A stretch of DNA of 62,898 bases, the filler included, from Bipalium vagum (Eukaryota): assembly GCA_037834085.1 (NCBI GenBank). It is 3 parts of 3 records of this genome, joined end to end, with 100 filler letters (N's around TTAATTAATTAA, not from the genome) between each part and the next. Parts side by side here need not be neighbours in the genome. Positions count along the whole stretch, not along the records: positions 38,323 to 62,898 come from JBBMKC010199830.1; 2 more parts are not named here. One strand, 5' to 3'. Positions 1-62,898 of this stretch are shown piece by piece; positions within the stretch are counted from its first letter, which is position 1; each line of letters starts with the position of its first letter. The notes beneath the pieces were generated by a model that was not told the origin of the DNA, did not search any database, and worked only from the letters and a program-made list of their open reading frames with translations. The translations under genes and the position numbers were made by a program.

Positions 1-484
1 AACAGATTGTATCATTATTTTGAATTATGTTAATAGAATTCTGTGCAAAATTTTGAATTATTAAATTTTTAGAATTTCTTCCACTATAAGATACATTGTT
101 TCTTCCTTTTCCTTAAGGTATTGGTATAGTGAAAAATTCAAAAGTTACATCTTCAATATTTAATGTTTGTTCTGGTTGTAAAATTTTTTCTAATCTTGTA
201 AATAATTGATTTACTACTTCTCCTTTTATACATAAAGGAAAAAAGCCATGTCCGGAATAAATTAAAGGATGTAAAAGTGTCAGTTTAACAGTATAATAAT
301 TATTATTATTTGTAATGGTTTCTAAAATAAGATTTAAGCAATTAGAAATAGATCTTTCGGTAATATCTTTTGGAGACATTTTAAATTGATAAATTGATCC
401 TAAATGTTTTTTATAATAATGAGAATTTAAATAAGTTATTTTATTACCTTCAAAACTTAGAAATTTTAGATTATAATCATCGTG
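1..484 (-). pseudogene. Maverick/Polinton-like protein-primed DNA polymerase B, N-terminal fragment running off the left edge
   Basis: ORF 113..379 ends LFTRLEKILQPEQTLNIEDVTFEFFTIPIP. Reading past one TAA gives GKGRNNVSYSGRNSKNLIIQNFAQNSINIIQNNDNNL, resembling the Maverick pPolB N-terminal pattern 'ERVLQS...P-G-G...SII-I-N-DNLC'. The frame is open upstream to at least 484. Recalled motif, no search. Confidence 0.5.
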
Positions 485-627
485 AAATAAATAAATAAAA
501 AAGACATATTCTAAGAAAAAATTTGATTTTTTCAGTTTTAATTTTTTTGATTTTTAAAATTTTTTATTTAATTTTTTTAAAATTGTTTTTAGTAATTTTT
601 TAGTTATTTATTTAGTTTTTTTATACG

Positions 628-747
628 ACACAAAGTGTACCCTGTTTATAAACACGTTTTTGACGAACGAATGAACGTGTGTGTCGGGAGGCACGCATGC
701 GAATGAGTGAGAAAAAAATTGGAGGAAAAACAGGGTACACTTTGTGT
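628..747. repeat. Perfect 20-bp inverted repeat around an 80-bp GC-richer spacer
   Basis: acacaaagtgtaccctgttt (628-647) is the exact reverse complement of aaacagggtacactttgtgt (728-747). Confidence 0.9.
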
Positions 748-972
748 GGTAATGGCCACAGGAGCCTGTGGAGCAACATTAATCATCCATTAGTATGATC
801 GACCTCTATCTCAGGATGGAGATAGAGTTTGATTAATGGCTATTATGGAAAATAGTCGTCTCTAAGCTTAGGGATTGGTGATCGTAAACCAATCCAGTAG
901 ACTTCTCGTGGTGATCATTATATTGTGATTGTGTTTTGTCAATAAAGTTTTATTGTAGTTCATATGGTGCGG
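745..972 (+). mobile_element. Putative LTR (745-962) followed by a primer-binding-site-like motif
   Basis: Begins TGTGGT, AATAAA at 941-946, ends TTCA at 962, then 2 nt and TGGTGCGG (965-972, complementary to a tRNA 3' end CCGCACCA). No second LTR or pol gene seen. Confidence 0.4.
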
Positions 973-1289
973 ATAAAGTATTATTATGGGTGTTTTGATT
1001 CAGCAGATAAGGTTTGAGAGAAAATGAATATAACTTTTTGTAAAAGTGAGGAGTTACGAGTATAAAAGTGCACGTTACTGTATCAAGGTATAATATTAAC
1101 AATACACACATACACAGTTGACCTTGAAATGTACTTTTATAGTATATCTGACCTTGATAAAATGTACTTTTATATTGATGTTGGGTTTTATCTTTGTCTT
1201 TGCCACTACTAATCTCATTTAGAATGAGTGTTTGTTGAAGTACGATTGATATCATGTAGTTATTAGATTACCATATAATTATGATAGAA

Positions 1290-1860
1290 AGGAGAATGAA
1301 GACGTTAAACAACTTACATGCTAATGAAAAATTAAATTTTGATGCATGGTTTTTGGAGTAAATCATAATTGTAAGTCTTATTACTCACCTCTTACCAGAT
1401 CAAAACACAGATATTCCGACCACAGTCTGACTTATTTAAGTGTAAATCAAAGAGGACTTTGCTCTGAACTCTCTTTTCCAAAACGATCACCAGTTTTAAG
1501 AGAGAGCTTTATGATCCTAATCTTGGTATCCAGATTGAAGTAACTGTCTATACTGATATCCTTCTTCGTTGGGATCATCGGAAATGTGAATGAGCAAAAA
1601 AGAGAAATAAACAGAACATTGCTCAATTTTTATGAATCATCATAAATAAAAACAAAACGGGTAAATCTCCTGACCAACTTTTACAAATGGTAGAAAAAAT
1701 CTAAGAAAAAATTCTTAACGTCTTTATGTGAAATATAAAAGGAAAAGAATATCTAAGTGTCTTAAATAATACGGGGTACGACTGAAAGTATATTTTCCGA
1801 AAATGCCTATTCCAGAGTGATCATCAAGTCTGAAGAGGAGCACGCATAACTCAATCTTAC
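1290..1860 (+). mobile_element. Decayed Penelope-like retroelement 3' end (GIY-YIG endonuclease remnant plus degenerate hammerhead core)
   Basis: ORF 1346 reads VFGVNHNCKSYYSPLTRSKHRYSDH (cf. VY-I-C-C--YIGQT-R---R--EH). Near 1600-1670 it reads REINRTLLNFYESS*IKTKRVNLL (cf. LES-HI----LN). CTGAAGA with a gag/ctc stem at 1830-1852. Confidence 0.4.
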
Positions 1861-2471
1861 CATCAATCAGGTGTTTTTTAATTAATATTTCAATTCATCT
1901 TCATAGATCGTTCCTCTATATAATATATTTCATTTACTTGAAAATACATTCCTGGTTTGTTCTTCAGTAAAAAAATTGAAAAATTATAAGTAAAAACTCA
2001 AATTAATTTATAATATAAAATCGGATAATTTTCAAATATGAGCAGAAAACACTTCACATTAAACTTTCTGCAAAAATTTAATTAGTTACCATTAGGTTAT
2101 CAAAAAAATATCAATAGTTTAGAACTATATTTTAAATAAACGTATTCTCCATTTTAAGGTATAAGTGAATCAAAATTTTGATAAAAACAGATATTACATA
2201 TAATAAGTTTTAAAATCATGAATATGAATAATTAGATAATTGCTTCAAATAAATATGATCACATTATATTTAAAATTTCTCTAAACAAAGGAATACTCTG
2301 AAAATTGAAAAAATTTGATTAACTTACAAATTGAAATGAAGAATCTTTTTAGCGAACAAAATAATTTTGGCATTAGAATATCCAAGTGTTTGTTTAACTT
2401 AATGTTCTGAGGTTGATAAATTTAAAATTTATTCCTGAATGTTTATTTGATACTTATCACTTTTAATTTAT

Positions 2472-5400
2472 ATGACTATGAATAATGTAAAGCAAATATT
2501 TCAAAATAAGTTTACCAATATCGGTGGTAAATTAAAGTATATTGATGAAAATATACCTTAATTTATACATTTATTTATTTTGATTTTCAGATTAGATAAA
2601 AACGAAGATCATTTTAATAATTCTCTGCCAACATATACCGATAATCTATATCAAACTGCTAAAGTTAATAAAGAAATCTGTAATGACATCTATAAAAAGA
2701 TGGCAAACACTTGTGTCATTAATTATAATACATCTGATGATAAAAAAGCAGTAAATAAATCATATTTTATAAAATTAATTGTTTAATATAGTTTTTATTT
2801 GTTAACTTTAAACTAAATTAGAAAAAAAACCAATGGGAAACTTTGTCAGCTGTTGTCATTGATTCTGAAAAAAAAGTAACCGAGGATATATTAACAAAGT
2901 AGTTACATGAACATATGTTTTTTTTACAAAATTATTAGAGAAATATTAACAACGTCCACCAGAGTTTTAGATGAGTTGTGTCGAAATACGAAAGAGTTTG
3001 AAAAGAGCTTAAGTGTCAATGTTATAAAGTATTTTCAAGAAATATCTGAAGACAATACATTGAGTAATGTTAAAAAAGCAATTACAAGTCTAACTAAAGA
3101 TATGAAGTCAAACTCTGAACGCGTGCAAAATCTACAGGAGCAAGTAAACAATCAATCCGGAGATTCATCAAATTATAGAAAATCTATGGATATAAATAAT
3201 CTTGGTTCGACAGAAAACAAACTGGCTACTGCTCAATTAGCTGAAGAAAACAGTGAGAAAGAATTCGATAATAAAAAGGTACTTATTTTCTTGTTTTCAA
3301 TTTAAAAGAAATTTTTTACTATTTATGGTATTATATATGGATTTTCTGGTTCAGAAATGATTAGGTGTAAGAAAAAAGTCAAATGTTTGTATTAAACTCC
3401 AATATATTGTCAGGATGAATGAATGTTCAAGATGTGTTAAGACTTTCTGTATCAACTTTCAGATCTTAGGTATAATTAACTAATCAAAACTAATCTGTGA
3501 ATCAGTATTGATGCTAATTGTTTCCATGGCGATGTACCTAAAAGTATAATATTCATAAGAATTTTAGATATATTTTTGTGACGAGATTTTCCTGAATTGT
3601 TATTTTTGATCAACATATTTTACAAGGAAATCAATTTTTTACGTTCAAAATTTTTCTGTATACGATAGCTGAAATATATAATTATCAATGAAAATATATG
3701 TTATTATTTAATGTAATTTATTTTATTTTAACATTAATATCAAGAATCATTTTTATGGATATGTTTATTTATAATTTAGTTGATTTTATATTTTTCAGCG
3801 ACCTTATAATTTTTGAGTTATTTCAGTTTTCACAATAATTTTAAATTAATTTTGAAATTCTAATTTCTATTAAATTTATTATTTTGATAATAATTTTTAA
3901 TGAATATGAAATAAGACAGAATTGCTTCAAGCTAATCTTATTGTGGATATTATTGACTTTATTGTTATTTTTTCGTACGGAAATAATGATCTTTTGAATT
4001 AATTCTAGTTAAAAATCATAGCTTCTCTAGAGAATTGTTGATTAATCAGAAATTCTATTTATATTTACTTGCTTGATCGTTCTTTTGCTGACTGAATATG
4101 AGGCGTATTCCAAGCCTCATTACCTTTTTTTAAAAAAGCTCAAATTGAAATAGGGCTACATTCAAAAATCAAAATTTCCAATAATTTGTGACTTGATATT
4201 TTAATTAAATTTTAACGGAGACATTTAATGACAATTTTATGAAACAGATAATTTTACTACAATTCTTAATTGGTATAATGTTATTCAATTAACTTATTAA
4301 TATCTTAAGGTATAGACTATTTTCCTGTACTGAGTTTTTCCAATTATTTATCTTTAAATTTGAAATGTTTCTTGTTACTATTTAATAAAAATAAAATAGC
4401 TTTAATTGGATGGAATCTTTGATAATTATGGTGTATTTTTGTAAAAATTCAAGATACAGTGTTAAGTCAATAAAAATATAATCGATTTTTTATTATGTCG
4501 GTCATATTTTTATTTAAAAATGTCAAATTTCATTGGTCTGACACATCTGTTATAATTTTTCTGACTTGGCAAGAATTTCGTTTCACTGTGCTGCTTTAAT
4601 TTTACAAACAAAGGATTAGGCAAACTAAATTTTTAAAAATAATACAGTATTAGAAAAATTTTCAGACTTCATCCAGCACAGAAATGTGCAATATCAGTGT
4701 TCTGATTTACATTTATTCTATATTTTTGAATATTTATTGATTTTTTTAAATAAAAGTAATAAATTTTTAAATAATATTTACAATTTTCTGATTTCAAATA
4801 TTAGTAGATGAAATTATTTAAATTTTTGTGTTCACCAATTTACAGTTTTAGACTTACCTATAAGTACCACAATAATATACTTTTATAGTATTAATATATT
4901 CATCAAAATACAGTTTCTAATTTAAAAATTACACAGAAATATTAAGTCAAAATAATTTTATCTTTAATTTTTTATATTATAATTTTTAACTTTCCTTCAA
5001 TGATAGGTTAATTAATGTAATGTTATGGTTTTTCATCAAATCTTTTCTCATATTTTTAATTAGATTCTATTACATTAATTGATGAATTACAAATAGTTTT
5101 AAAAATAAATAATTTTTTTATATTTAATCACTACATATTTTTATTATATCGATTGTAAATTTTATTTTATATATAATCAATTTAAGGAAGGTATTTAATT
5201 TAATTAAAGTTCAATTTTTAATTCTTCAGTGTATCAACATTTTAAATTGTAACTTAAATCAGAAATTAAATAATTTCCTGATTTAAAAGAAATATATTAC
5301 CATAAGGTTATTTTAAATTTTTGACTCATTAATAATTTTCAAGAATTACCAAACAATTCTTAAATAAAAAAGGAATCAGAAAAAAATTATTAAAGAATTT

Positions 5401-8400
5401 TAGTGAAAGAAATGTTATCGATTTTTTGTAAAATATAAAATTTTATAATTTTTGAAAAAATAAAATACAAAAATGTAATAACAGAAATATATATTTCAAT
5501 TTTTAATTGTTATAGGTTATGCTCTTAAAATATTAAGGATTTGTTTATTCACAGTATTTTCTTTTAGTAAATTTTCCAATAAAATTAAAAAAATATTAAA
5601 ATATGTAAAATAAAATGTTTAAGTTTAGAAACAAAAACAAAATAAAAGACCTTTGTATTTAATTTTATTATTATTATTACTATTTTATTATTATTATTTT
5701 TAAAAAAATTTTTAATTTTCTGAAAATGGTGACTGAAATAAAAATGATTTGTTGATAAATTTCACATCAAAACTTTTAACAAGATGTAGTTAAGTAATTA
5801 TTACGCGATATTCAACAATCGAAATAATTAATTGACGAATCATTGTAATTTTCAATAGGTCACGATGCAGTTGTTGTTTGTAATCACCATTCGTTCATCA
5901 AAACTTGTTAATATTTCCATATTAAATATTGACAATAATGGTTTAATTAGTTTCAGCATTTTTTTAAAAAACTTTCTGTCAAGTTTTTGAGCTCAGAAGG
6001 AGCAATTATTTTTCTAAACTTTTTTGCACAGATTATATATCGAAATGAAAATTAGATTGGACAATAATCTTTACAAATTTGTTGCACTTTGAGGTAATCA
6101 CTTTTTTCTGTTTTTCCTCAATTTTTAAGCTATTCAAGTAGTTTTGCACATTTTAATAATATTAAATTGTGACACTTTATGTTTTATATATATATATATA
6201 TATCGTATTGTATTAGTTATTAAATTCTTCATATAATTCTTTAAACCTTTAGTTTTTATTTTAAAATTAAGATTTTGTCTGTATTCAAAAGGTATAGTTA
6301 TAATGATTTTTTTAGTTAATTGCATTAAAATATTTATTTATTATTAGTAAAAGATGTTTCATTAAGGATGACGTATTTTCTATTTTAAATATAAACTTTT
6401 TAAAATGAGAAAGTTATCTTCAGAGATAGGACTCCTTTATTGCTCAATGGTTTTGTGAATAAGCAAAATATAGGATTTAGTCAATCTCAAACCCAAAAAG
6501 GATGCAAAACATACCATTATATCCACAAAAAATAACTGTCTGGCGTGGTTTTTATGCTTGAGGCGTTATTGATTCGTAATTCTTCAATTACGCTGGAAAA
6601 CCTGTTACGGTAAATGTGAGAAAGACATCTCTTCATGTTAAGGAATATATTTTTTTGCGATTAGAAGATCTTCAGTTTGGTGGTTTCAACCAGACGGCTC
6701 TCCTAGTCAAGCAATCAAATTATTAAAATCAAAGCACGGTGAGCGTCTTATTTTAAGAAATGAACCAATTATTTGGTCGCCTCAAACGTACGATTTGACA
6801 CTCCTTGACTTTTTTCTTTGAGGATACGTCTGTACTATATAGACTCTATAGAAACAAGTCATACACTTTGGAAGTTCTCAAAATCAATATCGAACGTAAT
6901 ATCACTGGAATTTTATTTGATTTGTGTAAGAGTACTGGAAAATTGAATTCGACAAATGGACATCTGTAAACCTGCTCTAGGAGGACATATAAGTGATATT
7001 GAGTTCAACAAATAATGGTAATGTGTACTTTAGTTTAAAAGGCATTTATCAAAGACCCAAATTCGTCATCCTTAATGGAACATCATGTTTTCTTTTATTA
7101 GAATTTATTATTTGAAAATTAAATTATTAAAACGAAATCTGAATTAAATTGCCAATGAAGAAATTAGAAAACTTTAAAATTGTGATTCATTAATTTTAAA
7201 TCTCTAATTTTAAAAAATTAATACAATAATAAAAACATCAAAAATCAAAATCAATAAAATTTGATATCTTAGATTTACAAAATTATTATTATATTAGGTT
7301 TGTCGGAAAATAATGTCAAATTTTAATATTCAATCTTAACCTTAAATAAGTCAAGTGTAATTAATTTTTATTAGTCAAAATAACAACTGATAGAGTCTAC
7401 ATATGCTTGCCAACGGGAAAAAGCTTATTTGTCACAATCCCATAGAATTCCGGTGTTCGTAATTTGATAAATTGAAGCAAACCATTTCCAACAGCACCTT
7501 TATTATCGAAAATTCTTCTTTTGATAAAAGGGCCAAAATGTAGAAAAAATGGTAGCTTAGAGACCACATTCGGAGAGAATGAGGGATGAGCAAAACACGT
7601 GGGTGAGCATTATCTTGAAGAATATTTATTCTTGAAGATACACAGTGATTCATAAGTGACACATTTTGAATGCTTAATAAAGTTAATTTATGGTGTTAAA
7701 TTTGAATTACAATATAATCTCTTTTTATGCGGTAAATACGGACCAGAAAAAGTCGCACATAAAAAATCGCATAAAAAACATATTTATATACAAAATGATA
7801 GATACGGACCACCGTCCTAAAAATTTTTATCTAATGGTCCATTAGAATTTGAAAAACTTATTTTTTATAAAATGTTATTTTTAGGGTCTCAACTGTTTAT
7901 AAATACGAAATAAACAAGAAAAAAAATGAAAACAAGCCACATTTATTATTATTATTATTATTAATGCATAAAATAGTCAGTAATTAATGTCTGTGATGGC
8001 TTGGATAAATTTTTATAGAGTTCTCGATAACCTGACATACAAAATTTCAGATAACGTGTAAAAAAATCGTCGTTTAATAGAAAATGATTTTTAAATTTAC
8101 TTGTAAGTTGAAGGCCTTCGAAAATTAAATTGGCATTAAGTTGGACTGATTTTTCTTCTGATTCATTGTCTTCAAAAGAATCTTCGATAGGATCTAATTC
8201 CAAACTTTCTAAAATTTCTTTGTCAAGAATTAATAAGATCTTAAATTCAAGACCTTTCTCTTTCATATAAATTTTGACTTCAGGTACGAAGCAGTTAAAA
8301 GAGTATAATTTCATTAAAAAATAAACCGCATAACTTTAAATTCGCATAAAAAGAGAATTGAGTGTATATAATTTTTTAATGATATTTTTATAAATTAATT

Positions 8401-11400
8401 TAGGAATATTTAATATATTGAATCAATATAAGAATTTTGTTTTATTCTAGTTAAGATTATAATATCCTTTGAAGATAGAATTTTCCTCCTAAATGTTATT
8501 ATTCAAGTGGAGATAGTCCAACAATACCTTTTACAATACAATTTAAGAAGAAACGTGGTTTAATAAAGGAAAAATTTACAACTCAGAGCAATAAAAACTG
8601 GTTGATAAATTCGAAAGGACGAGCAGTGTCAATGATATGAGTAAATCATGACGATCATCTATGAAAAATGATCGCTGTGGAATTGTGGAAGAATCATAGA
8701 AACGCAGTGTATCAGAACTTGGAGGAAAAATCTCAATTTTTGTTGTCTCCATGATTTCTTCGTAATATAAGTTAATAATTGTTTGGACCCCCACATAAAT
8801 TTGAAGTATACGACCATATAGTTAGCATGACCTTCTTTTGATCAACTTTTGGTTTTGGCAAGTGTTTTCAAGCTTGTCAATCCAACCATTGTGATTAGCT
8901 CTTGGGTTTATCATAGAACCAATTTTTCGTCGCATGTCACAATGCGCTCCAGAAAAGGATTGCTGATATTCCACAAAAGAAGTGATCAGGGCACTTCAAA
9001 ACGACTATTTTTTGCTTATCGTTTTAATCAAGAAGCAATCATTTGTGAAGCTTCCGTGCCTTGTTCTGTTCATTTAGGTGATCCAGAACTCTTGAGTGAC
9101 TAATGTGGAACTGTTCTCGGATCTCGACTTATATGACTTATAATTGATGTAATTAATGTAATGTTAAAATTTTTTAAATATTAAGTTTTAACGAATTGAT
9201 TCTATTCTTTTATTATTACTTATAATGTCAAAATTTATAAGTAATCATTATTTCAGATAATAATTATTTTTTTTATGAATTTTTTTATGTACACGTCAAC
9301 ATTATTGTTATTTATTAGGACTTATTCCTATCTAAATTATTTTGTTCTGATGCCGAAAGATTAACCACTGCCAATAAAATGCTGGACTTTTTTAAAGAGC
9401 ATCTAGAGTACTACATTGAATGTAAAAATATATTGTCTAAATGCATTCCGGAGCTCCAAGCCGTAATAGGTAAGATAAGAATTAATAAAAATGTTTTTTA
9501 AAAATTTTTTTAATTCTGAAATTTTTTTTGAAAACAATCTCTGGAAATTATTTTTATTATTTTTTACTTAAGTTATTATGGATTTCTTTCAAAAGGAAAA
9601 TTAAACTTAAGAATAAATTTTCAATATTCGACTTTTCCGCTGTTTTTTTATTATATATAATATCATGATGATATAATATCATTGATGATATAATGGTCCT
9701 TGAAACAAAGCCACATCAAATGCAAAACAGTAAATATTATATTATAAAAAACCATTAATTGCTATTTTCTTGTTAAATTTTCTTCAAACTACAAGAGTCT
9801 TAATTATTATGAAAAAGTCTTTACAATTATTAAATTATTACAATAATTAAAAATCCACCAGGTTTGACTAGCATCCTTATAATAACGAATCAAATTTATG
9901 AATGGCCGGAGAAAGTATAATGTTTAATTTGACTGACACAAAGTGTAAATGGGAGGACATGATGGATCGCTGTATTCAGACTCAGGGTGATTACTTTTAA
10001 AGATTTTGTAAAAAAAATTTCAATGAAGTTGTTGTTTTCATTTTGATGCTAAAATTAGTCTTCTGTACTACTCTACAAATGTTTTACTAATTTGATTAAT
10101 AAAAAATATTTTATGGATTTTTTACATATCACCAGTTTTTAAATTGAAAGTTCCAAATATTTTTTCAAATCAAACCAATTCTTTGTTGATTAAATTAAAG
10201 AAAGGACATTATTGAGCGTCCTTATCCTTTGTGGATGACCGTTTTAAAATTATATTTTTGATTAGATAATGGTAGAAAGAATTATGTTTTCCATTTACCA
10301 TTGGAAGAACATATATCATCAACAAATAGAAAATTATCGTATGTTCTGGAAACTTGTATCCAAGAACTGGACAATGAAGACACTCTACAAGAAGAAGTAA
10401 ATTAATATAAATATTTTGATTAATTTTTGATTGAATAACATTAGTTGTAATTGATAATAGTGTTTTCTAATTTTAATTTTTAAAACAATAGGTAGTTGAT
10501 ATGTATTAATGTTCTCTTATGAATAGAGTTGATTTGAATATTCCTAGGGACTATTTCGTATTTCTGGAAGTAAAAACAAAGTGGATTTGTTAAAAGTAAG
10601 ATTAGGTATATTTTCTTTTATCTTGATTTAATTTATATTGTAATAATATTTATTATTAATTAATAATTTAAATTTAAATTATTAATTGATTTTCATTTAA
10701 AAATAATATTAATGTGTTGTTATATACAATACCGTCGGAAAGTATTTGTACACCATTTAAGTATAACTTTGAACTCTAACAACTCTTACAAAAAAGCAAT
10801 AAAAGTTAAGATTTTTTCAACATATATTTATTGATAATTACCAAACATAGTAACATAAGAAAAATTTTAAATAACTAATTAAGCATTAAACCGAAGCTTC
10901 ATTTATGTAACCTTGTTTTTCAATGATCATCTGGCATAGCCTTGGCATCCTTTCTAATAAATTTCTTGGTTTAATTTTTACCCATTCCTTCTGGAGTTTC
11001 TGCCACAGATCCTTCTGTGTATTTGTGCAGGTTTTTCTAAAACTTCGGTCCAATTCATTCCATAGTAACTCTATGGGATTAAGGTCAGGTGATTGATGGG
11101 GCCAGATCATTATTTTTATATTTTTCTTTTCCATCTTTTTCAAATAATCCTGACATAGCTTGGCTTTATGTTTGGGATCATTGTCCTGTTGAAAAGTAAA
11201 ATTATTGCCGATAATTCATAGTCCAGAAGGAATGGTGTTACTTCGTAGTATATTTTTATAGCCTTCTTTGAATAGTTTCCCATCAATTTTGATTAGATCT
11301 TCTAATGATGGACCACCAAAACAATCCAAAATCATAACAGATCCTCCTCCGTGCTTCATAGTTGGGATTATGCATTGATCTAAGAAAGTCTCACCAGTAG

Positions 11401-14400
11401 ACCAGCAAACACGCCTTCTTGATCCAAAAACTTCAGACTTCGATTCATCCGACCAAAGTACCTGACACCAGTCTTCGGATGACCAGTTTTGGTGTTCCCT
11501 GGCCCATTCTAATCTTATCTTATTTTTAGGCGGAAGTAATGGTTTCCTAGCGGCAATTCTTCAAAATAGACCGGCCTTCTGAAGCCGGTCTTTTACCATT
11601 GTTACGCTAATACCTCTTTCTCGGGCATGGTTTATGTGAGAGGCAATTTCTAGTACCGTTAGACGTCTATTACGCTTGCTCGTGATTATAATTGTACGGT
11701 CTTCTGTATCAGTAGTTTTTCTTGTTCCTCCAGCTCTTTCATTGTTCTTAATAATGACGGTATCATTGTATTTCTTTATTATAGCGCTGACTGTTGTATG
11801 CCATAATTTTACAGTTCTGCCAATTTGACGAGCACAGATATTCATTTTATGTTGGGAAATAATCACACACCTTTTCTCCAGCGAAATCTCATTAGTTTTA
11901 ACCATACCTTAAAATATTTTATATATTAAAATTATTAAAAAAAATCTTACTTATTTTAAAATTCCAACTTAGACAAAAAACAAAAATGAATCATAATATA
12001 TATATATATATATACTGTGAAACCTGCTTAAATTGAACACCATAGGAATTAAATGTTCAAATAAAAGAGGTGTTCAGTTAACAAAGGTGTTTCAATTATA
12101 TAATATTTCTCGTTTATAAATTATTAGTAGATTTTCTAATAAATATATATTTATTGAGTTATTATAATTACTATATTTATTTTGAACTATTTCTTAAAAT
12201 CAATATTTAGCCTTATAATGTCCAAGTTATTAATGAAATATAGATTTATTGATGATCATTAGTGAAGTTATTATGATAAACTATGTCGTAGAACTGTTCT
12301 TCTTTCACATTCTTTGACGTTTTAAGAAAATTTGTTTTTCAATGTCGATTTTTAACACTGGAAAATGTATGTCTGGTGAAAAATTGAAAAATATTGTAAA
12401 AATCGATAAATTCACATTGAATAGAGAAATAAATCTTTTCTTTTGAAATGATTCAGATTTAAAATTAATTATGATTTTTGTTGTAGAATGCGCTGAATGT
12501 TATGAAGGCGGATGACTACATAATCAAAAGCTGTGATGCTGCTGTGTTTGCTGGTGTGCTGAAGCAGTATCTGAGAGAATTGCCCGTTCCTTTGATGACG
12601 TTTTTCCTTTACGACAAATGGTGTGATGTGGGAAACAAGTAAGTGCACGGCATGGATTTATTGTCAAATTTCTTCTACCACTTCATCTGGTTTCGAGGAA
12701 TTGATTTCATGATGATTAGTCACAAAATCAATCTGGGAATGATTATCGACTCTATCGAATAGAACCAGGCTGTTTAACTTTGAATAATCACTTTCTTCTA
12801 ACATTTCACATTTCTCGTAATGATTTTTGAATTGTACTTCATTTGTATATATGGATATTGCGGTCTGTAGAACTCTGTGGACATCACCTTTAGTTTTGGT
12901 ATTGCCACAATTATTAGCAGAATAATTTATTCAATAAAATTTCTTCAGAATACAATTTACCTAAAAATTATTTTCCACATCTTTCATTGAATAATTAATA
13001 ATTTTTTTTCTAATTAGCTTATAGCCTATCTTTGTAACTTTAACTTTTAAAAATGGGTCATTCATATTATTAATATTGGATTAAAAAATCATTCAATTTT
13101 TAGAAATCAACCAGAATCTGATTAATTATATAATATTTTTGATTTAAACAACTCTAAAATGTTAAAATTTATCAATGATAAATATGCGCATTTTCAATAA
13201 AAACTAACCACTTAATATTTTAGAGGCATTATTGCATGATATTTTACCAATCTATTTTAATCACATATTCACATTTTTGTATGGGCATCTTTTAAATAGG
13301 TAAGTTATTCATGAAACACTCAAATCGAGTTGTTGAATAAGTTCTACATTCAAAATTAAAAGGCTTCCGTACTGAGGGTTTTTAGTTTGCATTTAGTTTT
13401 CAAAGTAATATGTGGCTTAGCGTTCCCTGGTGAAAGACCACAAAATTTCTATTCAATATTTTGGGTCGCTTTTTCAGAATCGCTTTCAAATTTTCTAGCT
13501 GATTACAACACGTTTTAGCATTAATATTCTAATCACTTGGAAGAATCTCGTAATAATAATTTCATTGTAATCCTATCAAATGCATAACATCGCATTATAA
13601 TGCAAATCTGATTTTACGATGACTCGCGTGAACCGTACCATGACCACCGAGACTTGTTATAGACAACCATTTTTCGTCCCCTGTTATTACACTCTTCAGA
13701 AATGTGTCCATGAATTCAATTTTAAGGGAGACAGTATTCAGATCAGAGATGTTATTTTCGGATAATTCTTGATGGACACAAATATCTATCTTTTTTGTTA
13801 TCTCAAGATTTTTTAAGCGCTTTGCATCTGTCGAATGTTCAATACTGACGCTCTGCACAATTTCTTTTGTTGAGATATGTCGTTCTGCTTTGATTGCGGC
13901 CAAGACTTCTTCTTGGACACTTCTTCAAGACACTTTCTTGGAGACCGAAATCCCCACAACGAAAACTAGTAAATCATTGCAGTTGGGATATAGAGTTGTT
14001 TTACCAGAAACACTATGTGTACTGCATATTTCACATTAGTCTTCTGACGCATTTACTTTTAAAAATAAAAAAGTATGATGTACCGAAAATTCTGTTTTAG
14101 ATCTTCAGTTTGATTCACTTCATTCATTCTGAAATTACAAATATTTTAAAAGATGTTACACAATTAAATTATTAAATAGGGCATTATTTCATTGATTACG
14201 GAATAATAATTACTCGAATAAAATTTGCACTTGAATTTATTAGTTGAAAAATAATGTAAAACTTATTCCACAACGTAATATATTTAGCAATATGACTGAA
14301 ATAAGGAAAATACAACATTTGATCCAACTATAAGACTTTGAAAGAGGTCATATAGTAGGACTTCGTGAAAGGTGAATAAGCTTCAAAGAAATCACCTGAC

Positions 14401-15158
14401 GTTTGGGAAGAAATCATTCCACTAATCTAGTTTCTTGTAAAAAATATTAACTTAAAATCGATAAATTTAAAATATTAATTTTTTTATTTTGATAATTTTC
14501 AAGCAGTAATTAGATTACTTTGATATGGATTCAGAATTAAGCAGAACGATGTTACTGGAGCAAAAGTCCTTATAAAAGATTGTTTGAGTCAAATGCCAAC
14601 TTGTCACTATGACAATTTGGTTTATTTGATGCAATTTCTGAAGAAAATTGCTGATAATGAATCGGTTAATAAAATGAACTCCAGCAATCTTGCCTTAATC
14701 CTGGGAAATAATCTTATTCGAAATAAATCGATCAATGTCAATGATGACAGTGATGCTTCTAGGTTTGATAATTCTTCTCTTATTATTTATAAAAATTTTT
14801 ATTATAGGGTAATGATGCTTGGATCTCCGGGACCAGGAGTTTTAGAGTTTATGATCACATTTTTCTATGACTTGTTTCCCGAAGTTCCGGTTTATGTTGG
14901 TAGGAATTGTAATTATTGTTCCGATTTTTAGAATTAAATAATAATAATAATAATAAGGTTAATGATAGAGTGAAAATTGGAACAGAATTTTCGAATCATT
15001 ATTATTACACAATGAATCATTTTGTTGAAATAATTTTTAGACATCAGGATATTAACAATTTCGCTATTTATAATAAAATGTATAGCCGGATGCTGATGGG
15101 ATGGTATTTAATCGATATTTTAAAAATATCAATAGATTTATTATTTCGAGTTCAATAA
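2472..15158 (+). CDS. ARHGAP17/44-like: N-BAR + RhoGAP domain protein (RICH/nadrin, ARHGAP17/ARHGAP44/SH3BP1 family), multi-exon
   Basis: Phase-consistent GT-AG exons: 2472-2536 (or 2472-2509; first exon uncertain), 2591-2750, 2822-2898, 2939-3278, 9319-9469, 10266-10396, 10548-10595, 12487-12638, 14535-14762, 14808-14899, 14932-? (open to 15158; 3' end uncertain). The translation has a helical BAR-like N-terminus, then VFHLPLEEH, EEGLFRISG (arginine finger), AGVLKQYLRELPVPLMTF, NKMNSSNLALILGNNLI and FYDLFPE. Confidence 0.9.
5740..6110 (-). mobile_element. Highly decayed mariner-like 5' fragment in RhoGAP intron 4
   Basis: Only fragmentary HTH-like translation; no catalytic motifs or TIR pair seen. 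Confidence 0.25.
6350..7087 (+). mobile_element. Internally deleted rosa/DD41D-type Tc1-mariner element
   Basis: TIRs aagatgtttcattaaggatgacgtattt and aaattcgtcatccttaatggaacatcat. Remnant motifs LNGFVNKQN, PQKITVW, WFQPDG and WSPQTYDLTLLDFFL*GYV. Confidence 0.75.
7295..7700 (-). mobile_element. mariner 3' remnant
   Basis: Mariner-type end ta|ttaggtttgtcggaaaataatg and minus-strand ILQDNAHP...HSLRMWSL (degenerate HDNARPH...YSPDL). Confidence 0.6.
7710..8364 (-). mobile_element. Internally deleted pogo/Tigger1-like element
   Basis: TA-flanked TIRs caatataatctctttttatgcg and cgcataaaaagagaattgagtg. ORF 7961..8314 has FNCFVPEVKIYMKEKGLEFKILLILD (Tigger1-like DDE segment) joined to a Tigger-like C-terminus YRELYKNLSKPSQTLITDYF. 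Confidence 0.8.
8480..9130. mobile_element. Mosaic of a DD41D-like N-terminal fragment (+) and a mariner catalytic fragment (-)
   Basis: Plus strand ~8590-8640 reads KLVDKFERTSSVND. Minus strand ~8900-8970 reads NPFLERIVTCDEK. Confidence 0.55.
10727..11990 (-). mobile_element. Near full-length Tc1-family transposase pseudogene (CDS 10886-11905) in RhoGAP intron 7
   Basis: One TIR (ta|caataccgtcggaaagtatttgtacac at 10727). Translation shows MVKTNEISLEKR, ARKPLL, VLWSDES, KHGGGSVM, FQQDNDPKH and [12 protein letters not shown] with two internal TGA stops. Second D to E spacing is 37 aa. The other TIR was not found. Confidence 0.9.
12015..12110. mobile_element. pogo/Tigger-type terminal fragment next to a (TA)n tract
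   Basis: ta|ctgtgaaacctgcttaaattgaacacc followed by repeated gtgttca motifs typical of Tigger subterminal repeats. Confidence 0.5.
13260..14278 (-). mobile_element. Decayed mariner element in RhoGAP intron 8
   Basis: ORF 13595..13903 has KKIDICVHQELSE and FLKSVITGDEKW. Mariner-type end aacttattccacaacgtaa|ta. Confidence 0.75.
14290..14430 (+). mobile_element. Tc1-like transposase N-terminal (HTH) fragment
   Basis: Reads DFERGHIVGLRER*ISFKEIT*RLGRNHST. Confidence 0.6.
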
Positions 15159-16398
15159 AAAAAGAATTAAGATAATGGTAAAAAAATTTTATGGTGTATC
15201 ATTGGAAAAATTTTAAAATGAATCAAGAAAAATATTCAATTTTTTCTTATTTAAATTTTGCTGATCTAATCCATAAAGGATCAATTTATAACTGCTGGAT
15301 ATTAACAATTACAAACTTAATTATTTATGTTCATATTAATTTTTTTTATTTTAATAATATTGATTAGATATTATAAGGATTTGATTGTGAAAGAAAGCAA
15401 GAAAAAAAATTGAATTTTAATTTTTCTACCTAATACAAAATTTTTCTATTATGAATAGAAAATAAAAATTATTATAAATTAAAAATGTGTTTATTGTGTT
15501 TAACGAATTTTTAAACTCTTACTTTAGTAACCATTCAAATCTTATATAATTTCGTTTTGAAAAAAATGAATCAAATTTCCGATTTTGTAAAATTTTTAGA
15601 CTTTTCAAAATCTGAAAAATGTGTGAGCATTTTCTATTTTGAGATGTATTGGATATTTTTTAAATATATAAAATTTATATTTTCAATATTGAATGATGAA
15701 TTAGAATTCAGAAAATTTTATATATAAAATAAAAATAAAATATTACATTTTTGAAAAAAACCTGGATTTGGCTTAAAAATAATTAAATAATCGATTTTAT
15801 TAGAGAATAGGTATATAAAATTATAAAATATAAGAAATTATAAAAATATAAAGAAAAGTAATTATATTGTCATAACAATTATATATATGTGGAAATTTTC
15901 ATAAAAGTAATGTATTTTTTCAATAAAAATTACGTTGATCTGTTTAAAGACATTTGTTATTCAAATATTTTTGTGTGTAACAATTATATTTTAAAAGAAA
16001 ATCGATAAATTATTACCTGGATTATTTATGCTAATTTTTTTGACAGAAATATTAATTTTCTAAAAAAATTTTTTTAAGGGTTATGTTAAAATATTTACTA
16101 TTGATCAGTGGAATATAATAATAATCGAAACCCGTAATGTTCACTTGGAACATTTATTTATATTCTTAATTAAAATTTGATTAATTGATTTGATGAGAAA
16201 GACGTAAACTTTGAAATTTTCTCAACAATTATTATTTTGGATTTTTTAGTTAAACAATTCCTAGTATTCAGAATATACTTTTCAATTTTAAAATATGAAA
16301 ATTTTTCTTTATACAGGGTGGGTGCGATATTTTCGGAATAAATTTGAACGTTAAATACAATGTTATTTTAATTTTGTCATTAAAAATTTAAATCAGTT

Positions 16399-16498
16399 NN
16401 NNNNNNNNNNNNNNNNNNNNNNNNNNNNNNNNNNNNNNNNNNTTAATTAATTAANNNNNNNNNNNNNNNNNNNNNNNNNNNNNNNNNNNNNNNNNNNN
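16399..16498. other. Artificial contig linker
   Basis: 44 N + TTAATTAATTAA (stops in all six frames) + 44 N; identical to the one at 38223-38322. Confidence 0.95.
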
Positions 16499-18739
16499 TA
16501 TATATCATCCAATATACCGTGAGCAGCGATATCGAACTGTTTCATCAACCTTGATTTGTTTGTGAGATCTTTATAAATCATTTTTGTTCTCGTTCCCTGA
16601 ACCTTGGGATGTCAAACTACTCATGACATTTAATGATCTCGGTGTAAAAATTATCATGAGCCTTGATAATTTTACGTGGGAAAGTTATAAATAAAATAAA
16701 AAATTTTAAATTTTAAAAATTGAAAGATTATTTAGACAGTTGAATTTTTTTAAAATTAAGTTAAATAAGAAAGCTTTATTATGGGAGTATAATTTAAAGT
16801 TAAATTTAGAGCATTTTAAGAAATTTTAGGTAATTAGAAGTTTACACCTGTAGACACCGGAAGCAATATATTTTCATTCAATTAGTTTCTATTTTTCCGA
16901 TATTTATCATAAGTTCTTAAAAGGTTCACCGGTTTTAAAAATGGAGATTGAGAAACTAATTGTCCATGTTCAAGATCTTTAGCACGTTGGCCACCAGGGT
17001 GGGTGACGATTTTCAACGTTTACCTAGGACAAATATCGTTCTTCGCTCTCTTTATAACGTTATATATTTGACACAGGCAGTGAAAAAATTTTATTTTGTC
17101 CGTCTAATAATAATATCAATATGGTACCATTCAGCGAATGGTTAGTTTCAACTGATGAATTATATAACCTTTAGACCATGAAAAAATATTTAAATGTGGT
17201 AAATATTCAGAAATCATTTTTGGCTAATGTTTCAGCGGGCTAGAAAGTAGATCATAGCACTATAGCTTAAAAATCGATTTTCTGGTGTTCTTCATACATA
17301 TTTTTTAGCCATTAGAGTTATCGAGAATTTCCAATTTACTTGGATTCACTGATGACGTAATTTAATTTTAATTAACTTAAAGTTAATTGAGAAGTTCTGA
17401 AACCCTGTTCAATGATCAACGCCTGTTCTTCAATTTCTCTCTTTCTCCACTATCAATCATTTACCTCATGTAATAATCGACTTGTGCCACGTGAAACCGG
17501 TTTAATATTAGATTAGTTTACATAAACAAATATAGTGACACCGATTCTATTTTTAGTCCATGATTGAGAGATAGAAGCAAGTTTTAATCGGGCTCAACAG
17601 TCGATATTTATTAATCAATAAACATCGGTTTTAATATTAATAACACAAATAATAAAAATTGTTAATAATTTCCGAAACCCCAAAGAATAAAAAGGAATAA
17701 GATAACCACCATCTTTAAACGGCCCGAAAAAGTTATTTCGATTAAGATTTATTTTAACGAGGATCGATTAGTTGAATTATTCAGTGATGGAAAACTTAGA
17801 AGTCGTTTAAAACCATTTTAAATTCTTTCAACAATTTACAAGGACAACCGGGAGACCCATTTTGAAGTTTAAATAGAAACGACACAACAGAATTCGATCT
17901 AACAGAAGAGACTTTGGAATGAAAAAGAAGACCTAAAATCGATACGTATCTTAACCATGAGATCAAAATAATTAGCCTGAATAATACAATCAAAAGAAAG
18001 GAAAGATCCACTGAGTTTCGGCGTAGTGACCTAAAATTATTAAATAAAATTCACTTCTCAATTTCATAATATTTTCTTTTTTTGAAAAAGAAAAAATTCT
18101 TTACGCAAATTTTCCATTATAAATGTGAGACACTGAAATCATGTTTCTCTTAATGACTGATACGGAGATTTGTTAAGTTCTTTATTTTTGAAAACTTTTT
18201 TATTTCTCTTGATAATATTTGTGTTTGCCTGACAGTGTTACGATAATTATTTCTCTGATCCTTTGCTTTTGATCAATTTGTCCCACTTTCCTCCGCCGAG
18301 AATACGTTTCATATCAATGTTTCTGTGGGTGAAAATTATTTTTCAAAAACCTTTTTCTTTTTGTAATAACGCAGTCTCTCAGCGTTCATTGTGTTACTTT
18401 TCCTCTTTTATTTCCCATTATAATATTTCTCTAAATGAATGGATTTTGGTTAAAAAGATAATACATTTATTATTTAACAAAATGTACTATGGATACCATT
18501 ATAAATCGTAGTGGGTATAGCCGGTACCTTAAATATGTTTAGAGTCGACATTGTATATATATTTTGGTAGGGAATAAAAATTTGGCTGTTCTTTTTTAAT
18601 AAATCAATGCCTATCCATGAACAGCTTTAAAATGTATCGGTTTACACTCCATATTTTTTAATTGCTTTTTTTCCAATCAAATTTTAATAATCAAACGGTT
18701 GAATATTTATATTATTATATAGTGGACCAAATTGAATTA

Positions 18740-19255
18740 CAGTACCGGAAAAATTAATTGAGACACTAAATTATCTTATAACAATTTAATATCCAGTAAA
18801 TATATACATATACTTTATATTGATCATTTGTTAAAGGTATTGATTATATAATAATTGTGATGTAATAAAGTATTTGAAGATCATTGGTTGCATAGATGTT
18901 CATTTTACTGGAGAAAAGAGTTGAGATCAAAGCGTTACATCTAGCAGGATTTTCTGGAAATGATATTTCCCGTAGACTGTTAATTCCCAAGGCTACAGTG
19001 GCAAGATTAATTCTTAAATACAAAATAGAAGGCACTATGGTACCGAAAAGAAAAGGCAGGTGTAGAAGTAAAGAAAAGCTCACAGCACGAGATAAGAAAA
19101 TGATTCTAAGAAAAAGCAAAAGGAATATTATTTTAACTGCCATAGAGATTCAAGAAGAACTATCCAACTTCCGGACGTTACACTTAGAATCATATGGAAT
19201 TTTTTAATAAAATGCAATAGATTTGCAAGGCGGTCTGTGAAAAAGCAGCTTTTTT
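18740..19255 (+). mobile_element. 5' half of a Tc1-like element
   Basis: Terminus ta|cagtaccggaaaaattaattgagacac. ORF 18896..19207 is a paired-like HTH with KRKGRCR...KLTARDKKMILRKSKRN. Confidence 0.8.
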
Positions 19256-19259
19256 TCAT

Positions 19260-19800
19260 TACACCCCAAAATGCTTCGATATTCTGAGTGTGGAAATGTC
19301 TGTCTACTGGATTTTAAAAGTTGTTGGAATAATTAACTGTGTAATGTTGAAAAATCATTTCTGGCAATAGTTCAGATAATTTTGCGTAATTTTTCCAACA
19401 ATCATTCATCAAGACTGAACATGTGTTATATATGTTTTAATGATGGATACCAAAGTTTTGCGATTTCTCTTACCAACAATTTGAATAAAAAATTGTTTTT
19501 TATTATGTCTTTCAATACTTGGAACAGCCCAATGCTGGTCTTGTAATAATCTTCCTCTTCCATAGTTGTTGCAAATTATGAGGATTCATCTATTTCTACA
19601 GTGACAACACCACCATTTTTTCGTTACTTTCCTTCGTATAAAATAATGAGGTAAACTTTTAACATTTCAGGTACCAATTGTATATAGTGACTGGTGGCAT
19701 ACTATATTCCTGAGCTATCCTATCAATAGACGTATCACAGGTTAATTCATATACAATACAATACCGTGCATATGTTTAGGGCCAACATTTAAAAGTGAAG
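19260..19800 (-). mobile_element. Merlin (IS1595/ISXO2-like) transposase remnant
   Basis: Minus strand reads GGVVTVEIDES, YGRGRLL, IERHNKKQFFIQIVGKRNRKTLVSIIK and TVNYSNNF...HTQNIEAFWG. Confidence 0.75.
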
Positions 19801-20039
19801 ATAATAGGAGATTATGGTTTAAATTAGAATTTTTATTATTTGAACTACTTCAATTTAGATACAAGCTGATTTTAGCCTTATATTTGTTTAAAAAATCATG
19901 ACAAATAAATATTTTTTATTATTATTAAAATACATTTGTTATAATAAGTCATTTTTTTAAAAATTTGGTGTTATTTAAATATATTAACTATTTTAAGGAT
20001 TAAATTAATTTTTAAGTAAAATCGATATCTAAACATTTT

Positions 20040-20480
20040 GCAACGATTAAGTAATATATTGTTTTAATTTTAGAAATTCTTTTTTTAAATATGGCTAAGA
20101 TATCAATAGGCATTAGGAAAGTAGTTATTAAAAAAAGTGAGAGGGTTTGTCTCAGAGAAAATTTCAAGTGAACTAAATATTTCAAGGAATACTATTCAAC
20201 TTATTATACGGAAGCTGCAACAAAATGGAAAATTGGAAAACATCTGTAAAAGTGATTGTAAGGCGAAATATACACAAAGATCATAAAGATTAATTGTTCG
20301 AATGTAAAAATCCCCAGAAAGGAGCACGTGATCATTTTATCGATTGGAAATCAAATCAGGTTTCCTCACTACTATGAAGCGCATTCTGAGAAAGTATGGC
20401 TTAATAAGACGAATTTCAGCCAAGAAATCATATATGAGCGATATATTAAAAATCGCTTAAAGTGTTGCAGAGATGATCGG
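20040..20480 (+). mobile_element. Decayed Tc1-like transposase 5' fragment
   Basis: ATG at 20091: MAKISIGIRKVVI...SSELNISRNTIQLIIRK...KRILRKYGLIRRISAKKSY. Confidence 0.65.
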
Positions 20481-20980
20481 TCACCTTGAGTATGAATAAT
20501 ATTTTCCAAAGTTTTTAGGATGGTATCACCTTCCAAGTTTGAATGTTGCACTTTCGTTTAAAATTTTTTGTCTTTCTATATTTTCCATGCTGAGTTCATA
20601 CAGAAAAACCGGGTCAAGATATATACGCTGAGCTTATTATTAAACCATAAAAAGAATTTCGAAATCATAAAAATGCAACGAAACTTAATTAATTTTTCTG
20701 TAGACATAGACAACATAAAAAATGTAATTAAAACAAGTTATTGAAAGAATTACCTCTTTGAATAAAAAAATAATAAAATTAATTAAAAAAAATTTTTAAA
20801 TACAAAATTAAAATAATTACAAAATAAATTATATAATTAATCACATAATTAAATTAATTTAAAAATTTACTATTATTAATTAGTTAATTAATTAATTGAA
20901 AATTCAGTGAAGAATAAATTTTATTTATTTATTTTTATCATTATTTTTCATATAATTTTATAAAATAAAATAGTTTTTAG

Positions 20981-22442
20981 AAACGTTCAATTACAACTGG
21001 AACATGGACCCATTTGAGCTGCACGAAATAACCAACGGACAACCCCTGTGTTTTGTGACATATCACATTTTTCAGGTACAATTTAATTTCAATTTAGGTT
21101 AATTTGATTGGTTGAAAATTGTTAACACCGGATAATTTTAATTAAAAATATTTTAATATTGATGAAGAGACATAAAAAAATATCAAACGATTTTTCATTT
21201 ACTCATTTTATTTTATAATTAGAAATTAATCAATTATTCTCATTAATATTTATTGTATGAGCAATTATGATTGGTTAATTATTAATCAATAATTACATTA
21301 TAAAAATAGAATTTTTTAATTTTTCCAAAGAATATTAAATAAAGAAATTATTTTCTATTTTTCTCATGAGAAAGAAAAAAAATGTTCTTTTGTCAAATAT
21401 TATAGTTTTATTATAAATTAAAACCATTTTCTTCAGGGAACAATTTAAACTCCCGATTTTCCTTGAAAACGAATTTAGTTAATTAAAGGAGGATTTTGCG
21501 TACTTTATTGTCAAGCCATCGTTCTTTTTATGAAGAATAATTAAGCCTCAATTAAGATTTCTGAACTGGATTTTGGATCAAAGATATTTTTGTAATTCAA
21601 AACGCTGGAAAATCTCTCTAATATTTTACATTTGAAAAGTAGAGCCAGTTTTGTTTTAATCAGTATTTTTTCAACAAATTTTTTGATTTATTTAAACCAA
21701 TATTTCGTATGTTCATTTCACTTTTATGAACTTTCAAGGTAAATACTCCATTCAGGTCTGGCTGCTCCAAACCGTATAATAATTCTCTTTATCTCCTTCT
21801 CGGTTTCAGGGGTATTTTGTTTGTTTTATTAAAGACATCACAGTGAGCATTGAGTCCCTTTCTGGTTTTTTCTACGTAGGCACTGTTCTCAATGAAATGT
21901 GAAACATCCACAACATTTTGGGAATCCTGGGATTTGTTTTAATAAGCAACATAAACGATTTTAGAGGGATATTGGTCTCATTTTTTAGTGAGGAGAACTT
22001 TTTTCCATTTGATGTTCGTTTTCATAAAGAGGGATCAAACGGGGAGGAAACAATACTTTTTCGCAATGTGCTTCAGCAAGGAGCGGAAATATAGTCTGAA
22101 CCAATGTTCTGCTCATTAATCAGTCGTATACGGAGTGTAATCAGTCTATTTATGCAACTCGAAAAATAATAAAAAATAAATAAATCATAAAAAATCTTAT
22201 TTGTTTTTCTCCTCGTCACATGTCGAAGAACGTAGAATCAGTTTTGACAAAAACCCTTTAATGATTTTAACATTTTTGTAAAAGCTTTCAACATTTTCCC
22301 GGTTTTCAAGAATATGTCTTTATTTAAATGTTATGAAAAACGATAATTTAGTTTTAATTATATTTCTAATTAAAATTTTTTGAAGTTCGTTCCTTTTTGT
22401 TTTGAAGAATTTATATAAGACTTTTATTATTATTATTATTAT

Positions 22443-22486
<44 letters not shown>

Positions 22487-25400
22487 TTAGTATTATTAAA
22501 AGCATGCCTCAAAAGTCGAGTTTTATGGGTCCTTGTTGTCAATCACACTGTAAAAGCTTCTATTCGCCTATTATGGCCTTTTTTTGGGATTTAATGAATT
22601 ATTATTATTTTTTTAATTTTAGCACTCAATAATCTATTTATATATTCTTCATATTATAAAATGTCATCATGAAAAATTACACAAAGAAAATTACGTCTCA
22701 GCATTGTGAAAATATATTATGAAAATGGGTCATCATTGACTCATCAATTTCAATTACTAGACGAAAATATTCCAAGAAAATAATGCACTGAAAGATGTGA
22801 CGAGTAGTAATTGCATTCGCAATGTAATTCAGAATTTTGAAGAATATGGAATTGTCACAGATATTCCAAAGTCTGATTCGCCTCAAAATATCCGCACGCC
22901 AAAAAATATTTTGAAAATTCGCGAAATGTTGATTTTCTGTGGAATTTCATATTGAGTGATGAAGAAAATTTTCACTTACATGAGTATGTGAATAAGCAAA
23001 CTTGTCGTATTATATGGGGTACAGGAAATCCTTTATCTGTAAGTGAAAATCAATTTCACTCTTCACGCCTTACAGTTTGTGGCGGTGTTTTTGGTCCGTA
23101 TTTTTTGAGGAATATTACATCTCTTTTAAATAATAAACATTTAATGATATTGTCAAAGGCATTTTATCTAATGCTGGTAACGAAAGTGTGATTCTTAAAT
23201 TATATTTATTTTTTCACAAAAATGTTAACCTTCCGTAATAATTTCTCTTTTTATGCATTTCGGAAGAAATACAAGCATATATCGAAAATATACAGCTTAA
23301 TCATCAGTAGCAATTGTTATATTTTCATAATTCTGACTTCAACATTGAAATCATTCTTCAATTTTTGGCGAATGTTATCCAAAGTTTTTGAACAATCTGA
23401 ATCTGTGTATTTATGATCAATTTGATATGATTATTCTCTTTCTTGAAACCTTTTTTAAATTTCAAGTGATTCTGTTTACAGAAATATATATCTAAAATGT
23501 TATAAGATACATGTACAAGTAAAAGTAAAAGCATGGATGAAAATTACCTTTATTCAGGGTCTTCCATAAGTCCACGTGGAAAGTAAACTTAAATATCTTT
23601 CATTAAATTCAATCGATATTAAAGTATGTAAGTCTAAGTTTTGTTTTAATATTTTAAAATTAGATTTAGCAAATGCCGCTTGATTTGAAGTTAAGAATCA
23701 AAATTGTACTTTTAATGAACAAATTCAACTCAATTTGTGTTGATAAAAGGAAATTAAATGCCGAATTCGGAAATACCTCACCAAGTGAAAGTGCTATAAG
23801 AGAGACTGCATCGTTTTTGTGAGATTGGGTCGGTGAAAGATCGTAAAGGTTCTGAAAGTCCAAGGCCACTGAAAATAAAGTTCAGAAAATGAGTGAAGTT
23901 ATTGAAAGTGACCCACATTGCAGTGTTTGATCTGTTGCAAGTACCTGCTCCATTTCGCGAACAACAACCCATCGAATTATGAGAGTACAGTTATCATTTA
24001 GACCAAAGGGTCCATTTCACACAGGAATTACATGAAGAGGATTTGCAAGACAGAGTTGAGATGTGCAAAATCCTGGTCCCACTGTTAGAAAATGTGGATA
24101 TTCAGGAAAATATTTTCTTTTCAGATGAAGCAACGTTTTACCTAAATGGATTAGTAAATAAACATAACGTCAGATATTGGTCAGAAAGTAATCCACATGT
24201 TACTTTTGAAACTGCTAGAAAATCCCAGAAGTTAAATGTTTGGTGTGCTTTGTCAAAAAATAAAATTATCGGTCCGTATTTCTTTGAAGATGAGACTGTT
24301 AATGGCCAAAATTATCTATCAATGCTTCAAGACTATTTTATGTTTGAAGTGAGGAAAATGTACATAGTACGATCTCTGTTATTTCAGCAAGATGAAGGTC
24401 CTGTGCATTTTTCAACAAATGTACGACGGTATCTTGAAGCTCATTTTCCAAACAGGTGGATTGGAAGAGGTGATTTAATTCGATATGCTCCACTTTCACT
24501 AGATTTAACTCCTCTGGACTTCTACTTTTGGGGCGATTTAAAGAATAAGATATACAAATCTAAAATCAAAAATAAGCGAAGAAATAAAAAGTTTTACCAC
24601 GGAAACTTTAAATAGCGTTTTTTTAAATATTGTAAAAAGGATGAATTTATTTATATCAGTTAATGGGGGTCATTTCGAACAGTTGTTGTAAATATTCTTA
24701 TATAAAATAAAAATTAAAAGATTTGTCTTTAATGTTATAAAGCAAACGATTAAATGTCGCAAGCTGCTTAAGAAATATTTAAAAACTTTCCGCGATGACT
24801 TATGGGACACCCTGTAATTGAAGAGATCGAAGATATATTTACGCTCATTATTTCTGCGATTAACTTTTTTGAATGCCCATTAGGCTTTTATGATTCTTCT
24901 TCGCATTTCGTTGTTTATCATTTTTGTGTTTTTGTTTTGTGTCTGTATTTTGTCTAAGCAAATATATTTTTATATCAAATATAGTAGGTTGTCCCATAAG
25001 TAATTGTACTTTTTTTAATAAAACTTTATTTACAAAATTTATTAAAACCATGAAACTATAAATCAATTTATTCTCCATTATGTTCGATAACTTCTTGCCA
25101 ACGTTCTGTTAATTGGACGAATCCACACTTATAGAATTCTGGAGTCTGGCTGCTGAAGAAGACATTGAGGTCAGTGAGAAAATTGTTCCGATTTTGGTAA
25201 CGCCTACCATCCAAATGATGTTGCCGCGATCTGAATTAATGAAAATCGGTTGTAGCAAGGTCGCCACTATAGGCAAGATATGGCAAGATTTCGAGATCCA
25301 ACTCTCTCAGTTTTTCTCGAGTTAGTTTTGCACTGTGAGGGCGGGCGTTATCCTGCAACAACATTATGTGATCAACATTTGAACGCAGACTTCGATAAGC

Positions 25401-26857
25401 TGCTATTATTTTCTGCAATTGCTCACAGTATAAATTAGCAGTGACTGTGGTATTATCAAGAAGCAGCTCAAGATAAATTATTCTCTTTGAATCACACCAA
25501 ACGGACAGCAACACCTTTTTACCGTGCATTTCATGTTTCAGAATATTTTTGGGGTTTTCGCCGGGTTTAACCCATTGTCGTTTAATGGTGGGTTATCGTA
25601 CCCCACCCATTTTTCATATCCAGTAATAATTTGGTCAATCCAAGAAAACGTCTGTCTGCGAAAGAGCAATGAGATTGATAACGGTTCAGTTTTTGCTGAT
25701 CGGTCAGTTCATAAGGTATAACTTGACCAAATTTTGGCCTTCTTCCTGAGTTCCTCAGATGAGGATGGATAGTTGTTTTTGGTAGATCGAGTGTTGAAGT
25801 AAGTTCCGTGGCATTGCCATGGATTCCTCGATAAGTGCAGATTTGATGGTATCATTAAGATCAATAGAGGGGCGTCTAGGCTTTGGTTTTCTGAAAGATT
25901 GAAATCATTTTTCTTGATTCTTTTGAAATGACCCTTGCTTGTATTATAGTGTACGGTATCAGAACGTATTACTTTGGATAAATTTCGATGAGCATCACTA
26001 GCTTTAAGTCCCTATAGAAATTCATATAGTATACATGCTCGCAACGCATGTCGATCCCCTGCTAATATTTCCACCATTAGTTAAAATAACTAAAACAAAA
26101 ATAGTTAACATTGATTATGATAATATTAAGATCAATAACTAAATCAAAAGAATTACAAAAACAATCGCTAATAATAATATATATAGAGAGATTAAAAAAG
26201 TACAATTACTTATGGGACAACCTAATTAATGATAAATATTATCTAAATAAATATAAATAATTTGAAATAAAATGTTAATTTTTTATAATTGAAAGTTAAA
26301 TATTTGACATGGGAGATTAAAACTTGTAAATTAAATAAATAAATTAAAGTCGATTACTGTATGAGCCATAAACAATCAATTAAATTGTTTTCAATGTTTC
26401 TTTTTAATATTATGCCATCCAAGACGAATTCGTCAAAAAACTATCGTGTTTGTTGAATCTAAGAAAGAGAGAAAGTAGAAATGAATGTTTTTCTAAATTC
26501 CACTGACCTGTTCAAATTGTATTTTAAATTCAGTCTTTGGACATGTTTTCCAAATTTCCGATCAACGTTGAAAAGTTCGTCAAACTACTCAAGAAGATCG
26601 AGGTCACGTATAACAATCAAATTTCATATCACAACAGCATCCATGCTGCCGACGTAACGCATACGACGCACGTCTTATTGTCGACCACTGCTCTAAAAGT
26701 AAAAGATGATATAGTACCATGATTACCAGCAAAATGTTGACAACCTTGATTATTTAGACAGTCTTTACTGATCTGGAGATCATGGCCATATTGATAGCCA
26801 GCGTTATTCATGATGTTGATCACCCGGGCTTAACAAATCAGTTTTTGATCAATACAA
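20981..26857 (+). CDS. PDE4: cAMP-specific phosphodiesterase 4-like, three catalytic-domain exons (partial gene)
   Basis: Phase-consistent GT-AG exons: 20981-21075 ([27 protein letters not shown]), 26534-26698 ([21 protein letters not shown]) and 26758-26857 ([32 protein letters not shown]). HDVDHPG..NQFLINT is the PDE4 form of the class I PDE signature. Flanking exons not found in this contig. Confidence 0.92.
22425..22498. repeat. Compound trinucleotide microsatellite (ATT)n(AGT)n
   Basis: Directly visible. Confidence 0.95.
22720..23110. mobile_element. Short Merlin-like (-) and DD41D-like (+) transposase fragments
   Basis: Minus strand LVIEIDESM. Plus-strand ORF 22952: [22 protein letters not shown]...GGVFGPYF. 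Confidence 0.6.
23555..24814 (+). mobile_element. Full-length but inactivated rosa/DD41D element in PDE4 intron
   Basis: TIRs cagggtcttccataagtc and gacttatgggacaccctg|ta. ATG at 23673, FFSDEATF, and QQD-(41 aa)-D in DLTPLDF. Frameshifts present. Confidence 0.92.
24984..26225 (-). mobile_element. Full-length but inactivated mariner (DD34D) in PDE4 intron
   Basis: About 30-bp TIRs taggttgtcccataagtaattgtacttttt and aaaaagtacaattacttatgggacaaccta. Motifs [10 protein letters not shown] and QDNARPH-(34)-D. Stops and frameshifts present. Confidence 0.92.
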
Positions 26858-26899
26858 GTATGTTATGTAGATTTAAATTACAAGTCCATATACATTACT

Positions 26900-27850
26900 T
26901 TGACATAACATTTCATTCTAAATAGCGTCCGTCACTACAAACAACATTTTCCCCACCTTTCTGGCAACGAATGACTTCCACGATAAAATATTTTGTCTTC
27001 CTTGAAATATACCCATTAGTCAAGCCATTTCTCTATATTATAATGATTATTGAAGTGCGGCTGATAAAAGTCATGCTACATTGAGCGAAAAAGGTGGTAA
27101 TAACTTTGTGTCATATTTGGTGAAACCTCTCATCCAAATTCGGTTATAATCCTCTTCACTAAAATCGAAGTATAGGGTGCAGCACTATCATGTTGTAATA
27201 ACACCGTCTCATTTCTATTGGAATTGTACAATCGTTTTTTGTGCAATATTTGTCTCAATTTTATCAGTTGCTGTTGGTAACGCCTAACATCAACTTTTCA
27301 TATTGGTCCAGCTGGTCAAAATAAATAATATCCCTTTGAACTAAATAATTTAAAACACTATCTTGTATCTATACAAATCTCGTTTTTATTTTCCGTACTG
27401 ACCAGGCTGCATTTGTGATTTTTTCGTTCTGTATTTTCATAAAAAACCAATTGTTTATCACAAGTAATAATGAGATGTAAAAAGGACTTCTTCCTTGCCA
27501 GCTAGGCGGTAAATTTCATATCGTTTAGCGATATATGCTTCTTTTAATTGACGAGACAATCATTTCCAGACTTTCTGCTTGTATCCAATGATGTTTATTT
27601 GATATTTTTTTATCTGCTTGGGATCGATTTTTGATCAACACCTTCCTTAATCTCTATCTGAAAAGTTCTTTGGTTTTCCTGAATGTTGTATATCCTTCAA
27701 GTCAAAGCTACCCATTTTGATTTTCTGAAAACTATCTTGACAGCATGTTTCAGACATCATGATTGCTATAGGTCTATGAAATTATTTTGACTTGTTGAAT
27801 TTCGATATCACTGTAGATCTTTTGCCAAGGTTAATTTAATATTTCTTATG
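26900..27850 (-). mobile_element. Decayed mariner downstream of the third PDE4 exon
   Basis: Minus-strand remnants LLQHDSAAP and a C-terminal VCSDGRYLE*. Confidence 0.65.
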
Positions 27851-30800
27851 TTATACGATTTTTTAAAAATCCATATTTACAAAGCCTTTTTTTAATTAGC
27901 GGAACGTTTATGGGAGAGCAGTGCCCTTAATAGCAACTTCATTAAATTTAAGTAATATACCATATAGTTACAAAAGTAAAGCTGAGAAGTAATATTATTT
28001 TGCTATTAAATTAATCATTTAAAAGAAGAACAACGTTCTGCAGCCATTTCGAATGAGATCCTCTAATATTAATATTTAACAAAACTCACCAAATGATTTA
28101 AATTATCACTGAAATATTTAATAAATTAGATAATTAAAACAAACAACGAGAATCAATGTAATATTAAAAATATAAATCAATTAATTTTTTTATTTCATTA
28201 TCTTTATTATTATATTATTATTTTGAAGATCCCATTAACTATTCCTTTTATTTTATTTAATAAAGAATAAATTAAATTAATAAAGAAAAGAATAATCGAA
28301 TAAAAATATCATTAACACCAATGAATTGTAACGTCATTAAGATTTACTTTGCCATGAAATTTATTGAGATAATATGTTCCAATATTATTTCCGATAATGT
28401 CGATTCATGTGTTCAAGAAAATGAAAACATGGGATTAAAATCATCAGCAGAAAATTGTAAAAACAAAAAGAAATAAAGATGAATAAAAAAGAGAGTAAAA
28501 TAAATAATGCCAGTGTCCGAATAACGAACATTATAACAATCCCTTTAATTAAGATGTCTTTTCAATTATCATATCATGTCTGATAAAGTCTTTGTACAAA
28601 TGAAATAGAATAAAATTAGATATCCCTCTCCCTTTTAAGTAGTGAGCTTAAAACGATGCCGACAATGCTGGTCTCCCTAAGATATTTAATAGGACTCTAT
28701 GTAAATCTTGGGAGATCAGCAGTCTGTACATATATCGACAGTGACCATGGGAGAGTGGAGAATCTGCAAAATCTGCCACGGACAGTCCACAGAATTAATC
28801 TACAAAAATACTAAAGATAGGAATATTTTTAGGCTACTTTATCCATGTTTTAACGAGCATGGGAATTATCATAAAACAACAATAATATGTTTTTTGGAAA
28901 TTAACGTGTTCTTTAAAGAAAAATGGATATTAAATTACTTTAAACGAAAGCGTTTTAATCAAGTAAAACAGTCTCCATTACGTTTGATACAGTCTTCACA
29001 ACATGAAGGCAAACTATAAATCTTACGGTATTAAATTATCATATCGAAGCTTTTCACTTTTTGCAGAGTTTGTTTTGATCAATAGCGTTTTGAAGTTGTC
29101 ATGCAACAAAACTGGAATTTTTCTGTTGACAATCGACTATTTTTAATTTTTGTGCACATACTCCAATTGGCTCATTAAAATTTTGATTTTTGTTGACTTA
29201 CAGAGTTATAATGAATTCGGAATGATTTGTTTCCGTCCAAAGCCACATCAATGTCATCAAGATATTAATTAAGTAAAAACTTAGAATTAGAATAACACGG
29301 CCATTTTTGCAACGCACCATTCTCTACGATAGATAAATCATATTAGAAACCTGAAAAATCTATATAGTAAATCTTGTTAATATTGACCAATTATTTAATA
29401 AAGTAAATGTTATGGAATCTAAATTTAGTAACATTTGTTAGTAAAACTTTTTAATTCGAAATCTAAGCTCTATAAAGGTAAGCAATTCGTCATTATGTAA
29501 CACCATTATTTGTTGATATTGATTGGAAGGTTTTCTTTAACAAACAAAATACTGTTAGTTTAATACATAACACAACCATAAATTCACATTTGTTAGTAAA
29601 CCTTGTTAAATATTAAATAATGTGCCCGAGAACAATTCCGTTAACCAGAGAAATAATAATTAAAGTGTAATAAATGTTCTTCGGCCTGAAGTTCAAATAA
29701 ATTACCTTTAGATTTTCTCTCTTATTGATCAAACCCATAATTTTTAACAATACTCGGTGGAGAACTGTCTTCCTTTTGAGAATGTTTCTAGACTTCTTAA
29801 GGTCGAGAGGATCATTGAACATATAAATAATATATATAAAATTTTATAGAGAGATTGGAAGCATTCTTCATATTTATAAAAGATCGATTAATTATATTTG
29901 TCTTACCAAAATATTTTTTAAAAGAACACCAGTTTTTTATTCCATTATGAATCATTTGTACTCTGGTAATCATACTGTAAGTAGACCTTTTTCATTCAAC
30001 ATTATCTATATCCTCTAGCAAAAGTTAACCGTTATCAAAATGATTCATTTTTCGTCACAGATCCCATGCAAAAATGAATCAACTTTATTCATTTGTTCAA
30101 TTTAAATAATATACGTTAGCCGCTAAAACTGATTATAAATTAATTTGAATTAATAAATCAATACGCTTTTCAAAAATTATATTTTATTTCAAATCAATTA
30201 TATAAAAAATCATTTTTTTAAATAATATAATTATTCAATAGTTAAATTATGATCTTAAACAACTAATTAATATTTGCCTCACAAATTCTTGCGATCTAAC
30301 TTTTATATTCGTACATCACATGACGATCTCTATGCAAAAATCAATTAAACATTTTTTTAAAAAACACCTTAGGTAAATTCCTAATTAATATTTTAATATA
30401 AATATTGCAAGTCTTTATATTTTCATAAAAATTACTGCATTTTATTATAAAATATCATGTTTATTTTATTATTTTATCCTAACTTTTTGAGAAAAAATCA
30501 AATTTGATTTATCTTAAAGCATAATTAAATTTATAAATTTCTAAAAAATAATAAAATTGTAATTATTTCAGAATATAAAGTTAAATAATGATTAGATGGA
30601 ATTATTATTTTTCTAAAAGTATTATTATACTATTTTTTAATTTTTATTATATTTTCTTATTTTATTTTTTTATTTAATTTTTAAAAATATTATTACTCTG
30701 AAATAAACATTTAAACTAAATTACCTTAAATGAAATGATTAAATATAGATTTATAATTTGATAAATTAAATTTATCTACGATGGAGTTCTCAGAAATAAT

Positions 30801-32699
30801 TTGCTCCAAAGAGTGAGAGCAACTTATATTCCATTACCATTGCCAAAACAGCAATCAAAGGAAAATTCTTCAAGGGTTTCAGTGGAATAAGTGCAATGGA
30901 GCGTAAAATTGGAAAATTTTCATTTCAGATATTGATTTTAAATACTGAAATTAAATATACCAATAAAATAGTAAAACCGTATCAACAACTCTTGTAAAAT
31001 TGGAACAATTGTTAAAAAAATATTATTTTCGCAAAAATTCTTGGCAGTTTCTTTGTTGAATTTGGAATGGATTCTAGAAGAACGGATTTATAAAAATAGA
31101 AGAAATTATTCTTTTTACCAGTAAAAATAATAAATAAATTGTTAATTTTTCCATTTTTTAGTTAAAAATTATTCTATCAAAAATATTAATCATTTTTTAT
31201 ATAACAATAATTTATTTTGTTTGAACTAATCAAATATTTGTTTCGATTTTGTTTACATTTATGAAAATATCGATTTTGGATTTCGATGATTTCATCAAGA
31301 ATAAAATGATAAATAAAAAAATAATAATAATTAAGTGAATATTTTTCTGTTATATAATTATTCATAAGAAAATTATTTAAAGTATTTGTTTTAATTGTCA
31401 GGTTTTGATAAACAACCAGATTTTGGGAGAAAGTCGGGTCTTAATTATTTGATCGAGAAATTTAGGAGAATTGTTAATTCAACATATCATGGACACTGCA
31501 CCACAGTGCTGGTGGAGATGCTCGTGCTGGGTACTTTTCAGAGGAAAGTTAATTTAAAGAAATAACTCAAACTTGCAACCTTTATTTTTTCATGATACGA
31601 ATTAAGAAGAAAACAGAGAAGTTTGGATTGCGAATATAATGGGTCCCCACCTCCTAGATTCCTATATAAAAGTATAACAGGAAAAATTTATGGTTTTGAA
31701 AAGAGACTGCTATTGGGATTTAGACATCTAAAACCGTTATTCGGTATATTTGAAGAAATAATGACTTTAAGCAACTTGGAAATGTTATTTAAAAGATTTG
31801 GTTGAGAAGATATAATACTGGTGATACAAAATCCGTTATGGATGGGTTTTTACAACATGGAACAATTTACAAAGTGACCAAAAATGAAATCATTCTGTAA
31901 AAATATACAACGACCTCACTATCTTACTAATGTTAGGGTATTAGAAGATCAATACAATCAGAATATATATGGGAACGTTACAAAGAAGAGCGTTACAAAT
32001 GACATGTTATATATGTTGAAAAATCAGTTACATTCAAAAGTTTGTGCAAACATAAATAATTTCAACTGTCATTCACTTGCCTAGAGTCAAGCAGAAACAT
32101 TCTGGTAACATTAGAAAAGATAGATAAAATGAAAGCGACAGAAACAAAAAATTTATTAATACCTTCGGTTGATAAAATTGGGAAAGCGAGGCTCCTGATG
32201 ATAACAGGAAAAAAAGCGAACACAGAGAAAGTGAAGCTAAATTCAAAAAGGCTAGGTTCCAACAGTGATGGGAATGGCTTTGACCATGTATTGATGTTAT
32301 GACCACTTCTTATCGGTAATTATTGGAGACCAGAACTAAATTTTGGCCTGTGATAAGATTCCTTAAGGTTACAGCGTATGAGGAAGGATCAGCAAGGAAA
32401 GCGACTTATCAAACTGGAATAAAAAATTAATATTTTGATTTTTTTATTTTATTACATTTTGATAAAAAGAAGTACGACTGATTTTTCAATTTTTTACATT
32501 TTATATTAAAAGTTAAATATCGTTGGTGGAAATATTTCCACTGATATTATTCATTAATAAAGACACTAAGTTATCATTAATAAAAGACTTAATAATTTGA
32601 TAAATTAATCAATAAATCTATATATGGTCTTTGTCTTAAAGTCACTATAAAGATTCATTTCAACTAACAGATGAATTTTTTAGCACGTTTTCATGTGAT

Positions 32700-33680
32700 C
32701 CTATGAGTTTCGTTGCGAATCAAATTCTTTGGAGATCGCTCCAAGCAGTTGCTGCAGAAATGTATTGCCAACAATTAAATCATTTATGACAGACATGATA
32801 GAGAAACTGATAAGATAAAGATTCTTACTCCATGCCAGGCTGCATATGGCCAAAATTACCCATGAGAAGTATAAGGAGTGATTCGAACAATTAGTTATTT
32901 TTAATTTTTGTACGTAGGGCGCTTTTGAATGATTTCTGAAAGGTGAAAAAATCAGTAGAATAACTGATATTTCAGATGTGCTCTTAATATCAACACTTAC
33001 CAACCCCGACATTTGTTTTATTACACTGTTATTAATGTGTAACCAGGTATGCAGTGTTCTTTATCAGATCACAGAGGATCATAGGGCCAAGTGAGTAAAT
33101 TTATCACAACAATTGATTAGAAATCTGAACATTTAGACATTGGTCGTTAACGAAAAATGAATATCCTTTACTTTCTCGATAGGATAATTCATACTGAGTC
33201 ACTGCAGATGGTGACCGGGCAACAGTTGACAGAAGAACAATATCAGTTATGAAGTTTCATATATTTGTTGTCTGCAATTTCCGGTTTCGAGTTTTAAAGA
33301 AACCCAAATTTATTAATGCTGAACATTAGGCGGATTTCCTTCAAATTATTTGGATATCAAAAGAATTAAATGTTTGGACAACATGCATGACAATACCCTT
33401 TCACATAAAGTTGTCATGGCACAAGCCTTCTGTGAAAAATTAAAATTCTAAAGCAACCACCTTACTCTCCAGATGTGAATTTAATGCACAGGTTTGTTTT
33501 CAGAAAAGTGGAATATGACAAGAAGAAAACACAATTTCTGAATATTAGTTTTCTCTTGGGATGTCTGCCAGATGCCATGAAAAATAAAATTTTAAAGAAT
33601 CTTTTCTATGAAATTTTGACAAATCTTCCGATAATATCTCAACAATATATAATTTTTTTGATAGAACCCTTAGCACAAAA
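32700..33680 (+). mobile_element. Two decayed mariner fragments
   Basis: AAEMYCQQLNHL...ARLHMAKIT; QITEDHRAK*VNLSQQL...VVNEK; HDNTLSH...KQPPYSPDVN. Confidence 0.65.
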
Positions 33681-34112
33681 CCCTACCTGGAGGTTGTTAT
33701 GGCTAAGTCTTTCAACAAGCACTCTCACAAACAATACCACTGTTCCGCAACAATAAAATTACCAATAAAGAAAAACATAATTGTTTTTATCTTGGGAATT
33801 TGTTGCGAATAATGGGTATTTGTTGGGAATAATGATCTAATGCTAACTTATAGTTATAGTTTTTTCAATATAATTCAACGTCACTGATTGGACAGTTAAT
33901 TTGCCAATCACATTCTTTTTTAAAAAAGGAATTACTTAAAATATATTTTATTTCTAAAATTTTCTAAAAAAATTAATTTATTGTACTTTAAGGCAATAAC
34001 CTTGATCGAAAGGTCAATGGCACGAAGCCACGTCCGACAGATATTTTTAATTTTGTTTTTAAAATTAATTTTATTACTTTTGATACTTAGATTAAATAAT
34101 ATTAAAATGGCC

Positions 34113-34220
34113 AGTAGTGCATAAATGAATAAAAAACTCTGGATGTCTAAGCCGAGTTTTTAAACAAGAGTAAAAACGAGGGTCTAGGGTACTGAGTTTT
34201 TTATCCATTTATACACCACT
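34113..34220. repeat. 27-bp imperfect inverted repeat (palindromic non-autonomous element)
   Basis: 34113-34139 versus the reverse complement of 34194-34220: 24/27 identical, all three differences transitions. Confidence 0.8.
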
Positions 34221-35121
34221 ATCGTCAGTTCATTACTTTTTCTCTTCTTTAAATGCTGGGTGATATTTACCCAAAAAATGAAAAGAGAGGTTACTCCTCA
34301 ACAAAGTTGAAGCTCTGTACGGAGTTCTCACGCCTGAAAAATCACTTCCGTGAGATATTCAAGAGACATGAAAATGATATCCAACTGCTCACATTTGTAT
34401 AAATAAATATTTTTATTTTTCTAATGCATATTTGAATATTTTAGAACTTGTTTAAAAGCGCTGTTTCATGTCAATATTGTACTTAGTGCCTTCCTGAAAT
34501 TCCCTTTGTTAAGACTTGAGAAAAAATTGGAAATCACTTTAAAAAATTCATTAAAATCATTTCTCATAGAAAAATCTGATTTCGCTGTGAAAAAAATTTC
34601 AAAAGAGGTTTAATCACTTTTTTCATAATTTTTTGAATGGTTCCAAAATCTTTCGGATAACGTTACGGTTGAGTAATTTTCCATTAATCCTGGTAATATG
34701 GGTCGATGAGAATGGAAGTCGCGACGGATTTTATAATTCCACATTTCCCGATGAACCAAACCGATTTCCCTGTTTTACATATTAGAATTCGGATGATAAT
34801 TGGGAATTAAGCAGCTAAAATGTGGCCTGGTCTCATTTGCATATTAATAGCAAAAATTACAATATTTTTTATCTCGACGAATAAAATAATTTTGATAATA
34901 AAAAAATGAAAAGACAGTAAAAAATATTTTTTTATTATTTCTGATTTCATCAATTAAAAAAAAATTATAAAAAAATATTTTTTTAATTTTTATTGGTTTT
35001 ATACCAATAAGTCTTAAAAATAATTTCAAAATCAATAATAATTATTATTTATTATAATTCGGTCTAATAAATATTTTAAGAAAAATTATTTTATTTTTTA
35101 TATTATTTATTTATTGTAATA

Positions 35122-35540
35122 CAGTGCAACTTCTATTTTGGACCACAAAATTTCGAGAGTGGTCCAAAAAAAAAGTTGGTCCAATATTAGAGGTTAAGAC
35201 ATAAAAAGGCTATAAAACATGTTTTATATGAACTTATATGGATGTAATAATTTGGTGGGAAGATTCTTTATTGCAAAGTTGCTTGGAAATATTATATTTA
35301 TCTTCATATGACAATTTTTTACTCATTCCTGATTTTGAAAATGTTATACACCAAAATATTATTAAAACAAATTATTAAATTTTTCAACAAATTATTGAAA
35401 TTTTTGGACCAAGAAATTTATTTTTTATATAAAAATATCGAGAAATATGATAAGTACAAATTATTGTTCCAAATATGGAGTTTGCTCCGATTACAAAAGT
35501 TGATCATTTCAGAAATTGGTCCAAAATAGAAGTTGCACTG
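35122..35540. mobile_element. pogo/Tigger-type MITE, 419 bp
   Basis: Perfect 24-bp TIRs cagtgcaacttctattttggacca and tggtccaaaatagaagttgcactg, with TA on both sides and no transposase ORF. Confidence 0.92.
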
Positions 35541-37689
35541 TACTTTGAAACATATTTTTCTTTCGAAATTATCTTCTTCCAACTTGAAAATTTTCTTACA
35601 AATCTTCTTTAAATAATGAAATATTTAATTAAAAATTTTTATTTTATTGATTATTTCTGGATTAAGCTAAATGATTATTTTCTGACAACTTTACTGTTTC
35701 CATTGGTAACTATAAATAATTTTTCATTCAAGAAAAACTATTATTAAAAAATATTCTTACTATACAAAATATTTATTTTCTATTATTATTTACTTTATTT
35801 ATTTTTATTATATTTCATTAAAAATTTAAGTTTTGCAAAGGTATATTTATGTTCCTGGAAAACTTTTGACTCCAGAAATTGATCAGAGAAATACAACAAT
35901 AACTATTTTTTAATAACTCTAAATACATTTTCTAATTTTTCATTTAATTAAGAAATTAATCGAAAAAACAATAATTAATCAATTTTTTCCCGCTAAACTA
36001 AATCAAAGAGAACTGTGAAACACATCTTATTTATTAAAATAATTTCCCTTTTTATAGAAATCGAAAACCTGAAAATTTGAATTTGAACGTTTTCTTACAT
36101 CCGAAACTTCTTATTGGTCAGAAGTGTATCCATATATTCTGATTTATTATGATGAAGCTTGAATTTAAAAGGGAAACAGACTCAAACATGTTGTTCAACG
36201 ATGTTCGAGAACATGCAAAAATTAGCGTATAATTTTCAATTGAACTGCTTACTTTGCGAATTATACTGAAAAGTGAAAATTGCTCTTCAGTTTGATACAT
36301 TAAAAAAATTTATCTTATAAAAATTGATTGATTAAAGTCTTTGAAATAATAAAAAAAATTTTTAATTCCATAACACGATATCTTCTTTCAATATTGTTTA
36401 TTTAACAATTTTATTATTTCGTTTAGATTTTTTCGAAACCTTTCCGTCCCTCAGTTACCATAATTGATTTTTGGTATTGTTCCTCTTAATCTTTAGTACA
36501 AAACCAATTAATCAATTTTATTAAATTTGATTAGGGAATTATTCTTTCCCTGTGCTTCTTTTACAAAAATCTAAGATTATTGATTATTATAATTAATTAT
36601 TCTTTAATACAATTTACTTAAACAAATCTAACAATCCAACACGAAAATGGCATAAAAAAATTAATTGAAAATGGCTTTTAGGTAGAATTAATTAATTAAT
36701 CATAATAAGAATAATTAATGTTTAATCGAACTGAAAATTAGAACCATTGATATTGTGAAAATTTTTTTTTCACTACATCGTTTAAAACAAAAAAAATAAT
36801 TATGAAGAAATTAATCTTTGTCTGTGTTCAGGACAAATTCCTGTTGGAATAGAATTCGATTTGAATATAAATAAATTAAAATTATTTTCAAAATTGATTA
36901 ATTTTAACTTGGACAAATTGATAAATAAAGATTCATTCCAACAAAAATAAAGAAAAAAGTGAGTTTTTAATTACAAGTTATTAGTTTAGATCAAGAGAAA
37001 AAAGGAAAGTTTTTAATAAAATAAAAATTCTCTTTAAAAATAATCAATATATATATATTTTTTTTTCATTTTGTGAACATAATCAATTTATTTTTCGATT
37101 AAACGATTTTGATTAACTGACAACAAAATCTTTTTAAAACATTATTATTTTAAACATATATCGATTTTCGCATTTTTCGACATGGTTTAGACCGTTTAAG
37201 AAGATGATAGAAAAATATATGAAATATGATGATCTGGAGGGGATATCATTTACAGTGTAAACCAAGAGATATTTGAAAATTACTACGCAGAACCCTGGTT
37301 TAATCGTTCACCAATTTAAATGTTGTGAATGTAATAGCCTATACATAGAGAAGGTACTGCGTTACGTCAGAACTGATATTAGCGAATATTCGCAATTAGG
37401 CAAGGCAAGTAAAATCTTGAACCACCTAATGAATTCCGTTGAGCGAAAATGAAAATTAGCGTAAAAGAACTCGGGGTAATTTTGAACAATTTCGATAATA
37501 ACGATGAATGATTCCAATTTCCAACTTTTTCAAGTTTTCCTTGCACATTTTCAACCTTATATCTCCATCTGTTCGATTATGAGAGCATGGGACACTAATT
37601 GCACACAAAGATGTCTTGAGCCAAGATAAATACGGAGCATATTTAGAATTCTATTTCTCGAAATTTTCAGTATTTCTGTCATCTGGTCC

Positions 37690-38222
37690 AAATTTATTCG
37701 TGAGTCATATTTTTATCTGAAATTACAGTCACACTCTTTCCAATATTTAACAGCATTTGTCTCCAAAACACTATTAATCTCATTGGTGTTATGAACCAAT
37801 AGCCCACTATTACTCTAATATCTACATTTCCTGTAGTTCTGACAAGAACTGTTTTGTCTGCGCTTTGATGGACTGTTCTGTTTCCTGGGAGATCAAAGAA
37901 CACTAGAGTCTCATCCATGTTGGCGATGTTGGAGAGTGGATACTTGTGTGTTTTTCTCGATGACATGACAGTGGAATGATGTAACTTTGTCTTCAAGTTG
38001 AACTGGTAACTTCTGGCTGATCTTCGTTCAGGTGCGAGGGGTGAGGTTGTGTCGATTCATGAAGCGTGTACACCAGCCTGCTGAAGCTTTAAAGTTGGGG
38101 TCAACAAAGGTTGACTGTGTTTGTACACGTATGGTCGATCGGGTCACTATGTATCCGTTTTGTCTGTGCGTCAGGATCCATTCTAACAAAACGGCTTCAT
38201 CTGCTGCATGTGAAGTTACGTG
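37690..38222 (-). mobile_element. pogo-family transposase fragment (CENP-B HTH plus start of the DDE domain), cut by the linker
   Basis: EAVLLEWILTHRQNGYIVTRSTIR...FKASAGWCTRFMNRHNL and IANMDETLVFFDLPGNRTV...VLVRTTG. Confidence 0.85.
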
Positions 38223-38322
38223 NNNNNNNNNNNNNNNNNNNNNNNNNNNNNNNNNNNNNNNNNNNNTTAATTAATTAANNNNNNNNNNNNNNNNNNNNNN
38301 NNNNNNNNNNNNNNNNNNNNNN
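38223..38322. other. Artificial contig linker
   Basis: 44 N + TTAATTAATTAA + 44 N. Confidence 0.95.

Positions 38323-38390
<68 letters not shown>
38323..38390. repeat. (TAA)n microsatellite at the contig start
   Basis: Directly visible. Confidence 0.95.
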
Positions 38391-38396
<6 letters not shown>

Positions 38397-38401
38397 AACT
38401 A

Positions 38402-38846
38402 CCGTATAATCTCATAAAAGCAACAACCATAAATTACCTGAAACTATTTTTTTCACAGAAAACTAAATTCTTTAAAGATAGGCGCGACTTATCTAAACTC
38501 AAGATTTTTAAAGACGGATCCAAGTGGTGTAGCAATTTCATGAGGCGAAATGAGCTAACTATGAGACTGGAAGTTTAAAGTATCTGAGTTCATAAAGCTC
38601 TGTGAGCAGCAAACTAATAAAGTAAATGTTATAAATTTTGGAAATGTGGATGAGGGTCCAATAAATTGTGATTTGTCAAGCCATCATACTGTTGATCAAA
38701 AAGGAGCTATAAACAACAGGATTGTTACTACTGGTCATGAAAGAATGATTTTTATTAAAATTCTTGATAGGCCGCAATAAAATGTTATTTTTTTAAAATT
38801 AGGTTTTATGTAAGATAGACCGCGGTTTATATACGGCATTATACGG
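38402..38846 (+). mobile_element. Internally deleted pogo/Tc2-type element
   Basis: Termini ta|ccgtataat and attatacgg|ta. Remnant NVDEGPINCDLSSHHTVDQKGA...TTGHER. Confidence 0.75.
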
Positions 38847-38943
38847 TAGATACTTGTGCTCTAATTCTCCGCAAACTTAACAAGTTTCAAAATTTTTTTT
38901 AACAGTAACCACAAAATATCAACTGTTAGTTGAAAATTAATCA

Positions 38944-39013
38944 GAGATACCGGGATTCGACACTAGGATCTTTCACATGCGCATGGACTGTGGTGACCGC
39001 TGAGTTACACCCC
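38944..39013 (-). pseudogene. tRNA-Ala-like pseudogene or SINE head
   Basis: Minus strand GGGGTGTAACTCAGCGGTCACCACAGTCCATGCGCATGTGAAAGATCCTAGTGTCGAATCCCGGTATCTC has A-box and B-box-like motifs and resembles metazoan tRNA-Ala. D and anticodon stems are degenerate. Confidence 0.6.
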
Positions 39014-39675
39014 TGACTGTTTTTCAATTAATCTCACATCAACCAAACGGTTGATGTTTTAGTAAATCTTCCAAAATTATATCAAACAAATTCATGAATT
39101 AAAATCAGAATTCCAAAAATTTGGATTCTGGTAAATTTGTGGTGAATTAAAGTACAAGTACCAAACAAATACTACAACCACAACAAATAAAGATTAACAA
39201 AGCAGTTAGGAATTTTTCTAGAACCCATGTAATAGGTTAGATTTAAGAAATCTTGGTTTTATTAATCAATTATCTTCCCTATTATGAAATAAAGAGGTTG
39301 GGAGGAAATTAAAAGAGAATTGAATGTTGAAGTAAATGTCACAAATAACTATTTCCTGTCTTCTAGACCGGTAGAAAGTAAACAGTTTTCAATGCAGACT
39401 GGCATTAAATCCTACATCGCAATTATTTAAGTTTATACTCAATCAAAGTTTTGGTCAAAAATCATCTCTAATTTAAATAAATAGTCTAAATTTTGCGAAA
39501 AATTGAATTCAATATTTTTTAAGCCTTGGGAAATTGAACAAATGCTAAAAATTCTTTAACAGGTGGTACTATTGAACCTATGATGGTTCAGGAAAGAGAG
39601 CACGTAGGAGAATCGATGACGACTTAAAGCATCTCGGAACTTGTTCAAAATTTTTAAATCTTTTATATCAATGTA

Positions 39676-41228
39676 CAGTCAGCCACAAATGAATTGCCGC
39701 ACTTACAAAAATGACATTATCTTTTGTCCGAAGATTTCAAAATTTTCAAAATATTTACACAATGTAGCTATTAGTGTCTATTATAATAAAATTCTTAATA
39801 TAACCAACTATATTAAGCAAAGAATAAAACTATCAAGAAAAAACCGAAACAAATTAATTACTGCAATTTCCAAAAAATCGGTTTTTATTCACAAAAAATG
39901 TACCAATACGATTCTAATAGTTTATTGAGCTGCCGTGAGCATAAATAGTCTCATAAATTCTATTTGGCATTGAAGTTACCAAATTTTCCAGGATGTATTG
40001 ATCCATTGTCTTCCTAACAGCCAATACCTGCCGACCGCAAATCATCAATGGAATTGAATTGCTTTCCACCAGCATATACCTTCCGAAACAACACTCCCCA
40101 TAAGTTTTCTATGGGATTTAGATCCAGTGAGTTCGGCGGCCAGTCTATAACTTCAATATTTTTGCCTTTTAGCCATTCCATAGTTGAACGGGATACATGG
40201 TACCTTCAATTATTTTGCTGAAAGACAGGGCTGATTCCAGTCTTTTCTTTTATAAAAGGTAGTAGATTGTCTTTCAGGAGTCTGTGATACCCCCATTGAT
40301 TTAGATTGCCGGAAACAGTTGCCAAACTCGACCCGCCACTGAAATTGAAACAGGCCCAAATCATTAATGATCCTCCGCCCGAGTGTCTTTTGGAAAATTG
40401 CATGTTTTCTTTTCTCAAATCATGCCAATAGTATGCATGGCCATTTGGTCCGTTTAAATTAAATTTCTTTTCGTCACTCAAGATGACCTGCTTCTATTCG
40501 TCGCCCAATGCTACTTTAGTTTTCACCCATTGCAAGCGCTTCAATTTGTGTTCAACTTTCAATGGTGGTTTCACTATCATTTTTTGGTATTTTAAGACTT
40601 GGGAACTGTTGATAACAAGGCGGATAGTCTCCTTGCTTGCGTTTAAGTTAAGTTCATGTTTAATTGTCGAGTTTGAAATCGATTTATTGCTGGCTTTGCG
40701 AATAATCAATCGTTTTGTTTTGGGCGAATTCTTTGTCTTTGGTCCAGGCTTACGATTTTTGCTATCTTCATTTTTCAAAATATTATCTTATAGAGCTTTC
40801 ATTTTTGTTTAACTTATTTCCGATCCATCTGTTTTCTGGCTTCGTGGTAGGCCCTAATCATCCCTTTCTCCATGTCAGACATTTTGCTTAAATTTGGCAA
40901 GAATTTACTAAACAGTTTTAATTATAATTTTTATAATTATTAATTCTCATTTATTATATATAGTAAAAATTTTAAGTATAAAATTAAAATTGCTATAGAA
41001 AATCCAAATTCAATTTAGTGCAGCAATTAATTATGGTCAACAAAAATTTTGAATTATATAAACAAATTAAATTTAGTTATATTACAACGTAATTTACATA
41101 CTACAATGCTGTTCAAATAAGTTCTTATATCTTGTACTTTCATCAATTTTATGAAAATTTAATTACAGTTTAAAAATAATCAAGATTTCTTAATTTTACA
41201 AGGCGCGGCAATTAATAAGTGGCGCACT

Positions 41229-41229
<1 letters not shown>
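39676..41229 (-). mobile_element. Full-length inactivated Tc3-like (Tc1 family) element with IR/DR ends
   Basis: TA-flanked TIRs cagtcagccacaaatgaattgccgc and gcggcaattaataagtggcgcactg, with inner copies of the aattaatt(a/g)ctgca motif near 39855 and 41020. Motifs SDEKKFNLNGPNGHAYYWHDLRKE, SGGGSLMIW and WPPNSLDLNPIENLW. Confidence 0.92.

Positions 41230-41271
<42 letters not shown>
41230..41271. repeat. (TAT)n microsatellite abutting the Tc3-like TIR
   Basis: Directly visible. Confidence 0.9.
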
Positions 41272-41272
<1 letters not shown>

Positions 41273-41895
41273 AATGAAAACCTGTTTCTCAACTTTTTAA
41301 AAAATTAATAAGTGCTGTTAATATGAAGAGTATTTTTCTACAATTATTTTGTTTTTAAAAATAATTTCTCAGAGGTTATATCTTTAAGATATCAGAAGAC
41401 AATTTTCGGTTTATAGTCATATTTTAAGAAATAAAACCAGTAATATCAGAAAGCAATAAAAGAAAATTAAACTGCTTTGGACTTGATTAACCTGAAAATA
41501 ATACATAAATATATATAATAATATTTCCAGTATTATTATTTGTTATAATTCCCTTTTTCAAAGAACTTGTTGTGTACCTAATTTCTTAGTCTTTTAAGAA
41601 CCTCTATTTTAATAAGTTCGTAGTTTATATGCAAATAATAATAATAATAATAATAAAAATGATAATAATAATTTATTAACAAAATAATGATAAAACAATT
41701 AAGATGTCAAAATTGATAAAAATTATCGATAGACTGAGAAAAAATATTGATGAAAGAATTTAAAAAAATAATGTTATTTATTTTTAATTTTTAAAATAAA
41801 TATATATAAGTTACTCACTCGAATATTATCTTTAATTTTCATTAAATATATTTTAATTTTCTTTCAAGGTTTCGACTCCGAGTTCAGTAAATATA

Positions 41896-43197
41896 TTAAG
41901 TGTAGGCATAGGTTTTAAACCATTTTTTCATCGTTGTCTTACTAATCCAAATATTATCAAATAACTGCCGCGAAATTTTACATTGGTAATGAATATATTA
42001 AATTTTATAAATAAATTAATTTTATACTTAATTTATTTTATAAAAACCAAAATATCAGTCTTCAAAATGAGTGACGAAAAATTATGCGTTCGGTGTTGCA
42101 TGTGAATTTGATCAAGGCAAAAATGCATCCCAGGTATTTAAATCAATATGTTCCGTTCTTGGTAATAATGCCGTTTCCAGCAGTACATGTAAATACTAGT
42201 ATCGTCGATTCAAAGACGTAAATTTTGATGTTACCGATTGATCACGTAGTGTAGCTCCACAGATATTGGAATAAGCCAAATTGGAAGAGCTGCTAAATGA
42301 AAATACATCCAAGAAGCAAGAAGAAGTCTCTAAACCACTTGTCGTTGATCAAAAAACTTGGGAGACGCTTACACGACATGGGAAAAATTCAGAAGGCTGG
42401 AAAGTGGATTCCGCACGAACTTTCTGAAAGCAATATTTTATGCCGATTAACAACAACAACATCCCTTATTGCTAGACAAATAAAAATACATTTTATGAAA
42501 AATCGTCACTGGAGATGAAAAATGGAATAATTACAATAATCCAAAACGCAAACATTCGTGAGTGGACCCTGGAATGTCAGCTACTTCAGTTATCAAAACA
42601 AATATTCACAACAAAAAAGTACTCCTTTGCATCTGGTTGGATATGAAAGGACCCATTCATTATGACCTCCTCCAAGCTGGTGAAACCATTAACGTGGAAC
42701 CTTATAGCAAACAATTGCTGCATTTGGCTAAACAAATCGAGAAAAAAGACCTTTTTCGGGTGAGGATCACGTAAGATTGTCCTGCTACATGACAATGCCA
42801 GACCACATGTAGCGTAACATACTCAGGAAACAATTTTAAAGTTAGGCTGGGAAGTTCTTCTTCACGCGACTTATTCTCCAGACCTTTTATTATTATTTTA
42901 TTCTCCAGATTTTTATTTGTTTCGCTCAATGCAACATGAATTAGCCGGATATCGTTTCAAAAATTTTGACCAGATTTGAGATTTTGTCAAGAATTATCTT
43001 GCGTCAAATATCTTTCTATCTTACCGGGATTCTGCAATTACCTGAAAGACGGCAAAAAATGATTTCCATTAATGGATATTATGTTGATGACTGATTTTTG
43101 AATCCTTGTCGTATAAAAATGAATATATTGCCTTTTTAATAACATGTAATTTTTTTAAAAAATGGTTTAATAACATATGATTTGATTTTAAACTTAA
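41896..43197 (+). mobile_element. Full-length inactivated mariner (DD34D type)
   Basis: TA-flanked imperfect TIRs (ttaagt...aaaccattttt and aaaaatggttt...acttaa). ATG at 42068, then GKWIPHELSE, VTGDEKW, HDNARPH and YSPDL. Confidence 0.9.
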
Positions 43198-43349
43198 TAT
43201 TTAATCAATAATTAATCAAGTTAATTTAATAATTTCAGTAATCCGTACAAATTGTTTAAATCTACTCTATAATAAATTAAATTATTTAAAAATTCACTAA
43301 TTTTAAAATTGTTACTATTTATTCGATTTTGGATAGTTCTATTTAAAAA

Positions 43350-44400
43350 ATAAGTAACGTTTTCCGGAAGATAAAATGGCATCATTTTGATATTTCTTTC
43401 ATTTTAAATAAATTATTTTTTGTACATCTTTCCGTATATTAGGTCTATGTGTAAATTGTAATCTTTTTTCAAAAACTCAATTATTTTTCCAAACACCAAG
43501 TACAATTTAATCATCGCAGTATTTTCTGTTGTTTGCCGTGACCTTCTGCCATCGTTTTGGGAGCTGTTGAATTCCATCACAAAAGTTGTGTGTTGGTTTA
43601 GATGCAATAAAGTCAGGAATGTTGCATTGACCTGGACAAATAATAATTTGAAGAGACGTCCGGTGAACAGGAAGAATAAAAAAGCCTAACTTAAAATAGT
43701 TTCCTGTGTTACAACAATAACATGTGGTCGTGTATGTCATGGAGCAAAATGACTTTACGATTTCATTATCCAACAAATGGTTTTTTTTATCAATGTACTC
43801 AAACGCTTTAATGGATCAATGTAGGGTTGTACATTAATTGCTTGGACATGCTTTAGGAACTCCTAATAGAGCAAACATTTCAAATCCCACTACATATATA
43901 GCGACTAACCAGTGTGTGTTTAAGTTTAGCATTCTTATAATGAATTCACTTTTCGTCACCTGTAGAAACTTGTCACGAAAAACTCTGTTTTTGGTACTTT
44001 GTACGTTAAGAAAGACATTCTGATTCGTTGACCATTGTATATTTCGGAAAGTTGATGTGGTACCAATTTTTCAAGCTTCATAATTTTTCCAATTTCATGT
44101 AATAGCCTGATCAATTCTTCATTGAGTTGCAAGTTCTTCTTGAGTCTCGCTGATTTTTCATTCAGTAGTGCTTTTAATCAACCTGTTTCCGTTTTCGGAG
44201 AGGACCAGCATAATTTCGGTTGGTTACATTAAAATTATCATCCTTAAACTATTTAAATTAATATTTACAAGTCCTGAGATAATAATGGAACACATTGATT
44301 TACAGGCTTCAACAGCATTACTTCCTTGTAGGAACTGATAACGATGGAATTTTCTAAGTACACCTTATCATCTGTCATCATTTATTCTAATTTTTCTAAA
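43350..44400 (-). mobile_element. Decayed mariner, tail-to-tail with the previous element
   Basis: Minus strand NSTQEELIR, GKIMKLE(K)WYH and C-terminal GIQQLPKRWQKVTANNRKYCDD*. Confidence 0.75.
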
Positions 44401-45343
44401 TGATATTTTCTAAATAACTAAAATTAATTTTCCTTTTGTTTGATGTATTAATCAAGTTTTTGATACAATTAAACAAAGATTAAATTATATTATGAAGTTG
44501 TAAAAATAAGTTTAAAATTTACGCATACATCTTACATATATTTCTATATTTACAAAATAAATTTAGTTGGTGATCGATAATCGAATATTGGTAATGAAAA
44601 TTTTCGTTAATCTATATATAATAAATATAAAGAAAACATATTTTTCAAAAATGAAACATTCATCAATTGATATTTTTTACTCATCAAATTTTTTATTCAC
44701 TTCGCAAGTATAATGAAACAATTGTTACTGATAACTGGAAAATTAATAATAATAAAAATATAATTAATTTGAGATTTTATTTAACAAGCATTATAAAGTT
44801 CAAGAGTATAGTAAAATGAAATAAAAAAAATAAAAAACAGAAAGAGAAGAAAAAAATGGCAAAAGAGAAAGTCACGTGAAAGAGAAGCCTTTTTATAATA
44901 ATTGTTACACTTCATTGAATTAGAAACACTTTATTTTATAGAAATATAATTTATTTATATTGATACTGAAATCTATTAAAATTTGTTTGGATTCGCCTAC
45001 AAATCAAAGTAAACATTTTATGTCACTTAATAATAATTAATTAACTAATAATAATTATCAACGATTGATGAAAGATGACAAAGTTTAAGAACAGAAAAAA
45101 TATTGAATGTTATTACTGAAAAATAAAAGTTATTTTGCTTTAATAAGATTATTTATAAAAATTTAATAGATGAAAATATAATAATAATGAAAATAATAAT
45201 AATAATATTATTATCATTATTATAATTTAGAAAGAGAATTCAGAATCTATCAGTGATGAATTTTAATTAAAGTGTTTAAAACCATCATATTTTCGATCTT
45301 TACTATTAAAATAATAATTAGTTTAATGTTCTTTTAATTTTAG

Positions 45344-46265
45344 ATTGTCTAAGTGGTTTCAAAATTATAAAAATAAAAGACTGGATTTTGATCAATGAGA
45401 CCGATTCTCCATTAAATGTCTTCACTGAAAGGTGTTTATTCCAAATTATCTTCCTAAATTAAAAGATAAATTAACATTAAACACTTTTGAAACTTAATTC
45501 TGACATACCATCCTTGAGAATTAATGAGAGATTTTAAGCTGATACTACTTAACACAATCTTTTACATTAATCGTTCGTTAATACGGGTCGGAAGGTAAAA
45601 ATTCAATTGACAAATATTAATTAATTTATAAGCTAAAGGAAATTTGAAGAGCAAATTAATAGAGAGAAACATTAATAAATGTAAAAAGTCAGGACTAAAT
45701 GTTTGGTGACCAAAATCGAATTATTAATCAAAATAATGTTTACTTTAGTCCTTTATCCTCTCAGTTATATTAATGGTAACTTTATTTCGAAATTCCAAAT
45801 ATTTATATTATCTGAAATCCAAAGATAATTAGTGATAATTATCTGCCACAATAAAACAAAATAATAAAACATGATAATATTTTGGCATAATTAAAAATCT
45901 CCAATCTTTTTAAAATTCTAATCGAAAAAACTTTTTTAAAAATGAAAATAAAATTACCATAAGTTTGTTCCTTAATTATTATTCCCTAATAATAAATGTT
46001 TACAATATCAGTACAGAATTTTTTTATTATAGATATTTTTTTGCTTCTCCACATGAATTCTATGAGGTACCTATTTTCGTTTTTCTATTCACAAAGTCTT
46101 TATTTCTGTTTCATATAGACACAATAATTATTACTCGAATTTCCTCCCAAGTTTAGGGTACCATTTGGCTCCTTCATTTTCCTTAACAATCATGATAGAT
46201 GGAGAAAACCATGATTTAACATCAGAACTAGGTCACATCTATTACTTTGTTCAAATTAAATTAAG
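45344..46265 (+). CDS. Candidate exons of an unidentified host gene
   Basis: Open GT-AG-bounded segments 45344-45431, 46033-46066 and 46119-46265; the last two are phase-compatible across a 52-nt intron. No family recognised. Confidence 0.3.
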
Positions 46266-47099
46266 GTAATATTAATGTATGTAGAAAAATAATAATAATA
46301 TAATAATTATTCAGTTTATAGTCAACATATACAAGGTCAACGAAAAAGAAATGCTCGTTCCAATTCAATTAATCATAATAAATTATTTTTCTCATAAACA
46401 ACATTCATTTTCCTCATGGCTTTTGCTGTGGAATTGCCTTGATCGAATTCGTATATAATGAAATTTCTGAAATGTTCTTCTGATCATTTGAAGCTTGGCA
46501 TTTTTAAAATTAACTGGAAATATTTTAGATAAATCATATTATTTAAACAACTATTGATTTAATAATATTTAATAAAATAATGAATTATCAAACTTATTGA
46601 TTAATTTTATTCAAGAGTTTAATAAATTTTTCAAAAACGGACATTACTTTTCGGATTACTAAATGAAGAGGAATTTATCGAATGTCTTGAAAAATTAAAT
46701 TTTTTATTGGTAAATAGTGAGCTTCAATAAATATAAAATAATGTATTTTTTATTATTGATAAGAAAAATGTTTAGATTGATATTTTTTCTGACTTGATTA
46801 TTGAATAACGTCCTACACGAAATATGATATTATTTAATATTTTATAAATATTTCAGGTATGAAAATAGGACACTAGAACGTAACTTAAGAAAACTAATTT
46901 TTCAATAGAAATTATCATATACTTTTTTATGATTTATTAAAAATAAACTAAAAAAGAATTTCATTATCTTTTATATATTATTAATTTTAAAGCCTTTTAT
47001 TTTATATAATTAAAACGTACAAAGTATTAAATTAGGTTTAATTTCAGTGACTATCGAATCTTTATACCTCATATTTTTCTTATTCATAAGTTCAAAAAA

Positions 47100-48260
47100 T
47101 TCTGTTAGATAAGTAACCATGGTTTTCAAGCAAAATAAATGAATTTGACTAAGGATCAAAATTTGTTTTATCACTTTGAAAATACGTCTTATCTGAAGCG
47201 ATACATATATGCCAACATTTTACTCAATTATCCATACAATGTTTAAATAATGACTTTGAGTTTGAAGCAAATTTCTTTTCACATTTTCAATCGCCTGGAA
47301 ACGCTTTTCATTTTTGGAAAATTCAAGTCGCATGGGACCATATCAGGGCTTTATTAAGTTTGTTGAATGATGTGTTTTGTTTTTGACCAAAATTTAACAC
47401 AACTCTGTCATTTTTTGAAGCATTATCATGGTGCGAAATCCACGGACTCTTTCCATAAATCTTTCCGTTTACGGACGAATATCCAGGTAACAATCATTGT
47501 TGACCAGGAATCCTCCAAGATGAATTCAGAGTGAACAATACTACAATACTCAAAGAAAGCCAATGAGAATTATCCTAATTTCTCATATTCTTCGGCGTGG
47601 TTTTTTTCCGTTTCAGATCATTTTCAAATTGCCATTTAGACGATTGTTAAAATGTCTGTATATCAGATTCGCATACTATGTCTCATCTCCAGTTATGACA
47701 CGTTTCATAAACTAGCAATGAAACTAGCAATTTTCTTTTGCAAATTTATTCTAATTTATATTTTGTAAATAAAGGAACTCTTTTGGAACAAATAAACATG
47801 AGTCAAAACATGATGTGCTAAGAAAACATAAATTATATACATTTATCGAACATTCAAATGGCGATTTTCCAACACATTATTCTTTGTAAAATGTACGTTT
47901 TTTCCTGTTGTTAATGTGCATGAGTGTCCTGAAGGAGTCAAATTGGATATTGGTTGCCGATTGTTTTTGAAAGTCTTTTAATGGTCGTAAATTTGAGTTT
48001 TAGTAATGCATTCATAATTATAATTTGCTTAAAATTTTCAGGGATTTAGAACAAGAAATTTCATCGCTCACACAAAATTTGTTACACACACATTCCAAGA
48101 ATAATAAAGATATTGAATGATTAAAACATCTGTGTTGTAAACCAACTTCATGATAGATAGTGCTTTAATTGAGAACAGTAAAATATATTTATATGACTAT
48201 AAATTAACATGGATACCGCTATAATTTTAAATAAAAAATTTCGGCTACTTTTCTAACAGA
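47100..48260 (-). mobile_element. Decayed mariner
   Basis: Minus strand VITGDET, HHDNA and SPDMVPCD. Confidence 0.7.
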
Positions 48261-48899
48261 AAGTGATAATAAAAAAGTAAAATTAGTTAATGTAATTCTA
48301 ATTATGAAAAATAATCAATAGATGTATTTGGATAAATGAAAAACCTTAACTGTTTACTTTGATTAGTTGATTGATGGGAATTTCTTTTCAATCTGCATAA
48401 AAGAAAGAAAAAGAGAATTTTAAAAAAAGAAATTTTTATTATTTTGATAAAAGGTTTCTAACATTTATGATTAAAATCAACAATTTTCAATTCTAATGTA
48501 ATATGATATGAGAATTTTAAATATTTTACCTCATTTATTAAATTAATCCTTACTGACACTCCAAAGTTCAAGTTATTTCCTTTAGGTTAAATTTCATAAA
48601 ATATTTTGAAAATTATTATTTATTCTATATATTTTGAAATATATGAAAATTAAATTACAGAAAAAGTATCTGTTGATAATAAAATGGAAAAGTAAACTAA
48701 AGTTCCTTATTTACTTAAAACACTTATTTGAATATTTAACTAAAAGTTGGAAAACTGTAGCTAAAATAAAATTATTTTAAATAATTAATAATTTTTTAAA
48801 AACTGCATTACATATTTAAACAAAAACACTTAATTTTTAAAGAGATTATATTATTGAACTTTTGTGAAATGATAATATTAATTTATTGTAATCTTAATA

Positions 48900-49210
48900 A
48901 CGGGTGGTCAATAAAGAATGATAAATTGTCTAAATACATTATTTTTAAACTAAAAAAAATTAAATTTGAATTATTAATTGATTTAATTTATGCCAAGGTT
49001 TTTAATATCTTGCAAAATAAACATACGTTATTTTTAGCAATATTTTCTTTTAGATAATGACGTATGAGAGCTGTGTAAGAAATTTGATAAAAACCCATTG
49101 TGAAAATGGGAAAACACCGGAAGAAATTTATGAAGCTGTAGAAAAAACGGTACTAAAGTCCACTATTTATAGATGGACTAAACTAATAAAAGAGGGAAAA
49201 TCAAATATCA
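48900..49210 (+). mobile_element. maT/DD37D-like 5' fragment
   Basis: Terminus cgggtggtcaataaag and ORF MTYESCVRNLIKTHCENGKTPEEIYE...KSTIYRWTK. Family call rests on the N-terminus only. Confidence 0.5.
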
Positions 49211-49890
49211 ATTCATTGATATTTGGGTTGCAATTTTTTCTGGTTGATTCTCATTCTGGAAAGTCACTCTTTTTTCATAACTGTGCTTTCAAACTTAATT
49301 CATTTCTCGTCCGCCGTTTTGAAGCTGAAAAAAAGTTCCTTTTTATGGCGGTTTACGTGTATGCAGTATATATCAAAGACATCAGAGATTTGTACGAATC
49401 ACTAAGGTTATAGGGCATACTTTAACTGGAATCCTCAAAATTCCAAATTGATTTCAAGTACCGTTGAACTGCTGCCATAGGAATATTTGTCCTTTATGAA
49501 ATTTCCTCAATTGTTTGAGAAGCATTTTCTTCAAAAAAATTTCGCAATTCATTCTTATCAAATTGAACTGAATGATCAATTCTCTCGACATTTTGAAGGT
49601 CAAAATTTCGTCTCCAAAATCTGTTAAACTATTGTTGATAGTTGATGTCCTTGCGTTATGACTACAACTACATTGTAATAGTATACAAAGTTAAATGTGG
49701 TCCTCTTCAATTTTACATCTATTATCTGACATTTTTCCATTTTTTATTAAATTTTAAATTCAGCAAAATAATGAATTATAGATTTTATAGGTAACTAAAA
49801 AAACTACATATTAGTATTATTTATATATAAAGTTAGTATATCCTGATAATTTTTCATTTTCTGTTATAAGCGAAATTATTTAGGAGTACC
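49210..49890 (-). mobile_element. Decayed mariner 5' part
   Basis: Minus-strand remnants NFDLQNVER, EENASQTIEEIS and AAVQRYLKSI. Confidence 0.5.
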
Positions 49891-52800
49891 CATGATATGA
49901 GGTTGTAAATATATACTACTCAAATTAAAATATACAGATCTCAACTTCAAGCATTTTATTAATCCACATAAAAACAAATTGATCTAAACGATCGACCAAG
50001 TAGTGCAAGTTTATTTATCCCGATGGAATAGAAATGCGAAGCAATATTAAGAGACGTTAATGACAGTCAAAATGAAAATAACACAGACCAACACTTGATC
50101 TTTTCACCATAAAAAAAACTTAAGAGTTGTCTTGAAAAGTAATAATATTTACCCAAATTATTTAATTACTCCATTCCATAAAAAAAACCAGATTTGTTAA
50201 TAAGAAGATTATTTATATTAGATAAGTATATCTTTATTTATCTTAACACAAATTTAATAATATTAAATTGAAAAAAGTTTTTAATATACTAAACTGACAT
50301 CAGAATAAAAAAAAACAAATTCTTTGAAAGATATTCATGGTCTGCCAAAAAAATCTTATAAAACTCTAATATTTTCCTAATTAAGTGAGATAAACCCCTT
50401 AAAAAGTTTTCCTAATCAAACATGTTTGTTCATACATTTTTAATGTTCAGTAATCTTTTTTATAGTAGTATAGCTTATTAATTAATATTATTAATAAATG
50501 AGTTTTAATATGATGTTGAACTAATTCAACTTCTAGAATTTCTACTTTCTAAAGGCCAATAGAGGCCGTAGAGCCTTTATTTTGATTCTGATACAAAATG
50601 CTTGCAAAGAAATAATCCGTTTATTTCATCTCCATAATATTCTACTTTATCATATTATAAGGCATTTCTTTTGCTATTAACATGAGAAAATATTTTCCAT
50701 CTGATCTGAAGGTAAATCCTTTTGCTCGGTTAAGTAAATTACTGAGGGTGAACAAAGTTTTTAAACTCTATGTATTGTTGGATTTTAATTCCTCATAATA
50801 ATAAAAAATAAAATAAATTATAATAATAAACTCAATAATATTAATGAATATTAATAACAATAATAATGTTTTTAACAAAAAAATATTTTTTATGCAGCTA
50901 ATGCTGCCTAATTTAAAAAGCTTTTGTTTTATTATTATTATTGTTAATATTTTTTGATAATATATTTTATATGGTAGCAGTTAACAATTCTAATTTATAA
51001 TATAATTTATAAAAATGTTTAAAGTTTTATATTATGGTTTTTTTGCTCCTTTATAATTATTTATTATTTCAAATTTGAAAGTTCAACTATTATTTTTTTT
51101 TGTTTTATTTAATCATAATTTAATTTAATAAATATTCAGTTTGTTTTAATCTAAATGAAGATATGTTCTTTTCAAAAGTGTTTTAAATAAAACAATTATT
51201 TATGGCCGTGAATTATTTCTCACAGTTCATTTATCGGAATATTAAACTCTTTGATAAGCGTGAGAGCATTTCTGTTCAAAACAGGTCCAAATTGCCATCA
51301 AATGTGTGGGGCTTTTAATTTTGAAATTGACTGAGTTTTTTCTATGGTATTTATTATCTGTTTTTGTTAAAATTATAACAAAGAATTTTGAAGAATAACA
51401 AAGAGAATATTTTTTCTGACACGGCAAATTATTATTAATACAAAGTCATTTTAATAAACTTTCAAAATCAAATCTCCAAATTTTATTTCCTGGACGCATC
51501 AATCGTCGTTAAAGATCTGCGACAGTCCATTAATCCTAATTCGTTTGATTATTCTGTTTTTATGAAGTTTATAATGTTTTATTTTATTTTGGATAAATTA
51601 TAATATTTTTTGCTTGGATTAATCAGCTTAACTTTCCTCTATAAAATTGCAGTAAACGTGAACACGAAGTTCATAAAAAAAGTATCATAAAAACGTTAAT
51701 AAAATTTGTGAAAAATAAAGAAACTCATTTCATAATGAAAAGGACGCTTTTAAGGTCAGTGTGGCCTTTGGCTTTCGATAAAAAAAAAGAAAAACAATAT
51801 CTCTTTTACTTTGAATAATAATGATTAATATTTGGGATCATTAATTTTTTAAAGATTATATTGAGAAAAAATTAGAAATATTTTAATATTTTAATTGATT
51901 TTCAATGCTAAGAAGTATTTATTAAAATTTCTTGTTAGTTACTGCAACGTTATCAACAGTTTCTGAATTCATAGTCAAGATTTGGTAACATTTTTATTCA
52001 ATGAAAATAATTGTATAGTTTGAATAAGGTCCTCTTTTATTATTTACTTAAACAAATTAATTACCTGAAACCTTTTAAAACATTAATTTAATTATTTAAT
52101 TTTTAAAAGAAACCTTTAAATTTATAAAATTATTTAAAATTTATTTTACATAATGGATTAAATTTTAATATATTACTTTCAAATTTATTTTAAAAATATT
52201 TATAATTTATAATTTATTATTTAATATTAATTAACATTTAATCCTTACATTTTTTATTATTAAGTGATTATTTATTTTTTTTCTTTTTTAATTTATTTTT
52301 AAAGTTAATACTTACAAAATTTTTTCTTAATATAATAGTTTTTTTAATTAACTCTATTCAGTGTATGATTAAATATTTTAAATTCAGTTTTAAATGTTTT
52401 CTGATTAAGAAAATTAATTATTTCTTATTAAGATTCATAAATATTTTCTATACTCTAAAACGTTTATCTGAGTTAGTTAATTTAATTTTAAATTCAATTA
52501 TAACTTTTAAAATGAAATTCACTAAATCTTCTTTTATTATAATTGAGCAATATATTTATTAAATAATATTATAATTAAAAATTATCATTGAAATTTGGAT
52601 ATTTTCATTCAAAAATTAATTTTTAAACATCTCCGGCAAAAATATATCTAAATTACAGAATAAAAATAATTCTTAATTAATTTGAATTAGGAAAATTTTA
52701 ATTAAAATAATAATTTTGAAAATTAATAAACTAGACCCTGGATTAGAATTTGAGATGATTGATTGATTTCTTCAAATATTGAGATTTTAATAATTAAAAA

Positions 52801-53299
52801 TTTATTCTTCACGGAAACTGTGCCTTATAATTATGTGAAAGTGAATAATTAAAAAGTTATATTATTTTGTCTTTTTGTATTTAAAAAAGAGTATGCATTA
52901 CATTAAATTACCGTTACAGACCAATTAACTAAAATGAAAAGTGCATAAAGATCTTAAAATCGTTGTCTACTGTATTTTGGGTGAAAGTGATTTGATATAT
53001 TCAGAAATATATTAACACAAGGATTAATATGTACAGGATTATTGAATCAAACCATGAATTTTATTAAATAAAGTAAACATGTTCACAGAACGAGCTAGCA
53101 AATGTATTTAAATATAAATTTTTATAGAACAAAATTTGTACAACAAAATGAAAGTCTACACAATAAGATTATTCGATGTGATCCCCATTAGTCACCCCAG
53201 CAATCTCTAGTCTTTACCGAAACTTAGTACGTGGTCGTTTTATCTCTTCCTGATTCAATATTATATTACTTTCTTGACAGCATCCTGTAATGAATTTAC

Positions 53300-54340
53300 A
53301 CTGATAAATTTACACTGTGTTGTGCCTTGCTCTATATCCAAATACAATATCATATATTATTATTGTATTCAGTTAAGGATAGAAGGAGATCACAAATAGG
53401 ATGACAAAAGATAGATTAAATTTTCATAAAGACATTTTCCTTGATTTATGAGTTGACCAGAATTCAATTGGAATACATAATTCCTTCCATCCATACCTTG
53501 TCAATCTAGGGTTCATCAATATGTTATCATATATCTATGCTTCGAATGCAATACTTTTCTTGAAATTATGAGTCATGACATCACCTCTGGTCTGTTCCTC
53601 GTATATTTTGTTGAGCTCCAAAATCGGATGCCTAATTTATACAAGCCATGAAAAAACACATGCAGTTAAATATAATATCCATGCTTCTTGATCCTTCATG
53701 AAAGTGATTTTTCAGATGTTCTAACTCTACAGTCAGTATATTTTTTTCATTTTACTTTTCCCGAAATTTACCAGATATTCAGAGAGAGAATTAATATTCT
53801 GAAATCTTTTTCCTTTATCAAATTTCATACTTCTGCACATAAGCTTGTCCAATAAAATCTAAAGGGTAAGGTTTTCAAAATTCAGTAAAAATCCAAATAA
53901 ATAACCAAAAAAATGTTTTGATTTTTCACAACTCACAAATGATTTATGGTTTTTTATTTCAGCGTAACCCTTTAACAGTTAAGGAATACTTATGTATGGT
54001 ACAAGAATATTGTGAATCCAACTTTAATTGATATAGATTTCTAAAGTCATGATAAATTCTACAAGGCGGGTATAACAATCTATAATTTCTGAAATGAGTT
54101 TTGATACAATTCGATTGAACGGAGAAGCTGGATTAAATGATCATCAAAAAGCATAAACATGTTCCATACAGAGTTCTTCCTTTGTGAAAATCTGCAGAAT
54201 CTTTATTTATCTTCATCAAAATCCATTTTCCATTGTTAATTAAAATTAAAAAAATGTATTTCATCAGCTTTGTATTATGCATACAGACGAATTTTGAAGG
54301 GATATAATGCAATATAATATTAAAATCTTCATCTGACATT
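53300..54340 (-). mobile_element. Possible decayed MULE (Mutator-like) transposase
   Basis: Weak frameshifted remnants in MULE order: KTLP-DF (cf. DGTFKT-P), LTACVF (cf. GCFFH) and LELNKIYEE. Confidence 0.3.
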
Positions 54341-57300
54341 ATTTCATTTTGTTTTCTGTAAAACTTTCTTTTATAAAGCCATCGACATTAACAATTAAAA
54401 TAAAATATTTTAATTGAGAAAGCAGTTTTATTAATTACTTTATTTTTCTAAGTTAATATTTTATAAATCTTCTCTAAATTCTATTTTCAGGTCTTCTTAA
54501 ATCAACAATATTTGTGAAATTCTAAACAGAAAGAACTAACTTCACAAAATCAATAATATTCTTTTACTTAGATCGATTTAATTTTATATTTTAATCAGAA
54601 TTTTATTTTCATTTTCCGATATCTTATTACGACTTATAATTATATTTTTCAATTAAAGGTGAATTTAATATGCTTATATAAGACATTTGATATCTTCTTT
54701 ACCAGCGAAGTCCACTGAACAAAAGCTTATTAATTAAAATAATTTATAATTATTATTTTAAAAGAAATCTATTATTTGGTGAAAGCAATTAAATGGAGAT
54801 ATTATTAAATTAAAAATATCCATTTTCTTTAAAACATTTATTTTCCAAACAATTATCTGATAACGTGGAAGATAATGTATCGATTAATAATGTGAATCTA
54901 AAATAGAATCAGCCAGGGAAAGAATTTTTTAGATTTTTTTCGAACCGAAATTTATTTATTATATTTAATAACCGGATAGTTTTTTTCTTTTAAAAACTTT
55001 ATAAAATATTTAAAAATCTATTAATAATATTTTTAGACAATTTTATTAAAATTATTTTTAAATTAATAACTTAAAATATCAGAAAATAATTTTTTATTAA
55101 AGGACATTTATAAACAACATATTTTTTATTTTTATTAAAATTGAAATTTTTTATTATAGAAACAAATATATAGTTTGTTCAGGAATATCATAAATAATTT
55201 CTTTTTAAAATGAATTTGTATAAGAATTGTGAATAAAATGAAATAATGTCATTATGTAACTATTAATATAAAATATTATTAAAGAATAAAAAAGAAAAAG
55301 ATCAAATAAATATTATAATTTTCTTATTTTCATATACATTTTAATCTTGAATTCTTAACTAAGCTGGTCGTTAGGTGTGATCTGAATTTTTTATGATAAA
55401 AATTGATTTTACTAATATGCATTATATAGTCATTTTATTATTATTAATATATAAAAATATATATTTCAATATCAAATATTCTTTCTCAGTATAAAAATGA
55501 AATTAAATCGCAAAAATTTTCGTGTTATAATTTATTGTGATTTCCGACGGGAATTAAGTATCTCAATAAAATTGAATAAATCAGCTTAATTCAACTTTTC
55601 CTGATGAAATCCAGAACAAATTCATCATATATCACATGGTTCAAAGAATTTAATTGTAGTCATGGTTCGATAGGCATGAATTTACAGAAAGACGTCAAAA
55701 ATCAGATGTGCAAACATTGATGCCACCTAACAATCATTAAAGTTTGATAGTCATGTGACTTACCGTGAGATTCAGGCATCATTTGGATTTAATAAGAGTA
55801 GCATATATTGGTTTTAAAAACAATAAAGCAGTTTATATATAATTTGTCGTTTTAAAAATTTTTATCTTTTTGAAATACACAAATGAATGCAAATGTCTTG
55901 ACTAAAGTATGTTTAGTTTTTCATTTATCATATTATTCCGTAAAATTAATTTGAAAACTGTTAACAAATCTTTATCTATTATCTTACAAAGATTCGCAAA
56001 TAGTTATATATATATAATCTTTTAGATACTCTCATTGTTTTGGTAAGCATTATTGGTAATTAAATCAATTGTTAAACCCTATATATGTCCCTTTCATCAC
56101 TGCTTAGTCCTTTTATAATATCAAATAACTGACAATCAAGACTTAGATTTTATGTGAAAGATAGTAATATTAGTTATAATGTGTTGATAATTCTTTTATT
56201 TTTATTTTCTCATTACCATTTCCATCTTCATAAGTAGCTGCAAAAGAATATAGGATCATTTTGGATTAATAAAAGTTATAGAAATTCATAATATCAATTG
56301 GAATTGATAAAATTCGTGTTTGATATTTTTTACCTTAGAAAACTTTTCATTTAAGTATCACATGCAAAGTAACAACATATTAATTATGGAAATATCCCTG
56401 AATAAAAAAATTTCGGATGATTTTTATTCGAATAATGTTTTATCATTTATCATATTTTCTCACACGTTCCTTTTAATCCTATGGAATATTTTCATTTATT
56501 TCGCATCTTTTGGGTTATTTATTCTATTAATTAAAACTATTCAGTAAAATAGTAATAAAGATGATTATAAATTCTGGAAATTAATTTTTCTCTAACTTTT
56601 CTTTTCCATTTATTCCTGTTAGTCAGAATTAATAATATTTATAATTAAAATCTATTTATTCAATATTTAAACTCAAAAATCTTCAAGAAATGTTGTATAA
56701 TCTATTTTAAATATAAATATCTTGAAAGTTATAAATAATTAATAATGACATTTATTACTATTTGAATTGAAATAAATTTCCAAAATTGTAGTTTACCACT
56801 ATCCATATTGTCTAAATATTTTTTACATTATATATTTAAATATATATATCAAATTTGAAATATGTTACGCTAGTTAATTAATAATAATGGGGTTTAATGA
56901 TATATAAGCAATGGAACTATGTATAAAAATTAAGATTAAAACCTCTAACAAAATTAATAAATATTTGAAGTTAGGTAATAAAATCAGTTTAAAATAAAAT
57001 TTAAAACGTACTTATTTTAAATTATTATAAGTCATTAAATCAATAATATTACAATAATATAGATTTAAAAATCTCATAATTATAATTCAATTTGCTAATT
57101 CAAATTAGTACCATTCCTTGTCTTTGGACCTGAATAACTCTCTCTCTCTAAATTTATTTCTTATTATTTTAAAACTATTTTTTAAATATTATCAGAAAAT
57201 CTTTAAATTTGAATCAAGATTTAATGTTATATTTTTTTATTTTTATTATCAATATGATTTTAAATATAAAATATATATAAACCAATTTTGATCACTTTAA

Positions 57301-58240
57301 AAAGATAAAAAATGCAAATTAAGGAAACCATAAATTTTTTCCTATTAACTTACAAGTTCCCTTTATTTTATCTTCAAAATGGTTAGGTTTATTTTTAAAA
57401 AATCTACTCTATGATTTTATTTCGTACAGAAACATAATTATCGGGTATCCAATCTCTTTAAACAAGGTTAAAATTATACTGCAGCAGTTACAAATTAAGA
57501 ATAAATGACAAGTGTTTCTATTGGGAATTTTTATTAAAATTTCTGGAGAATTAATATAAAATTTAGTAAATGAAAAAATGCATTGAACTTACATTTCCAT
57601 TTATATTACTTAATTAATTATAATATTTAAAAGAAATTATTATTTTTTGTAATATCTTTTTGAAATTTTTAAGTATCACTTTTTAAGTATCACTCCGTTA
57701 AAATAATTTTTATTTAAATATAAGTAATTATATTTCATTTTTAGAATTTTTTTGAGAACTAATCTGAAAATTAACACGAGGTATAAATAAAGATTAATCT
57801 GCCAATCTCAACCTCAAGTTTTGGAGAATTTATGACGGTGATAATATTGTTTGAATAATGACTAATATTTTTCGTTATTAAGTTTAATTCAGTTTTCGGT
57901 TTTCTGTCTTCTCATATATATTAATATATACATATATATTATTAATATATTATTACCTTAATATATACGTATGGTAATATATTTCATTGTTATAAAATAT
58001 AAGTAATATATATATATATATAAAGTTTTCATTGTTAATAAGAATGAAAAGGCTGTCAAGTGGAATTTGATTTCCTTGTCAAAACATAAATACATCAATT
58101 AAACGTTGATATTTCTTTCTCGCTCTGAACTTTGATATATTTTAAAATATTTTAAAATAATAAAAAAATGATTCTTTTAGCGAAACCGTGTTGATATTAA
58201 AATCAGTATATATTAATCTAGAGAGCAATTATTTTTTTAT

Positions 58241-58433
58241 TTTTCAAGTAAACGCTTTAAAAAACAATTTTGAAAACACAAAATTTTATTGATAATATTG
58301 ACTTGATACATGTTTAAATCTTTTTCATTCACTGAAGAAGATCGGAATGAAAAGATCGAAACATGTATCAAGTCAATATTATCAATAAAATTTTGTGTAT
58401 TCAAAAATGTTTTTTAAAGCGTTTACTTGAAAA
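58241..58433. repeat. Foldback with ~90-bp inverted arms and a 14-nt spacer (Penelope-type inverted pseudo-LTR)
   Basis: 58241-58330 is the reverse complement of 58345-58433 with about five differences. AATAAA at 58384 follows the ribozyme core. Confidence 0.9.
58332..58368 (+). ncRNA. Minimal Penelope-type (type I) hammerhead ribozyme core
   Basis: CUGAAGA (58332-58338), A, stem II GAUC/GAUC around a 10-nt loop, GAAA (58358-58361), palindromic stem III ACAUGU and GUA cleavage triplet (cut after 58367). Stem I has only 1 bp. Confidence 0.7.
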
Positions 58434-58906
58434 AAAAAATGATATATTAAAATATTTAAAATTCTAAAAAATAAAAACACATTTTAAATTCTTAAGCAAT
58501 TTCAAGATAAAATTCCGCGAGTAAATCTAATCAGAAAATAATAAATAAATTAATAATCATATAACGGTTTGTAGGTGTTTCGTTCTTTTGAAGTATTTTT
58601 AGCAAAAGATAATTATAATCTATAAAAAAGCTTTCTTTTGGGAGATCTCAATTTTCCAATTGATTGCAATAAGTTTTATTTAGATAACATAAAATTATAA
58701 CAGATGGGTAGACAAAATATATTTTTAGAATATTTTAGCATTTTTAACATAAACACTTTTATTCATAAAATAACATGGTTTAATATTTTTATAATAAATT
58801 TTTCCAGTTCAAATTAGTACAACAAAATTATTATTACACTTAGTACAATGATGATATCAAAACATTAATATTAATATTGATTAATAAAATTCGTTCCTAA
58901 TAATGT

Positions 58907-59860
58907 ATGAGGTAAGGCTTAAAAGTACATAGACTTTACCAGAAATAATGAAGTCAACTCAACAAAGTATTCTTTAACAATACGTATACTTTTATAGGTC
59001 TCATTTCTTGATATAATTGTCGTTCTGTAGACCATTAAATTGAATTCTATATCATAGAAACTTTAATCCTTCTCCATGAGGTATTTCGTTATCCTTAATA
59101 TTATCCTTTGAAATAAACTTGTCCTCACATATGTTTCTTCAGATGATCGAAAATCCAAAAATTTCTTAATGCAAGGTCTGTACTGTATGGATTAATTCAT
59201 CTGCATAAACTCAGCCTTTGTTGATATGTCTGATGTTTTCATGGATGTGTAAATAGGAGCGTTATAATGGAGCAAAACAAGCTCCTGACTGCGTGACTTG
59301 CATAGGATATTTTGGATTTCAACTACGAGATCACTGTAGTAATCCGAATTTAAGATTTTTCAGTAAAACCGGGCTTCAAGATGACATCTCTTTCTCAAAA
59401 TACTTTCAACATAGTACACACACATAGTACACACATGGCTTCTCATTTTCGAAAACCTACTCTCTTTACTCTCTTTTAGGATGAGGAAGGTAGAGACTCA
59501 ATAGCGTCTAGTCTGTAATTATTATATTCAATTAACAATTTGGTTCGACTTCATTTTTGTCACAGGCCATTTTTACTCTAGTCATCATCTCAGTTGTTAA
59601 AAATCTTGATACAATCATGTTACAAACCTTTCGTATTCCAATTTTCTTTAATTTATCACAATCTTTTATATTTTTTTATAATTTCTTCACTAATTTCAAC
59701 AGCTCTTCCACTTTTGGTTGCTTCGAAAACCCTTGGTCGACCAGATAAAAATTCTTTGATCAAGTCATACATGGTCGTCTGAGATGGAGCTTCTTCACCG
59801 TAAAATTCTTAAAGCTGATTAATAATTTCCTTCTTGCAACATCCATGGAGAAATAAAAAA
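58907..59860 (-). mobile_element. Decayed mariner (DD34D type)
   Basis: Minus strand GEEAPSQTTMYDLIKEF, IGIRKVCNMIVSRFLT, LNSDYYSDL, LLHYNAPIY and PYSTDLA. Terminus ta|tgaggtaaggcttaaaagt. Confidence 0.75.
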
Positions 59861-62800
59861 CAGATCACACTGCAAAATTCTACATTTTTAATATTTTTTG
59901 AATTAATCTAATCTAGTGCAAGCAAAAATTAGAATATTTAAACTAATCGTATATTTTATATTTATATATGAGTATTATTTTACGTGCAAAAGGTTTATTT
60001 AGGTATCTTCAATATTTCTGGTAGATGCTTTCTGTTTTGTTTTACTACATATGTTTTAACAAGATTAGATTAGTAGACATTTAAACAAAAAATTCTAGTT
60101 AAGTTTAGAAAAAAAATATTGTTTATATTCTTAAATTTTTAAGGAGTTCATATGATTTAATTAGCAAAATATAACAGTTTACTTCCTATTTTATGGCCAA
60201 ACATAAGTTTCTACAAGACTTTTAATTAATATTATTAATGAAAGGTATATTTTATTGATGAGCTAAATAATTTTTTAAAATTATTATTATCTGTATTATA
60301 TATATTATTTTAAAATTTATTTTTATATTTCATACTTATATTTACTATTGATTCTTGTGCCATTCTATTATTTATTTTTAATTATTCATAGAAAAATGTA
60401 AATTAAACATTTGCCTTTGGTATTTACAATTTTCAATGAATTTAGAATATTTAGAATCTCTTATAATATTTAGTTTCGTGAAAGTCCTATCAAAGTAGTT
60501 TTTTTTCAAAAATGTAATACTCTAACTAAGAAATCCTGCTCGAGTGTGGTGGTATGGTCAGTAAAAGCACAGGCAATAATATGTCAATAATCCAATAATC
60601 ATTTCAGAAACATTCTAAATTTTATAGGAAAAGAAATCGTTCTCTTAAAAATTAAGAAAAAATAAAGGATCAATGATCCTTTGAATAATACCTTTTAAAA
60701 AAGATTTATGAAAAGAAAAGTTAATTATAAATCAATCTTCAATAAATGAAATTTAGTAATAATTATTTATAATTGTGAGAAATAATGACGTAACAAAATT
60801 AATTATGTTATAAATTTTAATAATAATAATTATGCAACATTTTTAAATAAATATAATTAATTTAAAAATAATTATTTACATATTATGATTTATTTGTTTT
60901 AATAATATATTTTAAAATGTGTATTATAAATTATCAGTTAATTTTTGTTCTTTATTCATTATTGTTTATTTAATTAATAATTAATAATTTAATTATTTAA
61001 AAAATGATTAATGTATGGTATGTAAACCTGTTCCGTCTATAACTTTCGATTAAAATTATTATAATGTTTTCTATACCATAATTCAAAGATTTACAAAAAT
61101 AACATTTGATGGTTATTTTAATATGCTTAAAAATATAATCATTGATTTTAATTTCGCAAATAATTTACAAATAATAGATAAGAAAATGTTTTATTTACAG
61201 AGATTGATTGGATTTTTTAAAATTTAAACGATAGAAAAAATTTATAAATAAGTTAAACTTTTTTCTTATAAAAAAAATTAAATGATAAATAATTGATAAG
61301 ATTTCCTGGGAGAAATATAATATAATTTTAATAAAACTTTTTATTAATAAAATTAAATTTTAGACTAACATTAAAAATTAGTTTAAAAAAATATATTGAA
61401 AATTAACAAGTAGAATATTATATTTGTTAATATTTTATACTAACCAAGTTGTACTAATTAGACTTATTCACTTTTAGCACGGCTAAGTTCAGTAATAACC
61501 CTATGGGTAAATAAGTCACGCAATAAGACAATGCGATCTATTACTCCCCAATAAATAATATTGTCTTATTGTATGATACGTCAAAAGTACACTCACAAAT
61601 GTCACGAACTCAATCATAACATAGTCAACATCTACAAAATTGTATTCCACTCGTCTATATCCACAATAACATCAATAGATTTCTTCTCGCTCGTAACGCT
61701 TATCTATCGTGAAAATGTCAATATAAATTAGAAAAATTAACAACAATATTATTATCATAACCATTTCAAAATTCAACATATTTATTAATCCAACTTCATA
61801 CAAATATAGAAAGGAAGAAATGTTGTAGTTACCGATGATTTGATAAATTAATTAAATTACACAAATGTTAATTAGTAATAATTGTAACATTTTTAATCAT
61901 AGTATATATTCCAATTTTTAATGAAAACCAACATATTTATAACGATAAATAAATAAATATCTTGAAATTTTGATTTCACAAATTCGTTCCAAATAAATTT
62001 TCATTATTTTTAGCAATTCTTTTTGAAAAACCTCCAGCTAATATTATAATTGATAATGTATAATATTTTGTTAACATTATACATTACACAGTTTTTGCTT
62101 ATTTTAAAGCTGGTTTTTACGATAATTTGTTTTAATTATGTTAATTTTATTTTATTTCTTTACCGTTATAAATTGAATTTATTAACGATAGTTTGAAAAT
62201 GTTAAAATTTCAAAATAAAATTTTCTTTCTTAATAAAGACTTGATCAAAGATAAAGGAAACAAATAGAAATAGAATAAGTTTAATTTATTAATTAAAAAG
62301 TGAAAATTTTATTTTCCAATTTATATCTATTTTGCTATATCAATATTTATGTCAATACACATTTTTAATTATAAATATAAGACTAAAAATTGTGTCATTT
62401 TTTCAGAATCTCGGAATAAATTATTCAGAAGAATTTAATCTTATATTAATTAATAAAATCTCACCATTATTATGGGAAAAAATATTTATGTGACAAAATA
62501 ATATTTACGACTTGAAATAATATTACCAGATGCTAAACATTCGTACCAGATAAATAAGAGAATTATTTATTTATCCATTTATGATAAGGGCTATTTTATT
62601 ATATTTAATTTAACTGACAAATTTTTAAAGAAAATAATTGTGGTTTTATTATGCTCTTGAGAGAAATAATTTCTAATTTAACATGTAGTTTGATCTGAAA
62701 CAATTATCAAGTAATTATTAACCAAAGAGAATAATTTTAATAATAATAATTTATTTATTTAATATCAAAATCGACACTTTCTGTCATTGGTAATATATAT

Positions 62801-62898
62801 AGGGGTATTCAAAAAAAACCGCGTATTTTTTATATTTATTTATATTAACAAATATTTACAAATATTGACCACCACATTTAATAATACTGTCCAGATCG

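Follow-up and report, generated by a model that had tools for sequence, protein, structure and literature searches.

Penelope-like elements (PLEs) are known to leave inverted copies at their insertion sites. An inverted 5'-truncated copy together with a one-sided tail is typical for PLEs (PMC8557442). The Adineta elements Pen2a_Av and Pen2_Av have an inverted pseudo-LTR (pLTR), a tail, a target-site duplication (TSD) of 9-10 bp and a pLTR that includes the first codons (PMC3846280). The minimal hammerhead ribozymes (min-HHRs) of metazoan PLEs have an extra nucleotide and a palindromic stem III, and pairs on opposite strands are found 100-700 bp apart (PMC4209133). In flies, siRNAs are produced from inverted Penelope copies (PMC3681739). 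Each of these features is, as such, already published: the inverted pLTR, the one-sided tail, the minimal hammerhead and the production of siRNAs from inverted copies of Penelope.

The locus considered here is found in a window of 62,898 nt from Bipalium vagum (assembly GCA_037834085.1), the window being the whole stretch of DNA that was analysed. A previous reading of this DNA (the sequence-only reading) had described a hammerhead core with an inverted copy directly upstream, and had interpreted it as a non-autonomous Penelope insertion whose transcript has mutually exclusive folds. The hairpin is part of an abundant EN+ Penelope-like element family. It is highly probable that the locus is a single decayed and very short insertion of an EN+ PLE, in which two 5'-truncated hammerhead-bearing repeats were placed head to head, likely in one event from both cut target strands, and in which the ribozyme is predicted to be inactive. 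The features of the locus are listed in Table 1.

The layout resembles that of Pen2a_Av and Pen2_Av (PMC3846280) and that given in PMC8557442: the pLTRs are inverted head to head, the tail is on one arm, a TSD of ~10 bp is probable, the first codons are in the pLTR and the target is TA-rich. The 30-40-nt tail found at one end of EN+ PLEs is present here on the left arm only. Unlike the Adineta elements, both copies in the window are cut to ~120 nt and have no body, and the joint, which is inside the hammerhead, lacks a perfect palindrome. As in the metazoan min-HHRs (PMC4209133), the window copy has a CUGANGA/GAAA/UH core, an extra nucleotide at 9/10.1, a G10.1-C11.1 pair and a palindromic stem III, and stem I is short in the family; unlike in those ribozymes, stem I in the window is broken, stem II is shortened and sequestered, and one core survives. 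Poseidon PAc of Anolis (PMC11167929) is similar in that the ORF starts within the hammerhead (likely also the case here), two 3' ends are separated by the tail and the target is AT-rich, but in PAc the start of the ORF is at stem II and the likely ATG here is in stem III, and the window element is known from sequence alone. Non-LTR retrozymes (bioRxiv 10.64898/2026.07.22.740005) are likewise non-coding PLE-derived sequences with a type I hammerhead, but they are tandem arrays in head-to-tail order that hold two or more complete hammerheads, whereas the window has one inverted pair with one damaged ribozyme. Assignment to the non-LTR retrozymes was rejected, as the window contains one core and no tandem units with complete hammerheads. 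No direct repeat matching the tandem retrozyme layout was found in positions 56000-60500.

Table 1. Features of the foldback locus, in positions of the window. Family positions are counted with hammerhead C3 as 0.
Feature	Position	Strand	Remark
Probable left copy of 10-bp target-site duplication (ATATTAAAAT)	58194..58203	+	longest exact shared word
PLE tail, family ~+114 to +131 from hammerhead C3, this arm only	58210..58229	-	
Inverted 5'-truncated pLTR copy, family +12 to +131, tail included; without the CTGANGA half, GAAA damaged	58210..58331	-	
Head-to-head joint; ATTCA vs family ATTGA (4/5 microhomology)	58327..58331	+	breaks stem I
5'-truncated pLTR copy in forward orientation, tailless, family -5 to +113	58327..58443	+	
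Core of a minimal type I hammerhead with GUA as cleavage triplet, ACATGT as palindromic stem III and an additional nt between 9 and 10.1	58332..58367	+	
Likely 5' end of the PLE ORF (start codon, first ~27 codons); contains AATAAA; frameshifted by a 2-nt deletion also in the left arm	58363..58443	+	
Probable right copy of 10-bp target-site duplication	58444..58453	+	exact 10-nt repeat

Parent family in the genome

An exact degenerate pattern of the core has 144 matches in the genome (control: 0), and sister families with a different stem II account for 482 further pattern matches (control: 0). When the genome was searched with the DNA of the window element, 797 candidates were obtained, of which the 40 scored match mostly from the hammerhead rightwards. 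Stem I is 4 bp in 79 of 96 family cores and stem II is 5 bp in 92 of the 96; for many of these, the core pattern used to select them already prescribes most of stem II. The sister PLE families, of which there are at least two, are abundant (L158-L187, L052, L055); their hammerheads have a GAACT/AGTTC stem II, a stem I of 2-3 bp and the same ATG-in-stem-III frame.

Reverse transcriptase (RT) fragments are located upstream of the hammerhead in two of the first 30 loci, and an RT search of the genome gave 154 matches from 1700 candidates. Three of the 30 RT loci that were fetched (L039, L040 and L056) are continuous from the RT through the endonuclease region and an AT-rich stretch of ~230 nt to the same hammerhead. 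The PLE pLTR origin proposed in the sequence-only reading is borne out by the exact core copies and by these three loci. The RT has a YVDD-type motif and matches Pfam RVT_1 with E-values of 1.2e-4 and 4e-6, both under the curated cut-off; the window copy itself has no RT ORF. In a sister copy (L045), the conserved domain PF01541 (GIY-YIG) scores 27.6 bits, which exceeds the Pfam cut-off. Among endonuclease pieces of the same family, GIY-YIG matches were found in L131 (E-value: 0.00097, below cut-off) and L139 (E-value: 0.019), and the pieces of L056 and L039 gave no match. In the atlas, the neighbours are eukaryotic clusters, 18-19% of whose members carry GIY-YIG. Inspected by eye for the clade features given in PMC8557442, the RT-EN linker has no Cys motif, and the EN has C-x2-C and two His residues.

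All of the RT-linked copies that were translated are broken by stops or frameshifts, and a PDB search with the RT piece returned weak retron/DRT2 RT matches only. Among the fetched copies of this fragmented assembly, none has a tail that continues into an ORF body, and there is no shared downstream sequence. In L045, the minus strand of positions 431-907 has an open frame of 158 aa that lies upstream of an RT fragment of a sister family, in the opposite orientation, and has weak Pfam matches only.

Ribozyme core, reading frame and predicted folding

The window core reads CTGAAGA-A-GATC-loop-GATC-GAAA-C-AT-GTA and is the sole match in the window to a loose hammerhead pattern, which is weak alone (13 of 100 shuffles also give a match). 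A covariance model made from 35 other loci, with the window copy left out, scores this core at 47.4 bits (E-value: 7.6e-11), the next best score being 15.3 bits. Both the complete core that had been claimed and its description as a minimal hammerhead with a palindromic stem III are upheld by these results and by the features named above. An Rfam scan of the window gave no hammerhead match, and neither did scans of seven out of seven other family loci with the exact core, so the blank result on the window is uninformative. A microRNA precursor was rejected, as the best Rfam score (40 bits against a gathering threshold of 83) came from generic hairpin matches.

In the 35-row alignment, 93% of the cells pair, compared to 23-49% with slid partners. 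The third pair of stem II is U-A in 16 and A-U in 19 across the sister families, a compensatory change. In a covariation control, the number of pairs changed on both sides was 2, against 2.2 in shuffles, the 35 rows representing few subfamilies. In the 32 rows that were not chosen by the core pattern, three ribozyme positions are variable at the subfamily level: two bases of loop II and H17.

The window copy departs from this family in both flanking stems. Its stem I consists of one pair, a C-C mismatch and two pairs, short of the 4-5 bp expected, and its stem II has 4 bp compared to the family's 5 bp, a T-to-G change having removed the fifth pair. The 5' strand of stem I was thought to have been replaced by sequence complementary to loop II; such sequence is there, but the strand is damaged (TTCA compared to TTGA in the family) rather than wholly replaced. 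Similarly, the CG-to-AA change to which the loss of the core from the inverted copy was attributed is present, but the CTGANGA half is missing by truncation regardless. The ribozyme of the window copy is predicted to be inactive.

The AATAAA noted after the core is present, but it is likely to be within an N-terminal reading frame. Over 24 codons, the frame that begins at the ATG in stem III has no stop in 45 of 78 family copies (other frames: 4/78 and 2/78) and is open in 12 of 24 sister copies (other frames: 5 and 0), and the peptide that it encodes is recognisably similar in four subfamilies. By likeness to Pen2a_Av (PMC3846280) and PAc (PMC11167929), the ATG inside the palindromic stem III is likely to be the start of the ORF. 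The AATAAA would then be in coding sequence, likely among the first codons of the element. Its identification as a polyadenylation signal is not supported, because the subfamilies keep open the frame in which it lies; a dual role, both coding and as a polyadenylation signal, is conceivable.

The foldback has a predicted minimum free energy of -113.2 kcal/mol (z: -22.9), and none of 200 shuffles was equally stable. The hammerhead fold is predicted to be 38.5 kcal/mol above the full hairpin, with a stem II probability of ~1e-6. Forcing the hammerhead (stem II formed, stem I paired where its bases allow, core open) costs 10.3 kcal/mol when the sequence upstream of the core is cut back to 10 nt and 6.2 kcal/mol when it is cut back to 6 nt, and in the fragment 58326-58385, from which the left arm is almost wholly removed, the probability of stem I is still <0.001. 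In four native family copies, the forced cost is 0-1.6 kcal/mol, with probabilities of 0.91-1.0 for stem II and of 0-0.59 per pair for stem I. The proposal that the two folds act as a switch is not borne out. Given the 38.5 kcal/mol gap and a stem I that is broken at the joint, a two-state RNA switch was rejected on predicted energy, and the locus is predicted to be a dead ribozyme within a hairpin.

Structure and origin of the foldback

An inverted-repeat search identified arms of 95 nt (58230-58324 and 58350-58444) with 93% identity. In a gapped alignment of 58230-58331 and 58344-58444, 93 of 102 columns match, with perfect runs of 40 and 27 nt, so the long duplex with an inverted copy upstream of the hammerhead stands as first described. 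Because the left arm carries the PLE tail, the element reaches left to ~58210, and the insertion spans 58210-58443, more than was previously reported. Each arm holds sequence that is absent from the other: the tail in the left arm and the 5' half of the hammerhead core in the right.

The 10-nt repeat that flanks both arms is probably a target-site duplication. In random windows, a flanking repeat of this length occurred in 16 and 59 of 5000 cases (0.3-1.2%), and the repeat sits 6 nt off the end of the tail; no explanation was found for these 6 nt. The sequence ATACTG is present 3' of the element end in four copies (window 58204-58209, L064, L022 and L124), where it may belong to the tail or reflect a preferred target. 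The left flank of the insertion is single-copy. The right flank (58440-58471) resembles an AT-rich stretch slightly to the left of the insertion in 30 of 35 columns, with none of ~2900 control windows as high, and the insertion site may be inside an older degenerate tandem duplication. Elsewhere in the window, a frame of 119 aa at 49054-49413 (starting CENGKTPEEIY...KSTIYRW) has no Pfam match, and a similar piece adjoins a family copy in L008; its start looks like a helix-turn-helix of the Tc1/mariner type. A search of sequencing runs listed one run with 0.88 of the words, possibly the source sample and hence not independent, and no RNA runs, which has no bearing on expression.

It is scarcely credible that the foldback is an assembly or amplification chimera. 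The assembly is fragmented into 272,664 contigs, and a contig end near the 5' end kept 45 of 95 copies from being evaluated; however, the two arms disagree at 9 of 102 columns and each has its own sequence, and the insertion has a single-copy left flank and a probable target duplication.

Inversions were surveyed in 144 core copies, of which 100 were listed, 95 examined and 50 evaluable; the 45 left out have contig ends <100 nt from the 5' end, and inversions are probably undercounted as a result. In 9 of the 50 evaluable copies, the 5' end carries an inverted family piece of 40 nt or more, which agrees with the suggestion that inverted 5' truncation is an insertion footprint. Five of the nine are pLTR foldbacks (the window copy, L072, L106, L119 and L126) and four are inverted body pieces (L068, L079, L124 and, weakly, L150); the inverted piece of L074 is 29 nt and under the 40-nt threshold. 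Three further foldbacks (L004, L062 and L064) came from other searches. The joints of all eight pLTR foldbacks, the window copy included, are different. Seven of the eight have a single tailed arm, L072 has none and no foldback has two. As all eight joints differ, the hairpin does not represent a self-amplifying family, and the idea of a separate non-autonomous family was not sustained. A MITE-like foldback family was similarly rejected: a tight palindromic pattern matches the window locus alone, and a 30-mer containing the variant positions is unique. A looser palindromic pattern matches five places, two of which are family foldbacks with other joints. In L068, L079, L029, L016 and L050, non-overlapping body segments are inverted next to forward copies, an arrangement that, unlike the overlapping pLTR foldbacks, resembles the twin-priming inversions of LINE-1. 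L037 (1090-1210 and 1501-1935) has a long form of the layout, in which an inverted pLTR with a hammerhead is upstream of a 5'-truncated RT copy.

The arms of the window copy are more like each other than like other copies. Across family +18 to +98, they are 95% alike, compared to 88% and 84% to the nearest other copies. They share six rare changes (five events, including the 2-nt frameshifting deletion), compared to four that are arm-specific; the other seven foldbacks share 0-4. Four of the shared changes cluster in 11 nt within the 40-bp perfect duplex, and the 30-mer that holds these four has no other match in the assembly within 2 mismatches. The shared changes, which weigh against the reading preferred below, reflect either an unsampled diverged source copy or later homogenisation of the arms.

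The second of these readings keeps the PLE origin and has the arms homogenised after insertion, by conversion or template switching, possibly because they are transcribed as an siRNA hairpin that silences the family. We consider it unlikely. The excess of shared rare changes, their clustering, a haplotype unique in the assembly and the likeness of the arms speak for it, as does the mapping of siRNAs to inverted Penelope regions in flies (PMC3681739). However, a diverged source copy explains the same pattern, the arms of L064, L072 and L119 also sharing 2-4 rare changes, and no host gene or promoter context was found, the 26 ORFs of the stretch having given one sub-threshold Pfam match. Somewhat less probable still is a host hairpin-RNA gene, with arms kept alike by conversion, siRNAs against the start-codon region of the PLE family and a ribozyme disabled so that the hairpin stays whole.

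The changes common to both arms would also be accounted for if an old single pLTR copy had been made into a hairpin later by a template switch in DNA replication, with no retrotransposition. This is very improbable, as the right arm reaches only to +113, where family copies naturally end, and the left arm ends in the tail; moreover, the same asymmetry of the arms is seen in seven of eight foldbacks, and the probable target duplication brackets both arms.

A single insertion primed from both target strands is the reading that we prefer. PAc cuts and extends both target strands, and two RT start sites bound its tail (PMC11167929). Self-priming on an antisense template has been put forward as an alternative source of inverted copies (PMC3846280). 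Snap-back copying of one arm is unlikely here, because each arm has sequence missing from the other and such copying could not produce the tail together with the 5' half of the core.

The proposed sequence of events builds on the family membership, the RT and GIY-YIG-type sequences upstream in other copies, the one-arm tail and the differing joints that were observed, and adds priming steps that we infer, that of two-strand priming from in vitro data on another PLE (PAc). One target strand would prime at the tail site (~+131 to +146) and the other at a shorter site (~+96 to +113). The two cDNAs would grow toward each other and join at an imperfect 5-nt microhomology, leaving a 10-bp target duplication behind. 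Priming from both strands would give outward-facing 3' ends, a head-to-head joint and one tailed arm. In the window copy, the joint would have fallen by chance between stem I and the core, so that a read-through RNA of the + strand would fold as a hairpin and never as a ribozyme. The one-arm tail (seven of eight foldbacks) and the shared changes fit priming of both strands at two start sites from the RNA of one source copy.

The hairpin is thus ordinary debris, another instance of an insertion layout already described for PLEs. The stump is of modest value as a natural trace of the mechanism by which such insertions form, and the family to which it belongs shows the likely start codon of its ORF within the palindromic stem III across four subfamilies.
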